Part shown: piece by piece, positions 1 to 64,000 of the stretch
Layout of the letters: each line of letters opens with the position of its first letter
Numbering within the stretch: position 1 is the stretch's first letter
Source of the DNA: a virus
Taxonomy: Duplodnaviria; Heunggongvirae; Uroviricota; Caudoviricetes
Virus record (IMG/VR): IMGVR_UViG_3300021387_000529
Coordinates: 154,811-218,810 of that record
Length of the DNA stretch: 64,000 bases
Direction: 5' to 3' (one strand)
The notes under the pieces: generated by a model
Database searches by the model: none
What the model was told of the DNA's origin: nothing
What the model saw: the letters and a program-made list of their open reading frames with translations, nothing else
Position numbers and translations under genes: made by a program

Positions 1-2
1 TT

Positions 3-1151
3 GATGGAAACATTATTGACCCAGTTGGTGGTGTCGAAGACATCAATAACAAAACTCTGCGTTTTGTTGGTGACATGAATGAACGTTTGGATGAAGACCC
101 ACTGCGTTTGTTCAGAGCAATTCGCTTCATGTCTAAGACTGGTTTTACGCCTTCATTCAGTGCAATGGACTTAGACTTTGCTGCTTGTCGCTTGTTAGAC
201 ACTAACCGCTTTGAAGAAGTTTCAAAAGAGCGTATGCTGAAAGAAGTTGAAGGTATTTTTGGTGGAAAACATTTCGACTTCGTTTTCGAAGAGTTTTTCT
301 GGGCGTCGCAGATTGACACTTTGATTGGTATGCGTCCAATTATCGACAGTTTGATGACATGTAATCAGTCATTCAAATGGCATGCTGAAGGCGCATGGAT
401 TGAACGAAAAGATGGAACTGGAGTTTGTGTTGAAAAGCCTGAAGATTTGAAAGACTTTGCAAAGCTGGTTTCGCATGGAAACGCTTGGGACCATACGTCT
501 TTTGTTATGGAAAGAATGTTCAATCTTCTGAATGAAGCTGGAATTGAGGACACTCATAAACGCTTCTTGATGATGATGGCTGCTTTCTGCCATGATATTG
601 GTAAACCAATTGCTGCGAAGAAAGGTGAAGTTAAACATAACACTTTGGAATTCAATGGCGTTACAATTGTTGAGGACATTCCTCGGGTTGTTACGCATGA
701 CATTGATGGTGAAATTCCTGCTTTTGAGTTCTGCAAACAGTTAGGAATGACTAACAAAGATTGTGACTTCATTTCACAGATGACATTGAAACACATGCGT
801 GCACACCGCATTTCAGAAATGAAAAGTAAGGCACGTATTTGGAAGTTTGTTCAGTGGAAACATTTTGATGAGCTGTGTCTTTTGGCTCAGGCTGATGAAG
901 AAGCTTGTGTTAAGACTTTTAATGATGAATGGGAAGGTATTATGGCTGCTGTTCGTAAACCAGACATCTGGAAATTACACGAAACTCCATTACCTACTCC
1001 AATCATCAACGGTAAAGTTTTGATTGAAAAAGGTTTCAAGCCTGGCCCAAAGTTTAAGAAAGCAATTGACCATGCTTTCGAGATGCAGATTGATAAAAAC
1101 TGCACAGATGCAGATACTTTAATCAAAAAGTTTATCAAAGACATGCTGTAA
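3..1151 (+). CDS. cca: CCA-adding tRNA nucleotidyltransferase / poly(A) polymerase family with HD domain (5'-truncated by window edge)
   Basis: Frame is open upstream of the ATG at 75 (DGNIIDPVGGVEDINNKTLRFVG). Contains EDPLRLFRAIRF, VSKER, Q..WHAEG...HT, FCHDIGKP and C-terminal INGKVLIEKGFKPGPKF, all typical of class II CCA enzymes with an HD domain. Confidence 0.9.
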   Translation, partial: DGNIIDPVGGVEDINNKTLRFVGDMNERLDEDPLRLFRAIRFMSKTGFTPSFSAMDLDFAACRLLDTNRFEEVSKERMLKEVEGIFGGKHFDFVFEEFFWASQIDTLIGMRPIIDSLMTCNQSFKWHAEGAWIERKDGTGVCVEKPEDLKDFAKLVSHGNAWDHTSFVMERMFNLLNEAGIEDTHKRFLMMMAAFCHDIGKPIAAKKGEVKHNTLEFNGVTIVEDIPRVVTHDIDGEIPAFEFCKQLGMTNKDCDFISQMTLKHMRAHRISEMKSKARIWKFVQWKHFDELCLLAQADEEACVKTFNDEWEGIMAAVRKPDIWKLHETPLPTPIINGKVLIEKGFKPGPKFKKAIDHAFEMQIDKNCTDADTLIKKFIKDML

Positions 1152-1186
1152 AAAAATAAGGGGAGCAAACGCTCCCCCTTTTTATT
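1152..1186. terminator. Bidirectional intrinsic terminator
   Basis: GGGGAGC-aaac-GCTCCCC stem flanked by A- and T-tracts between convergent genes. Confidence 0.8.
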
Positions 1187-1187
1187 T

Positions 1188-1655
1188 TTATGCCAAATAA
1201 TTTGGACAAATGCTAATTGCAAATTCTGTAAAACTTTCAGCATAGTTTTCAATGTCTGTGACACCTTCTTTTCTTAGGTCGTCATCAATTCCACTGTCAG
1301 ATAAGCAGCCACTTCTGAAGTCATCAACTGCTTCTTGGAATGAGCTATATGGTGTAGCATCACCTGAAAACCACATGTCAAGCTGATAGAAGTTTCCAAA
1401 CTTATCATAAATAGTCTCATTATCACCGTCTTTTGTATGAAAGCCATAGCCGTCTTCGACGTCTTCTTTCAAATTTGTAGACTCACAAAGTTTGCTAAAA
1501 GCCTTCTCAAAAGCCATACGTGTCATTTTAGGTGAAAAGTCTTTCATAAAAGATTTGACTACACTTTCAGCCCTAAACTGTGCTGCCTGATAGTCGGCCT
1601 CTATGTCTTCTTTTAAGTTTTTTCCGCCAACAATAGCTTCAAAAAGTTTTCCCAT
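1188..1655 (-). CDS. Hypothetical acidic late protein (possible internal head protein)
   Basis: 155 aa, RBS ggag, upstream AACTAATT motif at 1695-1702, repeated NLKED motifs. Confidence 0.6.
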   Translation of the reverse strand: MGKLFEAIVGGKNLKEDIEADYQAAQFRAESVVKSFMKDFSPKMTRMAFEKAFSKLCESTNLKEDVEDGYGFHTKDGDNETIYDKFGNFYQLDMWFSGDATPYSSFQEAVDDFRSGCLSDSGIDDDLRKEGVTDIENYAESFTEFAISICPNYLA

Positions 1656-1722
1656 ATTGTAAATTCTCCTATAAAAATATTAATCTATAAAATAAATTAG
1701 TTTGATAAAAGAGGTTTTATAT

Positions 1723-2013
1723 ATGGCAAAATCATATTTGAAAGAGTTTGTTTATGACAGTAAAGATGGCGAAAGCAACAGAGCGCTTTTTGTTATGCGT
1801 GAAAATGACACTGCTTTCGATGGTTTTGAAACGACATATTTGGAGCCTGAAGAAACAGAGAAATTGAAAGAATATTTCGCTGAGCATGAAATAAAAGAAA
1901 CATTTGAAAAGACAGAAAATTTTACAAAAGAAGGCGATGACAATAATTTCAATCCTGCTTGGATGAAAGCTTGGCGCCGCTATAATAAGTCTAAAATAAT
2001 TGTGAAGGACTGA
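1723..2013 (+). CDS. Hypothetical phage protein (start revised from 1702)
   Basis: RBS gagg directly before the ATG at 1723. Terminator follows. Confidence 0.65.
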   Translation: MAKSYLKEFVYDSKDGESNRALFVMRENDTAFDGFETTYLEPEETEKLKEYFAEHEIKETFEKTENFTKEGDDNNFNPAWMKAWRRYNKSKIIVKD

Positions 2014-2036
2014 CCTTCATATTTGTGCCTCCCTTT

Positions 2037-2066
2037 GGGAACTCTTTCGAGAGTTCCCTTTTTTAT
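2037..2066. terminator. Intrinsic terminator
   Basis: GGGAACTCT-ttcg-AGAGTTCCC followed by a T-tract. Confidence 0.85.
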
Positions 2067-2068
2067 TT

Positions 2069-3382
2069 TTAGTTAACTTCTGCAAAGCATCTTATGAGGT
2101 ACGAGCCAGCTCCGTCATGTTGTCCATCAATATATAATTTTACGATCTTATTAGAAGGCAGCATATAATATTCAACATAATAGAAAGAGTCACCTGCAGC
2201 AGTATTTTCATTTCCAAAAACATCAAAATTTGCTTCACCATCGTTTAATGGAACCATATTACAAGTTTTCTTTAGATATGTCAATCCTGTTTTTGTTTTT
2301 AATGGTGTTATAGCCATTTGTAAGTCTTCACATTTGAAAACAAAACTATCTGAGCCATCAAGCGCAACAGTATTCAAAATGTTGTTAACCAAGTAGTCAA
2401 CATAGTCTTTTGAAGAGTTCGTATCGCCATTTTGTAAGAAGTTGGTTTTTTGAGTATACCAATCATTGAATTGGTATTGCTCAACTCCATTCACATTTAC
2501 TGTTTTTGTAAAGAAAACATTTGTGATATTATTTACCCAAGAGTCATTTTGAATAGTTGTTCCATTTTTAAACATTCTACACCAGTGTAGTTCTACAAAA
2601 GAAGCATCTGCTGGGTCGTCATGGTCGAATGGATTAATTCCAATTGGTTGTGTGATTGCATTTATTCTTTGAGTAACTACATCCATGAATTGTCCGATAG
2701 CATCATTTTGGTCATGAGTTTGAAGCATTCCAACATAACCTTTGTGCGTAACAACCATTGCGCGTTCTTTATCAGACTTATTAGCATAATTTACATATGC
2801 CATATCGCCATCGCGTGTCATACGAACTATTGTTGAGCCATTACTAGCAAGAATATCAATTGGGTACCATGTATTGCGTCCAATTTCTTCGTCTGGATAA
2901 AACTCAATAGCCTCTAGCAACCATCGTGGGCTTCCATCAATTATAGCACTTTTAAGAACAAACTTAATATCATGTACTGGCGACATTTTTCCTTCAGCAT
3001 AAACTGCTCTCAAAATGATATATGCATTATCCCCATCTTGTTTGGTTATAATTCTGAACTGTCCAAGTGTTGGCCCAATCCATGGAAAAAAGTCTATCTT
3101 TTGTTGTCCATACGCAACAGCTTTAACTGAAGATGTTCCTTCAAGTACATCAGTCAAAGATACAAGTTTGCGAACGCCTTCTTTATATGATTGCGATGTA
3201 TATGCATCAACATGAGGACGAATTGTAATTTCATTATATTTTTTTGGGTTATGAGTTGCGCGTCTTCCTGAAATTGGAGCAATAGACTGGTCAGTTACAA
3301 AATAACCTCTATGATTTTTTCCAATAAAAAGCTCATGTTCTTCAACTACAAACTCGTTTAATTTTTTTACAAGTTTTTCCAT
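2069..3382 (-). CDS. Hypothetical protein, probably virion/tail-associated
   Basis: 437 aa beta-rich ORF coupled to 3384..3902 downstream of a late-type motif. No family recognised. Confidence 0.55.
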   Translation of the reverse strand: MEKLVKKLNEFVVEEHELFIGKNHRGYFVTDQSIAPISGRRATHNPKKYNEITIRPHVDAYTSQSYKEGVRKLVSLTDVLEGTSSVKAVAYGQQKIDFFPWIGPTLGQFRIITKQDGDNAYIILRAVYAEGKMSPVHDIKFVLKSAIIDGSPRWLLEAIEFYPDEEIGRNTWYPIDILASNGSTIVRMTRDGDMAYVNYANKSDKERAMVVTHKGYVGMLQTHDQNDAIGQFMDVVTQRINAITQPIGINPFDHDDPADASFVELHWCRMFKNGTTIQNDSWVNNITNVFFTKTVNVNGVEQYQFNDWYTQKTNFLQNGDTNSSKDYVDYLVNNILNTVALDGSDSFVFKCEDLQMAITPLKTKTGLTYLKKTCNMVPLNDGEANFDVFGNENTAAGDSFYYVEYYMLPSNKIVKLYIDGQHDGAGSYLIRCFAEVN

Positions 3383-3383
3383 C

Positions 3384-3902
3384 TTACAAGCTCATCTCCT
3401 CTTCTGATGAGAATACGAGATTCTCTACTACTACAACTGTGTTTTTATCGCCAGTAGACTTATAAAGTCCAAGTTTAATTGCATACGTATTTGAAAAATG
3501 AATAACAAACTCATTATATGTATTTGCTGTTTTCAAAGACACAACTTTATTTTCTGTATCACGAGTAAATGAACCTTTGATTGCCATTACTGAGATTACT
3601 TCACCTGCAGAATATGGAATGTCTACATATGAAACTTTATATCCATCTCTTCGCAATATCAATTTTTTGTCATCAAAAAGCGCAATTTCTTCAAGAATAG
3701 TCTCACCTGTTTCGTCGCCTGTAAAAGCATATTTACGAACCTCTTCTTCTTCAAGAGGCTGTTGAGAATAGTCATTTAAAAGCACGAGGTTGTCACCAAT
3801 ACGAATAAAGAGTTTTCTATTATCATCTGAAATTCCCATTTGGTGGTTGTCCAAATCTTCTATTTTTGGGTCATTTTTTCCGTGTTTTAGAATATGTTTC
3901 AT
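3384..3902 (-). CDS. Tail-fibre-like protein with N-terminal attachment motif
   Basis: N-terminus ILKHGKNDPKIEDLDNHQMG has the same spacing as IQRHGNTKPTADDLEVFQFG in 34571..35725. AACTAAAT motif upstream at 3926-3933. Confidence 0.5.
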   Translation of the reverse strand: MKHILKHGKNDPKIEDLDNHQMGISDDNRKLFIRIGDNLVLLNDYSQQPLEEEEVRKYAFTGDETGETILEEIALFDDKKLILRRDGYKVSYVDIPYSAGEVISVMAIKGSFTRDTENKVVSLKTANTYNEFVIHFSNTYAIKLGLYKSTGDKNTVVVVENLVFSSEEEMSL

Positions 3903-3938
3903 GCTAGTTTCTCCAATATATGATAATTTAGTTGCCCA

Positions 3939-6269
3939 TTATTGCCAGATGCCACCATCTAGTTTTCCTGACATTGTGAATTGTTTTGTCAATCTCATTA
4001 TGTCTTCTGGTGATTTATCTAAATTGTCTTCTTTATAAAACTTTTTAGTGGCAATAAACTCAGATGGATATAGTGAAGTCAAATATAATGAGCCAACGAT
4101 TGCGTCTGTAGCATCTTTTGCATTTATACCAGCTGTGCAGCTTTCCCAAGTTCCATCTTCCCAATCATAATTCAATGGTCCTTCAAAGTGGTCAATTTTT
4201 ACAGAGCCTGTACGTACACGTCGTACTTCATGCAAAGACTTCATGTTATTCTTTACAAAAATGTTCTTTCCACAATTGTAGCGTCCATGTGTAACTAAGT
4301 CATAGAAATTGTAATAAGGCTCATTATTCGTATCGACTGAAACATAATCAACTGCAATTCCATCACGTTTCAAATATTGTCGAGCAGCATCAGACTGCCA
4401 ACCATCAAATGAAACATGCCGCAAATTAATATTTCCAAGATATTTCAGGTCATGAATAAAATATTTAACAGCGTCCATGTTGATATGTCCGCCTTTTGGA
4501 ACAAGCACAATTGTAAAGTCTGTTACATAGACTGGGAGTGGTCTTCCAGTATGCTCGTCTATTCTTTGTGGGTCCAATTCAACATGCGACATTGCAATAC
4601 CAGTACAGTCTTTTGCTTTTGACAAGTCGACAGAAACTGTTCGTGGCAAGTCGGGCTCATAATAAAACTTGTATTTGTTAATCAATTTCTGGAAGAAACG
4701 CGGCCAAATCTGATTCCATATCAAATGTTCTGGCTCTTCATTTGCGAGAGCCACGATTGCTCCATATTGATTTTTTAAGCCATTATTAAAGCATTCTTCA
4801 ATCCAGTCATCACGATAGAATAAACGGTCTGGCGTACCAGCTGGCAAACCAGCCCAGTCTTTCATAAATTCAATTGGGTTGTCTTTTGCTTTCTGTAAGA
4901 AGTTGGCCGTACCATTCTTAGTGTATTGCTTTTTAGGACACCAAATCAAATCTGCTGGATTATACTGTGAAGCTTCTGCTGGATTTTCACATGCAACAGG
5001 TGGCTTACCATTACCACCTTTGTATAGCTGAAATGCAACATCATAATTATTTCTGACTTTTACGACTTTTTGCTCAAGTGTTCCTTTATTTTCAATATCA
5101 CAATAGTCTGGGAACTCTTCTGGATATAATTCCCAACGAGCGCCTTTCCAAATAAATGACTCTTCCAATTTTGGAGCATCATACGTCATATAATTCTGGA
5201 TTGGGTCTTCAAGTGTTGATGGAGAAGAGTCAAGTATCATACGTGCGAGATAAGCATTCTGGAAACGGTTTGAAATACGTTCTTTTAATTTTGAGAAAAA
5301 GTTGAAGATTTTTTGTTCAGTCCAACCTTTACCAGCTTCCAAGAAGAATGTAATCTCAGTCATACAACCAAACAAAATGTTAACACCTAACAAAGAGTTG
5401 GCACTTGAAATTACTTTCCATTGAAGGTTGTTTCCAGTATTGAATACAGATACTTGATTTCCGTTTTTCCAAGGAATATACTCAACTTCGTCACATTCTT
5501 GTAAATGCTTTTCCTCTTCCATCATTTCTGAGTGCGTACGGCATTGTTTCCAGAAGTCGGCACTTTCTATGAGCTGACGAATTGGCTCTTCATAAATTTC
5601 CTTTGCTTTTGTGATAGTAACAGCACAAAGTGTAATAGCAAAAATCGTAGTCTTTGCTTTTGAGAAGAACTTCCAAGGGTCGCGCATCAAAGCATATAAA
5701 CATGCAACATAAAGAAGTGACATCATAGTGAACGTAGATTTTCCTGCACCAATCGATGGGTTCAAATATGCATTTCTATATGGTTTAATTGGGTCAAAAA
5801 ATTCAAGGAAGTTTTTCTTTACTGGAAGGAATAAGTTGTCAGCCATCGCACCAATATATTTATTTGTTAAAAATTCTTCTGGTGTAGGTGGTTTAGTTTT
5901 ATACACAAGTTTCCATGGTTGAGAAACTAAAAGTGCTTGTAAGTCTTCATCAAAATTATTGTTTTGGATCCATTCAATAGCTGTTTTAATTTGTTTGAAA
6001 TTAAGATAGGAATAACGCTCATCTTTTGCAGCAGCTTGGTCACCTGATAGAATGTCTTTTATGATGTATTTTAATTCATTCACCTGACGAGGATTTTTGA
6101 ATTCCATTGCAGCCATTTCATTGTCAGAAGGTGAATGTGTATAGTCAAAATTATCTGGCATCAAAGCAGAATTTATTGTGTTAGCTGTCATTGCAGCTTG
6201 TTCAACAACCAAGTCATCTGGTGTCAATATCCTGCCTGGAGTGCCATTTGGTAAAATGATTTTCTCCAT
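3939..6269 (-). CDS. terL: Terminase large subunit
   Basis: Walker A PSIGAGKST, Walker B-like MTEITFF, nuclease motifs SVDLSKAKDCTGIAM, FDGWQS and KDATDAIVG. AACTAATT promoter motif upstream. Confidence 0.85.
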   Translation of the reverse strand: MEKIILPNGTPGRILTPDDLVVEQAAMTANTINSALMPDNFDYTHSPSDNEMAAMEFKNPRQVNELKYIIKDILSGDQAAAKDERYSYLNFKQIKTAIEWIQNNNFDEDLQALLVSQPWKLVYKTKPPTPEEFLTNKYIGAMADNLFLPVKKNFLEFFDPIKPYRNAYLNPSIGAGKSTFTMMSLLYVACLYALMRDPWKFFSKAKTTIFAITLCAVTITKAKEIYEEPIRQLIESADFWKQCRTHSEMMEEEKHLQECDEVEYIPWKNGNQVSVFNTGNNLQWKVISSANSLLGVNILFGCMTEITFFLEAGKGWTEQKIFNFFSKLKERISNRFQNAYLARMILDSSPSTLEDPIQNYMTYDAPKLEESFIWKGARWELYPEEFPDYCDIENKGTLEQKVVKVRNNYDVAFQLYKGGNGKPPVACENPAEASQYNPADLIWCPKKQYTKNGTANFLQKAKDNPIEFMKDWAGLPAGTPDRLFYRDDWIEECFNNGLKNQYGAIVALANEEPEHLIWNQIWPRFFQKLINKYKFYYEPDLPRTVSVDLSKAKDCTGIAMSHVELDPQRIDEHTGRPLPVYVTDFTIVLVPKGGHINMDAVKYFIHDLKYLGNINLRHVSFDGWQSDAARQYLKRDGIAVDYVSVDTNNEPYYNFYDLVTHGRYNCGKNIFVKNNMKSLHEVRRVRTGSVKIDHFEGPLNYDWEDGTWESCTAGINAKDATDAIVGSLYLTSLYPSEFIATKKFYKEDNLDKSPEDIMRLTKQFTMSGKLDGGIWQ

Positions 6270-6278
6270 ATATAGAGA

Positions 6279-6286
6279 AATTAGTT
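6279..6286 (-). promoter_or_regulatory. Late-type promoter motif AACTAATT (terminase)
   Basis: 9 nt upstream of the terL ATG. One of more than 20 CTAA(T/A/C)T copies. Confidence 0.6.
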
Positions 6287-6300
6287 GAAAAATAGACTAA

Positions 6301-6873
6301 CTATTTTTTCATTTGTCGTCTTCGTGTGCCATATTGATGTTTCTTCAATAAAACTCTTTGATTAGATGAACCACGAAGCAAAAGTGAAGTGTCACGCAAT
6401 TCTTCTTTATATGGTCCATCAATGAGAACATCAATCTTTTTCAAAATTTTTGAAATGCATCGTGGATAACTTTCGTTATCTGTATTAAATGCACTTTTAA
6501 ATCCTGTAAATTTTGATGCTTCTTTTTTAAGATACTCAATTGTGTAGCCTGTCCAAAGATAGATTTTAATTTTGTTACCAAAAACTTGCCTAATTCTGTT
6601 GATAACATGCATCACATTCGCAATATTCTTTGGGTCAAGTGGCTCACCACCGAGAATAGAAAAATTACGAAGCATTCCGTTCGCTTGAATTGCATCAATC
6701 AACTTATCCATCACATCTTTTCGTGGAACAAATTGTCCATATTCATAATCCCATAAGTCTTTGTTCTGACAATTAAAACAATGGTGTGAACAACCACTTA
6801 CCCACAGAGAAACGCATACGCCTTCATCACAGTCAACTACATCGTTTTCCATAATGCCAGCAATATGCATCAT
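6301..6873 (-). CDS. nrdG: Anaerobic ribonucleotide reductase activating enzyme (start revised from 6930)
   Basis: MHIAGIMENDVV..GVCVSLWVSGCSHHCFNC (CxxxCxxC), ILGGEPL, WTGYT, DVLIDGPY, LRGSSNQR. Confidence 0.95.
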   Translation of the reverse strand: MMHIAGIMENDVVDCDEGVCVSLWVSGCSHHCFNCQNKDLWDYEYGQFVPRKDVMDKLIDAIQANGMLRNFSILGGEPLDPKNIANVMHVINRIRQVFGNKIKIYLWTGYTIEYLKKEASKFTGFKSAFNTDNESYPRCISKILKKIDVLIDGPYKEELRDTSLLLRGSSNQRVLLKKHQYGTRRRQMKK

Positions 6874-6881
6874 TCTTTCAA

Positions 6882-7220
6882 CTACCATACAATGCCTCCA
6901 AAGTTGTCTTCTGTAGGAAACTGCGGCCATGGGACTTCAGGTTCTTCTTCGATTATTGGCTCAGGTAATGTCTCTTTTTCTTGATATTTATTATCGTCAT
7001 ATGAAATATGGTCAAAACATACTCTGAGTTTTGTTTTTCCATTAGCAATATCTTGCTCTATAGACTCAGTTAGAGCGCCATCTATATGCAAGTCAAATTT
7101 AGCCTTTTCAGAGTTAGCTACACCACCACATAATTGAGAATTACGTAGTTTCTCATATATTTTCTTGATAAATGGCATATTGAAGTCATAATTGTCAATA
7201 GATAATTCAAGTTCCATCAT
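6882..7220 (-). CDS. Hypothetical protein
   Basis: 112 aa acidic ORF in the nrdD-nrdG cluster. Confidence 0.55.
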   Translation of the reverse strand: MMELELSIDNYDFNMPFIKKIYEKLRNSQLCGGVANSEKAKFDLHIDGALTESIEQDIANGKTKLRVCFDHISYDDNKYQEKETLPEPIIEEEPEVPWPQFPTEDNFGGIVW

Positions 7221-7231
7221 TAAATATAAGA

Positions 7232-7795
7232 TTAATTTTTCTTTCTATTTCTCTCAAAAATAGAGTCAAACTCACCGACATTTGAGAAATAATTAATCAA
7301 AGTATTTGATAAAACATTACGTAATTGTCCGCTAATTTGAAATCTCTTTTCTTGGTCATCCAAAACTTTTTCGCCATCATGTGCCTGTAAAACCTCATAA
7401 TAGCTGACAACATCTACTAAAAATTCTGTTATGTCAACTAAGTCCATGTCATCAATGCCATTTGAGTAGTGGTCTGGATGATGCTTATTTTGAGTATAAT
7501 GATGGACGAAAAACTTTTTCCATCTGTTCATTTTTTCATAATATTCTTTTGTTCCATACTGACAGCGTGGCTCTTTATCCATTTCAATAAGCCATTCAAT
7601 TTCTGGAAACTGTAGTTTTGAATTGTCATGCTCTTCTGCTCTTTTTCTCAATTCTTCTGACAAAAACAATAATTTATCTCTAACAGACTTCTTATGCTTT
7701 AGTATAGTATCAATAGTCTTTCCAGCAGAATCATCTACAATGATACGTTCTTTATCTGCATCATATCCATCTATGATTAAACCTCTGTTATCCAT
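7232..7795 (-). CDS. HD-superfamily-like protein (DUF5662-like); start revised to ATG 7795
   Basis: RAEEHDNSKL, HHYTQNKHHPDHYSNGIDDMDLVDITEFLVD: the His/Asp metal-binding pattern of DUF5662-type proteins. Confidence 0.65.
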   Translation of the reverse strand: MDNRGLIIDGYDADKERIIVDDSAGKTIDTILKHKKSVRDKLLFLSEELRKRAEEHDNSKLQFPEIEWLIEMDKEPRCQYGTKEYYEKMNRWKKFFVHHYTQNKHHPDHYSNGIDDMDLVDITEFLVDVVSYYEVLQAHDGEKVLDDQEKRFQISGQLRNVLSNTLINYFSNVGEFDSIFERNRKKN

Positions 7796-7820
7796 AATAA
7801 TAATTAGCACACAAAGATTT

Positions 7821-7856
7821 AAAAAATTATGGGGGACGGATGTCCCCCATTTTTTA
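7821..7856. terminator. Intrinsic terminator downstream of nrdD
   Basis: ATGGGGGAC-ggat-GTCCCCCAT flanked by A- and T-tracts. Confidence 0.75.
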
Positions 7857-10331
7857 AGCAGCTACAAATTTGATATTTGTAAACTTTGAATGCTGTTTTC
7901 TAAATGCAACTTCTTGCTGTTTACCATCATTAAAGCTTGTAAGATAATTTCCATTTAGATAGCCTGTAATTCGACGAAGCCAGTTAATTCTCTGAGAACC
8001 ACATTTACGGCATGTTTTTGTTTCTTCATCAATATCTGTTGAACCACAATCTGTACACTCATTCAATTTGAAGTTCATCGCAAAATATGAAATATCATGT
8101 GTCATTGCGTAATCTACAAACTGCTCAAGTGCTTTAAGATTGTTCTGTGTATTGTCGTCAATTTCAATATATGTGATTGAACCAGCTGATGAGTATGGAA
8201 CGAGCTGTGACTCAGCATCAATTTTGTCGAACACTGAAATGTCTTCCCATACAGGCACATGCATTGAGTTTGTAAAGAAGTTTTTCTTAATCAACTCACC
8301 GTCTTCACCCATAATTGCTGAAACATTTTCAATCAATCCATATTTTCTCTGGAATGCTTTCATTGACTTAAAGCACAAGTTTTCAGCAGGCGTATAATAA
8401 ACACCAAAATTCAATTTATAGTGCTCTTTATAAGCATTACATTTATCAAGGTAAAGCTGCTCAATACGTTTTGCAAGTTCCATTCCTTCTGGAGTTGTCT
8501 GGTCTTTTCCAATCAAAATGTAGAGTGTTTCTGCAAGACCAAGCTGGCCAATAGCAAATGTGCCGTGCTTCAAAGCAGAAATTGTGCCTTCTTCTGGAAT
8601 GTAGCCTTTCATAGTGTTGTTCTGATACATAAACTTAAATGCATCAGCAGGCTGCGCACAAATCCATCTAAAACGTTCAAGCAATTCATCTTTTGCGTCG
8701 CTAATACGCTCTTCAAGCATGTCGATGAAATAGTCAACAATATATTCTGGATGGTCTTTTGCCTTTTTCTTTGCTCTCATGGCCAAGAATGGCAAAACAA
8801 TTGTGATTGGAATAATATTTCCACGACCGTCTTTTTGAATAGCAGAATATAGATAATTCAATGGAAGACTTTTTGTCTCAATCGTTTTCTTAAGAAGGTC
8901 TTCAAAATAAATTCCATCAAAGTTTATATCAAAACCATTGAAAGTTCTACATCCCATTTGGGCTGCATATTCAAATGGCTGCTCATGTTTATTCATCACA
9001 ATTTCTTCATTTACAATATGAAAGCCAAGAGTCTCTTGAATTTCATCAGGCAATGATGCAATTTTTTTGAAGAATTCTGGATTTTCAGACTTAGCTTTTT
9101 CAAGTGTCTTTTTCTTAATGTCCTGCGATTTTTCAAATGCTTTTACCTGAACTGACCAGTCACCATTACTGAAATTTGGATAAATACGCTTTGGTGTAAG
9201 TTTGATTGCTTTCAATTTCAAGTCATAGTTTGGTGTGCCTGGAACATCATTAACGCCTTTCTTAATTTGAAATACACCACAAGGGAAAATTGGTGTCAAA
9301 TGGTTTTCACCAATGCCATTTTCCCAAGCGTCCAATAATGCATTTGTAATAAGTCGGCCTTCGGGTAGTGTACAACGACCATAACAAATTGATGTAAATG
9401 GAAGCTGATTTCCAGAACGAGATTGCAATGTATTCAAATTGTGGAGCATACTTTCCATAGCCTGGTTTGCTTCAGCTTTTGTGTCTTCAAGTGCCCATTT
9501 ATATGCCTGTTTATTTGTCTCTTTGTAGAGTTTGTCTTCAATTGACATTTTGTTGTTAAACTCTTTAGGAAGTTTTTCTTCTGTCAAACGTTCATAATGC
9601 TTCTTATAATACTTAAAGAAAGACTTCTTAACAAGCGGAACAAATGTCCAGTCAAGATGTGTTGCAGCAACTCCACCAAATTGTACCATTGACTGTGTCT
9701 GAAAATATACAACAAACAACTGGCTTCCAGTTGCAATTGACCCTGCAGGGCGAATATCATTTTTTGCTTTGATTGTTACTGGATGCTGTAGCATATCATC
9801 AAATGGAATTGACAAACAATTGTGCATACCTACTTTGTACTTATCAGCATCATGAATATAACCTTCAAATGAGCGGTGATTTTTTGCAAATTTCTCATTC
9901 ATCATGTATTCAAGAGCAAATTCTGTTGAATATGTTGATTGAGCTTCACCAATACGGCCACCTGCTGAGAACTCATCAATGTTCGCATTTTGGCGCTCAT
10001 TATGAGAACATGCATACTTTGCTTCCATTGCCTTAATGACATTAAACTGAATGAAACGTTTCTTGTCTCTTTCCTTTCTGTAGTCATGGTAAGTCTTCTC
10101 AACTTCGAACAAATTGTACTTCATCAATGCTTCTTCAACAGCATCATGAATGTCATTGATTTTTATTGGCTCATCAAGCTTTGATACTTTTGAAGTAACA
10201 TATTTTTTAATTTTCTGAAGAACATCTTCTGCTACTTCAGCCTTTGCTGCTTTGGCAGCTTTTATTACAGCTTTTGTAATTTTTGTATCGTCAAAATTAA
10301 CGATACGACCATCTCTTTTTTCAACTGTCAT
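7854..10331 (-). CDS. nrdD: Anaerobic (class III) ribonucleoside-triphosphate reductase
   Basis: N-terminal ATP cone (VEKRDGRIVNFDDTKITKAV), YIHD..HNC, RSGNQLPFTS, MGCRT, YYTPAENLC, TNSMHVPV, Zn ribbon CTDCG..CRKCG, glycyl-radical motif RRITGYL. Confidence 0.97.
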   Translation of the reverse strand: MTVEKRDGRIVNFDDTKITKAVIKAAKAAKAEVAEDVLQKIKKYVTSKVSKLDEPIKINDIHDAVEEALMKYNLFEVEKTYHDYRKERDKKRFIQFNVIKAMEAKYACSHNERQNANIDEFSAGGRIGEAQSTYSTEFALEYMMNEKFAKNHRSFEGYIHDADKYKVGMHNCLSIPFDDMLQHPVTIKAKNDIRPAGSIATGSQLFVVYFQTQSMVQFGGVAATHLDWTFVPLVKKSFFKYYKKHYERLTEEKLPKEFNNKMSIEDKLYKETNKQAYKWALEDTKAEANQAMESMLHNLNTLQSRSGNQLPFTSICYGRCTLPEGRLITNALLDAWENGIGENHLTPIFPCGVFQIKKGVNDVPGTPNYDLKLKAIKLTPKRIYPNFSNGDWSVQVKAFEKSQDIKKKTLEKAKSENPEFFKKIASLPDEIQETLGFHIVNEEIVMNKHEQPFEYAAQMGCRTFNGFDINFDGIYFEDLLKKTIETKSLPLNYLYSAIQKDGRGNIIPITIVLPFLAMRAKKKAKDHPEYIVDYFIDMLEERISDAKDELLERFRWICAQPADAFKFMYQNNTMKGYIPEEGTISALKHGTFAIGQLGLAETLYILIGKDQTTPEGMELAKRIEQLYLDKCNAYKEHYKLNFGVYYTPAENLCFKSMKAFQRKYGLIENVSAIMGEDGELIKKNFFTNSMHVPVWEDISVFDKIDAESQLVPYSSAGSITYIEIDDNTQNNLKALEQFVDYAMTHDISYFAMNFKLNECTDCGSTDIDEETKTCRKCGSQRINWLRRITGYLNGNYLTSFNDGKQQEVAFRKQHSKFTNIKFVAA

Positions 10332-10411
10332 AACTTATATAGTCTCCGAAATGATTTAGTAAAATGAAGTCTATAAACGGACGATGCTATGGTAAATTTA
10401 CCATAAGTTCG

Positions 10412-10786
10412 TTATTCTGTTAATTGAGACTCAACATTTTTTACTGTGCCTCGAATGAACTTTTCAGTATAATAATTGATAAGGTCTTTCAAGTCACCCT
10501 GTTTTGCTTTTTTCGCCAAGTCTTTGATATTGTCATTTAGAGACAAAAACATATCATATTCGCCAGGATTTTCTTTCGACTCTTTGAAAAGAATTTTTCC
10601 CATATATGGGATTTGTAATACATTGTAAGGACTTTCGGGATTCTCGGCAATGTCCATCAACATAGTATAGATTGTGTATTCCCAAACTGTTTGAGTTGAT
10701 GAGCGGTCCAATCCACAATATGATGAAACTTTTTGTAGAAAATCTTTTTGGTCTTTGTCTAATTCAAAAATTTTCTTAGTCTTCAA
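10412..10786 (-). CDS. HU/IHF-like DNA-binding protein (TTG start)
   Basis: Helical QKDFLQKVSSYCGLDRSSTQTVW followed by VLQIPYMGKILFK resembles the HU fold. RBS gagg. Confidence 0.45.
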   Translation of the reverse strand: MKTKKIFELDKDQKDFLQKVSSYCGLDRSSTQTVWEYTIYTMLMDIAENPESPYNVLQIPYMGKILFKESKENPGEYDMFLSLNDNIKDLAKKAKQGDLKDLINYYTEKFIRGTVKNVESQLTE

Positions 10787-10844
10787 TTTTATTGTTCCTC
10801 TACCTGAAATATAGAATATATTAATAGGTTACTGGACTTTTTAT

Positions 10845-10914
10845 TTTAGTTACCTGTTTAAATATACTTTAAAAGGGTAAGCACTTCTTGCTTCCCTATA
10901 GATTTTAAATTATA
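10845..10914. repeat. Conserved ~70-bp intergenic element, copy 1
   Basis: TTTAGTTACCTGTTTAAA-tatac-TTTAAAAGGGTAAG-cacttcttg-CTTCCCTATAGATTTTAAATTATA, near-identical to about 46208..46275. Confidence 0.9.
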
Positions 10915-10988
10915 GTAATATACCATGGCCCTGCCATTAATTAATCACTGTGTCTGTTAATATAATAAAATATAAAGGTGAATAGACT

Positions 10989-12161
10989 ATGGAAGAAACA
11001 ACTAACAACGGAAAAGTAAACTTTGGAGATTGGTTTATTACAGATGCTCCAAAAACATTGGATGACATTTATGGTCAGCCAGCAATCGTAAAATTTTTGA
11101 AAGAATGTCAGAAAACTGGTGTTTATCCAAAAAGTACATTCTTTCAGGGCCAATTTGGTTCTGGTAAAACAGCTCTTGCCAAAATTATGGCAAAAGACAT
11201 TGCATGTAGAAATAAAGACGCAAATGGCTGCGCTTGTGGAACATGTCCAACATGTACTGCTATCGATGAAGAAAGATATGGCCGCGATGTAATTTACATG
11301 AATGCTGAAGAAATGGGCGCTCAGGATATTCGTGACCAGCTTGAGCAGATTTTGAAGTTTCCAGCAGTAAAAGACGCTGCAAAAGTCATTATATGTGATG
11401 AGACTCAGGCCTTGTCAAAAGAAGCTGTTGAAGCATTCTTGTCAGCAACTCAGTCACCTCGAAAAGGATATTTCTTTATCTTTACAGCAATGGACAAATT
11501 GAAAGGCGCAAAAGCTGGCGCTCTTCAGTCACGTTGTAAAGTTTGGAAAATGAAGACTCCAACTTTCCAAGACATTTATATGTATCTTGCAAAAATCAGC
11601 CAGAAAAAAGGTCTTACAAAAGAGACAACTATTCCACGAGAGTTCTGGACAGAAGGTCTTCAATTTATTGCTGAGAATTCTGAATATTCATTCAGAAAAG
11701 CTATTCAGTATCTTGAGCAAGCTTATACTGGCCGCCTTTTTACAAAAGCTGAAATGAAAGAAGCTTTCAACATTGTGTCACAAGATGACGCAGTAAAAGC
11801 TTTAATTGACTTTGCAAGCGGAAATCTTTCACAGATTGCTTGGGAAGCTATCAATGGCATGGACTACCAAGACAAATTTCCATTGATGTTGGCTATTATT
11901 GGCGATGCACAGACTGTAAAAGCATTTGGAACAAAGTTTATTGAAAATGAAGAACTTTGGAAATGGAAGGACAAAATTACATTGGCGAATGCGCCTCAGT
12001 TTGAAAAACTTCGTGATGGTTTTATGGAACTTGCTTCAAAAGCATATGTATCACGTGGTGAATGGAAAATTATTTGTTCTAAATTGCTTGAAGGAAAAAC
12101 GACTGCTGTCGAGCATTTGAAAGAAGAAGCCCCAAAACGTGCTGGTCGTTCACGTGTTTAA
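10989..12161 (+). CDS. dnaX: DnaX (Pol III gamma/tau)-like clamp-loader AAA+ ATPase
   Basis: PKTLDDIYGQ, GQFGSGKT, Zn motif CGTCPTC, IICDETQAL, ALQSRC. Confidence 0.85.
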   Translation: MEETTNNGKVNFGDWFITDAPKTLDDIYGQPAIVKFLKECQKTGVYPKSTFFQGQFGSGKTALAKIMAKDIACRNKDANGCACGTCPTCTAIDEERYGRDVIYMNAEEMGAQDIRDQLEQILKFPAVKDAAKVIICDETQALSKEAVEAFLSATQSPRKGYFFIFTAMDKLKGAKAGALQSRCKVWKMKTPTFQDIYMYLAKISQKKGLTKETTIPREFWTEGLQFIAENSEYSFRKAIQYLEQAYTGRLFTKAEMKEAFNIVSQDDAVKALIDFASGNLSQIAWEAINGMDYQDKFPLMLAIIGDAQTVKAFGTKFIENEELWKWKDKITLANAPQFEKLRDGFMELASKAYVSRGEWKIICSKLLEGKTTAVEHLKEEAPKRAGRSRV

Positions 12162-12173
12162 GAGGAAAAATTA

Positions 12174-13076
12174 GTGAATCCAAAATATTCTGCGAGTCGT
12201 TTTTCGGCTCATAATAGTTGTCTACAGAAATATAAGCTCACATATATTGATGAGCTTGTTGTTGAAAATAGAGAGTTCTCAGTTCAGAAAAAAGGTTTGA
12301 TTTTTCACTCTATTGCTGAGCACACTGAAATTGGTGAAAGCTATGAAAGTGTTTTTAAAAGAGCTGAAAAAGAGATCGCAGACTCTGGAATGACAAAAGA
12401 AGAACTCGAAAAATACCCATTGATTAAGGCAATTCCAGGCTTTTATTTTTGGTGGCAAAAATACATCGAAGAGAATGTAAAGAATGGTTTTGGTCTTTAT
12501 AAAGAACAATGGGAAAAGGGTGAACTTGCAGGTATGCCACTTACAGGAGCACTTGATGTTTGTCTCATAAATGAACAGACAAAACAATTCAGAATTTTAG
12601 ACTACAAGACTGGAGCGACAGCCAAACTTTCTGATGATTATAAAAATCAACTTATGCTATACGTCTATATGTTATCTAAAAAGTTTGGAATTCCAGAAAA
12701 TGAAATTCCAGAAAGATTTAAGTGTTATCTTTTCTATCCACTTGCTGGAATAAAAGACCTTGATGTAACAAATGCTGCCAAAGTTGAAAAACTTGCATTA
12801 AAAAATACACTTGAATACCGTTTTACGCTTGAAGACTATTATGATACAATTAAGAGATTTTCTGATATAATTGATGATGATGCTTCTCGAGATTGGAGCG
12901 CAGTAGACCAAGTAAAAGACGCAAATATGGATTTTTCATGTTCGTTCTGCAGCTTCTGTGGCCACCCTCGATATTGTAAGCTTACATATGATGCTGGGCT
13001 TACGTTTCCTCGCTCTGCAAAGGTTATGACAAAAGAAGAGTCAAAAATTTATCGAGCTTCACAGAAAACTAAATAA
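12174..13076 (+). CDS. PD-(D/E)XK nuclease, Cas4/RecB/AddB-like, probably Fe-S
   Basis: YSASRF..CLQKY, GLIFHSIAE, GALD..ILDYKTG, QLMLY, C-terminal CSFCSFC..YC. Confidence 0.8.
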   Translation: MNPKYSASRFSAHNSCLQKYKLTYIDELVVENREFSVQKKGLIFHSIAEHTEIGESYESVFKRAEKEIADSGMTKEELEKYPLIKAIPGFYFWWQKYIEENVKNGFGLYKEQWEKGELAGMPLTGALDVCLINEQTKQFRILDYKTGATAKLSDDYKNQLMLYVYMLSKKFGIPENEIPERFKCYLFYPLAGIKDLDVTNAAKVEKLALKNTLEYRFTLEDYYDTIKRFSDIIDDDASRDWSAVDQVKDANMDFSCSFCSFCGHPRYCKLTYDAGLTFPRSAKVMTKEESKIYRASQKTK

Positions 13077-13078
13077 TT

Positions 13079-14317
13079 ATGCAAAAGTTTAAGTTATATC
13101 CTGTAATAAATGGAACGACTGATTTCAAAAGCCTTTCATCTTTTATAAAAAAGACTGTTATTTACAACTCTCTTGAAAATGGGCTTCCATTTGGTTACAT
13201 GGATATAATTGACCCAGAAAGTAGAACTTTGACACAGTTTGAAAACCTTCAAATTGGTTCTCAACTTGACTTAAAAGTCGCTTATGATGAAGGCAGTGTT
13301 GGAAGTAATGTTGAGAAATTAAACATTGAAGACTGGGTTTTGTTACGTACACAAGCTATAAATGACTCGCCTGGAAAAGATTCTACACTTCGTATTATTT
13401 TTGGTCATAAAATGTTTTTGTATAAAGACCAAACTAACCATTGTTTTGAAGCACAGTCCAATGATAAAATCATTAAACGAGTACTAGAAGACAAAACACG
13501 CGGATGTGACTTTAAGCTTGTTCATGCTGATATTCCAGATAATGAACCAATTAAAAGATATAAAGTTTTGGAGAGCGATTGGGAGTTTTTGAAGAACAAA
13601 GTTGTGGCTTTCTCATCATATAAAAAGACCCCAATGTATTTGTATGCCGACTTGAATAGTAATTTTTATTTTGATTCAATCGCTACAATGTTTAGCAAAA
13701 ATCCTCAAATGGTTTTGTATTATTCACCAGACAATGAAGAAAGTAGTGAAGCATATAAAGAATTTACAAATGTATATGCAACAACTGAAACAGACATACC
13801 AATGTCATTCAAAATGGACATTGGAAACAAAAATGCTGTTTCAGAGATGAATAAACAATTTATTATTTTTGATAACCAAACTGGAATGACTTTTTCAGGT
13901 ATAAAAGGCCCAAGCTCAAAAATCGAAAATGATAATACAGCTCTTTCTAAATATTATCCGATTGACTATGCATTCGCAGCTCTTACATCAAGTGGTTCAT
14001 CAATTTCTACGTTGAACAATCATAATTTGAATGATGCCTACAATCTCTTAAATAATTCATTAAAAGATTTTGACAGGATGTTTACATTAAATATTAAAAC
14101 AAGATTTAGCGCAGCTCTTTTGGATATTGGAAATTGTATTGCTTTATTTTTTTCAAAAGGACACTGGGCAAATGGAAAATGGATTTTATTGTCGAATAAA
14201 ATTGTTTTAGATGAAGGTGGAAATGCTCAAATAGACTTAGTTTTAGGTCGCCCAACATTTAGTGGAAGTAAGTCTAAGACAACACTTACAAATTATGGAA
14301 GTTTGTTTCATCGTTAA
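13079..14317 (+). CDS. Baseplate hub / tail protein (gp27/gpD-like)
   Basis: ESDWEFLKN, FYFDSI, GHWANGKWIL pattern. Directly precedes the spike gene. AACTAAAT motif 4 nt before the ATG. Confidence 0.55.
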   Translation: MQKFKLYPVINGTTDFKSLSSFIKKTVIYNSLENGLPFGYMDIIDPESRTLTQFENLQIGSQLDLKVAYDEGSVGSNVEKLNIEDWVLLRTQAINDSPGKDSTLRIIFGHKMFLYKDQTNHCFEAQSNDKIIKRVLEDKTRGCDFKLVHADIPDNEPIKRYKVLESDWEFLKNKVVAFSSYKKTPMYLYADLNSNFYFDSIATMFSKNPQMVLYYSPDNEESSEAYKEFTNVYATTETDIPMSFKMDIGNKNAVSEMNKQFIIFDNQTGMTFSGIKGPSSKIENDNTALSKYYPIDYAFAALTSSGSSISTLNNHNLNDAYNLLNNSLKDFDRMFTLNIKTRFSAALLDIGNCIALFFSKGHWANGKWILLSNKIVLDEGGNAQIDLVLGRPTFSGSKSKTTLTNYGSLFHR

Positions 14318-14329
14318 GGAGAATTAAGA

Positions 14330-15136
14330 ATGACAAAACAAGAAGACTTAGACGAACTCGAGTTCAATGATATTCAATCTGGACTTTTTCCACAATTTCC
14401 AATTGAAGGTAGAAGAGCTGCTTTAAACAGTGATGAATTTATTTTTAGAAAAGCAAAAATTTATAAACTCAATGGAAATAATAACACAAAAGATGATAGA
14501 ATTAAAGTTCAAGTTTTGCCAGAATTAGCTGGAATTAAAGAAGAAGAAAAAGAATTTTTGCCAGAATATCCACCATTTTTTGCTGGAACATTTCATCCTG
14601 GTGATGAAGGAGAATTTACTTGGGTTGTATGTACACCAGACTTACAGCAAGGTTATATTATTGGGCCTTCAAATATTTTTCCAATTGATGATAAATATGT
14701 TAAAGGCTCATCATATAATTATACAGCAATTAAAAACTTTTTGAAACAAAGACAAGCATGTCCAACAGATTTTGAATATGAAGACATTGTTATAGACAAA
14801 TGTGTTATGACTGACAAAGGCGGTGTTTGTGAGGGTTACAATCGAAAAACAGGAGATTGGTTCTTATTAAATTCGACTGGAGCAGTTATAACTGTACAAC
14901 AACAAAAAATTTATTTACGTGTAGGTTCGCCACCAAATCCAATTTCTTCTGGACCAACAGGCTTTAGTGCTATTACAATGACACCAAACTTTGTGAAATT
15001 TAAGACACCAAATTTTCAAGTAGAAGCAGATACTGTAACGTTAGGACATCATGGTAGAGCATTATTCGCTGGAGGTGGCATGGACTTTGGAACACAAGGT
15101 CAGCCATTTATCCCAGCAGATGGAGTTTATATTTAA
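14330..15136 (+). CDS. Baseplate spike (gp5/gpV-like)
   Basis: OB-fold-like DDRIKVQVLPEL..FHPGDEGEFTWVV followed by beta-strand repeats. Confidence 0.55.
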   Translation: MTKQEDLDELEFNDIQSGLFPQFPIEGRRAALNSDEFIFRKAKIYKLNGNNNTKDDRIKVQVLPELAGIKEEEKEFLPEYPPFFAGTFHPGDEGEFTWVVCTPDLQQGYIIGPSNIFPIDDKYVKGSSYNYTAIKNFLKQRQACPTDFEYEDIVIDKCVMTDKGGVCEGYNRKTGDWFLLNSTGAVITVQQQKIYLRVGSPPNPISSGPTGFSAITMTPNFVKFKTPNFQVEADTVTLGHHGRALFAGGGMDFGTQGQPFIPADGVYI

Positions 15137-15411
15137 TGAAAAAATACATTTTAGATATTCGTTTTGGAGCTAAAGCAAAAATTGATATTGACCATGCTCC
15201 TGATGTAACAAATGAAGAGTTTGAAAAAGTTTTAGATGAGCTTAGAAAAATTATGGACACAATTCTTCCTGAATATAAGTTTAGAGCTGTCGATAGACTT
15301 TATATTGCAGACATCAGTGAAAGACTAGTCAAAGAATTGAACAATATTGGAAAAGTTGTACGAGCCGAGCAAATTGAAGAATTTAGAGTTTGCTTTGCGT
15401 TTATGGCATAA
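15136..15411 (+). CDS. Hypothetical protein
   Basis: 91 aa, overlaps the stop of the spike gene. Confidence 0.5.
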   Translation: MKKYILDIRFGAKAKIDIDHAPDVTNEEFEKVLDELRKIMDTILPEYKFRAVDRLYIADISERLVKELNNIGKVVRAEQIEEFRVCFAFMA

Positions 15412-15892
15412 TTACAAGTTCTCTAATTGCGCCATAAATGTAGTCTTCGTATGACTTTCTATTCTGAAGAGCGGGCTCTCTAGAATATAATTCTTTTAGA
15501 GAGTCTGTAATTGTATTGATGAACTTCGGAAACAAGCCCACCTGTGCTATTAGCATTTTTTCATTTATAATATATGAAAGCCTTCTATTAAGTTCAAAAT
15601 ATTTTTCATCAACCTTCACTAAGTCATAAATATCTTCAAACTTCATGCCTCTTTTAGACATTTCATCAATTTGAGATAATTTCTGTCGTATTTTTAATTT
15701 ACGAAAAATAACAGTTTCTTTTTGTGAGCGTCTTCTTTCTGTGTATTTGTGTCCATATTCTACAAATTGAGGAAGCTTTCTTTTCTTAGACAACCGTAAA
15801 AAACCTTTTGAAAAACCTTCTGGTGCTTTTTCATTTTCATATATTCTTTTATTGAAGACACCATTATTGTACCATTCATAGTTCATATACAA
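15401..15892 (-). CDS. Homing-endonuclease-derived DNA-binding protein (no nuclease domain seen)
   Basis: N-terminal WYNNGVFNKRIYENEKAPEGFSKG motif typical of phage homing-endonuclease DNA-binding modules. Basic; inverted relative to its neighbours. Confidence 0.45.
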   Translation of the reverse strand: MYMNYEWYNNGVFNKRIYENEKAPEGFSKGFLRLSKKRKLPQFVEYGHKYTERRRSQKETVIFRKLKIRQKLSQIDEMSKRGMKFEDIYDLVKVDEKYFELNRRLSYIINEKMLIAQVGLFPKFINTITDSLKELYSREPALQNRKSYEDYIYGAIRELVIMP

Positions 15893-15990
15893 TAAATTAG
15901 TGACTCTTTCTTCGAAGATGGAAGCAACATCTTTTGATAATTTTAAACAATGAAAACTATATTATTATCTTATATATAGGAGATTTTTAT

Positions 15991-18900
15991 ATGGCAAAAG
16001 AAATTTTTCCAAAGTCTGTATTTGAAAACCAGACAAATGGAACTGTTTTTTACCGTGAAGGAAAATTGAATGACCCAATGATGCCTAACACACCAAATAT
16101 GGCAGGTATCTTCGAGTCATGGCGTTATTCTTTCGACTCTGGAAAACAGATTTTTAGAGCTGAAGCTGAAAGTCCTGATAAACATGGCAAAGTAATGGAA
16201 AGACGTCTTATAAAAGACAAATTTGGCAATCCTCACTGGAGTGACTGGGTTGAAATTAGCAGTGGTGAAGCACATGGTATTCAGGCAATTGCAATCAATG
16301 ACCGCCCACTTTTGTTGCCAAATGCAGATGGCGCAATCAAATTGATGATTACTCCACAGATGATTGGAACTCTTACAGCAAGTGAAATTCTTTCTTTGGT
16401 AAGAGACACAGTTGCTGACAATTACAGTGAAAATTACATTTATGTAAAATGGGACAATTCTTGTGAGACTCCATATGAAGTAATCAATAAAGCATTCCCA
16501 AATGGTGGAACAGAAGGAAAGTATTACCTCGTTGAAGCTAAACCTGAAGAAGGTGTCGTACATAACTCAACATATTTTGTTTATGAACAGACTGGTGCAA
16601 CAACAAATCATGGTGGTTATGACTTCATTAAAGTTGAAGCTCCTGCTGACTTAGGTGCATTTGTTTCATATTCTGTTTTCAATGAGCACACAAATGACTC
16701 TATCATCCATGTTACACAAGAAGAAAAAGATAAATGGAATAGCAGCTCAAATATCTCTGACGGTATCGAAGTTAAACTTGATGAGATTCGTTCTACTATT
16801 GAAACAAATAAAACTACAATTGAAAACTCAATTGGTGATGTAAAGCGTGACCTCGAAGGAAAAATTGCAGCTGTTAAAAATGAATTAACAGAAAGAATGG
16901 AAAATGGTTTTGCATCAGCTGCTTCTGAGATTGAGCGTCTTGTAGATGAAACAAGAGACAGAATTGAAGCTCATATTTCAGATGACGATAAACATATCAC
17001 AGCTGAGGAACGTTCACGTATTGCTTCTATGTATGCAACAGTTGGTAATATTCCAACAGGTGAAGACAGATACATTCTCGAAAATGGTCGCTTCGTTCAT
17101 TCATTTGAGCAGATTGCAAAAGAGAACTCAACAGTAAAAACTGAAGAGTTTACAATCAACGAAAACTTCCACAGATTTAAGTATTGGACAAATAAAGAAT
17201 ATATCATCACAAAAGACAAGAAATTTGTTGAATATATCGAAAATATCATTTCTGGAAATAACTTCATTGATGAATGCTTCATCGAAATGGCAGGCCTCAA
17301 GGTAAGAAATGGTAAGTTCAAGATTGTTGCAAGCACAGGTTTCTCAACAGATTGGTACAGTGATGGTGCAACAAGCATTACACGTATCAAAATTCCTTTG
17401 ACTCATACAGCAGACTCAGCAATTGCTGATGCAACACCAGACTCAATCTTCTTCGTTCTTGATAATGATGAAACAGTTGTTGAAACAAGCTCTGTAAGAG
17501 TTTATGTAAGATACTCTAAGAAATCAGCTGTACAGATTGGTGACCCAACAAAAGCACTTCCATTAAATATGGTTGGTCCTGATAATGCAGTTCCAACATA
17601 TAATGGAAAACCATTGAATGAACTCTATGGCGGCGCACAGTGGAAAGATATTGTAGGTGACATCAATCTTAATGAAGCACTTGACAAAAAACTTGCTGAT
17701 GCTTTGAATAAAACTGTAAAAATTGCAAATGAAAATGACCAGCTCAGATATGACGTTTTCAGAGACGGACTTATTCGCTCTATTTGCCAGCAGACTGGCG
17801 ACCTTGAAGAAAAGACTTTTGAAATGAAAGCTCCAAGCGGAAAATATCTTGAAGGTCAGGCACTCTTTGAAGGCATCAGAGACAAGTTTGCAGAAATCGA
17901 AGCTCAAGGATATATAATTCAGAGCTGCAAAGTTGATATTGAGCATGCTTCTACATATCAGAATGAAAAAGGTGAAGAAATTCCACTTTATTTCAAAACT
18001 GATAATGGAGCAATTGACCAGTCAGTAGCATTCAGTGGAACATTCAACTGGAACTGGCCTGGAAAAACATTTGAGTCATTCGATAAAATCATTCTTGGCA
18101 ATGGTTCAGAATATATCACAAATCCAAAATTCATTATCAAAACTGTAAAGTTTGGTGATGTTGAAATTGGTCTTCTTAATGAACTTACAAAGAAATATTA
18201 CAATGCTACACTCAAAGCTGAAAAATTTGCTGTTGAAGCTGATGAGATTGAGCTCGGTTCAGAAAATACTCCTGTAAAAGTTCATGGCCAAGAAGCTGAT
18301 GAAAGATATGCTTCAAGAGAATTATTCGAACAAGAATGTGAAGCTCGTGCTGAAGCAGATTTGAAGAATGCTGAAATCGCTGCCCAGGCAACAACAGCTC
18401 TTAAAGGTGAGTTTGAGTCAAAAGTTGCAGAAATTTCTGACAAAGTTGATGAGTTTATCAACAATGCTGAAGACTATAAAGCTGAAGTTGCAGAAGAAAC
18501 TGAAGAAAGAAAACGTGCTGATGAAGCTCTTGCAGCAGTTATCGACACAGCTAAAGCAGAAATTGATGCACTCAAAGAAACAACTGCTAAGAAAGAAGAC
18601 CTCAAGAAATATGAGAAAACTTTCAATGTTGAGAACTTTGACTTGATTATCGACAGCAATGAGAAATTGCTTGAGACTTTGAAAGATGGTACTTTTGAAA
18701 ATTCAAAAACAATTCTTTTCAGAGCTGGAAATTATTCACTTCAGGGCGATGAAATTGCTGATGTGCGTATAGACTTCTCTAAGATTGTATACATCAAAGG
18801 TGAGAGATTGACTAGTGTTGACTTGTCAGCTGGAAATCCACCTATTGAAAATACATTCGATACAACTGAGTTTGAAGGCATCAACTTTGAAGTTGGTTCA

Positions 18901-21000
18901 GGTGTAAATGCACTTGTAATTTCTGATGGTGAAGAAAGAACAAAGAAACTTACTGTTGCTGGTAAGACAACAGTTCTTCTTCTTCCACAATACAGCAGAT
19001 ATGAGCTTACTGTTGAGGATGATGCTGAAATCACATTCTCAAATGTTCAAGACAAAGAATATACAATTTTCATTGACCAGAATGAGGAAGCTAAAAACGT
19101 TAAAATTGCTAATGCTTCAGCAAATAATAGCGTTGAGTTTACAACAGGTCTTGAAAATCAAAAACCAATGATGAGAACAATCCTCAAAATTAGAGGAAAT
19201 GATGACTTCACAGAGGATGCAATCATTGTTGAAGAAGTAATCTATGGTGTTTCAAATGGAACATTGATTGGAAGCACAATTCCAGTTCGTATGTATGATA
19301 CTTTGAAAGAATGCTACGGTGTTGATATGTCAGCTCTTTGTGTAAATGCAAATGACACTTCAGCTGTTGTTGGTGGCAACCTTGTATTGAATCCAAAAAT
19401 TCTTACTGGTTGGGCACATAATGATAAAGGTGCAGACTATGAAGTTATTGCTTCTGATGGTACAGTTATTGGTGAAGGTAATTGCGATGAAGAGACAATC
19501 TTCAAAGTTCCAGAGACATTGAAAGCAGACTACATTGGCGTTTATTTCAAAGTTAAGCCACAGATTGCAACAATCATGATTGATGATATGTATGCTCCAT
19601 ATGTTGTTGAGTCTTCTAAGAGTGGTTTCGTGAAAGTTCAGGCCTACTATGGTACTGCTGACATTTCATTTGACATGGAAGAAGGTTATTCTTTGTATGG
19701 TTTGAAAAACCCACAGAGAAGCGAAATCTATCAGGGAACGCTTCCTTATACATTCCAGGTTGCAGCTGATGCTTCACGTAAAGACTTTGACTTGAAGATT
19801 GAGCCAAGATTCTACAGAGACTTCAGCGACTTTGCTTTGAAAGTTGTTTCAGATGGTGACTTTAACAAAGAGAAATCTGCATTTGTTGGAAATAACAAAT
19901 TCAAAGTTGAGCCTCTTTATACAAAAGATGCTGATGCAAACTTTGGTGTTCTTTACACTGCAGCTCCAATCACATTTGTTGGTCCTGAAGGCGTAACTGG
20001 TTCAGTAGACTTTGTTGATGCTGGAAAAACACAAGAAGCAACTTTGAATATCTCTTCTGATTTTACTAACAAATATGTAAACCTTGAGTTTGCAATTGCT
20101 GGCGACCATGAGAATGTTACAAAGAAGTTCTTCATCACAACTGATGGCGCAAGTGGCGAGATTGTTGGTTCAAATGTTCTTGACAAACTTGCAGGTGAAA
20201 CAAAGACATTTGACTTTGAATACAACACATTCAATGCTGAAGATATTGAAGGTGAATGGTCAGTTTCTGACAGCAGCATTATTTCAATTGTTGAGCAATC
20301 ACTTGATGGTGACACACCAAAAGTTAAAGTTCAAATTAAGAAAAATGGTGTTGCTTCACTCATTTTCAAGACAAACAACTTTGGTTGCGTAACAAAACTT
20401 TTGGTTGAGTCAAGAGTTCATGCGGCTTCTGTAAAATGTGACAACATTTCAGTAACACTCGATTCAACAAGAATTATGCCACCAGTAAGGTTCTACGATG
20501 TTGACGGAAATGAGATTGGCGCAGCAGATGTATATGACTCAACAGGTGTATACAAAGTAGTTGACGAAGGTGAAACTTACTTGAATGATGAATATGGTGA
20601 TTATTTGAACGTAAGAAGGGGACCATTCCCAAGTGGTGTAACTTCTAAAACAGAACAATTCAAATATGTCTCAAATGATGCATTTGTTGAAGAGTCTATC
20701 CCAGGCACTGCAACAATTACTGGTAAAAAATATAGAGTTTCAATTGACTGGTCTGCTAAAGACACAAAGATTGACTCTCTTACATTGTACACTGCTGATG
20801 GTGTTTCTAAGAACGGAAATGCTTTCGTTGTAGGTGGTACAACAGTAAGCATTATCATCAAGCTTGTTGATGGAAGCACATTTACAAATACAGCTCCACT
20901 TGAAGCTGCTTTCGAAGAGTTTGAAGTTACAGATTCAAGAAATGGCTACTTCAGTGCAAGAGCAGTAATGCCAACAAACGCTGTAAATGTAAGCCTTTAA
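15991..21000 (+). CDS. Giant tail fibre / receptor-binding protein (1669 aa; start revised from 15934)
   Basis: RBS taggag before the ATG at 15991. Contains WSDW motif, HTNDSIIHVTQEEKDKW and HISDDDKHITAEER fibre repeats, coiled coils and C-terminal Ig-like beta domains. Confidence 0.7.
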   Translation: MAKEIFPKSVFENQTNGTVFYREGKLNDPMMPNTPNMAGIFESWRYSFDSGKQIFRAEAESPDKHGKVMERRLIKDKFGNPHWSDWVEISSGEAHGIQAIAINDRPLLLPNADGAIKLMITPQMIGTLTASEILSLVRDTVADNYSENYIYVKWDNSCETPYEVINKAFPNGGTEGKYYLVEAKPEEGVVHNSTYFVYEQTGATTNHGGYDFIKVEAPADLGAFVSYSVFNEHTNDSIIHVTQEEKDKWNSSSNISDGIEVKLDEIRSTIETNKTTIENSIGDVKRDLEGKIAAVKNELTERMENGFASAASEIERLVDETRDRIEAHISDDDKHITAEERSRIASMYATVGNIPTGEDRYILENGRFVHSFEQIAKENSTVKTEEFTINENFHRFKYWTNKEYIITKDKKFVEYIENIISGNNFIDECFIEMAGLKVRNGKFKIVASTGFSTDWYSDGATSITRIKIPLTHTADSAIADATPDSIFFVLDNDETVVETSSVRVYVRYSKKSAVQIGDPTKALPLNMVGPDNAVPTYNGKPLNELYGGAQWKDIVGDINLNEALDKKLADALNKTVKIANENDQLRYDVFRDGLIRSICQQTGDLEEKTFEMKAPSGKYLEGQALFEGIRDKFAEIEAQGYIIQSCKVDIEHASTYQNEKGEEIPLYFKTDNGAIDQSVAFSGTFNWNWPGKTFESFDKIILGNGSEYITNPKFIIKTVKFGDVEIGLLNELTKKYYNATLKAEKFAVEADEIELGSENTPVKVHGQEADERYASRELFEQECEARAEADLKNAEIAAQATTALKGEFESKVAEISDKVDEFINNAEDYKAEVAEETEERKRADEALAAVIDTAKAEIDALKETTAKKEDLKKYEKTFNVENFDLIIDSNEKLLETLKDGTFENSKTILFRAGNYSLQGDEIADVRIDFSKIVYIKGERLTSVDLSAGNPPIENTFDTTEFEGINFEVGSGVNALVISDGEERTKKLTVAGKTTVLLLPQYSRYELTVEDDAEITFSNVQDKEYTIFIDQNEEAKNVKIANASANNSVEFTTGLENQKPMMRTILKIRGNDDFTEDAIIVEEVIYGVSNGTLIGSTIPVRMYDTLKECYGVDMSALCVNANDTSAVVGGNLVLNPKILTGWAHNDKGADYEVIASDGTVIGEGNCDEETIFKVPETLKADYIGVYFKVKPQIATIMIDDMYAPYVVESSKSGFVKVQAYYGTADISFDMEEGYSLYGLKNPQRSEIYQGTLPYTFQVAADASRKDFDLKIEPRFYRDFSDFALKVVSDGDFNKEKSAFVGNNKFKVEPLYTKDADANFGVLYTAAPITFVGPEGVTGSVDFVDAGKTQEATLNISSDFTNKYVNLEFAIAGDHENVTKKFFITTDGASGEIVGSNVLDKLAGETKTFDFEYNTFNAEDIEGEWSVSDSSIISIVEQSLDGDTPKVKVQIKKNGVASLIFKTNNFGCVTKLLVESRVHAASVKCDNISVTLDSTRIMPPVRFYDVDGNEIGAADVYDSTGVYKVVDEGETYLNDEYGDYLNVRRGPFPSGVTSKTEQFKYVSNDAFVEESIPGTATITGKKYRVSIDWSAKDTKIDSLTLYTADGVSKNGNAFVVGGTTVSIIIKLVDGSTFTNTAPLEAAFEEFEVTDSRNGYFSARAVMPTNAVNVSL

Positions 21001-21028
21001 TAAGCAACCACTAAATAAATAACAATGG

Positions 21029-21054
21029 CCTGAGGGTGAAAGCCCTCAGGTTTT
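21029..21054 (+). terminator. Stable hairpin / probable terminator
   Basis: CCTGAGGG-tgaaag-CCCTCAGG-TTTT between two fibre genes. Confidence 0.6.
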
Positions 21055-21072
21055 ATAGGAGATTTTCTATAT

Positions 21073-24000
21073 ATGAGTTACAAGTTAACTGAAGCTGAGC
21101 GTAAACACGTTGCGGCTGTTGAAGACACAAAAGTTTTCCTTACTGCAGACCATGTAGAAGGACGAACACCAAGCATTAAGCTTCACATCACAGATGAGGA
21201 TAAACTTAACCATGAAGTTGAGCTTCCTTCATATGCATTCTACTGTGATAAAAATGATGATGCTGTTTCAAAGATTCGTATTAAAGACGAAGTAAATGGT
21301 GAAGAAATTGAATGCAAAGGATATGATGGCAAAGGTATTGGTTGGCGCTATCGTATTACATTCCTTAAAAGGGAAGACACAGACTATGTTGAGGCTATCA
21401 AACTTATTTGTGAGAATGACCCTGCTAAGTCTGTAACAATGACATTTAACAAAATGGCAGCTCTTACTTTGGAAGGACTTACTGTTGATGGTGGTTCAAC
21501 TTTCAAATCAAATGCTGTATTTGAAAAAAGTGTAAATGTCGGCGAAAATTTGAATGTAACAGGTGATGTAACTGCTGAAAACGCTCGTATTGAAAAAGAC
21601 TTGACAGCAAATGCAATCACTTCTAAAGATACACAGACAGACATGCTCCATACAAAGAGCGCTTCATTCAAAAACACTGGTGATGAGCTCGGAACAGTTG
21701 AGTTCAAAAATGAGCATATCGTAATTGATGAAAGCAATGATGTTGAAATTGCAAAAGCAAAAATCAATGAAGTTGAAGCTTCAAAGGTAAACTCTAATGA
21801 GGTAGAAGCTAATTCACTTAAAGCAAAGTCAACTGAAGTTGAGTCACTTAATGTTTTAGGTGGTTCTACACTATCTGGTCCTGTAACTGGAAATAAAGCA
21901 AAATTCGTAAATGGTGAGTTTGATACACTTAAGTCTGAAACAGCAACAGCTGACCAAGCTGCAATTGATAAGCTCACTGTAAGCAAGAAAATTTTGACTG
22001 TTGAAGACTCTACTGCAGAGTTCAAAGGTGAAACAAACTTGCTTGGAAAAACAAAAGTTGCTGATGAATATGTTCAAGAGTCAGAAATTGCTCATACTTC
22101 AGTTAGCAATGCAGATATTGATAACGAAGCTGTTAAAACTTCTACAATTAGAGATCTTACTGTTGTAGACGAAGTTGTTGAAAACCTTAAATTGACAGGT
22201 GCAATGACAACTGCTGATGGCAAAAATATCTTCAAAGTAAATGGTGACACAGATGTTGAGCTTGGCGATGGAGATAAGAGACTTGTTATTAAGTCTGCTG
22301 GAATTGGCGAAATTGATGATGAAAACCATTTCCATATTGAAGCTGAAATTGATGGAAAGTCAACAATGTTGTTGACAACTGAAGATGCTTCAAAATTTGG
22401 TCTTGATAATGTTGTTGATAAAACTTCTAACCAGCAAATTAACGGTATTAAGCAGTTCAATAACACACTTTTTGCAAATGACGCAATTGTTGCTAAACAT
22501 CGTGACTATTCAAATGGATATTCTGAAAAAAACAGAAATATCGTTTATCGTGGTCCAGACCTCAATGATAAGTCTACTACATCATATTGGCTTGACAATC
22601 CTGCTTATGCTGAAGCACAGGCAGAAAAAGACGCTTATGATGAGTCTTCACAGAAATATTCAGATGCTGTTATCGCTGCAAATGCAATGAATAACGCTTT
22701 CAGAATTGCAAAAAGAGCTGAAACTAACGTAAAAGACACAATTCTTGAAAATGTCAAAAATGATGCATACCGGATGCTTGTCATACCTGGTGATGAGATT
22801 AGCATCAACACTTCAAAAATTGTTGATGACCCTGCTGCTATTGCAAATACAGCAAGTTCTTTGAATGCAAAAGCACGTGCTCTTAAACAGATTTTGGCTT
22901 CAAACATTGGTTTGAATTATAACACTTACAAAGTTTATCCTCTTCAGACTGTAATCGATGCTTATAATAGTACACAAGCAGAAGAAAACCATATTGCTCT
23001 TACAAGAGGTGAAAATCTTGTTTTTGATGGATATGAAACAGATGTAGCTCTTATCAGTGATGAAACATTTGCAAAGATTGACTCAGTTTATGATGTTGCT
23101 GTAAACTCAGCCGCAATTGATGTAAGCGCACAGAACTATCTTCAGAGAATTTACGATGTTCTTACAAAAGAGAATATTGAAAGCGTTATTGATGCAATCA
23201 ATAGAAAAATTGATGAATTCCCTGTTTTGAAAGCTTTCATAAGAAATGACTTTGGCCAGATTAAAGACGTTACATCATTCTTCTCATATTGTGACAGTCT
23301 TAGTCAGGAAGGAAACGCAGCAATGAAAGTTATTGACACTTATGTTGCTGCTGTTACAGCTGACCCATCATTGAAAGGTGCCGCACTTTGGGATAATCAG
23401 ACATCTCATGAAGACGGTATTTATTCAACACTTGAGCCTGGTGTTTACAATGTTGTTACAACAGTAAGTGTTCCATTGCTTGGTGAAATCAATGTAGTTT
23501 TGACTGGAGTTGGGTACAGCTACAATGGTACAGATGAGTCAAAAATCACTCAGTACAGTGAAAAAGGTCTTACAAGCAAAAATATCAACAATTATAGCCA
23601 CCTTTCAAACAGCTATAAAAATGCATTGAAGTGCCTTACTGGAAATATTCCTACAGCTGTAGCGAACCTTAAGAAAATTGCCGACTTGTCAAGAGTAATT
23701 GATGACCTTCCAAATGAGGATGTCAGACTTGCAATCACAGCTTCAGACTTTGATGCAGTTGTTGATGAACTTTATGGCTCACTTTCAAGCAATTTCAAAA
23801 ACGTTATTGCAAAAACTGATGTTGTAACTGCAGTTGAAAATGCTATTGATGAAGTTAAAACAGACTTTGGAATGGTTTCTTCAGGTGAAGCAGATAATAT
23901 CATTCTTACTTCACTTTTGCACACATGCAGTGATGTAGATGCACTTATCAGTGGAACAGAAATTATTGATATGGCAGTTAGCAATGAAGACCCTGAAGCT

Positions 24001-25248
24001 CTTTATAACACATATCTTTCAACAGTTGATGCTCTTACTACAGCAATCGCAAACTTCAACGCAAAGTCTGCAGTTTATGCTGAAGATGAATATATGAAGT
24101 CAGCAAATGAGTCTTCTGGTACAATTTACAGACATGAAGACAAAACTTCTGAAGACTTGACTTTCGACACAAGAAACATCTATGCTCCTGAAAGAACAGT
24201 TACAGTTGAGTTGTTCCGTACTGGAAATATTGTTGAAAAATACATCAATCCAGAAGTAAACACAGTTCTTAATTTCGGTAACCCGGATGATGAGCTTTCA
24301 TTTATGGGAGCTGCTAATTCAGATGGTGATGAGCATATTCTTGCAACAATCGGTGGACACGTACACCAGGTTGCATATCTCGACGACTTCAAAGACAGCC
24401 ACCTTGAAAACCTTGATGGTGTTGCTAAAGGCGTTAAAATCATCGAAGAAGATGAGACACACAACGTATCAGTTGTAACTGATAAAGAGCTCAAGACTGT
24501 ATACACTTCTGCAGAAATTGCTAAAGGCGCATATGGAGTTTCTGAAAAAGAAGGCGGCACACACCTCATTGACTTCGTTGCTGGCAACGGTATTGAAATC
24601 AAAAATGAAAGAGGTAAGGTAAAAATCTCTGCTGATAAGTTCGATGTTGTTGACAACAAAGATGGAACAATCAGCCTTGGAAGCGCAGCTGGAAAGACAA
24701 ACTTCACTTCATCACATGGTGACCTTACATTTGAAAAGAATGGTAATGATGTTGATGTAAACTTGACAAATATCTACACAAAAGATAAGTTCAAGACTAA
24801 TGAAATTTTGTCAGACTATGAAAACCTCACTGCAACTGAAGCAAATAACAAAGCTCTTGCAAAAGCGCTCGATGTTAAAGCTGTTCGTGATGAACTCAAA
24901 ACAGTTGCTATCAACACTCAGACTTCTTTGGACACACGTGTTCCTTCAGCTCCACGCCATACAGGTTCATATATGTTGAATGCTGTAGTTCTTGCAAGTG
25001 AGCCTGATGAGAATGGAAATGTTGAGATGACATCTAAATATGCTTGGAATGGTGCAATCATGCTTCCAGACACAAGTGAAGATGCACGAGATGATTTAGG
25101 TAATCCACTTGTTGTAAGTCCAGATGCTGGCGATGACGTTGTTGAATACGGCTTGAAGATGCGTATCATCAATCAGCGTATAAAATATGCTGATGGTTCA
25201 GAGAAAATAGAAAGAGTTCCTATTCTTACTTGGTCTCGCTTGAACTAA
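21073..25248 (+). CDS. Long tail fibre-like protein (1391 aa)
   Basis: Beta-repeat shaft (GGSTFKSNAVFEKSVNVGENLNVTGDV), DKTSNQQINGIKQF motif, DFVAGNGIEI neck-like motif, large central helical region. Confidence 0.7.
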   Translation: MSYKLTEAERKHVAAVEDTKVFLTADHVEGRTPSIKLHITDEDKLNHEVELPSYAFYCDKNDDAVSKIRIKDEVNGEEIECKGYDGKGIGWRYRITFLKREDTDYVEAIKLICENDPAKSVTMTFNKMAALTLEGLTVDGGSTFKSNAVFEKSVNVGENLNVTGDVTAENARIEKDLTANAITSKDTQTDMLHTKSASFKNTGDELGTVEFKNEHIVIDESNDVEIAKAKINEVEASKVNSNEVEANSLKAKSTEVESLNVLGGSTLSGPVTGNKAKFVNGEFDTLKSETATADQAAIDKLTVSKKILTVEDSTAEFKGETNLLGKTKVADEYVQESEIAHTSVSNADIDNEAVKTSTIRDLTVVDEVVENLKLTGAMTTADGKNIFKVNGDTDVELGDGDKRLVIKSAGIGEIDDENHFHIEAEIDGKSTMLLTTEDASKFGLDNVVDKTSNQQINGIKQFNNTLFANDAIVAKHRDYSNGYSEKNRNIVYRGPDLNDKSTTSYWLDNPAYAEAQAEKDAYDESSQKYSDAVIAANAMNNAFRIAKRAETNVKDTILENVKNDAYRMLVIPGDEISINTSKIVDDPAAIANTASSLNAKARALKQILASNIGLNYNTYKVYPLQTVIDAYNSTQAEENHIALTRGENLVFDGYETDVALISDETFAKIDSVYDVAVNSAAIDVSAQNYLQRIYDVLTKENIESVIDAINRKIDEFPVLKAFIRNDFGQIKDVTSFFSYCDSLSQEGNAAMKVIDTYVAAVTADPSLKGAALWDNQTSHEDGIYSTLEPGVYNVVTTVSVPLLGEINVVLTGVGYSYNGTDESKITQYSEKGLTSKNINNYSHLSNSYKNALKCLTGNIPTAVANLKKIADLSRVIDDLPNEDVRLAITASDFDAVVDELYGSLSSNFKNVIAKTDVVTAVENAIDEVKTDFGMVSSGEADNIILTSLLHTCSDVDALISGTEIIDMAVSNEDPEALYNTYLSTVDALTTAIANFNAKSAVYAEDEYMKSANESSGTIYRHEDKTSEDLTFDTRNIYAPERTVTVELFRTGNIVEKYINPEVNTVLNFGNPDDELSFMGAANSDGDEHILATIGGHVHQVAYLDDFKDSHLENLDGVAKGVKIIEEDETHNVSVVTDKELKTVYTSAEIAKGAYGVSEKEGGTHLIDFVAGNGIEIKNERGKVKISADKFDVVDNKDGTISLGSAAGKTNFTSSHGDLTFEKNGNDVDVNLTNIYTKDKFKTNEILSDYENLTATEANNKALAKALDVKAVRDELKTVAINTQTSLDTRVPSAPRHTGSYMLNAVVLASEPDENGNVEMTSKYAWNGAIMLPDTSEDARDDLGNPLVVSPDAGDDVVEYGLKMRIINQRIKYADGSEKIERVPILTWSRLN

Positions 25249-25269
25249 TGTAAAAAACTCATCATTATG

Positions 25270-25302
25270 AAAATATGGGAACGCAAGTTCCCATATTTTT
25301 TT
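25270..25302 (+). terminator. Intrinsic terminator
   Basis: AAATATGGGAAC-gcaa-GTTCCCATATTT followed by a T-tract. Confidence 0.85.
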
Positions 25303-25341
25303 GAAAATTTTGACTATTTATATTGTAGGAGATTTTTATTA

Positions 25342-27129
25342 ATGGCTGATACAAGAGCAACTGACATAGAAGATGTTACAGACTATGTTGAAAAAACCAA
25401 TACAAGTAAATACACAACACTCGAAAATGGTTTCGAAGTTGGGTACGAAAAATATATTATGAATGTGAACTCGCAAGAAGCTTCAAATGATAATGAAATT
25501 CGTGAAGTTATTGAGTCAGTTCCAGAAGCTATTTATAAAGAAAAGAAAAACACAAACAAAAAATCAAAAATTATTAAAGAATGCCGCACTGATAAAGAGG
25601 ACATCCATAATAAAACTTTGATTTCATATGAAGAGACTTTACATCAAATTGATGAAGAAGCACAGATGCGTGCTCAATGTGATGAGTCTATTGTTGGACA
25701 CAATACTGACTATTTGACAGAAAATACAATTGACTACGCTGACAGTGAGCATGATATTGCAACTTATGAAAATTTTAAGCCAGCAACAAATCAAGGTTTG
25801 ACAAATACACTTAAAACTTTGTTTACAACTGACCAGAATGATGATGGCGAATTAAGACTTGATGCTCATACGCCTGTAAATGAAAGAATTTATGAAACAT
25901 CAAATGAATTGATGAACTATACAAACAAAGTTTCTGAAGGTGTTATTGCTTTAGCATCTGCTTTGAAAGAAACTGTTGGCGTAGACCTTGATACTGAAAT
26001 GGCTAAAACGTCATTCCAATCAGTTGAAAATACACTTACTGGAGAATATATTTCAAAGTTTGTGAATAACACAAATCTTGAAAGAGATGTATATGACCTT
26101 GAAAAAGGTAAGGCACATATTAAAGAGCAGACAATCGTAGACTACATAAACGCAATTACAAACGCTCTTCTTGATTATGTCTCTGACCATGAAAATACTA
26201 AACTTTCAAGAAATGTGTATGACCTTGAAGAAGGAAGAACATCGATTGAAAAAATTAAAGTTAAAGACTACATTGATGAATGTATTAATCAGGTTTTAGA
26301 CTATGTCAACAATCATGAAAATACAGTTCTTTCAAGAGAAGTATATAATATATCAGACACTAAGAAAACACAGGTAAGTAAAATCAAAGTTAAAGACTAC
26401 ATTGATGAATGCATCAACCAAATGCTTGATTATGTCTCTGACCATGGAAACACAATTTTAGAAAAAGACTTTTATGATGGTAAAAACACAAAAAGCACTG
26501 TAAGTGAAACAAAAGTTAAAGACTATGTTGACTCTTGCATTAGTAAAATTCTTGACTACGTCTCTAATAGCAATAATGCAGTTCTTACAAGACAGATTGT
26601 AGATGGCACAACAACTGTAGCAACAGTAAGTGAAACAAATGTTAAAGACTACATCGACTCTTGTATTGATAATGTCCTTAAATACATTTCTGCAAGTAAT
26701 CAGAAAATGGTTGAAGCAATTAATGCGCTTGCAGTAGATACAGCTGGTGTTTCAGACTTTGTTTCTTATGAAAGAGTTCTTAATGATAAAGCTGTTATTA
26801 CAACTAGAAAAAGTCTTAATCAGAATATCGATAGCAACTTCAAAGCTGTTACTGATGCTGTTAATGAACTTAAGAATGTTACAACTGGAGTCTCAACTTC
26901 ATCGTTTACTATTACTGAAAATGATGCAGGTCTTAATAAGATTGAGCATAATAAAAATACTGTTAGCCAATTTACAAGTGACAATGACTACACAGGCGAC
27001 AATATGCCTATCACAGCTGATAACCTTTATTCTTATGTTCGTAAGGCTGATAAAGCATTGTTTGCTCGTTCATCTAATGACAGTGAAGGTAAATCAGTTG
27101 GCGATATTATGTTCGTGTCTGAAAACTAA
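25342..27129 (+). CDS. Fibrous structural protein with five ~42-aa repeats (start revised from 25267)
   Basis: RBS taggag before the ATG at 25342. Contains KVKDYIDECI repeats and VEAINAL/TDAVNEL trimeric coiled-coil motifs. Confidence 0.65.
   Translation: MADTRATDIEDVTDYVEKTNTSKYTTLENGFEVGYEKYIMNVNSQEASNDNEIREVIESVPEAIYKEKKNTNKKSKIIKECRTDKEDIHNKTLISYEETLHQIDEEAQMRAQCDESIVGHNTDYLTENTIDYADSEHDIATYENFKPATNQGLTNTLKTLFTTDQNDDGELRLDAHTPVNERIYETSNELMNYTNKVSEGVIALASALKETVGVDLDTEMAKTSFQSVENTLTGEYISKFVNNTNLERDVYDLEKGKAHIKEQTIVDYINAITNALLDYVSDHENTKLSRNVYDLEEGRTSIEKIKVKDYIDECINQVLDYVNNHENTVLSREVYNISDTKKTQVSKIKVKDYIDECINQMLDYVSDHGNTILEKDFYDGKNTKSTVSETKVKDYVDSCISKILDYVSNSNNAVLTRQIVDGTTTVATVSETNVKDYIDSCIDNVLKYISASNQKMVEAINALAVDTAGVSDFVSYERVLNDKAVITTRKSLNQNIDSNFKAVTDAVNELKNVTTGVSTSSFTITENDAGLNKIEHNKNTVSQFTSDNDYTGDNMPITADNLYSYVRKADKALFARSSNDSEGKSVGDIMFVSEN
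26077..26700 (+). repeat. Five tandem ~126-bp coding repeats (42-43 aa)
   Basis: Consensus L-x-R-x-V-Y-D...K-V-K-D-Y-I-D-x-C-I-x-x-x-L-D-Y-V-S-x-x-x-N-T, read directly from the translation. Confidence 0.9.
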
Positions 27130-27183
27130 AAACATAAAGTGCGCAGCTTAAAAACTGTGCACACTTTCTTGGAGGAATAAAGA

Positions 27184-29127
27184 TTGGCACATTTTTTAAA
27201 TGTCAAAAATCAAGACATAAAAGTTAAAGCAGGTGCAGAAATGAGAATTTCTCTTACAACTGATGCAACGCTTCACTGTGGAGATAAAGCTTCATTTCTT
27301 ATAAATGAATTTGGTGTATCACGTCTTAGAATTGGAAAAAAGAAGTTTAAAGTTGATGACAAAATGAACTTATTTTTCTTTTGGCCATCTAGTCCTACAG
27401 CTTTGAAATATTATGATGATGGTTCAACTATAGATAAGCATAAAGCCGAATATGACACAACTTTCAATATCAAGTCTGACAAAGACTTAATTGGCATCGT
27501 ATATGTTGATAATGCAAATGACTCACTTTCGCAACAAAAAGTAAACGAGCAGATTGCAAAGTATTCGTCAAAATATGCCAAAACACCAAATTTTCCAACA
27601 GAAGAAGATGGCTCTTGGATTTTTGATACATGGCAGCAATTTGATAAAACAGTAGATAATTCAATCTCATATTATTTTAAGCCAATATTTAAATTGAATA
27701 GAGTAAATGCTCGAAAGCATTATTATGGTGGTAATGATAATGAAGAACTTTATACTGGCTATAATCCTTCATCATTTGAGTTGCCTTATGACAAAACAGA
27801 AGTTACAAAAAAATATAGAGAACTTAATGAAGAAGACATCAACAAATATGGGCTTTTTCCAGATGGGTATTCTAAATCAAAAGATTTAAATAAACTTGAA
27901 ATAGTGTCATATGATGGCTATGATGATACATATTATTATAGCCCGTCAGATTTCCAAGAAGTCATCAACTACAGTCTCTCTGAACAATGTTCTGCCCATA
28001 GCTATGAGCATGGACATGATAATGGCGATGGAGTTAACATTAAATTATCTTCACGAGAATATGTTAATACAACATATAAAGAAAATTTGCCTGAAACACT
28101 AACCGACACAATGATTGATGTCGACTTTTATCAAAATACTCTTGAAAGAAAATACAAAGTAAGTATTTCGCCAGACGTATGCAAAGATTGTTCTAACAAT
28201 TCAATTTATTGGACATATAAAGACAATGTAGAGTCTGAGACAGTTCAATGGGAAGCTAATACTCCAGGAAAGGTTTCTGAAAATGAATTGACACCTCCAA
28301 CTGTATCACAGTCACATTATTTGTTAAATTTTACAAATTTCACAGCGACACCAGACGAAAATGGTGCTTTTGTGTATTCATATGATGGCTATAGCAAAAC
28401 TGAAGATAAAACGAGTGAGCCTGTTACAAAAGAAAGTTCTAGAAATAGCACAGTTGTTTCTAAGAATGAAGAATATTACAGTGGATTTCAATATCCTCTT
28501 CAAGTAAAATTTTTAGGTAATATGAGCAATGACTTGTATGATACACCAGAAGAAGCTTTTAAGAACTCTACATGGCCAGATGGTGCAGCTAAAGAATACT
28601 GGTTTGAAGCAAATGAAACTGTAACAAAAACTGTGACTACTAAAAAAACAACAACAACAACTACAACAACAAAAACAACTATTCCAGCTTTTACGTTAAA
28701 ATATAATATAAAAGCAGACTACGAAGTTGACTATTATGACGTTGTAGATAATAGCATTACAAGTGTGTCTGGAAAAGACTATGAAAAACTAAAAGCTGAA
28801 GGAAAAATCTCACAAACAAAATTTGAAAATAGAGGACAAGCATCAAATATTGTTGAAAGCGGAAATGAGATGTCCTACTATGTTTCCTATAATTCAGATG
28901 AGTTTGGTACAAGTGGAAATAAGATGTCTTCAAAAACAGCTGCGCCAGGTGATGACATATACGCTGGATATTTGGACGTCTATAATAAGACTATCCAGCC
29001 AGCAATTGATGCTAAAATGGTCCCAATTGTTACAACATCTTCAAAAGAAAATATCGTTGAAAATACAACTGAAATAAAATATTCTAAAGACATGTTAATC
29101 TTTAGCATACGGGCAACATTTCAATGA
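27184..29127 (+). CDS. Hypothetical tail-fibre-region protein (TTG start)
   Basis: 647 aa, RBS ggagg, Tyr/Ser/Thr-rich with a Thr run. Stop overlaps the radical SAM start (ATGA). Confidence 0.6.
   Translation: MAHFLNVKNQDIKVKAGAEMRISLTTDATLHCGDKASFLINEFGVSRLRIGKKKFKVDDKMNLFFFWPSSPTALKYYDDGSTIDKHKAEYDTTFNIKSDKDLIGIVYVDNANDSLSQQKVNEQIAKYSSKYAKTPNFPTEEDGSWIFDTWQQFDKTVDNSISYYFKPIFKLNRVNARKHYYGGNDNEELYTGYNPSSFELPYDKTEVTKKYRELNEEDINKYGLFPDGYSKSKDLNKLEIVSYDGYDDTYYYSPSDFQEVINYSLSEQCSAHSYEHGHDNGDGVNIKLSSREYVNTTYKENLPETLTDTMIDVDFYQNTLERKYKVSISPDVCKDCSNNSIYWTYKDNVESETVQWEANTPGKVSENELTPPTVSQSHYLLNFTNFTATPDENGAFVYSYDGYSKTEDKTSEPVTKESSRNSTVVSKNEEYYSGFQYPLQVKFLGNMSNDLYDTPEEAFKNSTWPDGAAKEYWFEANETVTKTVTTKKTTTTTTTTKTTIPAFTLKYNIKADYEVDYYDVVDNSITSVSGKDYEKLKAEGKISQTKFENRGQASNIVESGNEMSYYVSYNSDEFGTSGNKMSSKTAAPGDDIYAGYLDVYNKTIQPAIDAKMVPIVTTSSKENIVENTTEIKYSKDMLIFSIRATFQ
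28648..28680 (+). repeat. (ACA)n microsatellite encoding a poly-Thr linker
   Basis: acaacaacaacaactacaacaacaaaaacaact encodes TTTTTTTTKTT. Confidence 0.8.
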
Positions 29128-30245
29128 TAAAACACTTAGAAGTAAACCTAGACACAAACAATGCTTGTAATATGAATTGCAAGTATTGTTTTCTAGGTGA
29201 CAAAAATAATTTCCATCAACCACATTTTAATAAAGACTATTATGATAGTCTAGACCTCAACAAATGTAAAATTATTGAATTTTGGGGTGGAGAGCCATTT
29301 TTGTATTGGGAACATTTCAGCACAATTGCGTCATATTTCAGAGATAGATGTCCACAAGCTGACTTGTATGTTCTTTCGAATGGCTCAATTTTAAATGAGA
29401 ACATTATAAACTTCTTGATTGAAAAAAGAATATTTTTGTCTCTAAGTCATGATGGCCCAGACCAGTATATTCGTGGTGATGACTTCTTAAAAGACATGAA
29501 TAAAATTGAGCTCTTGAAAAAGCTTCCATATAAAATTATTTTTTCAATGACGTTGACATCACAGCATGCGCCATATTCTGAGTATAAAGACTTCTTTTAC
29601 AAATTGTCTGAGACAGGATTAAACTTCACTTGTAAAATTATTCCAGCTCGTGGAACAGATGACTTCAATATGCCATTTGCTTTCACAACTATTGAGCATG
29701 CTGAAAATTTAATAAAATTCTTTTCAGATATGATTGATGACTGTAATAGAAGTCTAAAGTCTTCTATTATTTTTTACTATACATTAGCACGTTTACTAGG
29801 CCGTTCTAAAAGCAAATATCCGTGCAGTACACATGAGAGTGACTTTCTTGCAACAACAACAGATGGCTCAAAAGTTGTGTGCCATACTGGAAAGAAAGAA
29901 ATGACAAAAATTGCTGGATGCTTAGATTGTCCTGCAGCCGGACAATGCTATGTTTCATGCCAAGTTTTGAACGAAAAGTTTAAGGTTGCTCAATGCGATG
30001 CCGCAAAATTGTATGCTAAAAAAATAAATGAATTAGTTTACAGTATTTGGACTGTTATTGATGTGCCGACATATTTTGTATGTTTAGACGATGTTAAAGA
30101 TGTTTTTGAGTTTGTTGAAAAATATGACAAAACAAAAACAACATTTTATTTTTCTAAGTCTAAGAAGCAAAAGCAAAGAATTGCAGAAATTATGGAAATT
30201 GCTTTACAGCTCCAAAAAAATGATTATGTTTGCCTTATTATGTAA
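29124..30245 (+). CDS. Radical SAM enzyme with SPASM-like domain
   Basis: CNMNCKYC, FWGGEP, LSNGS, LSHDG. C-terminal Cys pattern YPCSTH..VVCH..CLDCPAAGQCYVSC..QC. Confidence 0.88.
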   Translation: MIKHLEVNLDTNNACNMNCKYCFLGDKNNFHQPHFNKDYYDSLDLNKCKIIEFWGGEPFLYWEHFSTIASYFRDRCPQADLYVLSNGSILNENIINFLIEKRIFLSLSHDGPDQYIRGDDFLKDMNKIELLKKLPYKIIFSMTLTSQHAPYSEYKDFFYKLSETGLNFTCKIIPARGTDDFNMPFAFTTIEHAENLIKFFSDMIDDCNRSLKSSIIFYYTLARLLGRSKSKYPCSTHESDFLATTTDGSKVVCHTGKKEMTKIAGCLDCPAAGQCYVSCQVLNEKFKVAQCDAAKLYAKKINELVYSIWTVIDVPTYFVCLDDVKDVFEFVEKYDKTKTTFYFSKSKKQKQRIAEIMEIALQLQKNDYVCLIM

Positions 30246-30262
30246 TGTCCTAATTATATATT

Positions 30263-30679
30263 ATGGCGAAGACTAAAAAAGTTTATGTACGTAAACCAAA
30301 AGTAAAAGAAGAAAAACATGTAACTGAAGCTGCTCAGCACAAAGGTGATTTTCGTAAAACACTACGATGGAAGTTCTGGCGTAGATTTTTGATTGATAAA
30401 CAGAAAAAAGACCCAATTACTGGAAGTAAACTTACTAAAGGCGCAAACTGCCACCATATGGATATGCGTGAAGAAAATTATGAAAATCTTGATGAGAAGC
30501 GCTTTAGAATGTTGAACAAAAAATCACATGATACTGTGCACTTCTTTTTTGCTATGAAAGACTGGCGCGCTGGCGTAAAAGCTCTTGTTGAAATTTTGGA
30601 ATACATGGAAAAATATAATACAGACAATCCTAACTGGTCTTTCGACGATGCCAACAATCGAGCATGGCCTGTTGAATAG
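30263..30679 (+). CDS. HNH endonuclease
   Basis: DPITGSKLTKGANCHHMD..YENL..RMLNKKSHDTVH. Confidence 0.7.
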   Translation: MAKTKKVYVRKPKVKEEKHVTEAAQHKGDFRKTLRWKFWRRFLIDKQKKDPITGSKLTKGANCHHMDMREENYENLDEKRFRMLNKKSHDTVHFFFAMKDWRAGVKALVEILEYMEKYNTDNPNWSFDDANNRAWPVE

Positions 30680-31133
30680 AAGCATTCCGTTTTTTGATAA
30701 TGTCCTCACTTAAAGAGGACATTTTATTTTTTAAATTATCTTTCATTATTTTGCTATTCTCTTCACCATATAATGTTTCATATTTTGCGCGATAATTCTT
30801 TACCTTATATTTTTCAAACTCTTCGATATTATATTTTTCTCGCAATTTTTTAAACTTTGTTTTGTTATATGCACGAATAGCACAATTTGCAAAATAATAT
30901 TTTTCATCTTCTACTAATGTTTGTTTGAAACGAGAAACACACAATTTATAATAAACTTCAATCGGAACTTTTAATGAGATGCCTTTATACAAGAAGTTTT
31001 CATAATGAGAATAATCTATTGGAAGTTTCTGTATTTTTTCTAAAACAACAAATGAGTGTTCAAGCATAATAAAGAAGTTGGCGTTTTTCTCATTGATGAC
31101 TTTATTCCATAGAGTTGTCTCATCATCATACAT
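30630..31133 (-). CDS. Basic protein with homing-endonuclease-type DNA-binding motif
   Basis: YETLYGEENSKIMK motif. Own AGACTAACT motif immediately before the ATG. Converges on and overlaps the HNH gene. Confidence 0.4.
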   Translation of the reverse strand: MYDDETTLWNKVINEKNANFFIMLEHSFVVLEKIQKLPIDYSHYENFLYKGISLKVPIEVYYKLCVSRFKQTLVEDEKYYFANCAIRAYNKTKFKKLREKYNIEEFEKYKVKNYRAKYETLYGEENSKIMKDNLKNKMSSLSEDIIKKRNASIQQAMLDCWHRRKTS

Positions 31134-31180
31134 ATTTTAGTTAGTCTATTTTCCATTTTTTGAGAGTGCTCATTAGAATA

Positions 31181-31188
31181 GCCTAATT
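31181..31188 (+). promoter_or_regulatory. Late-type promoter motif GCCTAATT (tail tube)
   Basis: Upstream of the RBS aaggag of the tube gene. Confidence 0.55.
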
Positions 31189-31213
31189 ATTTTATAAGGA
31201 GAAAATTATAGTT

Positions 31214-31918
31214 ATGTATAATGAGAATTCTAAGACTGGTGGTCTTACACACTCACCAACTCTTAAAGGATTGGTAAATTCTGGAGCAGACTTGCTCAAA
31301 CAGATGTATGATGTTTCTATTGTTTTCCCAGACCAGCTCGACAGCGGTGATGAAAGCGATGTTTTGTTTGGTTACCCTGTAACAGTTCGCTGTACTGGTT
31401 TTACAGTTCCTGAAGTTTCTATGGCAACATATGATATTACATATCATGGAATTTCTGTAAAAAGACCTGGTGGAAAACTTGAAGGTGAACGCTCAATTGA
31501 GTTGACATTCCGTGAAGATGCCGCTTTCATGTTGAGACAGCGCTTCTCATTATGGATGATGGCTGTGGCAGACCCTGTAACAGGTGGTGTTTCAAATGCT
31601 GTCAACTATTTTGGTACATTGTCAGTTCGTACAATTGCTGGTGAATATACTTCTACACAGCTTGTTAATCCTACTGGAAAGCCAACTGGTTCTGACAATC
31701 AAATTCTTAAAGATACTGGTCAGATCCCAGAAAAGTCTAAACAAGGTGCTTTTGCAGATGTAAACCCTGTTGCTGAATGGAACTTCTACCATGTTTGGGT
31801 TTCTAAGGTTGGTGGAGTTGAGTTCTCAACAGATGCAGCTGAAGCTAATACTTTCCCAGTAACATTCCAGTATCAAGACTGTGATCTTCCATTCTTTGGT
31901 GGAAATCCAATCTTCTAA
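31214..31918 (+). CDS. Tail tube protein (T4 gp19-like)
   Basis: YDVSIVFP, VRCTGFTVPEV, YHGISVKRPG, IELTFRED, WNFYHVW, FPVTFQY. GCCTAATT motif and RBS upstream. Confidence 0.85.
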   Translation: MYNENSKTGGLTHSPTLKGLVNSGADLLKQMYDVSIVFPDQLDSGDESDVLFGYPVTVRCTGFTVPEVSMATYDITYHGISVKRPGGKLEGERSIELTFREDAAFMLRQRFSLWMMAVADPVTGGVSNAVNYFGTLSVRTIAGEYTSTQLVNPTGKPTGSDNQILKDTGQIPEKSKQGAFADVNPVAEWNFYHVWVSKVGGVEFSTDAAEANTFPVTFQYQDCDLPFFGGNPIF

Positions 31919-31928
31919 TGAAACAAAA

Positions 31929-31955
31929 GCCGCTCAAAAGAGCGGCATTTTTTTT
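31929..31955 (+). terminator. Intrinsic terminator
   Basis: GCCGCTC-aaaa-GAGCGGC plus T-tract. The same stem recurs at 62686-62703. Confidence 0.85.
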
Positions 31956-31994
31956 GAACTTGTACTGGACTTTTCATATATTATATTTGTAAAT
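31954..31994 (+). promoter_or_regulatory. Early sigma70-type promoter with conserved extension (copy 1)
   Basis: TTGAAC-N17-TATATT embedded in CATATATTATATTTGTAAAT (20/20 identical in three copies). Confidence 0.8.
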
Positions 31995-32007
31995 AGCGAG
32001 GTACAAG

Positions 32008-33066
32008 ATGCTTAGAGATTCAATAAACAAATTCTATGAGTCAGCTGCAAAAAAGTTTGCAAAGTCAGGTGTAATTCAGCACGTAAATACAGAGTCATCA
32101 CTTATTGAAGATGTAACAGTTGACCGTGAGTTTATTAAGTCGCTTATGTCTAAGAATGGTGGAAACTTCCGCTATATTACAGTTGATGGTGGCCGTTATG
32201 AAACTTCAGATGGTCGCATCCACAAGCTTGTAGACAGAAAAATCTTGATGAACAGTTCATTTCCAACTTATGTTGGTGAATTTTATGAAGATGACCTTGA
32301 AAAATTTGGCATCAAGAAAAATGTCATCAACCTTGATGAAGAAGTCGCAAAAATTAAAGCTGCAGCTGCTGCTGAGAAAAAAGAAAACAAAGAACGCGGT
32401 GTTAAGGGTGGCATTTTCAACTATGAATACTTCTACAATGTAAACAACTTCAAATGCACTCTCAACGAAATCTTGAACAAAAATCCTGGCAAAAAAGTTG
32501 TTTGGTACATCGGAAATGCGAAAGACACTTGGGGTTCAGAACGTTTTAACAACGCTCAGAAAGCTGCTGAATTCCTTGGTGAAGAGTTTAACTATGTGTT
32601 TGTTAAAACCTGCCAGTGTGTTTGGGATAACAACAAAAAGAAGTTCCCAGATGTAGACTCATCTATAAATGACATTGCTCATAAATATGATGAAGCATAT
32701 AACAAGAAACTTGGAAGTTTGGAAAACTACACAGATGTTAACTCTTACGCGCTCAACAGACTTATCTCCAATGAAGGTAAAGAAAGCATTGCAACTGTTG
32801 TGAAAGAACTTGGTGAAAATCACATTCTCGTACAGTATCTCAAGAAAATCATTGACAACGCTCGATTGATGAGGTCACTTCCAAATATCAGAAATATTCC
32901 ATGCGTTGAGCTTCAGGATAAGCCTGAGTTTAAAGATGTAATTAAAAAATATGAAATGATTGGAAGCCATTTGCATGATTTCGTAAATGGAATTTATTAT
33001 GAAAGCTCATGCGCAAAAATAATTCGGTATGTTAAACTTGTTGATAAAGTAGCTGATGGAGAATAA
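32008..33066 (+). CDS. Hypothetical early protein
   Basis: 352 aa directly behind the early promoter and RBS gagg. Confidence 0.65.
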   Translation: MLRDSINKFYESAAKKFAKSGVIQHVNTESSLIEDVTVDREFIKSLMSKNGGNFRYITVDGGRYETSDGRIHKLVDRKILMNSSFPTYVGEFYEDDLEKFGIKKNVINLDEEVAKIKAAAAAEKKENKERGVKGGIFNYEYFYNVNNFKCTLNEILNKNPGKKVVWYIGNAKDTWGSERFNNAQKAAEFLGEEFNYVFVKTCQCVWDNNKKKFPDVDSSINDIAHKYDEAYNKKLGSLENYTDVNSYALNRLISNEGKESIATVVKELGENHILVQYLKKIIDNARLMRSLPNIRNIPCVELQDKPEFKDVIKKYEMIGSHLHDFVNGIYYESSCAKIIRYVKLVDKVADGE

Positions 33067-33071
33067 AGAAG

Positions 33072-33824
33072 ATGAAGTACATTAAGTCAACAACTGGAGC
33101 GACTATCATAAACGATGAAGGAAAGCTCATTATGTTTCCACTTGGTACTACTGAGTTTAGCTTCATCGAAAATGATGGGTTTAATGAAAACTTTCCATTT
33201 TTGAAAGATTTCTCAATCAAAAATGGAGACAATGTTCTTGAATATTCATGCTCATCTCGGGCTTTCACAATAAATGGTTTTCGTGTTCCATTCAGCATCG
33301 GAATTGACTTAAAGAATGCAATCTATAAGAAGAATGACGAAGCTGTTGAGACTTTCATGAAAACATTTGGATTGCATGACTGGTATATACTTTCATTCGT
33401 CTTCACACATCTTTCAAGTGAACTCGATGCAATTGTCGATAATGCATTTTCTCTTGATTTACCTGAAAGCTCAATTATCTCTTATGTTCAAGGCGACTAT
33501 GTCAGTAATAACAGCGGAAAAAAAATAACAGTAATCTGTAAAATTATTGATGGCAAGCTTGAGTTTCTTGGTTCAGCAATTTCAAATTTCAAATTTGAGC
33601 AAGAATACAACACAGTATTCACAGCTTGGATTAAGTTCCTTGAACATAATGATGAAGATGCATTCTTTGATGAGTTGAACAGAAAACTCAATATCAGCTA
33701 TTCTTTGAAAGAACACATGATTTCAAACGCAAAGCTTCATGGTCCTCTTTCAGACATCATCACTGAAATTGACCCGAAACAATTTAATGATGATGATGAA
33801 GATACATATGATGAAATCTTCTAA
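33072..33824 (+). CDS. Hypothetical early protein
   Basis: 250 aa acidic ORF, co-transcribed with 32008..33066. Confidence 0.6.
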   Translation: MKYIKSTTGATIINDEGKLIMFPLGTTEFSFIENDGFNENFPFLKDFSIKNGDNVLEYSCSSRAFTINGFRVPFSIGIDLKNAIYKKNDEAVETFMKTFGLHDWYILSFVFTHLSSELDAIVDNAFSLDLPESSIISYVQGDYVSNNSGKKITVICKIIDGKLEFLGSAISNFKFEQEYNTVFTAWIKFLEHNDEDAFFDELNRKLNISYSLKEHMISNAKLHGPLSDIITEIDPKQFNDDDEDTYDEIF

Positions 33825-33850
33825 AATATGGCGGCATAGACTAAATATCT

Positions 33851-34084
33851 ATGTCGTTTTCTATTGGCGATAAAGCTAAAATTAAACCAAAAATTTCTAA
33901 AAAGTCTTATTTTATCTACGAAGATTATCGAAAATCCTCACCTTATATTGTCTGTCCTTGCTTATTAAAAAATAAAATTGTCACAGTAAAGAAACTTCTT
34001 GACAACGGTATCGCTTTATGCACATTTCATGAAACAGTCATTTCAATAATTTACACCGATGACTTAGAAAAACTTTCAAACTAA
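33851..34084 (+). CDS. Small hypothetical protein
   Basis: 77 aa, GACTAAAT motif 4 nt before the ATG. FSIGDKAKIK suggests a small SH3/KOW-like barrel. Confidence 0.5.
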   Translation: MSFSIGDKAKIKPKISKKSYFIYEDYRKSSPYIVCPCLLKNKIVTVKKLLDNGIALCTFHETVISIIYTDDLEKLSN

Positions 34085-34091
34085 TTTAGTT

Positions 34092-34574
34092 ATGAATAAC
34101 ATGATTGTCCCTGAATACAAGATAGTAGGCGATAATAAACTTTTGCCATTTGACAACAGCGACATCGATGCAGCTAAAAATGCTAAAAATGACGGAAGCA
34201 AATTAAAAGTCATCAGAAATTTAGATGGCTCAAATGGTGTATCTTTATATGATGACGGTGAATTGGTTGTTAAGACTACAAATGACAGACATCTTCAAAC
34301 TCATTTTGATAAAGATAAAAAATTGCTTGATACTAGTTTTATTCCAGATGAAATCAAAGCTGGAAACGGTATCAATGTCAACAAAAATAAAAGTAATGGT
34401 GCCACTACGATTAGCTTACAAGAAGACTACGTTCGTGATATAGTAGTTAAAAATACTACTCAACTTCGTGGTGAGAATGGTGTTCTCGTTGAAAAAGACG
34501 AGAAGGTTTCGAATGGTAAAGTTATTAAGCTCGACAATAACTATATTATAAAGCAAGGAGATTTTAACAAATGA
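34092..34574 (+). CDS. Tail-fibre-associated protein
   Basis: KAGNGINV and LRGENGVLV short fibre motifs. AACTAATT motif 5 nt before the ATG. Confidence 0.5.
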   Translation: MNNMIVPEYKIVGDNKLLPFDNSDIDAAKNAKNDGSKLKVIRNLDGSNGVSLYDDGELVVKTTNDRHLQTHFDKDKKLLDTSFIPDEIKAGNGINVNKNKSNGATTISLQEDYVRDIVVKNTTQLRGENGVLVEKDEKVSNGKVIKLDNNYIIKQGDFNK

Positions 34575-35725
34575 CAGTAATTCAAAGACATGGTAATACA
34601 AAACCAACAGCTGACGACCTTGAAGTGTTCCAGTTCGGTTACGACACTCGTGACAATGTCTATGGTAAACATGAAGGCAAAACTTTGTACATCAATGACA
34701 AAGGTATCATCCGTGACGTTACTGCAGCTTACTTAAAGGAAGAGTTTGTAAATTACTGCCTTCCTTGTGATGCTGATGGAAACGTTGTTGAAAACGGTGA
34801 AACAATCTATTCTGAGTCTGCTAAGCCAATCAATGGTTTGCTTGAAAACCTTACTTCAAGAACAACAAAAATCTTTGATGATGTTGGTAATGAAATGGGT
34901 GAGAAGGTAACAATTGGCGCTTACACAGTAAATCCAAAAACTCACCAGTTTACTAAACCTTCAGTTGGTGCGCTTTCATTCTATGCAGTTCATCCTGAAT
35001 ACATTCAGAAATTGAAGAACTCACTTGAGCAGAAAGCTGTTGTTTCTGTTGACAGCTATGCAGCTATGGTTGCAAAAGCTGAAGAAATGGCACAGAATGA
35101 GAAGAAAACGCTTGAAGCTGGTGTTCAGTTCATTGTAAGACATGATGAGTCTGTTGACCCTGAATCTGGAAACAGCCATAATGGCGATACATGGTTGTAT
35201 GTTGTAATCAATTACGATGGTGAAGTTTCAACAGAAGAAACTGAAGCAGAAGAACACCCAACACTTGGTGCAGGTACAGATGTTCATGTAATTACAAGCT
35301 ACAATGGACAGACATACGCACTTCAGCCAGTTATGGCTCTTGAATACTTGTTCCATGACCCAGTCGCAAAAGACTTCCGTGGCACAGGTTTCACAGTAGA
35401 AATTGGTGAAAAAGATGAAGAAGAGAACACAATCGAAGTTGGCATCAACCAATTCACAGAAGACACAATTGTTTGTGCTCATGACAATGCTTTCTCAAGC
35501 AAAACAGAAGTTCTTGGTGTAAAAGCTGATGAAGTTACTGATGCTGCTGAGCATACTGATATTCCTGAAATTGTTACACAGGCCCGTGAGAGAGGTCAGA
35601 CATATACAAACTATGTTAAACTTTATCAGAAAAACTTCACTCCAAATGGTGAAGACGGTCCAGAAACAGTTCGCCAGGTAATCAACTTCAATGACTTTGT
35701 TCTTGATGAAGGTTCATGGGACTAA
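34571..35725 (+). CDS. Tail fibre-like structural protein
   Basis: N-terminal IQRHG..P..DL..FG..LYI attachment motif and C-terminal LDEGSWD, similar to the DGG-type termini of fibre proteins. Confidence 0.55.
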   Translation: MTVIQRHGNTKPTADDLEVFQFGYDTRDNVYGKHEGKTLYINDKGIIRDVTAAYLKEEFVNYCLPCDADGNVVENGETIYSESAKPINGLLENLTSRTTKIFDDVGNEMGEKVTIGAYTVNPKTHQFTKPSVGALSFYAVHPEYIQKLKNSLEQKAVVSVDSYAAMVAKAEEMAQNEKKTLEAGVQFIVRHDESVDPESGNSHNGDTWLYVVINYDGEVSTEETEAEEHPTLGAGTDVHVITSYNGQTYALQPVMALEYLFHDPVAKDFRGTGFTVEIGEKDEEENTIEVGINQFTEDTIVCAHDNAFSSKTEVLGVKADEVTDAAEHTDIPEIVTQARERGQTYTNYVKLYQKNFTPNGEDGPETVRQVINFNDFVLDEGSWD

Positions 35726-35748
35726 TCTAGACCTTTAGATATATTTGC

Positions 35749-35783
35749 AAAAGGACGCCGGTGACAGCGTCCTTTTGTTTTTT
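35749..35783 (+). terminator. Intrinsic terminator
   Basis: AAGGACGC..GCGTCCTT plus T-tract. Confidence 0.75.
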
Positions 35784-35803
35784 AAAAACAGACTAACTAT
35801 AAT

Positions 35804-36361
35804 ATGAACGACGAAAAAGAAGACTTAGAAACTAATATTGAAAAAGCGTCTCAATCTCCAGCTATTGTTGATGAAGTACAAATATCTGAATTGGCTGATA
35901 AAGTGACACCAGTTACATTGATGACTAATGGCCTTTCAGCTTTTATGAATGATGTTTTTGAAATGTCACGCCAAGAAGACTTGTATATTCAGCAATTACG
36001 CCAAAATATTTTAGCAGATTGGAACACATTTAAGCCTGAAACAAAAGCAATGATTGTTACATCTGAAACTACAAACAGAAACGACTTGGCTTCAAAAGTT
36101 ATTGCGCCATCTATGCAAATGCTTACTGCTTTACAGCAAAATGAGTTGGCTGAACGAAAAGAACGCATGCAACAAAAAGAAAATGCTGTTATCCATGCGT
36201 CCTCAATTCAGCAAGTATCAGCAGCAGCTCCTGCAGAAGTTTTAGCTGGTCTCCAGGCACTCTTCAATATGAGCAATGTCATGACTCCACAACCAAAAAA
36301 TGTTACGCCAACATTGTTAAAAGACGACGAAAAAGATGAAAGACCATTTGGAAGTCATTAA
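35804..36361 (+). CDS. Hypothetical helical late protein
   Basis: 185 aa. GACTAACTATAAT-ATG start context. Confidence 0.6.
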   Translation: MNDEKEDLETNIEKASQSPAIVDEVQISELADKVTPVTLMTNGLSAFMNDVFEMSRQEDLYIQQLRQNILADWNTFKPETKAMIVTSETTNRNDLASKVIAPSMQMLTALQQNELAERKERMQQKENAVIHASSIQQVSAAAPAEVLAGLQALFNMSNVMTPQPKNVTPTLLKDDEKDERPFGSH

Positions 36362-36372
36362 TCTATAATATT

Positions 36373-36996
36373 ATGTTGACAAAAATTGGTGAAGAAAATG
36401 TGACACCAGAAGGCTTTGAGCTTGGTGTCATTAACAAACATTTTATCAGTGAGTCTGGTAAAAAAGTTGATAAACAGGTACTCAGCTGTCCTGATTGGGT
36501 TGTTGCTATTGTCTATGATATGGACTTGAATATCCATTGTGTAAAGCAATTTAGAGCTGGAATTGATGCGCCTCTTATTGAATTTCCAGAAGGAAAAGTT
36601 GAAAAAGGCGAGTCACCACTTGAAGCAATTATTCGTGAATTGAAAGAAGAACTTGGGCTTTGTTCTGAAGATATTTTGAGTATTGAAAAACTTCTCGAAG
36701 GAAGTCCATGCTCAGCTTATTTTGGAAACACTGCTCATCTTTTCAAAGTAATCGTAAAGTCTGGCCTCCATTTGAAAGCAAACAACACAAATGTTCCAAA
36801 TGAAGATGATATTGAGGTTGTTACAATCAATGGTGATGAAGTCAACGAAGCTATGAGCTCTCCTTTACAGAATATATATATGAAATTTTTGTGGAGTATT
36901 GTAACACCAGAACTTGCACAAATTCATAATGAAAAGATGCAAATGCAACAGCGACAGCGTGCAATGATGCAGATGCAGCAGCCAATGCCAGTTTAA
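36373..36996 (+). CDS. NUDIX hydrolase, ADP-ribose pyrophosphatase-like
   Basis: KQFRAGI..IEFPEG and Nudix box GKVEKGESPLEAIIRELKEELG. Confidence 0.9.
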   Translation: MLTKIGEENVTPEGFELGVINKHFISESGKKVDKQVLSCPDWVVAIVYDMDLNIHCVKQFRAGIDAPLIEFPEGKVEKGESPLEAIIRELKEELGLCSEDILSIEKLLEGSPCSAYFGNTAHLFKVIVKSGLHLKANNTNVPNEDDIEVVTINGDEVNEAMSSPLQNIYMKFLWSIVTPELAQIHNEKMQMQQRQRAMMQMQQPMPV

Positions 36997-37020
36997 AAAT
37001 TATTAATATAGAGACCATAT

Positions 37021-38340
37021 ATGTCAGAAATTTTTCTTCCAAAAGACTATGAATGGGTAGACTTAAGCAATTATCAGTTTAAGTCTGCTCTTGATAATCT
37101 CATAAATGAGGATGACAATCTTTTCATTCAGGCGAAAGCTGGTTGTGGAAAGTCTTTGATGATTAACATCGCTGCAGCTATGAAAGAGAATATTGTCATT
37201 CTTTCAACAACTGGAACAACTGCTATGCAGTTGTCTTCAGATGGTATTCCAGCTAAAACAATTCATTCATTTTTTCAGTTTCCAGCTGTTCCACTTTTTA
37301 CAGAGAAAGACATTTACAAATGTTTTGGGGACACACGTAAAATTATTCAGAAGATGGAAACATTGATTGTTGATGAAGTTTCAATGTTGAATGCACAGAT
37401 GTTTGATTGGATTATCAAAAAACTTATGTACATTCGCCATGGTGATTTGCCTCGAGTTGTGTTATTTGGCGATGTACTGCAGTTGCCTCCAGTTATCTCA
37501 AGCGAAAAGATTGTTCAAGACTATTTTAAAGAAAATTATAATGGCAATGTTATGTTTTTTAATTCAAAAGCATACAAATCTATGAACTTCAAAATGATGA
37601 CATTGAACCAGTCATATCGTCAAAAAGATGAGACATTCGCAGATAACATTTATTCTATTGGTATAAACTCATATGATAAGTCTATTCTTGATTATTTCAA
37701 TCAGCGTGTAATGACATTGCAGAAATATGACAGAACACATAGCAAGTATATTTATATGAGCCCAACAAATGCTTCTGTAAATAAAATCAATAAAGCATAT
37801 ATTGATGCTCTTGACTCAGATGAATGGAAAACATATAAAATCGTAAAAAGTCCAAATTTCCCAGACGGTCTTCTTGATGATGAAATTACAATTAAGAAAG
37901 GCGCACAAGTAATGGCAACTCGCAATGATTTGATTGAGCATAAATACGCGAATGGAATGATTGGTACAGCAATTGAAGTTAATGATGATAATGTTGTCAT
38001 TGAATTTGAGAATGGCGTAATTGCTCCAGTGTACATATCTAAGTATGAATTGATGAAGCCATATCTTGATGATGATGGAAAAATTCAGTATAAGGTTGAC
38101 TCATGGGCACGCCAGATTGACTGTAAAGTTTGTCGTGCTATGACAGTTCATAAATCCCAAGGAAAAACATTTGAAAATGCCTATCTTGCTTTGAATGGTT
38201 GGACACCACCTGGATTGGTATATGTCGGACTCTCACGTCTTACATCATTAGAAGGTCTTGGCCTTTCACGTCCACTTTACATGAATGACATTCAGATTTT
38301 TAAAGAAGCGATGGACTTCTTGACAAAAGATGTAGCATAA
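37021..38340 (+). CDS. PIF1/RecD-like SF1B helicase
   Basis: AKAGCGKS, TTGTTA, TIHSFF, IVDEVSM, FGDVLQLPPV, SYRQ, TVHKSQG, YVGLSR. Confidence 0.92.
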   Translation: MSEIFLPKDYEWVDLSNYQFKSALDNLINEDDNLFIQAKAGCGKSLMINIAAAMKENIVILSTTGTTAMQLSSDGIPAKTIHSFFQFPAVPLFTEKDIYKCFGDTRKIIQKMETLIVDEVSMLNAQMFDWIIKKLMYIRHGDLPRVVLFGDVLQLPPVISSEKIVQDYFKENYNGNVMFFNSKAYKSMNFKMMTLNQSYRQKDETFADNIYSIGINSYDKSILDYFNQRVMTLQKYDRTHSKYIYMSPTNASVNKINKAYIDALDSDEWKTYKIVKSPNFPDGLLDDEITIKKGAQVMATRNDLIEHKYANGMIGTAIEVNDDNVVIEFENGVIAPVYISKYELMKPYLDDDGKIQYKVDSWARQIDCKVCRAMTVHKSQGKTFENAYLALNGWTPPGLVYVGLSRLTSLEGLGLSRPLYMNDIQIFKEAMDFLTKDVA

Positions 38341-38362
38341 AAACTCATACTTCGTGTCATCT

Positions 38363-38370
38363 AACTAATT
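38363..38370 (+). promoter_or_regulatory. Late-type promoter motif AACTAATT (baseplate wedge)
   Basis: 11 nt upstream of the TTG start. Confidence 0.55.
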
Positions 38371-38381
38371 ATTTATTATAG

Positions 38382-41081
38382 TTGGAGGATACGAAAATTA
38401 AACGTTTTGATAGCGAAAGCATTTATTATAGAATTAAACAAAGAGCTGAAGTAATGAATGAATGGGCTCAAATTATTCCAAATGGAACAATTTCGAGCTT
38501 ATTCAAAGTTTGGTCTGAAATGGGAAGTGAGTTTACTCGCTACCTTGAGTATTTGTATCAAGAGAAAAAATATCAAAACGCACGAAATCTTTCTTCAATT
38601 ACAAGTATGACAGATTTGGTTGCATATAAACGCAATCTTCCAAAGTCTGCAATTGGATATGTTATTATCTCACACACTGACAAAAATGGCGTAAATCGTT
38701 TAAATAATTATGGTGTTGAGTTTTTTGACCTTGATGCTACGTCTGACTATGATGAATTAACACAAAATAAAAATGCAACTTCAGAGGAAAAAGCAGCTCT
38801 AATTCCTTGGACAGCAAACAAACCATACTGTATTCCTGAAGGCTCAATTATAACAGCCTCAAATGGTACAAAGTTTATTGTAACAGAGTCTGTCGAGTCA
38901 CGAGCTCTTAAAGAACCATTCTCAGTTATTAAAAAAGACGCAACAAAATATAAAAATTTTGTTGAAGCTGGTGGTTGGAATGGCATAAAATATCTTAAAG
39001 TACCAGTTATCCAAGGTGAACAAGTTTCTACACAATTGGGACAAGCACAAGGAACTCGTTATGAAAGTTTTACTCTTGATGCGCTTGATGTTGAAAATGC
39101 TTCTAATATCATCTCTTGTAAATATTTCAATTTATCAGTTAAGCCTTTTAAAAAAGTAAATGGCGAGGATGTTGAAGATGGCGATGTTGAGATTTGGGAA
39201 AAAGTTGAAAATATTGGTCTTGCTGGAGCATACGATAAGGTTTTTGAGGTAAAAATCCTCGATGATGAGAATAAATTACTTTTCAAATTTGGAAATGGTA
39301 TTACTGGAAAAATGCTTCCAAAAGGCTCAATTATTACAGTAAATTATTTGAAAACTCTTGGAGCATCTGGAAATATTTCATCTAAATTCCAATTGAATAC
39401 AATTACGCTTCCAAACGGTGAAGCTATGGTTGATCCAAGAACAAATACAATTGCCAATTTCATTTGTTGTACAAATATCTCACCAATCAATGGCGGACAT
39501 GACATTGAAGACATTGACGACATTAGACAAAATGCTCCAGTAGAGTATCTTGAGTCATATACAACATCTGCTAAAAAAGTTTATTTGAAACAAATTGAAA
39601 GCAATAGTCCAGTTAATTTATTACATCCGCATATTTTTAGTTCTGAAGTTATTGAGACAGAGTCTTATGGAAGTAGTGATACATCAAATGACTATACATC
39701 ATCAGTTGAAAATGGAATTCTACAAGAAATTACAGAGACTAAAAATAGCTTATTAGTTTGCGCATTACGTAGCAATGGTGAAGAAATTGAAGATCCAGAA
39801 ACTGAGCTAATTGAACCGTTGAAGCAGTATCTTGATGACTACATGTCAACAAATGACTCTCTTGATTTTATTAAACCTAATTTAATAAAATTGTGTCCTC
39901 GAATTAAAATTGGAACATCATCAAATATTCTTGAAAAAGATATTTATGATGAGCTTAGACCAAAAATCTACAGTAAGTACTCTGTATTCAATAGAGATTT
40001 TAATGAAAAATTTTATGAGTCTGGTATTATTGATACAGCGCATAATCTATCTTATGCAAAAAAAGTTGATGCATTTTTAGAGGCGAAAGCTACTGTAGAT
40101 ATGGAACCGACAATTATTACTAAAACTTCTCAGAAAGGAATTGCATGGCTTGATAAAATTGGAAGTAATGTTACTTCATTCAAAGACTTTGACTTCGATG
40201 AGGAAGCTAATGAGTCTTTATTTGCGTTTAACTTTACTTTTGATAAGCTCTTTGCAAAAAATCCTCTTGAAAAAGGTTTTAAAAATTATAAGTATAAAGC
40301 TCCATATCTTCTCAAAGTAAATATTACATTTACTGAAAAGTCTGAAAACTCACGTACATTATTCTTATTTGATAACAGAACTTCTTTAAAAGATGAAATT
40401 TCTGTAATGGACGCATATTTTACGCCAATTGACTCAGCATTAAAAACACCTAAAATTGCAAATGATGATAATCCAAATTATGGTGAAACTGAAATCAAAT
40501 GGTTTGATGATATTTCAGAAGACTTTAGAAATTTACAAATGCGTACTGCACAATTTACAAAAATTGACGCAATCACAGATGAGTCTTTTATGGACCAAGC
40601 TAAAAGTTTTTTAAACAGTCCATTTGAAATTCGTCCATTATTTATAAATGAAACTGGAAAAAATGAAATTTTCAGTAAGAATGACGTTCCAGAAGCAGAG
40701 CGTGTTTCTCTTTCATTTGACAAAAATCTTGATGGTTTAACAACATGCTATAGAAAGAACTTTCAATATTGGCCACATACACGTATTGAGTTTTATGAAA
40801 ACTACGATAATGTAGACTCAGTTGACTACGCTTGTGGAAGAATTATACTTCCTGTGAATAGAGTCTTGGATGCAACTGATATTACTTCTTTGAAAACACT
40901 TTTAAAAGATGTTGAAAGTTTTGATGAGCAAACACCAGATATTAAAAAAATGATTTCTGAAAAGATTAAGATTGAAGTGTTTGCAATGCCTGTACAAACA
41001 ACATTTGAGTGCTGTAATGAGAACGACCTAATTTCAGTTGATAAAGATGACATCTTAATAGAGAAAAATTTTATTCAATAA
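38382..41081 (+). CDS. Baseplate wedge protein (gp6/J-like; TTG start)
   Basis: IPEGSIITASNGTKF, VPVIQGE, FKFGNGITGKM, ITVNYLKTLGASGN, NGGHDIEDIDDIRQNAP. Confidence 0.8.
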   Translation: MEDTKIKRFDSESIYYRIKQRAEVMNEWAQIIPNGTISSLFKVWSEMGSEFTRYLEYLYQEKKYQNARNLSSITSMTDLVAYKRNLPKSAIGYVIISHTDKNGVNRLNNYGVEFFDLDATSDYDELTQNKNATSEEKAALIPWTANKPYCIPEGSIITASNGTKFIVTESVESRALKEPFSVIKKDATKYKNFVEAGGWNGIKYLKVPVIQGEQVSTQLGQAQGTRYESFTLDALDVENASNIISCKYFNLSVKPFKKVNGEDVEDGDVEIWEKVENIGLAGAYDKVFEVKILDDENKLLFKFGNGITGKMLPKGSIITVNYLKTLGASGNISSKFQLNTITLPNGEAMVDPRTNTIANFICCTNISPINGGHDIEDIDDIRQNAPVEYLESYTTSAKKVYLKQIESNSPVNLLHPHIFSSEVIETESYGSSDTSNDYTSSVENGILQEITETKNSLLVCALRSNGEEIEDPETELIEPLKQYLDDYMSTNDSLDFIKPNLIKLCPRIKIGTSSNILEKDIYDELRPKIYSKYSVFNRDFNEKFYESGIIDTAHNLSYAKKVDAFLEAKATVDMEPTIITKTSQKGIAWLDKIGSNVTSFKDFDFDEEANESLFAFNFTFDKLFAKNPLEKGFKNYKYKAPYLLKVNITFTEKSENSRTLFLFDNRTSLKDEISVMDAYFTPIDSALKTPKIANDDNPNYGETEIKWFDDISEDFRNLQMRTAQFTKIDAITDESFMDQAKSFLNSPFEIRPLFINETGKNEIFSKNDVPEAERVSLSFDKNLDGLTTCYRKNFQYWPHTRIEFYENYDNVDSVDYACGRIILPVNRVLDATDITSLKTLLKDVESFDEQTPDIKKMISEKIKIEVFAMPVQTTFECCNENDLISVDKDDILIEKNFIQ

Positions 41082-41100
41082 AATATTAGGCTAATTTAAT

Positions 41101-41634
41101 ATGATTACTGAAAATCCTACATTCTTTATTTTTATGGACGACAACCAGTCTTTTGAAAGACTTAAAGAATTAAAGGCAAAGTCTACTTTTACAAAAGATG
41201 CAGTTATCTTTACCGATAACCAACTTAATAATAAAAGTCTTGCTGAAATATACAATGATAAAAAAGACATAATTTTAAATGCATATACTTTTAAAAACTC
41301 ATTAAACTCTGTAAATAAAGATATTTTTCACAATATGTTTAATGTTTTATGCATTTTTAGTGAAGACCTCCAGTTTTCAGAAAAAGACTTTTTTCGAATG
41401 AAAGACCTTGCAATAATTAAAAATGACAATGTCAGTCTTGTATCATTTGATGCGATTAGTGCATTGACATTTATGTTTATAAAAGACCTTTCATTTATTG
41501 ATGCTGGAATTTCACTGTATAAAATACATAAAGAGTCAAAGACTTCACTTGTACCAACTATGGATGGCCTTTCAAGTGGAGACCTTGACAGCAGTCTCGA
41601 CTTAATAAATATTGGATTAGGCTCTATTTCTTAA
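41101..41634 (+). CDS. Hypothetical protein
   Basis: 177 aa. GGCTAATT motif 4 nt before the ATG. Confidence 0.5.
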   Translation: MITENPTFFIFMDDNQSFERLKELKAKSTFTKDAVIFTDNQLNNKSLAEIYNDKKDIILNAYTFKNSLNSVNKDIFHNMFNVLCIFSEDLQFSEKDFFRMKDLAIIKNDNVSLVSFDAISALTFMFIKDLSFIDAGISLYKIHKESKTSLVPTMDGLSSGDLDSSLDLINIGLGSIS

Positions 41635-43082
41635 GAAGCAAATGACTCATCTTGTGTTTCTGCGTCTGTCTTTTCAATTTCAATTGGAAGAATATCAAAA
41701 TACTCACCATCGAAAACTCCAGTTACAGTTTCACCGATATCGCCATTGTTTAATTTTACAATTGAAACTTCAATAATGTCATCAAGCTCATCTTCATATT
41801 CTTCTTTTTTAAGATAGAGCTTTGCATACTGGTATTTTCTGAATGTTGTCAAAACATAACGAGCACGTTCCAAGAATGCGCCAGCATTTTTAATTTGAGC
41901 ACGGTTTGGACGAAGCTTGTCAAGGTCATCAATAGAATGAATACCACCTTGTGACTCATTGTTTCTGTTCATCTGAAGAACACCAATAAAATGAACTCCA
42001 AGTTTCTTTGCCAAAGCTGACAATGCATTTACTGCAATTTCAATTCCTTGTGCGAAGTTTGCTCCAGCTGTAAACTTAACAAAGTCTTTTACCATTGAGA
42101 GTAAGTCTATGACAACTACCCAATATTTACAACCAGTCTCTTTCTGGAATTTCTTTACGTCTTTTTCAATTTTATGGAGTGAAACATCACCACTTTCACA
42201 AAATCTGAATAATGGATTGTCTTCAAGAAGTTTTCTTTCGCTTTCAATCTGCTGAAGAATTTCTTCATAGTCTTCACCAGGATTTTTAATTTTCTTGTAT
42301 GGAATATGAAGACGTTTAGCAAGAAGACGGTCCATTGTTGCAACACCAGACATCTCAAGAGAATAGTACGCGCATGGAACATGCATCTCAATAAACTTAT
42401 TCACCTGGTCAAGACAAACTGTAGATTTACCTGAGCCTGATGCTGATGCGATAATTCCAATCTCACCAGGCTGTGGGCCATCATCAACAAGACTATCAAA
42501 AATATAATTTCTAAACCAATAAGTTTTTCCATTCTGTCTTTTTCGATATTCTTGCATGTAATTGCCAAACCATTGAGAAGTGGTCATAGCATCTTGGATG
42601 TCAGTTTCTTGTTTTGGATTTAATTTTGAAGAAGCTTCACAAATATCTTCATCAATCTTCTCATACTGCTCTTCTGTAACACGAGCAGTACTTTCAATTG
42701 TCTTGATTGCAGATTTCAACTTTGAGACAACTTCACGCCGTCTCTTAAAGTCTGCAAGCTGGTCAATAATATCTGTCAAGTCTTCATTTTTGACTGAGTC
42801 ATCTGAAACAGCATCAACAATATATGTATTTGCGTCAAGGTCTATAACAGAATATTCCTGCAAAAGAGCATCACGAGTTGGCTTTATTTTCTTTTGATTA
42901 AGATTGTATAAAGCTTTATAAATGTTTTTTGTTGACTGTGAAGACAACAAGTCTTCATCAACTCTCTCATCATCAAAATATTCTGGATTATTATAGAGCG
43001 CACGCAATAAACGACGCTCAGCAAAAAAGTCAGTCTCAAGTCTTTTTTGAATAGTTGTCTTGTCTTCTTTATTGTTTTCCAT
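41631..43082 (-). CDS. dnaB: Replicative DnaB-like helicase
   Basis: IASASGSGKST, YYSLEMS, VVIDLLS, LQMNR, IKNAG..LE, IVKLNNG. Confidence 0.88.
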   Translation of the reverse strand: MENNKEDKTTIQKRLETDFFAERRLLRALYNNPEYFDDERVDEDLLSSQSTKNIYKALYNLNQKKIKPTRDALLQEYSVIDLDANTYIVDAVSDDSVKNEDLTDIIDQLADFKRRREVVSKLKSAIKTIESTARVTEEQYEKIDEDICEASSKLNPKQETDIQDAMTTSQWFGNYMQEYRKRQNGKTYWFRNYIFDSLVDDGPQPGEIGIIASASGSGKSTVCLDQVNKFIEMHVPCAYYSLEMSGVATMDRLLAKRLHIPYKKIKNPGEDYEEILQQIESERKLLEDNPLFRFCESGDVSLHKIEKDVKKFQKETGCKYWVVVIDLLSMVKDFVKFTAGANFAQGIEIAVNALSALAKKLGVHFIGVLQMNRNNESQGGIHSIDDLDKLRPNRAQIKNAGAFLERARYVLTTFRKYQYAKLYLKKEEYEDELDDIIEVSIVKLNNGDIGETVTGVFDGEYFDILPIEIEKTDAETQDESFAS

Positions 43083-43109
43083 TATGTTGTTCTCGTTATT
43101 TATATAATA

Positions 43110-45026
43110 TTAATAACACCAAGTGTCAAAGTCAAGGTCATAAATTGAAAAGTTCTTGTCATATTCAAGAATCTCGTCAGTTTCAACCAAGTCTTCAAAA
43201 CGAACTGAACCACGTTGTGTAATAACATTTATATACAATGAGTTGTCCCATTTATTTCCTTTGTCATCTTCAACTTCGATAAACTCATGTGAAGGTGGCG
43301 CAACGAAGAATTGCTTAATCAAGTGCGCAATTTCTTTTGCAGATGGAATTTGCTGGAAGTTTGGGTCATTACATGCATGTCTGAATGAAACTACACCAAA
43401 TAAGTTCATAACTGGATGTACACGCTCAGTTCCATCATCATGGTCTATGATGAATGAAGACCAACCTTTTACGAATGTATTACGTGCAACCATAAATGAA
43501 CGGAAACGCTTGAGATTCTTAATTCCAGGCATTCCAAGACGCTCATATTCTTGAAGAACTGGGTCTGAAGTTGAATAAACACCTTTCTTATTTCTTTCAA
43601 TTTCTGGCCAACCCATTTTTTCAAACAATTTACCGAGCTTGTCAGTTGATGAAAATTCGAAGTTTTTATCGACTTTCCAAATCTGCGCCAAATTACTGCG
43701 TTCTTCATCGATAATTGCATCGATAGCTTTTGTCTGCTCAGCGATATTTTTACGACTGAAGAATGAACCATTAAGCTGTACCATTGTCATGACACGTGCA
43801 TTCGGTATCATAATTTCTTTGTAAAAACGATAAATTGTCCACTCTGGAATTTTCTCATTTGGAATAGTTTTGTCCAAATAGTGACACCATTCATCAAGCG
43901 CAACTTGCTGTCTCCATGTAACGGCAGGGTCCATAGCAGCGTATTCAATCAATGTGTTTTTTGGAATTTGAAGATAGTTGTCAACCTTGAGCTTTTTCTT
44001 AATTGTGTCAAGCATATCATCATATCCACCATAATTTCCACACCAGAACCAAGTTCCAGGTTTCAAACCTTTTGGTCTCGCTGAATTGATTGCCCATGAC
44101 AAAAATGTTGTGTCATCTGTTGCGAAAATATTTCTTATACCGTTCTGGTATAAGAAGCAAATATCGAATTTTGCATTGGCAAGTGTCAATCTTTTTGCGT
44201 GTTTCAAAACCATTGTAAATTTACGTTTGTGATTTTGAAGTGTAATCCATTCAAAATAATATGAATTAACGCCATCAGCACACATCTGAACTGTACCTAA
44301 CACATCATTATATGGAGAGAAGCCTGAAGTTTCGGTATCGAGCGCGAGCAATTCAGCATTGTCAAGAGTATTCAAAGCTTCGTCTATTTTACTTTCATCA
44401 CTACAATCATGGATAATAATCTCACGTGTGTCAAGGTCTTTCAAAGAAAAGTCATCATCAACCAAACGTGTGAGCTGTTTTCTGAAAAAGCGTGTATGAT
44501 AACAAACAAAATCTGCTTTTCCAACCATTGTAAATGGATAAATGTAATCAATTGGTGAGGCTGGATAAATCCATTTGTCAGGACCACCTACAAACTTCGA
44601 GCCACAAAAATAACGTGGTTTACTAAACTTGTCATCAATGAAGTCATAATAACCAATATCAGCACTTCTGTTCAAAACACGAATTGCACGACCAAATGCA
44701 ACAATTGCTGAACATTCTACATCACAAAATTTTATGTATTTTCGCCAATCTGACTCAAATGGAAGCAATTCTTTTGTTGTGTCAAGTTTTTTGTCGTCAT
44801 TTCCAATTGTTACGCATGACACAATACAATATGAAGTTATCCCTACTGTTGCAATATCTTTTTTAAGCTGGTCTATGATTTTCTTATTTTTACATGCATA
44901 GTCGAGCAAAAACAAAAAATAATTTGGAGCCTGACTATCAAAATGTTCAAATATCAAAGATGAGTCAGCCTGCTCAACTTGCAAGTTTTTAATCTTCATT
45001 GAAGAAGATACTTTTCCAAATGCCAT
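43110..45026 (-). CDS. polA: Family A DNA polymerase, N-terminal fragment (UDG-like domain, 3'-5' exonuclease, thumb; lacks motifs A/B/C)
   Basis: ExoI ALDTETSG, ExoII NAKFDI, ExoIII YAAMDP, then STSDPVLQE..RVHP..R...DPNFQQIP..IKQFFVAP. The ORF diverges right where DYSQ should follow. Confidence 0.85.
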   Translation of the reverse strand: MAFGKVSSSMKIKNLQVEQADSSLIFEHFDSQAPNYFLFLLDYACKNKKIIDQLKKDIATVGITSYCIVSCVTIGNDDKKLDTTKELLPFESDWRKYIKFCDVECSAIVAFGRAIRVLNRSADIGYYDFIDDKFSKPRYFCGSKFVGGPDKWIYPASPIDYIYPFTMVGKADFVCYHTRFFRKQLTRLVDDDFSLKDLDTREIIIHDCSDESKIDEALNTLDNAELLALDTETSGFSPYNDVLGTVQMCADGVNSYYFEWITLQNHKRKFTMVLKHAKRLTLANAKFDICFLYQNGIRNIFATDDTTFLSWAINSARPKGLKPGTWFWCGNYGGYDDMLDTIKKKLKVDNYLQIPKNTLIEYAAMDPAVTWRQQVALDEWCHYLDKTIPNEKIPEWTIYRFYKEIMIPNARVMTMVQLNGSFFSRKNIAEQTKAIDAIIDEERSNLAQIWKVDKNFEFSSTDKLGKLFEKMGWPEIERNKKGVYSTSDPVLQEYERLGMPGIKNLKRFRSFMVARNTFVKGWSSFIIDHDDGTERVHPVMNLFGVVSFRHACNDPNFQQIPSAKEIAHLIKQFFVAPPSHEFIEVEDDKGNKWDNSLYINVITQRGSVRFEDLVETDEILEYDKNFSIYDLDFDTWCY

Positions 45027-45046
45027 AATTTTCCTCTGATAATATA

Positions 45047-45454
45047 TTAATGACTGCTGAAGTCATTAGTGTATAGTTCTTTTGAAGTTGTCTTAATGAG
45101 ATTATCTAATTCTGAACCAAAAGCTACTAAAATGTCGCCATCATCATCTGCAAACTCATCAATCACAGAACGACATGCTCCACAAGGACCAACATTTGGA
45201 ACAGGAAGCGCAATAATAACTGCTTCAATCTTTTTGCAACCATGCGCAACTGCACTAAAGATTGCGTTTCTTTCTGCACAAATTGTCATTCCATAAGATG
45301 TATTCTCAACATTGCAGCCAATATATTCTCGGTTGTCATCTCCAATTACAACAGCTCCAACTGGAAATTTTGAATACGGACAATATGCATTTTTTGCTGC
45401 TTCTTTTGCTTTGTTAAAAAGTCTTTCTATATCTCTTGAGTTTAAATTATACAT
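45047..45454 (-). CDS. cdd: Cytidine deaminase (start revised from 45601)
   Basis: AYCPYSKFPVGA, GCNVENTSYGMTICAERNAI, PCGACR. Confidence 0.92.
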   Translation of the reverse strand: MYNLNSRDIERLFNKAKEAAKNAYCPYSKFPVGAVVIGDDNREYIGCNVENTSYGMTICAERNAIFSAVAHGCKKIEAVIIALPVPNVGPCGACRSVIDEFADDDGDILVAFGSELDNLIKTTSKELYTNDFSSH

Positions 45455-45470
45455 ATAATAATATATTAAC

Positions 45471-45500
45471 AAAAAAGGGAGCCGAAGCTCCCTTAAAAAT
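45471..45500 (-). terminator. Intrinsic terminator after dut
   Basis: Minus strand AAGGGAGC-ttcg-GCTCCCTT-TTTT. Confidence 0.8.
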
Positions 45501-45503
45501 TTT

Positions 45504-46133
45504 TTATTTCTGGCCAGGATTTGCGGCATCCTGTGGATTACCATTGCCAAATCCCTTTTCTTTTCGTTTGCTTTCATGTCCTTCATAGAACTTTTCAGCA
45601 TTTGTCTGGTTTTTCATTTCTTTGAAAAGCTCAATGCTGTCATCATACCAAACTTCGATTTCATCATTATCAATCTTAATTGGAATGAGCTGTGCAATTG
45701 ACTGTCCAAACTGAATGAAGCGCATGCTGTTTGACGCATTGAAAATATGAACATGCATAATGCCTTCATAAGATGAATCAATTGTGTCTGCGCCTACAAC
45801 CAACTTCTGTTTTGTACAAACACCAGACTTGTTTGCAACTTTGAGATACATATCATTTGGAATACGAGCTTTGAGATATGTTGGAATGAGCAAATCCTCA
45901 CCTGGAGCAAGATACAAATACAAGCCTTCGTTCTGTTTGACATTTTCCTCATTCTCAACTGGTGAACCAATTACACCCCAGCGAAAAGGATGTCCAGGGT
46001 TCTTTTTTGTCAAGTCAACCATGAACTGTTCTGTGAGGTTTGGAACGAATACATCAATTCCTGCATCATAACCAGCATCACGTTTTGGCGCCTTTACATC
46101 GCCACACACAAACAACTTTACTTTGTCTGACAT
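45504..46133 (-). CDS. dut: Trimeric dUTPase
   Basis: DAGIDV, ANKSG, TIDSSYEG, IAQLI, RKEKGFG. Confidence 0.92.
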   Translation of the reverse strand: MSDKVKLFVCGDVKAPKRDAGYDAGIDVFVPNLTEQFMVDLTKKNPGHPFRWGVIGSPVENEENVKQNEGLYLYLAPGEDLLIPTYLKARIPNDMYLKVANKSGVCTKQKLVVGADTIDSSYEGIMHVHIFNASNSMRFIQFGQSIAQLIPIKIDNDEIEVWYDDSIELFKEMKNQTNAEKFYEGHESKRKEKGFGNGNPQDAANPGQK

Positions 46134-46207
46134 TATAATTCTCCTATTATTTTCTGTAGTTTATTTTATAATATTAACAAGAACTCAAATAGTTTACAAG
46201 TTTCGAG

Positions 46208-46275
46208 TTTAGTTACCTGTTTAAATAATCTTTAAAAGGGTAAGTAAAAAACTTCCCTATAGATTTTAAATTATA
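46208..46275. repeat. Conserved ~70-bp intergenic element, copy 2
   Basis: TTTAGTTACCTGTTTAAA-taatc-TTTAAAAGGGTAAG-taaaaaa-CTTCCCTATAGATTTTAAATTATA. Confidence 0.9.
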
Positions 46276-46308
46276 ATATAGTTAATATAGAAATTTTTAT
46301 AAAAATTT

Positions 46309-46349
46309 TTGAATTAATTCATTAATGTTCATATATTATATTTGTAAAT
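46309..46349 (+). promoter_or_regulatory. Early promoter (copy 2)
   Basis: TTGAAT-N17-TATATT within CATATATTATATTTGTAAAT, followed by RBS ggagg. Confidence 0.8.
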
Positions 46350-46377
46350 CAACTTCAAAAACTAAACGGAGGTTACC

Positions 46378-47973
46378 ATGATAGCTCAGACAGTATACGA
46401 CATTTGCGAACTTTCAAAAGCAACAAAAGTTCCATTCCTTATGATTTCAAATCCAGGTGGAGGAAAAACCACAGGAGTTGTACGCTTCGCTGAGAAGAAT
46501 GGTTACCACCTTGAAGTTGTAATCGGAAGCCGCTCAACACCTGAAGAACTTCTTGGTTATCAGGTAAATAATGGCGGTTCATCACTTGAACACCTCGACT
46601 CACAGTGGTGGTCACGAATCATTGAGTACGACAAGAAGGGTATTCCTTCAATTCTCTTCTGCGACGAAATCTCAACATGTCCAGGCCAGACTGAAGGTGC
46701 TATGCTTTCCCTCATTCAGGACAGAAAAAACCAGAAAGGTGAGTCACTTCCTGAAAGCTGCATCGTTCTTGGAGCTGCCAACTACAGCAAAAACCTTCCA
46801 TCTTACATGGACATCATCGCTCCTGCAATCAACCGTTTCTGTGTAGTGAACATCATGGACGGAATGAATGGTCTTGACCTTGTAAGTGAGCTCTTCCATC
46901 CAGAACAGAATGAAGCCAAAGAACGTGTTCACACACCATTCACTCGTGCTGAAAATGATGAATATAACAAAACTATGGAGCAGTTCTTCAGCAACATCTT
47001 CATTGAATACAGTGACCGTAAATCTTCAAAAGGTTTCATCGACATCAACAACCCTGATATTGCTGGTATGTATCAAGATGCTGACAGAGCACTTTACAAT
47101 GTAATCACTCTCCGCTCTATGAATAACCTTACGCGACTTCTTAAGTTCGGTCTTGAATATGGAATGAATGAGCGTGGTTTTCTTCAGAAAATTGCTGACG
47201 GTTTGATTGGTGCTGGAAGCAACAGCTTTACAGATACAAAACAAGCCGAAGCTTATCGCAATCAGCTCCATGCTTCAATCACTTCTATTGCTCAGAAGTT
47301 CTTGAAGACAGCTAAAGCAACTGTGAGCAAAGCTAAAGAGTTCAACTACGGAGAGAAAAACCTCGCAAACATCGTTTCAAACATGAACATGACTGCTCAG
47401 GAGGTTGGAAGCTTCGTAAAAACTGATGAAGATGACAAACAGGTTGAGACACTGATTGATGCAATCAAAGATAACTACGGTGACTATGGTAAGACTGTTA
47501 TCGAGATGAACGGTAACAAAACAAAAATTGCTGCTTTCTTGAGTGACTATGAAGCTGTTGGTGAGTTCTTTGATGAAAATGAAGATAAACTTGAGAGTGA
47601 GAATGCTCACGACATCGTAAAGTTCCTTCAGAAGTTCTCTCCATACTATGCACAGCTTGCTAAAGGAAAGGTTCTTACAGATGTGAACAAAATGCGCATC
47701 TTCAAAAATTATAAGAGCTCACTTTACTACTGCTCACTGGTTGCTGTAACTGAAAATAAAGTTCCGGAGAGCTACTCTCCGGATATGGTAAAAACTGGTA
47801 AAGTCATCGAGGTTGGTATTCGCCGCATCGCTGAAAAAACACCTTTCAAAATCAACTACAACTCTTCAGTAAGTGCAAATACCCTGGGAGTTCCAACACC
47901 TGAATGCTTCCCTCTCATCTTCGAGAACGGTAAGCTGGTTGCGGTAAATTACCTCGACCTTCAGAATGCATAA
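46378..47973 (+). CDS. MoxR-family AAA+ ATPase
   Basis: SNPGGGKT, ILFCDEISTC, GAANY, APAINRF, TLRSMNNL. Confidence 0.85.
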   Translation: MIAQTVYDICELSKATKVPFLMISNPGGGKTTGVVRFAEKNGYHLEVVIGSRSTPEELLGYQVNNGGSSLEHLDSQWWSRIIEYDKKGIPSILFCDEISTCPGQTEGAMLSLIQDRKNQKGESLPESCIVLGAANYSKNLPSYMDIIAPAINRFCVVNIMDGMNGLDLVSELFHPEQNEAKERVHTPFTRAENDEYNKTMEQFFSNIFIEYSDRKSSKGFIDINNPDIAGMYQDADRALYNVITLRSMNNLTRLLKFGLEYGMNERGFLQKIADGLIGAGSNSFTDTKQAEAYRNQLHASITSIAQKFLKTAKATVSKAKEFNYGEKNLANIVSNMNMTAQEVGSFVKTDEDDKQVETLIDAIKDNYGDYGKTVIEMNGNKTKIAAFLSDYEAVGEFFDENEDKLESENAHDIVKFLQKFSPYYAQLAKGKVLTDVNKMRIFKNYKSSLYYCSLVAVTENKVPESYSPDMVKTGKVIEVGIRRIAEKTPFKINYNSSVSANTLGVPTPECFPLIFENGKLVAVNYLDLQNA

Positions 47974-47975
47974 AA

Positions 47976-48040
47976 AATCCTCTTGTTAAGAGGTTGATTT
48001 ACAACTCGAACCTCCAACTCGAAAGAGCTTGGAGGTTCGT
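47976..48040. terminator. Two tandem hairpins between convergent genes
   Basis: CCTCTT-gtt-AAGAGG and GAACCTCCAA-CTC-gaaa-GAG-c-TTGGAGGTTC. Confidence 0.7.
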
Positions 48041-48046
48041 TTCATT

Positions 48047-48490
48047 TTAAAATACGATACGTGGTTTTCCAGTATTTTTGTTGTAAGCTGTAGCTTTATG
48101 CTTATTATGTGATTGTGAAACATCTTCACTGATTGCAAGGTCGAGAGGTGAGCGAACTCCAGCTGGTGTTGGGTCGAAAGCTTTTCCACCAAAAATAGTA
48201 TCTTGCGTAGTGACAGTCTCATCTTCGACTTTAAATGTAACTTTACATTTTGGAATAAAGATTGCGTATAATGTAATGTCACTTGTGATTACTTCTTTCT
48301 CAAAGTTGAAAGGTGGGCAATCATTATCAATTTCGTATTCGTTATTATTTTTGTCACGAACGCGAGTAACTGAACCTGGTTTATTAAGAGACCAGTGTGA
48401 AAATACATATCCTTCTTTAGTTGGAGTTGGAATTTCTCCAGGTTTGAGAGTAATCTCTTCAGCAACTGCTTCTTTTGAATTATCTGCCAT
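48047..48490 (-). CDS. InlB B-repeat (Listeria-Bacteroides repeat)-containing small protein
   Basis: PTPTKEGYVFSHW..FNFEKEVITSDITLYAIF..KVTFKVE. AACTAATT motif upstream. Confidence 0.75.
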   Translation of the reverse strand: MADNSKEAVAEEITLKPGEIPTPTKEGYVFSHWSLNKPGSVTRVRDKNNNEYEIDNDCPPFNFEKEVITSDITLYAIFIPKCKVTFKVEDETVTTQDTIFGGKAFDPTPAGVRSPLDLAISEDVSQSHNKHKATAYNKNTGKPRIVF

Positions 48491-48504
48491 AATATAAAAT
48501 TAGT

Positions 48505-48545
48505 TTGAACTTCTACTAAGATTTCCATATATTATATTTGTAAAT
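48505..48545 (+). promoter_or_regulatory. Early promoter (copy 3)
   Basis: TTGAAC-N17-TATATT within CATATATTATATTTGTAAAT. Confidence 0.8.
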
Positions 48546-48548
48546 CTC

Positions 48549-50048
48549 ATGGAGGTAAAGATGCTTTCACGATACAAAGAAGTTAAGGACCAGATGAGCA
48601 AATACGTGCACATCGTGACAGAAGACCCTGAACTCATAAATCCAGCTCCTGCATTTTGTCTTGTCCGTGATGCTTTTGTTGGTGAAATCTATAAACTCTT
48701 CGTAAACAGCTCAAACAAAGAGCTTGAAGAGTTCCTCTACATGCATGAATGTGGGCATATCATTTTCAATCATGTTGATAATGCTGAGAAAAAAGCTCTT
48801 GGTGTTTCATCTCGTATCCGTGCTCGTTTCAATGAATACAAAGATTGGTTCGATAATGAAGACTCATTCTTCGACTACTTCAAGAATTACATTTTCAATG
48901 TTGTTGAAGACTTCGAGGTAAACTCTAAACTTTTCACAAAGGTCGAGTTTGATGCTTCTTGTATGCTTGGTGAGCATGTTTTCAAACAGCCAGGCTGGAG
49001 AGGTATGTGGCCAGAAGACTACAACTTCCCAGTTGGAAAAACTTGGCGTGAATATCTCACATATATCCTTGATGACCTCGAACCTTTCCTCAAGAAAATG
49101 AAAGAAAATCAGGAAGGCCAGAGTGATAAAGAGGATAAAAATCCTCAGAAAGGTAAAGGTAAAAATCCTAGTCAGAAACCACAGAATGGTGGACAGCCTA
49201 ATCCTGGAAAAAATGGAAACGGTAACGGTGCTGAAGCTGCTCAGAAAGGAAAGTCTGGTGGAGCAGCTAAAAAAGACGTGAAAGAGCGTAAGCATAACGG
49301 AGGTTTTTCAAAAGAACAGCTCGAAAAAATGAAGAGAGATGTTGACTCACGCAAAACATCTGAACTCGAGAAGAAAGCCAATGAGATTGAGAAAAAAGCT
49401 CAGGACGGACTTGCTTCTCAGGATGCTGGTGATGAGCATGAAGCTAAAGATGCTCAGGCAACAAAAACTCTCACATTTGATGAGTTGAAAGAAATCCTCT
49501 TAAAAGAGGTTTTCAATAAAAAGAATGTTCAGACACGTCGTGACCAGATGTACAATGTAAACCGAAGAAAACTTGGTTCAAACAATATCATCATTCCACG
49601 TGATACTATGAGAACTGAATACAGAGCTGATGACTTCTATGTAATCCTCGATGTTTCAAATTCTGTAAGCAAAGAAATCATCGACAACACAATCTTGATG
49701 TTTGGTGACTTGTCTTCAAACTTCGGAAAAAACTCACGCCTCATTTTGTGGGACACTTCACTTTGTGCAGACAGAAAGTTCAAAGACTATAAAGATGGAG
49801 TTGTAACATATGGTGATGGAACATACATCGCGTCTGGAATTGAATATGTAGCTAAAAACTACTTGAAAGGAAAGAGAAACAAGCTCTTTGTAATAAGTGA
49901 CTTTTATGACACACTTATAGATTGGAAACGTGTGATTAAAGAGAATAAAATAACAGATATTTACGGAGTATGTTGGAGCCCTGAAGCTATTCAAAATAAT
50001 AAGTTTATTGAAAAGAGCTTCAAGAAAATCTACAACCTCGGTATCTGA
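48549..50048 (+). CDS. Zincin-like metallopeptidase + vWA domain protein (DUF2201-type MoxR partner)
   Basis: HECGH (HExxH), a G/K/Q/N-rich linker, MIDAS DVSNS, GDGT and ISDFY. Confidence 0.8.
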   Translation: MEVKMLSRYKEVKDQMSKYVHIVTEDPELINPAPAFCLVRDAFVGEIYKLFVNSSNKELEEFLYMHECGHIIFNHVDNAEKKALGVSSRIRARFNEYKDWFDNEDSFFDYFKNYIFNVVEDFEVNSKLFTKVEFDASCMLGEHVFKQPGWRGMWPEDYNFPVGKTWREYLTYILDDLEPFLKKMKENQEGQSDKEDKNPQKGKGKNPSQKPQNGGQPNPGKNGNGNGAEAAQKGKSGGAAKKDVKERKHNGGFSKEQLEKMKRDVDSRKTSELEKKANEIEKKAQDGLASQDAGDEHEAKDAQATKTLTFDELKEILLKEVFNKKNVQTRRDQMYNVNRRKLGSNNIIIPRDTMRTEYRADDFYVILDVSNSVSKEIIDNTILMFGDLSSNFGKNSRLILWDTSLCADRKFKDYKDGVVTYGDGTYIASGIEYVAKNYLKGKRNKLFVISDFYDTLIDWKRVIKENKITDIYGVCWSPEAIQNNKFIEKSFKKIYNLGI

Positions 50049-50986
50049 TCAGCTGGTTCGAGCTCAGGAGACTGCAATGATTGAATAAATCGTTGCAGTT
50101 TTTTATTTTTAAAACCTTCAACTTCTCTGAATGAGAACATCTTCATCATAATGCTTTGTTTCATTAAAACAACTTGAGGATTTTTTTCTTTTCTAAGTTC
50201 TTTATACAACTTGTGAGCCAACATCTCAGGAGTGGTCATATCATTATAATATGAAATTATGTAACCTTCACGAAGTATACATGTTGATGTAATAGCAACC
50301 ATCACTAAAAGCAAAGAAACATCCAAAACACGACTTCCATGCGAGTATGGATAAACTAAATATGCATTTATTATTGCAGGAACAATTAAATACCATGTGT
50401 TTCTTTTTGCTTTATAAGGTTTATCTTCCATATAGTCTACAAATAAAGCTAATATGATAAAAATAAATGGTGGTACAGTGCAAATGCCATATGAAAGAGG
50501 CGTAAATTCTCCATTCATAGAGCGTGCCAAAAATGACACAATTTGAGAATATTTTTCAAAAGGTGAAAGTTTTAATAAGAATACATATGTTGTATCTGTT
50601 GTCATCGCAAAGAAAAATGTTGTTGCCCAAAATAATGTCAAGCAGCTCAAGAATAAAATCGTGCGTGTCATACGAGATAGACGAATTGCAGCTTTTCCAG
50701 TAAACTTTGTTTGGGAATATAAAAAACAATTTACAAATACAAAGACTTTGAATGATATTATGCAGAAGTCATTTGCGCATCCGAATATCATGTATAAGAC
50801 TGACTCGACTAATACAACTGCAACATATGCCAAAGATTGAAGTATGAACACAGTTCTAATATCGCCTTCTTTTATGTAATAAATTGTATTTTTTATAATT
50901 GAATACAATACACATGCTATAAGTGGCAATCCTACGAGAAATTCTATAATTTCAAATGTTCTATCTAAAAATAAAAAACTAGTCAT
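50030..50986 (-). CDS. Polytopic membrane protein (~7 TM plus soluble C-terminal tail)
   Basis: Seven hydrophobic stretches read by eye, followed by a ~75-aa charged tail. Confidence 0.65.
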   Translation of the reverse strand: MTSFLFLDRTFEIIEFLVGLPLIACVLYSIIKNTIYYIKEGDIRTVFILQSLAYVAVVLVESVLYMIFGCANDFCIISFKVFVFVNCFLYSQTKFTGKAAIRLSRMTRTILFLSCLTLFWATTFFFAMTTDTTYVFLLKLSPFEKYSQIVSFLARSMNGEFTPLSYGICTVPPFIFIILALFVDYMEDKPYKAKRNTWYLIVPAIINAYLVYPYSHGSRVLDVSLLLVMVAITSTCILREGYIISYYNDMTTPEMLAHKLYKELRKEKNPQVVLMKQSIMMKMFSFREVEGFKNKKLQRFIQSLQSPELEPADQIPRL

Positions 50987-51689
50987 TCAAAAATCTCCCT
51001 TTCTCTTTAAAAACATTTGTCATAGTTAAAATGATACAAACTGTTATTGCAAACTCATATGTTAGGAAAAATATAGGAAAGAGCCCAACAACATAGTATG
51101 ACATCAAGAAAAGTCCCAACGATATTTGTAAAATGAACTTTGTCCAAAGCACTGTTTTCTTATATGGCAAACATTTCATCGAAAAAATATTAAGTGCTAA
51201 AGCGCTCACAAACTCAAATATGAATGTGATATTCTTAAGACTGTAAATGAGGCTATATAAGTTGTAAGACTGTAATGAATAATTTGGTCCCATTCTATTT
51301 ACAAAAATGTCCATTACGATAAACATCGTTACAAGTCCAAAAACAAGGTGAGAAACCAATATAAAAAGTCTCATTGCTTTTTCAGTGTGATTTGTGCCAT
51401 ATTTTGTCGTAAAAAGCATAAAGTACATGAATGAAATATACACGAGCCAATGAAGTACACCATAATATTCTGGTCTCATTTTAATAATACCTAAACATGT
51501 GAGAAGATTGTATGCTTGAATGGTAACGAAACATATCAATGACTGTGAAAGCCACTCAAGCTGGTATGGCATTTTATTCGAACGAATAATAAAGATGACA
51601 CGTGGAATAAAGAATAAGCTGGAAAACAACTCGATGAATGAGGCGACTATAAATATGAGCTTAACATTATTTGTCAGTTCCATTACCAT
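50979..51689 (-). CDS. Polytopic membrane protein (~7 TM)
   Basis: Seven hydrophobic stretches. RBS ggagg; overlaps both neighbours. Confidence 0.65.
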   Translation of the reverse strand: MVMELTNNVKLIFIVASFIELFSSLFFIPRVIFIIRSNKMPYQLEWLSQSLICFVTIQAYNLLTCLGIIKMRPEYYGVLHWLVYISFMYFMLFTTKYGTNHTEKAMRLFILVSHLVFGLVTMFIVMDIFVNRMGPNYSLQSYNLYSLIYSLKNITFIFEFVSALALNIFSMKCLPYKKTVLWTKFILQISLGLFLMSYYVVGLFPIFFLTYEFAITVCIILTMTNVFKEKGRFLND

Positions 51690-52452
51690 TTGCTTCGTCT
51701 CCTCCTTGAATATTAAACTTTAACTTATTATTCAAGTCTTCATTTCTAGATTCAACCAATTTTTCGATTTCGTCACGTTCTTCTTTTGCGTATGTTGAGA
51801 AATTTCTAAATGCATCACGTAATGATTGCGCAATATATTTTGGTGAGTCGTCATAAATTGTTCTCAAACTTGCTTGGTCTTTAATTAAACGATATTTAAT
51901 CAATCTTCCTTTTAACTCAAAAACGATTTTCTGGATTGAGTGCTCAATTAAGTTTTCAATTTGTGCTTGTGTAAGGTTATCATCATAAAAGTCTTTCAAC
52001 ACATCAAGAATAACATCGTTGACATCTCTTTCAAGATATAACTCGAGTATGCCAACATCAGAATTGTCATATGCAGGCATCTTTGTCTTCTTTTCAACGA
52101 TATTTGAATATTCAATTAAAATATTATTTACAAGCGAAGAAATACAACTTTTTCCAGAACGGTTAATTTTTTCAGTATATTCATTATGTATTTCTTTAGA
52201 CTTATATTCAAATATTGAATAAGCATCTTTTATAAGAGAAACTAGGTTATTTATGTCGAGTTGGTTAAGCTTACCACTGTCTATGTTTTTATTAGCTCTT
52301 TTAACACTGAAAGGCTTGAGAGTAATCTGCAAATTAAAAGCAACTACTATTAAAAGAACAACAATAAGGCCGCTTACCAATATCAATAGCGCAATAAGGC
52401 CGCCTGAAGTTTGAACTCCATCAATTGCTTTGCCTAATACTCCTTCTGACAA
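51667..52452 (-). CDS. Single-TM membrane protein, holin-like (TTG start)
   Basis: One N-terminal TM (GLIALLILVSGLIVVLLIVVAF) followed by a helical soluble domain. RBS ggagg. Confidence 0.45.
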   Translation of the reverse strand: MSEGVLGKAIDGVQTSGGLIALLILVSGLIVVLLIVVAFNLQITLKPFSVKRANKNIDSGKLNQLDINNLVSLIKDAYSIFEYKSKEIHNEYTEKINRSGKSCISSLVNNILIEYSNIVEKKTKMPAYDNSDVGILELYLERDVNDVILDVLKDFYDDNLTQAQIENLIEHSIQKIVFELKGRLIKYRLIKDQASLRTIYDDSPKYIAQSLRDAFRNFSTYAKEERDEIEKLVESRNEDLNNKLKFNIQGGDEANGNGTDK

Positions 52453-52535
52453 TTTGTAAAGCCTCCTTCTATAAATTAAACTGGTTATTAATCTAGTTTA
52501 TGGAATATTAAAACTTTGGAAACTAAATAAACATT

Positions 52536-53018
52536 ATGGTGTTAAATGAGAGTGTTTTATTAGAAAAGTTGAAAAATTGGAAAGCTGCAATTGAGTTTCG
52601 AAATAATGAAATTGCACATTTAAACCAGGTGTTAGCTCAAAAAGAAGAAGAAATACGAAAGCTTAAAAGTGGAGTATCACAAGTATCTATTCCACAAAGG
52701 CAAGAAGTATTCTCAGATGAAAAAATCGCTTCACATCCAAAGAATTTTGTATTCGCACGTTCTACGAAAGAAACAGCAGATAAATTCGAAAAATTTATTA
52801 GAAAATGTGTTTCACATGAATCTGGAAAAGCATTTATAGTTATGCCAGAAACTGCAGCTATCTATGCAGACATTTCAGTAAAAACTAAAGACAATTTTAT
52901 GAGAATTCTTCAGAATATGTCTTTAAACAATAAAAAATTGGTTATAAAATCAGAAGGCAGATATTTTGCAAATTTCACTGCAGATGAAATATGTGCCTAT
53001 CTTTTAAAGGAGATTTAA
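52536..53018 (+). CDS. Hypothetical protein with N-terminal coiled coil
   Basis: 160 aa. AACTAAAT motif 7 nt before the ATG. Confidence 0.55.
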   Translation: MVLNESVLLEKLKNWKAAIEFRNNEIAHLNQVLAQKEEEIRKLKSGVSQVSIPQRQEVFSDEKIASHPKNFVFARSTKETADKFEKFIRKCVSHESGKAFIVMPETAAIYADISVKTKDNFMRILQNMSLNNKKLVIKSEGRYFANFTADEICAYLLKEI

Positions 53019-53019
53019 T

Positions 53020-53199
53020 ATGAAATTTATGGTGTCTGAAAATGGAAAGTCTTTTGTTATTTTGGAATTGAAAGAGGCCATAGAAAAATATGGAATCTCT
53101 ACAGATGATATGATGACCGCGCTTGAAACTGGTGCTGAAATTAAGTCTCCATTGACAGGCTCATCAATTGTTGTCGATGAGCCATTTGATGAAGATTAA
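53020..53199 (+). CDS. Small acidic protein (59 aa, below the ORF-track cutoff)
   Basis: RBS aaggag then MKFMVSENGKSFVILELKEAIEKYGISTDDMMTALETGAEIKSPLTGSSIVVDEPFDED*. Confidence 0.65.
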   Translation: MKFMVSENGKSFVILELKEAIEKYGISTDDMMTALETGAEIKSPLTGSSIVVDEPFDED

Positions 53200-55172
53200 A
53201 ATTCTTCGTCTGTTCGAACACGAAGTTTCATAAATTGAGAAACACTTTGCCATGTTCCAGCAGCTGACATAAAGACCGACTGTGATGAAACTTCATCTTG
53301 GTTACCACCAAATTTTTCAGAAGTAATTGGTTCCAATGATGCTGTTCCTTTATATGAAGTATCAATTGTACCATCATTTTTGAAGTCTTTATGAAGCTGT
53401 GAAATAGTTCCAGCATTTTCAGCATAAGTATCTTTTCGAAGTATTTTTCCAACTGAACCAACACGAGTAAAATATAAACTTGCGTATTTTATAACATAAG
53501 CAATGTTGAATTGTAAACCACGAATAAGTGACTCCAACTCACGGAGTGAGTATGCTTTTTCAGAAGGCGTAATTTTTTCAAGTCCATTTATAATATTTAA
53601 AAGATTGTCAAAGTTTTCAAGTGTTTCTTCATCCAAAGATAGGTCAGTAGATAATAAAACTTTAAGTTCATCAATGACATTATAATAAATTTTTGTTGGG
53701 TCACTTACAAAACTTTCAACTGAAAATGTGAGTGGATTTCCATCTTTATTATACTTAATTTTTAATGGGTCTCCAATCTTTTTTCCAAATTTATATTTTC
53801 GAGCATTTACAGGACGTGTATCTACTTCAGTTGATAAATTACCTTCAGCATATGGATAGCCAATTTCATTAGAAGAATGAACATCAGCATCAGACTTACG
53901 GCCAAACTCAATCCTTTTAATTGCTTCCCAAATTTCATCAATTGTAGTTGAGAAAATACGACCATCAATAAGAAGATTGCCATCTTTTGGAACAATAATA
54001 GGTGGGTCAATATAGTCGCTTTTTTGATTACGAGAGTGTGGGTCATAATACACAGGTGGTTTTGAGTCATTAAAAGCTGCAGACGTAAATGGTTTTTCGC
54101 CTTCAGAAATTTCAAAAGTCTCAGTTTGTAAAGAGCCTAATTTGTCTTTGTTCTGTTCATCAAAAAGAAACTCCATTGTGTCTGTTTCAATTGTATCTGC
54201 TATTCCATCGACCAAAGGCGTAGTGACTGGAATATATGGACGAGTTGTTTTTGATGTATCTTTATTATCATCTGAGTATTTATCAAATCTATTAAAATCT
54301 GCTGTTCCAGACAAAATTAAATTTCTATGAACAACATCTGAGTCTGGAGCCAAACTTTGGTTAAAGTCTTTATAGTCAATAATATCAGCATAGAATGCAC
54401 ACAAGATGCTAACATAACAATTTTTAAGCATATATAAGATGAGTGAATCTTCAATCTTAGCTTCTTTTAATTGCTTCTCGATAAAATCACGGACATCAAA
54501 TGTTGAATTTTGAATATTATAGAAGTTAACAAAAATACTGTTAAACAAATTAGAATTAAAGTCTATAAATACGCCATTAAATGCTAATAAATTAGAATAT
54601 TCTTTAAGATATTTTGTTTCAAATACAGTATCTTTATTTGACAAATAAACGTTTTCTTCTTTTGAAACATCGCTAGTATATCCAATAGCTGAATAAATGT
54701 TATTAGTTTCTTTCAAAAAAGAGTCAGTGTCAACATACTGCATAAAAGTATCTTTATCAAAAATTTTTATGCCTGGAGAGTAGCTTTTTCCAAATGAAGA
54801 TTGGTAATTATAATAAAAGTCACCGTTCTCAATCGCACCAATTTTTAATGTATCAATTACATTTTTAAACTCTGCTACTGAATAATCACTTAAAAATTTT
54901 TGAAAGTTTTTTTCATGTAAAAACAATGGTTTTGCTCGAAGGTCTACTTCAGGAATAGCAATTTTTACAGCAGTTTTTGGGTCTTTTTTGTCATCATCAT
55001 AATCATATGCAATGACAGTGTGGCTCAAGCTCAAACCTTCAGTAGAGTCTCGAATATAAATTTTATTATTTTTTTCAAAAAAAGCCAAATCAAAGAGAGA
55101 TACGTTTTCGCTATGATATTGAAATTCTGTAACAGATAGTCCCTGTTTCCACTCAGTTGATATGCGTGACAT
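53196..55172 (-). CDS. Hypothetical late/virion protein
   Basis: 658 aa, RBS ggag and AACTAATT motif upstream. C-terminal FMSAAGTW resembles tail-fibre termini. Confidence 0.55.
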   Translation of the reverse strand: MSRISTEWKQGLSVTEFQYHSENVSLFDLAFFEKNNKIYIRDSTEGLSLSHTVIAYDYDDDKKDPKTAVKIAIPEVDLRAKPLFLHEKNFQKFLSDYSVAEFKNVIDTLKIGAIENGDFYYNYQSSFGKSYSPGIKIFDKDTFMQYVDTDSFLKETNNIYSAIGYTSDVSKEENVYLSNKDTVFETKYLKEYSNLLAFNGVFIDFNSNLFNSIFVNFYNIQNSTFDVRDFIEKQLKEAKIEDSLILYMLKNCYVSILCAFYADIIDYKDFNQSLAPDSDVVHRNLILSGTADFNRFDKYSDDNKDTSKTTRPYIPVTTPLVDGIADTIETDTMEFLFDEQNKDKLGSLQTETFEISEGEKPFTSAAFNDSKPPVYYDPHSRNQKSDYIDPPIIVPKDGNLLIDGRIFSTTIDEIWEAIKRIEFGRKSDADVHSSNEIGYPYAEGNLSTEVDTRPVNARKYKFGKKIGDPLKIKYNKDGNPLTFSVESFVSDPTKIYYNVIDELKVLLSTDLSLDEETLENFDNLLNIINGLEKITPSEKAYSLRELESLIRGLQFNIAYVIKYASLYFTRVGSVGKILRKDTYAENAGTISQLHKDFKNDGTIDTSYKGTASLEPITSEKFGGNQDEVSSQSVFMSAAGTWQSVSQFMKLRVRTDEEF

Positions 55173-55224
55173 TAAGTTTCTCCTTGTAAATCTATAAAAA
55201 ATTAGTTAATATAATACTATTATT

Positions 55225-56274
55225 ATGAAGAAGCTTTTTGTACTTGGAGACATGCATTTTTCTGGTCGTAGAGATTGGGACCATGAGTCATTCAAAAATT
55301 TTATAAATTGGTTTAAAAATTATGAGTTTGGAAAATATGAAGATTGTGAATTGCTTCAGCTTGGAGATGTTACAGAAAAAGCTCAAAATTACGGAGATAC
55401 TTATGCTTTGGCAACTGAGTTCTTTTTGTGTGCATTGTCTAAGTTCTGTAAAATCTATGTTATCGGCGGCAACCACTGTGAAAAGTACGATACTGAGAAA
55501 AATAAAGAGTATTTTTCAACTGAGTTTTTGACAGAGCTCAGCAACAATATCAAAACAATCTATAAAGAAGAAGTTTTCTCAGTTCTTGGTGGAAAACTTT
55601 CTGTCTTAGCTTTGCCATATAAATATACAGCAATTCCATTAGATGATTATTATAATACAAAGTTACCACAAGACATTTATGATGACCATTATGAAATTAT
55701 TTGTGGCCATGAAATGATTTATGATGAAAATTTTAAGATTGCTGGTGGTATAGACCTTAAAAAGTTCAATTATGATCATGCTGTTTTTGGACATATCCAT
55801 AACAGATTTGGAAATAACGCATCAATGTATACTGGCTCGATTATGCCATTCAGAAAAAGTGAAGAAAAGACTGAACTGCCACGATGCATAAAAGTCTATA
55901 GCGAAGATAACATTGAATTGCCAGAAATTGTGTTGCCAATTTTCAGGCAATATCATGTTGTTGACTTCAGACAAAAAAATCCAATTTTGTACAAAAAACA
56001 TTCAGGACAAACTGTGCATGTTTATGAATTTATAAATTGTGTAAATGATACAATTGCGTTCAATAAATATCCTAATGTTTATGTTAAAAAGTCTACAGCA
56101 GTTAGTATTGATGATATTGACATTGATATTGATGACGAAAATTTTGATAAAAATATTTTGCTTGAAGATGACTTTACAATATTGGAACAAATGTGCAAAG
56201 AACAAGGCATAAATCTTAAAAGGAAAACTAAAGCTTTATTGAAGGAACTTTTGACAAAAAATGAAAGAAAATAA
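55225..56274 (+). CDS. Mre11/SbcD/gp47-like metallophosphoesterase nuclease
   Basis: LGDMH, QLGD, GGNH, CGHE, FGHIH, YTGS. Confidence 0.85.
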   Translation: MKKLFVLGDMHFSGRRDWDHESFKNFINWFKNYEFGKYEDCELLQLGDVTEKAQNYGDTYALATEFFLCALSKFCKIYVIGGNHCEKYDTEKNKEYFSTEFLTELSNNIKTIYKEEVFSVLGGKLSVLALPYKYTAIPLDDYYNTKLPQDIYDDHYEIICGHEMIYDENFKIAGGIDLKKFNYDHAVFGHIHNRFGNNASMYTGSIMPFRKSEEKTELPRCIKVYSEDNIELPEIVLPIFRQYHVVDFRQKNPILYKKHSGQTVHVYEFINCVNDTIAFNKYPNVYVKKSTAVSIDDIDIDIDDENFDKNILLEDDFTILEQMCKEQGINLKRKTKALLKELLTKNERK

Positions 56275-56827
56275 AACAAAGGTGCTTTTTCTTGACATAG
56301 ACGGCGTATTAAACTCAGATAGCTTTTTTAATTCAGACTACTATAAAAAATTACGTCAATCAAAGGGTGAGCAAGGTTGTATGCACGACCCAAGAAAAAT
56401 TGCGCTTTTATCAGAAATCGTGAAGAAAACTCACTGCAAAGTCGTTATGAGTTCATCATGGCGTTGTTTTTATTTTGGTAAAAATGACAATTGTAAGATG
56501 CTTGCAAAGCCTATCAAAAAAGACTTTAAAAAATATGGCATCAGAATTAAAGAGCATGTGAATGATGCAATTGATACTGAATATGCAAAAAAGTATGATG
56601 ATTGGTTTTGGTCAGAAAGAACTGAGCCTTTTGAAATAACACAATTTTTTGAGCGTGGATTAGAAATTAAAAACTATTTGAAAGCACATCCTGAAGTAAA
56701 ACAATTTGCAATTCTAGATGATTGTGATGGAGACTTACACCTTCATGGTGAGCATTTTGTTCAAACGAATTGTTTAGTTGGTCTTACAAAAAAAGATGTT
56801 GAAAAAGTAATAGAGCTTTTAAAATAA
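56261..56827 (+). CDS. HAD-family phosphatase (Swiss-army-knife RNA-repair-like, HAD_SAK_2 type)
   Basis: LFLDIDGVLN, VVMSSSWR, RGLEIKNYL, FAILDD, FVQTN..GLT. Confidence 0.85.
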   Translation: MKENKTKVLFLDIDGVLNSDSFFNSDYYKKLRQSKGEQGCMHDPRKIALLSEIVKKTHCKVVMSSSWRCFYFGKNDNCKMLAKPIKKDFKKYGIRIKEHVNDAIDTEYAKKYDDWFWSERTEPFEITQFFERGLEIKNYLKAHPEVKQFAILDDCDGDLHLHGEHFVQTNCLVGLTKKDVEKVIELLK

Positions 56828-56856
56828 AAAATGGGGGCTTTCGCCCCCATTTATTT
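56826..56856. terminator. Bidirectional intrinsic terminator
   Basis: ATGGGGGC-tttc-GCCCCCAT flanked by A- and T-tracts. Confidence 0.85.
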
Positions 56857-56876
56857 ATGTTACATTCACAACAAGT

Positions 56877-59588
56877 TTAAGCTTGAAGATTATGAACCAT
56901 ACGGAGTGTAACAGTCTCTGAGTATGGAGTACATGTGATAGCAACTTCAATAACAAAGTCACGCTGTGCTTTTGTATATGCATTGTTAACACCTGCGATG
57001 TCGCATGTAGCTTTAGTCCAAACTGGATTATCACCTTCAAGACGTTTTGCCAAAATAGAATTAACCTGTCCCTGGCGTTTTGACATGTAGTAATTGTTAA
57101 TTGGCTTCATAATTTGCTTTCTCATTACTTTATCGCGGATTTCACGACGAACTCTTAAGAATGAAAGAGCATGACCTAACCAAGACCAGTCACTCAACAT
57201 ATTAGGGTCACGTGTTGTTTTCTGAGAAACAATCATAACACCTTCTTCAGCTGCAAGAACAATTGGGTTTACACCTTTCTTGTCAAGTGTTTTCTCAGCA
57301 TCCTGGTCAATCTGATAACGTGAACGAAGAGCTTTAACATCTGTCAACTGACCACCAATGTCACCTTCATTTGTCCATGCTGGAGCTGCTCCACCAAAAC
57401 GTTTGTCAAGAATACGAGCAATCATCAAAGCAACTGAACCAATTGGCTGTCTCCAGTACTTAGTCTTTGTTACTTCATCATAAACCTCGAATTCACCAGC
57501 ATAAAGTGCATTAGCGCCTTCATTTACACGGTCATTTACAACAAGTTTATTTGCGATTGCATCTGTAACAATACCTTTTTCATTAGGCTCCAAAATCTTT
57601 GGAGAAATTGTAGCAGCATTTTCCTGAAGTTTAGAAATCTTAGCAATATAAGGTTTGAAAACTTCCTGACCTGTACATTCAACGAAAATCCAAGCGTCAT
57701 CATACTCACCAAGAGTAGCTTCTGTCAAACCGTCAATGATAATCTGCTTGTAATTGTCATTCCAAATACCACCCATTTTTCTCATAACTTTGTTGCTCTG
57801 CATTACCAAAGTTGTGTAACGGTCACCTTCAATGTAGAATTTCTTCTCAGTTGGTGAGCTTCCATCTTTATCGATGTCATATGGGTCAATGATACGTTTC
57901 TGTTGGTAGAATCCATGCTCATCAAGGTCGCCTGCATCATCGCCAAACTTTCTCAATACACGAACACAAACGAATGTGTCGTCATCAGCAATCAATTCTG
58001 GGTAATAGTTTGGATTACCGTATGTATTTTTACCATTAGGGTCAAGAGAACCTGTGAAAATACCACCTGAAATTGTCTGGTTATTTACATTCTCAGTAAA
58101 CTCAATTGTGATGTTATTGAAGTTTGGATTCAATGGAACAGCTTTCAAAGCAGAAAGGTCTGCCTGGTAGTTAACTGGACCATCAATCTCACCCCAAAGC
58201 TCAATTTCTTCTTCTTCAGTAAGAACATGAGTTACTTTGTCACCAGCATCTGGACGGAAGAATGTATGGTAAATAGAAGGAACACGAGAACCAACCAATG
58301 CATCCTGGAATGAAACGAATCTTGTGTTCAAGTCTTCTGTTACAGCATAGTAAATTGTTCCATCGTCGTCTTCTGTGTATTTACCAATGTATTTTACAGC
58401 TTTGTCAGCTTTATCTGGGTCATAGAAACCGAGATACTCATTTGCTTCGATAGCTTCTGCCAATGCTTCTTTTTCTTCTGAGTTCAAAGCAGCAACTGAC
58501 TCATCAATTACAAGATGTCCAGTCTTTTTGAATTCTTCTTTGTTATATGGAGCATAGTTCAAAAGTTTCTCATAATAATATTTGTCGTATCCAATTGCTG
58601 TGATGTGACAAGTTGTTTTCTCTTCTGTTGGTGATTGCTGGAACCAGTAAGCGATAACTTCATCTTCGATTGTTACAGCAAATGTGAATGTATTCTGAAT
58701 TCCGAATGCGATTGAGTATTCTTCATCATCGATATTTACACCACCATTGATAAGCAACTTTGCAAGATTTTTTGGCTCAGCAACAAGAGCTTCAAACTCT
58801 TCACCATGGAAACCAATCCAATCTGCCAAAGCATTGAAGTCTGCAGCTGCAAGCTCATCAGCATCATAGTCACGACCGAAGTTTTTCAAAGTAGCTGTCT
58901 GACCTTTGAATGTCCAAAGACCATCTTCATCGCCCCAGTAAGTTCTGTCTGTACCAGCTGATGAAACCAAACCTTCACGCATTGTGTCATAGTCGATAGC
59001 TTCTACAGCAAGCTTCTTATTTTTTGTGAAAGAAATAGCATAGTCTGTTCCTTCTTCTGTTTTCTTCATAGAGAAGAAACCATATCCAGGCTCACCAGAA
59101 ATTGGCTCATAGTCTGGAACTGTAGGACCAGAAACTTCAATCTTTGTAAGTTTATTTGCAAAGTCTTTCTTGAACTTGTCTTCTTTACCTGGAACAACTT
59201 TTACGTTGAAAGCATTTCCAGTTCCTTTTTCAAGCTCTTCTTTAGTTGCTACATTGTAGAACTTCTGAATACCGTCTTTTGTCAAGTAGAAACCACCAAA
59301 ATATGATGGATATGAAACTGAGTTTCCTGCAGGGGCAGATACGTAACAAGGATATTCAGTATTGAAAGCTTTTACCTCATAGATGTCTGGCCAATCAGCT
59401 GAAGGCTTACCAACCAAAGCATCAATAGCTTCGCTGTTATTCTTCGAAAAATAGATTGGTCTTTGATTACCTTTTGGTGCACGTACAACGAAATATCCGA
59501 TAACTTCATCTTCTGTTTCATTTACTACGAAAGACTTGTCGATGTCTATAAAACGAAGTCTCCAGCTTCTTTTATTATTAAAAGCCAT
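56877..59588 (-). CDS. Tail sheath protein (gp18-like)
   Basis: C-terminal sheath domain: KYWRQPIGSVA, GAAPAW, LDKKGVNPI, SQKT, LRVRR, FVIEVAITCTPYSETVTLR. AACTAATT motif and RBS ggagg upstream. Confidence 0.88.
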   Translation of the reverse strand: MAFNNKRSWRLRFIDIDKSFVVNETEDEVIGYFVVRAPKGNQRPIYFSKNNSEAIDALVGKPSADWPDIYEVKAFNTEYPCYVSAPAGNSVSYPSYFGGFYLTKDGIQKFYNVATKEELEKGTGNAFNVKVVPGKEDKFKKDFANKLTKIEVSGPTVPDYEPISGEPGYGFFSMKKTEEGTDYAISFTKNKKLAVEAIDYDTMREGLVSSAGTDRTYWGDEDGLWTFKGQTATLKNFGRDYDADELAAADFNALADWIGFHGEEFEALVAEPKNLAKLLINGGVNIDDEEYSIAFGIQNTFTFAVTIEDEVIAYWFQQSPTEEKTTCHITAIGYDKYYYEKLLNYAPYNKEEFKKTGHLVIDESVAALNSEEKEALAEAIEANEYLGFYDPDKADKAVKYIGKYTEDDDGTIYYAVTEDLNTRFVSFQDALVGSRVPSIYHTFFRPDAGDKVTHVLTEEEEIELWGEIDGPVNYQADLSALKAVPLNPNFNNITIEFTENVNNQTISGGIFTGSLDPNGKNTYGNPNYYPELIADDDTFVCVRVLRKFGDDAGDLDEHGFYQQKRIIDPYDIDKDGSSPTEKKFYIEGDRYTTLVMQSNKVMRKMGGIWNDNYKQIIIDGLTEATLGEYDDAWIFVECTGQEVFKPYIAKISKLQENAATISPKILEPNEKGIVTDAIANKLVVNDRVNEGANALYAGEFEVYDEVTKTKYWRQPIGSVALMIARILDKRFGGAAPAWTNEGDIGGQLTDVKALRSRYQIDQDAEKTLDKKGVNPIVLAAEEGVMIVSQKTTRDPNMLSDWSWLGHALSFLRVRREIRDKVMRKQIMKPINNYYMSKRQGQVNSILAKRLEGDNPVWTKATCDIAGVNNAYTKAQRDFVIEVAITCTPYSETVTLRMVHNLQA

Positions 59589-59625
59589 GTACTTTCCTCC
59601 TATATAATTTCTCTAATTATATAGA

Positions 59626-59633
59626 AATTAGTT
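59626..59633 (-). promoter_or_regulatory. Late-type promoter motif AACTAATT (tail sheath)
   Basis: Context AACTAATTTCT is identical to the terminase site. Confidence 0.6.
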
Positions 59634-59667
59634 TTGGTCTTTTAAAATGATTCATATTATTTATAAA

Positions 59668-59698
59668 TAAAAAAAGGGTGGAGAATATTCTCCACCTT
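59668..59698 (-). terminator. Intrinsic terminator
   Basis: GGTGGAGA-atat-TCTCCACC with a T-tract on the minus strand. Confidence 0.75.
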
Positions 59699-59706
59699 GA
59701 AGTTTT

Positions 59707-60027
59707 TTAGTCTTTATTATAAAAGTCATCAAACTCTTTTTCATTATAGTTCTTTCTGACTTCGCCAACAATGTCTTTTAATGGAAACATAAAAGAGTCT
59801 TTCTTGTCAATATCTTTAAGTGAGCCTTTATGATCACAATTCATGCAGTAATATGTACATGAGTTTTCAAGCTTAGACTTAAGATAGACCATAATTTTGC
59901 CTTTTCCACAATGGCCACATTCTCCAATCATCATAAGATTATTTGCAATATCCATTGTAGCATTGTGTATTTTTGCTGCCAATTTCTTTTTCTGACTGTT
60001 TGACATTGTTTTTTCTTCATTTGACAT
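59707..60027 (-). CDS. Small Zn-ribbon protein (start revised from 60090)
   Basis: CGHC..YCMNC. RBS aaggag before the ATG at 60027. Confidence 0.6.
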   Translation of the reverse strand: MSNEEKTMSNSQKKKLAAKIHNATMDIANNLMMIGECGHCGKGKIMVYLKSKLENSCTYYCMNCDHKGSLKDIDKKDSFMFPLKDIVGEVRKNYNEKEFDDFYNKD

Positions 60028-60043
60028 ATTAAATATTCTCCTT

Positions 60044-61018
60044 TTATTTTGCATGAACTTTTCCAAACCATGAAGTAGCATCAAGGCCATAAATAGCTTG
60101 GCGTATCATATCATTAAATTTTTGATTTTCTTTATTGAAGTGGATAAATTGTGAAACGTCTTTGCCTTCAAGTAAAGAACGAATAAGCTGGATATTCTGT
60201 TTCATCTTACCGACAACATTTTCTTTTTGTGATGCAATAGAAAACTCAATGGCAAGAATTTCTAAGTTGGATTTTTCTTCTTTTTTGGAAATCTTGATAT
60301 AGTCTAACGAGTCAAATTCTTTTAAAAACTCATCAATAGTTATTCCACTGTTTGATACATCACAAATAACATTATAGCATGTTTTTCTGATATTTGTCAT
60401 AAACTTTGCTTTCTTAAGGAAAATGCATCCTTGAATATTATCACTGCTATCGCCAAAAAATGACTTGTATAAAATATTCGCAGCAGGTGTCGGGTTGAAC
60501 TTAAACTTATCATAAAACTCTTGTTTAGACCAAGGATTGTCGAAGCCTTTGTTAATCATAAAGACATGCTCATTTAGAGCTTTCGCCCAGTCCTCATCAG
60601 TGGTGACAAGTGCAATATCGCCTGATAATGAAGAAACTAAAGGCTCAATAAAGTCATCAGCTTCATATTCTTGTGCATAAACTTCTTTTATGCTTTCGCC
60701 ACGATATGCAAAAAACTTCCAAATATTTTCAATTGTATTTGCATATAAATTTGAATATGTTCGTTTAGCTTTATATTTTTTATTAATATTCTTTCTAGTA
60801 GAATATGATTGAACATGAAATGATTTTTCTTCATTCAAGGTATTTTTTGAAATTGGGTCGAAAACAATATAGATTGTTCCGTCTTTTTTCAGATAGCGTT
60901 TTGTGTCATCATTTACAAATGAAATAAACTTTTTTGTGATGTCAATCACAGTGTCTTTTTCTTTTTGCAAACGATAGAAAAGGTTTGCTGAGTCTATTAT
61001 AATATTATCATATAACAA
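60044..61018 (-). CDS. 5'-3' exonuclease / RNase H (T4 rnh/FEN-like)
   Basis: IIDSANLFY, IVFD, YKAKR, YEADD, TTDEDW, GDSSDNIQG. Confidence 0.88.
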   Translation of the reverse strand: MLYDNIIIDSANLFYRLQKEKDTVIDITKKFISFVNDDTKRYLKKDGTIYIVFDPISKNTLNEEKSFHVQSYSTRKNINKKYKAKRTYSNLYANTIENIWKFFAYRGESIKEVYAQEYEADDFIEPLVSSLSGDIALVTTDEDWAKALNEHVFMINKGFDNPWSKQEFYDKFKFNPTPAANILYKSFFGDSSDNIQGCIFLKKAKFMTNIRKTCYNVICDVSNSGITIDEFLKEFDSLDYIKISKKEEKSNLEILAIEFSIASQKENVVGKMKQNIQLIRSLLEGKDVSQFIHFNKENQKFNDMIRQAIYGLDATSWFGKVHAK

Positions 61019-61072
61019 GAATGTTTTCTCCTTTTGTTAATATAATTATATTAATAATAGTTTGAAAGATTT

Positions 61073-62170
61073 TTACTTAAAAGAAATCATAGAAGCATTT
61101 GCTGTGACAAGAGACTCAAGACCATCTAACGTAACTGAGCCTTTATATGGAAAACCATACTCATCTACAGTTGAAAAATCAAAATCAAAACTTACATCTT
61201 TTACAATAAGCGGAGGCAAAACCATTCTACCAATTCTATATGTAACACCACGGTATGTTGTGCTGTTAATAAGGTCTCGGCCAGCATTGTTAATTGCAGT
61301 GTGCATAATATTTTGTATATTTGTTAAACCTTTTGCAAAATCGCTAATAACATTGCTATTTTCATCACCTTCAAATCCAGACTTAATATCGCTTAATTTA
61401 TTACCGAATATTCCTTTTGCGATTCTTCTTACTGCTTCTGAAATGGCATATTCTGTAGATGGTGCTGTACCTTGAACCCATCCATCTTCACCAGTTCCAC
61501 GAGCCATAAATGCAGAAGCAATTGCAATGATTGGTTTTACAACCTCTTCTTCAGCAGAAAATAAGCCAGCTTGGCCAAATTGAAAATTAAACTTCAATGA
61601 TGACGGCATTGTCAACGTTGATATGTCTTTTAGTACTGGAACTTTTTTATATTTTGGAATATTAACAGATGGTGTAACTTGATTGTCAGGTGTCAAAGCT
61701 GACAGTAAACGAGCATTTTGTGCAACTTGGTCTACTGCACTTATCAACTTATTTCCCATAACTGCATCCCAAAAATTATCAAATGTCTGTGAAGCTGAAA
61801 ATTTAATAACCATATCATCAGGACGCAATAATACATGGTTGTTTACTTTAACATTTCCATAATTACGCCAATTTCCAAAATTATTACGTGCAGAACCTAA
61901 ACCATCCCAAATAATTTTTCCATTTGCAAGTCCACCATTCATTACTGCAATATCAACTGTATTAAAGACATTGATAAACTCTTGAGCATGCCCACCATTT
62001 ATACCCATCGAGTCAAACACATTACTTGGAGCGAGAACTCTACTTTTATAAACATCTTTATAGTTATTATCATTTACATAAACGCTGAGCTGGTCACTAT
62101 TCGCATTTTGACCACCAGTACTATGTTTTGTATGTGCAAGAATGTCTTTTTGAGCGTCTGGTCTATACAT
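61073..62170 (-). CDS. Baseplate / tail-tube initiator protein (gp48/gp54-like)
   Basis: PSSLKFNFQF and C-terminal PLIVKDVSFDFD..GFPYKGSVTL, a tube-fold pattern. AACTAATT motif upstream. Confidence 0.5.
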   Translation of the reverse strand: MYRPDAQKDILAHTKHSTGGQNANSDQLSVYVNDNNYKDVYKSRVLAPSNVFDSMGINGGHAQEFINVFNTVDIAVMNGGLANGKIIWDGLGSARNNFGNWRNYGNVKVNNHVLLRPDDMVIKFSASQTFDNFWDAVMGNKLISAVDQVAQNARLLSALTPDNQVTPSVNIPKYKKVPVLKDISTLTMPSSLKFNFQFGQAGLFSAEEEVVKPIIAIASAFMARGTGEDGWVQGTAPSTEYAISEAVRRIAKGIFGNKLSDIKSGFEGDENSNVISDFAKGLTNIQNIMHTAINNAGRDLINSTTYRGVTYRIGRMVLPPLIVKDVSFDFDFSTVDEYGFPYKGSVTLDGLESLVTANASMISFK

Positions 62171-62178
62171 AATATTTT

Positions 62179-62195
62179 AATTAGTTCAACTAACT
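62179..62195. promoter_or_regulatory. Back-to-back divergent late-type motifs
   Basis: AATTAGTT (minus, serving 61073..62170) then AACTAACT (plus, serving 62201..62539). Confidence 0.6.
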
Positions 62196-62200
62196 ATAAT

Positions 62201-62539
62201 ATGGAAAATATTTTGGAAAGTCTTCGCACTGCAGACAAACTTCGTGCTTTAAGAGAAGCAGACCAACAACAGCAGGCTCAGCAGGCTGCTCAGCCACAGC
62301 AACAGCAAGCTCCAGCTCAATCAAATGTTGACCAAGCTCAACTCGAAAAAGCTTTTGAAGCAGCTCTTCAGACTGTGAAAAGTGACATAGTAAAAGAAGT
62401 TCAGGGACTTATGGAAAAATTTGGAGCTGAGCTTGTTAAGAAACTTCAGGGAAACAGCAATGATAAAAACGCTGCTTCACAACCACAACAAAATAACCAA
62501 CAACCATCACAGGAGGAAAATACAAATGGCAACAAGTAA
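62201..62539 (+). CDS. Gln/Ala-rich late protein (start revised from 61982)
   Basis: AACTAACTATAAT-ATG context. MENILESLRTADKLRALREADQQQQAQQ. Confidence 0.65.
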   Translation: MENILESLRTADKLRALREADQQQQAQQAAQPQQQQAPAQSNVDQAQLEKAFEAALQTVKSDIVKEVQGLMEKFGAELVKKLQGNSNDKNAASQPQQNNQQPSQEENTNGNK

Positions 62540-62678
62540 AGAAAAATTGGCTGAAATTAAAGCTAAGAAAGAAGCAGCTCTCGTAGCAAAAGCTGAAACA
62601 CTTGCTATGAAGAAATTGTATGCAGAAAAATATGTTTTTGATAATTCAAAAAATAAATCTGCTAAAGACGACAGATAA
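62526..62678 (+). CDS. Small basic helical protein (50 aa; start revised from 62421)
   Basis: RBS ggagg before the ATG at 62526. MATSKEKLAEIKAKKEAAL. Confidence 0.55.
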   Translation: MATSKEKLAEIKAKKEAALVAKAETLAMKKLYAEKYVFDNSKNKSAKDDR

Positions 62679-62681
62679 AAA

Positions 62682-62712
62682 TAAAGCCGCTCAGAAGAGC
62701 GGCTCTTTTTAT
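62682..62712. terminator. Bidirectional terminator
   Basis: GCCGCTC-agaa-GAGCGGC flanked by A- and T-tracts. Confidence 0.8.
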
Positions 62713-63999
62713 TTAGAATCTCGATGTTTCATTCAATTCACTTCGTGATAGATAAAAGTCAGGTTCTTCACTTTCTGCAATGTCAAGTGGACACTCATAA
62801 ATTTCTAATTCATCTTTTCCAAAATCGTCGATAATATCACTTATTTCATCAGCACGAATTGTAAATGCATCATCATTATCAACCCAACCATGTAAGTCTG
62901 CATACCAATCATTAAGACGAGCGCAAACTTCAGACTCAGGATTGACAGCAACAACAATATACAAGTCACTGTTTGCGTCTTCAAAAGACTCTTTCATCTT
63001 CTTACCTTTTTCTTTCAACTGTGGCTTAGTCACTTCTTTTTTATGATCTTCATACCAGGCCAAGAAATCGTCTTCACGACCATCATCATATTTACTATGC
63101 ATGTCTGGTGCTCCTATTGAATGTGTATGGTTTGGGTATCTGTTCAATGGCTCAACAACTTTTTTATCATGAATTGGCTTTCTTTTCTCAGCCCATTCAG
63201 CTTTAAGTTTGTTGTATTCTTCATCACCAGGATAGCGTACTGTTCCAGGATATTCAAACTTACGAAGGTGTGCTTCCTTCCATGCAATATCATCAAAGTC
63301 ACTGTCATAGTCAATCTTTTCAGGAGCTTTGCCTTCTTTAAGGGCTTTCATATTTGCATCAAGCTTACTGAAGAACTCATCAATCTTTTTACGAGTTGGA
63401 GTAATGTCTGTGACAACTGAGCAAATATGCTCTGGTGCAAAATCACCAATGCATCCATCAGCGGTGCAAGCAGCTCCACCAACATCGCCTTCTTTCAAAG
63501 GATTTGTATTTTCATTCATATATTCTTTTCTCCATGAATTATTATCATTTGCATCTTTTTCAAAATGAGGAAACTCACTTTTCCAAGATTTTTTTCCGAT
63601 TTTTGTAAAGTATTCATCTGAGTCTTCATTAGGTGTTTTAAATATTTCAGATTTATTTGCTGAGCTTCTCTTTACATAATTAGCGACAGTTCCATCTTCA
63701 TGGACACCTAATGTTTGGTAAAAACTAATATCTGACACTCTTCCATTGCTTACATCAGCATAAATATATGAGTCTTGATATGTTTCTTTACAAATTCTTT
63801 CAACTTCATCTTGTGGAATATTTTTTACGATGAAAGATACTTCTTGTTCACCTCTAAAAATACCATGAACTTTTACATATTTATAGTCTTTTTCTCTTAG
63901 AAATCTTATAAACTTTTTTTCATTTCTATAATTTTCTATATCTGAGTATGATGTATAATCTTTGTCAAAATTTTTATATTGCTTTGCGCCAGGGTTAAC
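62713..63999 (-). CDS. Multidomain hypothetical protein, 5'-truncated by window edge (DUF3293-like segment plus acidic LKE-containing region)
   Basis: Frame is open from 63999 through the GTG at 63738: ..NEKKFIRFLREKDYKYVKVHGIFRGEQEVSFIVKNI..YQDSYIY.. Confidence 0.6.
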   Translation of the reverse strand, partial: VNPGAKQYKNFDKDYTSYSDIENYRNEKKFIRFLREKDYKYVKVHGIFRGEQEVSFIVKNIPQDEVERICKETYQDSYIYADVSNGRVSDISFYQTLGVHEDGTVANYVKRSSANKSEIFKTPNEDSDEYFTKIGKKSWKSEFPHFEKDANDNNSWRKEYMNENTNPLKEGDVGGAACTADGCIGDFAPEHICSVVTDITPTRKKIDEFFSKLDANMKALKEGKAPEKIDYDSDFDDIAWKEAHLRKFEYPGTVRYPGDEEYNKLKAEWAEKRKPIHDKKVVEPLNRYPNHTHSIGAPDMHSKYDDGREDDFLAWYEDHKKEVTKPQLKEKGKKMKESFEDANSDLYIVVAVNPESEVCARLNDWYADLHGWVDNDDAFTIRADEISDIIDDFGKDELEIYECPLDIAESEEPDFYLSRSELNETSRF

Positions 64000-64000
64000 T

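Follow-up and report, generated by a model that had tools for sequence, protein, structure and literature searches.

A family A DNA polymerase gene conserved in pieces in a clade of ruminant-gut phages, with putative intein relics at the break points

Loci in which the halves of a naturally split intein flank a free-standing homing endonuclease gene have been described as "fractured genes" (Dassa et al. 2009, PMC2677866), the gp41-1, NrdJ-1, IMPDH-1 and DnaE loci being examples (PMC2677866), and an acidic N-part facing a basic C-part is a polarity described for split inteins (PMC2677866; PMC11766414). In Aeromonas phage Aeh1, the NrdA-a / mobE / NrdA-b locus is a case of "genes in pieces" whose tails are essential (Friedrich et al. 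2007; Crona et al. 2011, PMC3045599). Its function is regained without RNA or protein splicing, the C- and N-terminal tails made by the insertion being needed for assembly, and the authors speculated that these tails could be remnants of degenerate inteins (PMC3045599). Replicative polymerases in several genes are also known: T7-like cyanophages have family A enzymes with exo and pol in separate genes (Czernecki et al. 2023, PMC10201439; PMC12695635), T4-related phages have the bicistronic family B polymerases gp43A/gp43B (Petrov, Karam and co-workers, as cited in PMC2677866 and PMC3045599), and group 2.2 jumbo phages have a split minimal Pol III alpha (Iyer et al. 2021, PMC7824862).

The locus analyzed here belongs to a phage with a complete genome (300,878 bp, DTR), in which the family A enzyme is the only recognisable replicative DNA polymerase. 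It is encoded in three pieces, here called N, M and C, and it indicates that a Pol I-type core is divisible within palm and fingers into three proteins, an arrangement conserved across a clade of ~300-kb ruminant-gut phages. The N piece lies in the window, that is, the whole 64-kb stretch of DNA that was analyzed (Table 1).

Table 1. Features of the polymerase genes and their neighbors; positions without a prefix are those of the window.
Feature	Position	Strand	Basis or remark
N piece, family A DNA polymerase, 638 aa	43110..45026	(-)	ORF list, Pfam, 50+ homologues
3'-5' exonuclease domain, N-piece residues 209-372	43911..44402	(-)	Pfam PF01612 (DNA_pol_A_exo1), E 1.5e-10
N-piece share of polymerase domain, residues 429-583	43278..43742	(-)	Pfam DNA_pol_A 5-155 of 381
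Tail 1 of N piece, residues 580-638, 59 aa, net charge -11	43113..43289	(-)	AF2 model, fold search, hhalign
Tail 1 core, residues 581-621	43164..43286	(-)	hhalign against split-intein N-fragments
Stop codon of N piece, conserved	43110..43112	(-)	27 nt ahead of dnaB start
DnaB-type replicative helicase gene, directly downstream; context, not polymerase	41631..43082	(-)	Pfam DnaB_C, E 1.2e-24
Separate 5'-3' exonuclease / FEN gene	60044..61018	(-)	Pfam 5_3_exonuc_N, E 1e-8
M piece, 124 aa, motif A strand with catalytic Asp and first fingers helices	G000:C1:71806-72180	(+)	
C piece, 337 aa, motifs B and C	G000:C1:75270-76283	(-)	

A conserved split polA gene

The N piece comprises an N-terminal region, the 3'-5' exonuclease, the thumb and the first palm strand, followed by a tail that we discuss below as a putative intein relic. 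The three exonuclease motifs Exo I-III are all present (DTE, residues 229-231; NAKFD, 284-288; YAAMD, 362-366). The DNA_pol_A part stops at IKQFFVAPPS, directly ahead of motif A, and the alignment of residues 400-584 with the Klenow fragment (phmmer, E 7e-9) ends at Klenow IAPEDYVIVS, the strand preceding motif A. Pfam and phmmer thus agree with the original prediction that the ORF tracks PolI to just before motif A. The ~60 unrelated residues, the stop and the dnaB gene that it placed thereafter were also found, residues 580-638 having no match in Pfam or PHROGs. The surroundings of the N piece form a replication module with DnaB, dUTPase, dCMP deaminase and FEN. The last, as predicted, is a gene of its own; a free-standing 5'-3' exonuclease gene is ordinary for phages.

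Motif scans and Pfam searches revealed no motif A, B or C in any frame of the window, as had been expected for the neighborhood of the gene. A six-frame regular-expression scan for motif A (D.S..E.R and looser forms) gave nothing convincing because the motif reads DFRSLQ in this phage. One near-match, DYSVAEFK in the window ORF 53196-55172, was dropped; this ORF has no Pfam family.

An identical 638-aa N piece was called on 15 contigs, more than 50 N-piece homologues (613-701 aa, down to 35% identity) share the same end point, and contigs from four independent ruminant-gut runs span the tail and the stop without indels. The truncation is therefore not an assembly error, one of the explanations considered at the outset. 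The N piece is a genuine, conserved split polA gene.

The palm/fingers half had been predicted to be encoded elsewhere. It is found in the same genome, although in two genes rather than one, a 124-aa protein with motif A and a 337-aa protein with motifs B and C. The prediction that PolI functions are spread over at least three genes holds with a refined count, three genes for the polymerase proper and four with FEN. The M gene, ~126 kb from the N piece, was found via the motif-A segment of a two-piece relative (tblastn, E 3e-22, 52% identity). Its motif A is DADFRSLQ (residues 18-25), with the Asp retained and Gln in place of Glu, and in the fused relatives P0095 and P0102 the homologous segment falls within the Pfam DNA_pol_A match. 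The C piece carries motif B as RADAKGINFGALFG (residues 28-41; RADAKGINFG..FG) and motif C as VHDS (residues 210-213), with Ser where Glu is expected. It matches Pfam DNA_pol_A 204-374 at 26.3 bits and its orthologue in relative L008 does so at 34.7 bits, above the cut-off; taken alone, the M and C pieces of this genome score under the Pfam gathering threshold. Across the complete 300,878-bp genome, the Pfam search for DNA_pol_A returned the N and C pieces only, so that no full-length polA exists elsewhere to make the N piece a second copy, and family B and Pol III alpha polymerases were not found. A 125-aa ORF upstream of the C piece (G000 76295-76672), considered as a degenerate motif-A piece, was rejected because L004, a relative with motif A in its N piece, also has its orthologue.

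The Pol I consensus is Dx[S]xxE for motif A, with the steric-gate Glu, RxxxKxxxFGxxYG for motif B and HDE for motif C. Since the motif A Glu is replaced by Gln and HDE by HDS, polymerase activity is not to be assumed. Both replacements are clade-wide, unsplit relatives included, and the catalytic Asp residues of exo and pol are kept. Sequence searches of the PDB with the M profile and with the C piece gave no match at the thresholds used, and tblastn against cultured phages returned distant full-length PolAs only (21-26% identity) and no cultured relative.

Tails and leaders at the break points

Both the N piece and the M piece end in a tail with similarity to inteins. Using hhalign, the core of tail 1 aligned with genuine split-intein N-fragments at Prob 96.4% and E 1.4e-9 over 41 columns, from the strand ahead of block B to the canonical split point, and the M-piece tail at 96.1% and E 3.4e-9, the fragments compared being Pfam-verified but themselves recruited using the tail profile. 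The N and M tail profiles aligned with each other at 93.4% (E 2.4e-7), and in a search of 1.84e9 proteins the tail profile matched the same inteins at E ~1e-4. The fold search with the AF2 model of the N tail gave 20 PDB chains at Z>=2, every one of them a Hint fold (19 inteins and a hedgehog Hint domain; Z 2.0-3.7), and the M tail model superimposed on the Pho PolII mini-intein with Z 5.0 and an rmsd of 1.8 A over 47 residues. These absolute Z values (2.0-5.0) are low, as expected, because the fragments have ~48 residues. The last ~15 residues of tail 1 fall outside the Hint-like part and have low AF2 confidence.

Other searches were negative. Foldseek with the tail against the PDB gave nothing at E<=0.001, Npu DnaE ranking second and third with a TMq of 0.52; Pfam (E<=1) and PHROGs returned no intein for the tails, nor did PDB searches with the tail profiles (E<=10). 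The tail HMM detected no copies in the genome besides those of the N and M pieces. Taken together, the profiles and the models indicate that both tails descend from the second half (block B / N4) of a split-intein N-fragment. This is in line with the view, already put forward from the first reading, of a catalytically dead Hint/intein-derived fragment, for which the fold search, the hhalign match and the library-wide profile matches all argue.

What is left is a ~45-residue fragment from block B to N4 and not a complete Hint domain of ~125+ residues. The first Hint half has no counterpart, as conserved PolA sequence reaches right to the tail, and the whole block A region is missing together with its Cys/Ser nucleophile at intein position 1. 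The original prediction saw no Cys/Ser at that position. A serine, S579, does stand at the junction, but the substance of the statement survives: with the whole N-terminal intein half missing, S579 is not a true position-1 nucleophile. The Thr/His positions of block B are occupied by Ser/Ile in tail 1, which agrees with the noted lack of TxxH, and by Gly/Gln in tail 2, where the Gln is invariant among M pieces.

Downstream of each break, the protein opens with a short leader and then continues into conserved PolA sequence. The leader of the M piece has 11 residues and is basic (xLKIxK type); that of the C piece has eight (YKIT[K/E]R type). Both recall the opening strand of an intein C-fragment, a resemblance in sequences too short for statistics. 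A complementary Hint fragment ahead of the downstream piece, as first envisaged, was not found beyond these 8-11 residues. Stop codons lie three codons upstream of the M start and one codon upstream of the C start and therefore leave no room for blocks F/G or the terminal His-Asn; blocks F/G, a terminal (His-)Asn and a +1 Cys/Ser/Thr on the partner are all lacking from both pieces. Mean net charges are -8.7 for N tails versus +2.7 for M leaders at site 1, and -3.9 for M tails versus +2.1 for C leaders at site 2, which matches the polarity known from split inteins. The C leader of this genome has a net charge of 0.

Assembly of the pieces and the alternatives

Taking the evidence as a whole, we think it probable that three separately translated proteins form the family A polymerase, with the tails and leaders acting as clasps. 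In this model, a single Pol I-like fold would most likely arise by non-covalent association of the N, M and C pieces. At each break point the upstream protein would end in an acidic five-stranded mini-domain of ~45-55 aa and the downstream protein would contribute its short basic leader, the pair keeping only the electrostatic "capture" role of a split intein and clasping the junction. In a complex prediction, N(205-638) + C + M scored 0.84, and the control with chain 1 replaced scored 0.70, a pair of values given no weight for or against the model. We infer that the complex forms and is active with help from the tail/leader pairs, and non-covalent assembly through intein relics, as suggested in the original prediction, is plausible.

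Clusters of relatives were recovered for all pieces (50+ for N, 30 for M and 45 for C), and the three are kept as intact ORFs in dozens of ~300 kb phages. L008 has its N, M and C genes in colinear order within 5 kb, separated by foreign ORFs, whereas in L004 N and M are joined in a protein of 701 aa that includes motif A and has just one tail. The pieces are dispersed in the genome described here. M has an HNH-NUMOD3 homing endonuclease gene ~460 nt upstream, and C adjoins an HNH-like gene. The ORFs between the pieces in the colinear L008 and L004 matched no endonuclease family. In a separate observation, six metatranscriptome runs contained only 4-9% of the sampled words.

One could instead propose that the three-piece polymerase works but that the relics are inert scars of old mobile-element insertions, the native palm/fingers interfaces driving assembly. 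The neutral C leader of this genome would fit such a view, as would P0037 and P0038, whose N tails are shorter and end straight after the Hint-like core. However, the tails are under purifying selection: the substitutions within the N tail among ruminant-gut contigs are at third codon positions in 9/9 cases, and the Gly/Asp/Phe columns are invariant over a 35-100% identity range. Tail and leader are, moreover, gained and lost jointly, co-occurring in trans or in cis or both missing (P0094, P0154/55, P0036, P0054). The same short tail also ends unrelated split genes, namely Pol III alpha (P0145, P0147) and RNA ligase, and in the Aeh1 split NrdA the tails are essential (PMC3045599). We consider this reading unlikely.

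Much less credit is given to the idea that the tail represents an insertion domain peculiar to the lineage and serving another purpose, such as binding the neighboring DnaB helicase, a clamp or DNA; its intein likeness would then be convergent, or its docking role irrelevant. PolAs are known to carry structured partner-binding insertions of ~50 aa, T7 with its thioredoxin-binding domain and phiKMV with an insertion in the thumb being examples (PMC10201439). In the unsplit relative P0055, both sites are occupied by insertions of comparable size, which the tail HMMs do not recognise and for which we claim no homology. Convergence, however, leaves the profile homology to genuine inteins unexplained. 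In the search of 1.84e9 proteins, nearly all occurrences of the tail domain were at the very C-terminal end of gene fragments, and the domain also caps unrelated split enzymes. We regard the proposal as very improbable.

The original prediction had offered atypical protein trans-splicing as another way to join the pieces, and we now see almost no chance for a covalent junction made by such minimal relics. The tails are intein-derived, and serines stand ahead of tail 1 (S579) and after the M leader (Ser12), but the relic, at ~59 + 11 aa, has about half the length of the smallest solved mini-inteins among the matches (127-145 residues), and in P0094 and P0154 the same relic sits permanently inserted in cis. 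The pieces are not ligatable, because the first Hint half, the block A nucleophile, the block B Thr/His, blocks F/G, barred by the upstream stops together with the terminal His-Asn, and the +1 nucleophile are all gone; with blocks A, B, F and G missing, trans-splicing is effectively excluded. Equally hard to credit is a decaying polA remnant replaced by a host or unrecognised polymerase, which the altered motifs A and C and the sub-threshold Pfam scores of the M and C pieces might suggest, but against which stand the three conserved ORFs, the retained catalytic Asp residues, the third-position variation, the complete genome with no alternative polymerase and the place of the gene in the replication module.

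Returning to the clasp model, a broader proposal can be made, to which we give an even chance: truncated, splicing-dead split-intein relics would be a portable non-covalent clasp, made of the acidic block B/N4 half and the first basic C-intein strand, that keeps essential enzymes of large phages working after mobile-element cuts. Two diverged and presumably orthogonal clasps would order N -> M -> C, and the module, which also caps split Pol III alpha and RNA ligase, would toggle between cis and trans in close relatives. A split intein without its chemistry would thus show that the association surface can survive as a docking device, and gene fragmentation by mobile elements would become survivable. 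If the tail/leader pairs are specific, they would represent natural, very small, orthogonal heterodimerisation tags (~50 + 10 aa) and a tractable system for the isolated "capture" step of split-intein assembly. The locus also indicates that a motif A metal ligand can reside on a 124-residue mini-subunit, and it carries a warning for annotation: a polymerase that looks "truncated" in a phage metagenome may be a complete enzyme encoded by several genes, and catalytic motifs can sit on short hypothetical proteins, the M piece being one.

Comparison with known split enzymes

Like the split PolA of T7-like cyanophages, this is a multi-gene family A polymerase with presumably non-covalent assembly. 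There, however, the break lies between the exo and pol domains, whereas both breaks here are inside the catalytic domain, before motif A and before motif B, are accompanied by putative intein relics and leave motif A alone on a 124-aa protein. With gp43A/gp43B it shares a replicative phage polymerase split within the polymerase domain, the parts being separated in some T4-related phages by a homing endonuclease gene; the gp43 enzymes differ in belonging to another polymerase family and in having two pieces, and intein-derived tails are not reported for them as far as the citing papers describe them (PMC2677866, PMC3045599). The group 2.2 jumbo phages likewise have a polymerase catalytic core on distant genes, and our tail profile matches the C-termini of Pol III alpha fragments (P0145, P0147), although the enzyme family is different and an intein relic is not described for group 2.2 (PMC7824862).

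The Aeh1 NrdA is also an essential enzyme fragmented by a mobile element, in that case an RNR in two pieces and not a polymerase in three. Its tails are short and their intein origin was speculative; the idea of intein-derived tails now has sequence and fold evidence at the present locus, where fold and profile both speak for an intein ancestry and the role of the tails is putative.

The fractured genes differ from this locus in several ways. Here, the N-intein would be reduced to its second half and the C-intein to about one strand, all splicing residues are lost and ligation is impossible, two such sites occur in one enzyme, and the pieces are scattered over 126 kb and both strands. The likeness is nevertheless extensive. 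In both cases, a phage-type essential replication gene is broken beside its catalytic motifs at the canonical N4/C2 point, and an acidic intein N-part ends the upstream piece and a basic C-part opens the downstream one. Foreign ORFs stand between the pieces in the relative L008, and in the present genome homing-endonuclease genes are found near M and C. The tails of this polymerase are, furthermore, profile-homologous to such split inteins.

Three genes for the polymerase core

The first piece (N) of the split family A DNA polymerase (PolA) lies in the window, on a genome record that is complete at 300,878 bp with direct terminal repeats; the window spans G000:C1:154811-218810 of that record. 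Our Pfam search placed a 3'-5' exonuclease at residues 209-372 and DNA_pol_A at residues 429-583, the latter covering just positions 5-155 of the 381 in the profile. The phmmer alignment with the Klenow fragment (E 7e-9) ended at IKQFFVAPPS, which is paired with the Klenow strand directly before motif A. No match in Pfam or PHROGs was obtained for residues 580-638, the tail region, after which come a stop and, 27 nt on, a DnaB-type helicase gene. Homologues of N form more than 50 clusters (613-701 aa, identity down to 35%), every one truncated. The predicted break just before motif A stands. The separate 5'-3' exonuclease gene, also predicted, is real; such a gene is the usual layout in phages. 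Upstream of N, the dCMP deaminase and dUTPase ORFs overlap by ~100 nt when counted from their first start codons, and the true start of the deaminase is probably further downstream than listed.

An assembly artefact or a decaying polA copy was ruled out by the conserved truncation, the third-position variants and the lack of a full-length polA in the genome. The identical N protein was called on 15 contigs. For the variant check, contigs came from four independent runs on gut metagenomes (goat, sheep, bovine and other animals). Across the tail and stop these contigs differed by substitutions and never by indels, contrary to the frameshift or assembly error named beforehand as a possible refutation. 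All nine variants within the tail fell at third codon positions, as did 27 of 28 listed for N in the stretch compared. The complete genome contained no full-length polA, whose presence had been named as another refutation, and neither a family B polymerase nor Pol III alpha.

The C piece, recovered by the whole-genome search, has RADAKGINFG..FG as motif B and VHDS as motif C; motif A is missing from it. In the alignment of N homologues, a subgroup of ~690-700 aa still has motif A, as ADFASLQFR, together with the DAHS helix; a similar tail follows. A tblastn search of the genome with the motif-A segment of P0036, from that subgroup, uncovered the M piece, which reads DADFRSLQ (motif A, with Gln for Glu), NDAHS and then a tail of its own (tail 2, that of N being tail 1). 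As N, M and C were all found, the polymerase proper is encoded by three genes; the remainder was rightly expected elsewhere in the same genome, but it is in two genes and not in the single half that had been foreseen. M and C are ~122-126 kb from N and on opposite strands, and their homologues form 30 and 45 clusters, respectively. Motif A of this PolA clade is D-F-R-S-L-Q, with Gln at the steric-gate Glu position of Pol I, and motif C is H-D-S versus H-D-E in Pol I. The same two substitutions occur in the T7-type single-subunit RNA polymerases.

Two neighbors were recorded. Directly downstream of M is an MFS/sugar-transporter family gene, an unusual cargo for a phage. A conserved ~120-aa protein (VTSSYFDD...W.KGC.ELS.YV) accompanies C in three-piece and two-piece phages, including a relative's locus (L004:7518-7871); its sole family match was a weak one.

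Coordinates of the polymerase pieces and neighboring genes (G000:C1, complete phage record; L007, its sub-stretch with M and C)
Feature	Window	G000:C1	L007	Strand	Basis
N piece, 638 aa	43110-45026			minus	ORF list
dCMP deaminase ORF	45047-45601			minus	
dUTPase ORF	45504-46133			minus	
5'-3' exonuclease gene, separate	60044-61018				confirmed real
HNH-NUMOD3 homing endonuclease gene with the overlapping methyltransferase-like ORF		70704-71796	4704-5796	plus	PHROG 655, E 7e-34 (endonuclease)
M piece, 124 aa		71806-72180	5806-6180	plus	tblastn E 3e-22, 52% identity
MFS/sugar-transporter family gene		72196-73311	6196-7311	plus	Pfam MFS_2, E 5e-27
C piece, 337 aa		75270-76283	9270-10283	minus	Pfam, whole genome
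C-companion protein, ~120 aa		76295-76672		minus	DUF5674, E 0.007

Intein ancestry of the tails

The tails of N and M share homology (hhalign 93.4%, E 2.4e-7), and AF2 modeled them as a small all-beta domain (five strands and pLDDT 80-92 for the M tail; pLDDT 74 for the N tail). When the N-tail model was compared exhaustively with 48,161 PDB representatives, just 20 chains reached Z>=2, and all 20 have the Hint fold: 19 inteins, PI-PfuI, gp41-1, NrdJ-1, Npu DnaE and VidaL among them, and a hedgehog autoprocessing domain (Z 2.0-3.7, rmsd 2.1-4.1 Å, 39-54 residues). The M tail matched the P. horikoshii PolII mini-intein (Z 5.0, rmsd 1.8 Å, 47 residues) and the KlbA intein (Z 4.2). Absolute Z values are low because the tail has just ~48 residues; the weight of this model-based search is in the exclusivity of the match list and not in absolute Z.

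Sequence evidence independent of the fold search came from a tail profile run against 1.84 billion proteins (E<=1e-3). Nearly all of its 65 matches were at the extreme C-terminus of the matched protein, and they included genuine split-intein N-fragments: P0125, P0142 (Pfam Intein_splicing 4e-11), and P0123 and P0134, both with block B intact. P0125 is a ribonucleotide-reductase fragment that begins with an intein C-part (ending HN/C) and finishes with an intein N-part (Intein_splicing 4e-13). Profile-profile comparison with these four inteins put the N tails at 96.4% (E 1.4e-9) and the M tails at 96.1% (E 3.4e-9). The aligned span begins at the strand preceding block B and finishes where the N-intein does, at the canonical split and endonuclease-insertion point. 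In place of the block B Thr/His, tail 1 has Ser/Ile and tail 2 has Gly/Gln. The tail is the dead Hint-like fragment that had been proposed.

The short acidic tail, without the intein first half, also ends Pol III alpha fragments (P0145 and P0147, after a FERFL..ER motif) and a T4 Rnl1-like RNA ligase fragment (P0121). P0143 is a 122-aa PolA micro-fragment with the PNFQQ..FQPP segment only, an intein C-part-like start (...LLTRQ/S) and the tail domain at its end, so at least four pieces must make up the polymerase of that phage. These occurrences show that the module is not confined to the three-piece polymerase and that it caps split phage genes recurrently.

Loss of splicing and probable assembly of the pieces

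Conserved PolA sequence reaches the tail, so the Hint fold lacks its first half, block A nucleophile included. The complementary Hint fragment expected before the downstream piece was not found: only short leaders, 11 residues in M and 8 in C, precede conserved PolA sequence, and the starts are preceded by stop codons at a distance of 3 codons (M) and 1 codon (C), leaving no room for blocks F and G. With the block B replacements, this excludes splicing of the polymerase pieces, including the atypical trans-splicing once suggested. In relatives the relic also persists in cis as a permanent insertion, in P0094 (tail 1, linker, LLKIEH strand, then motif A) and in P0154 and P0155, M-C fusions with tail 2 inside.

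In split inteins, as described in PMC2677866 and PMC11766414, the N-part is acidic around the break and the C-part basic, and the two associate by these regions; the review's term is "capture and collapse". Mean net charge is -8.7 for N tails (-11 in this genome) and +2.7 for M leaders (xLKIxK type), and -3.9 for M tails and +2.1 for C leaders (YKIT[K/E]R type, kept in 26 clusters); the retained tails and leaders fit this pattern. In sequence the leaders look like the opening strand of the genuine intein C-part of P0125 (MIKIRKV...), but they are too short for a statistical test. Without exception, tail and leader are both present or both absent, in cis or in trans. In our reading, each pair may act as a clasp that no longer splices and that aids the docking of M onto N and of C onto M; native contacts of palm and fingers would then complete the Pol I-like fold. 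We infer that N, M and C probably assemble non-covalently through these clasps.

Split states, origin and known systems

Among close relatives, N, M and C may all be separate, as in this genome; N and M may be fused and C separate, with or without insertion 1 (the cis form of the tail 1 relic, before motif A); or N may be separate from fused M and C. In relative L008 the three genes are colinear within 5 kb, in the order N (621 aa), two ORFs in reverse orientation, M (120 aa), a further ORF and C (305 aa). Relative L004 has N and M as a single protein of 701 aa, with two small ORFs between it and C. P0060 and P0155 have near-identical M sequences and different tails, which suggests repeated fission or fusion, or cassette exchange, at relic boundaries. 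After near-identical M N-terminal halves (P0060 versus P0155; P0154) comes either a stop or a different tail fused in-frame to C, suggesting that recombination or a cassette exchange occurred recently and exactly at the relic. In this genome, an HNH-like gene abuts C, and the HNH-NUMOD3 gene just upstream of M overlaps an ORF for a 190-aa N6-adenine methyltransferase-like protein; this overlapping pair could form a mobile cassette by which M was moved.

PolA splits on record are at the exo/pol boundary only; PMC10201439 describes that split as the first one among PolAs. T4-like and jumbo phages have known splits of PolB and Pol III alpha (PMC2677866, PMC7824862). Our literature searches returned no account of a PolA divided within its catalytic core to give three proteins, nor of junction modules that are truncated dead-intein relics. 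The L008 layout, with colinear pieces and foreign ORFs between them, resembles "fractured genes"; those known so far have active split inteins (PMC2677866). Aeh1 NrdA likewise has genes in pieces with assembly tails, whose intein origin is a speculation in PMC3045599.
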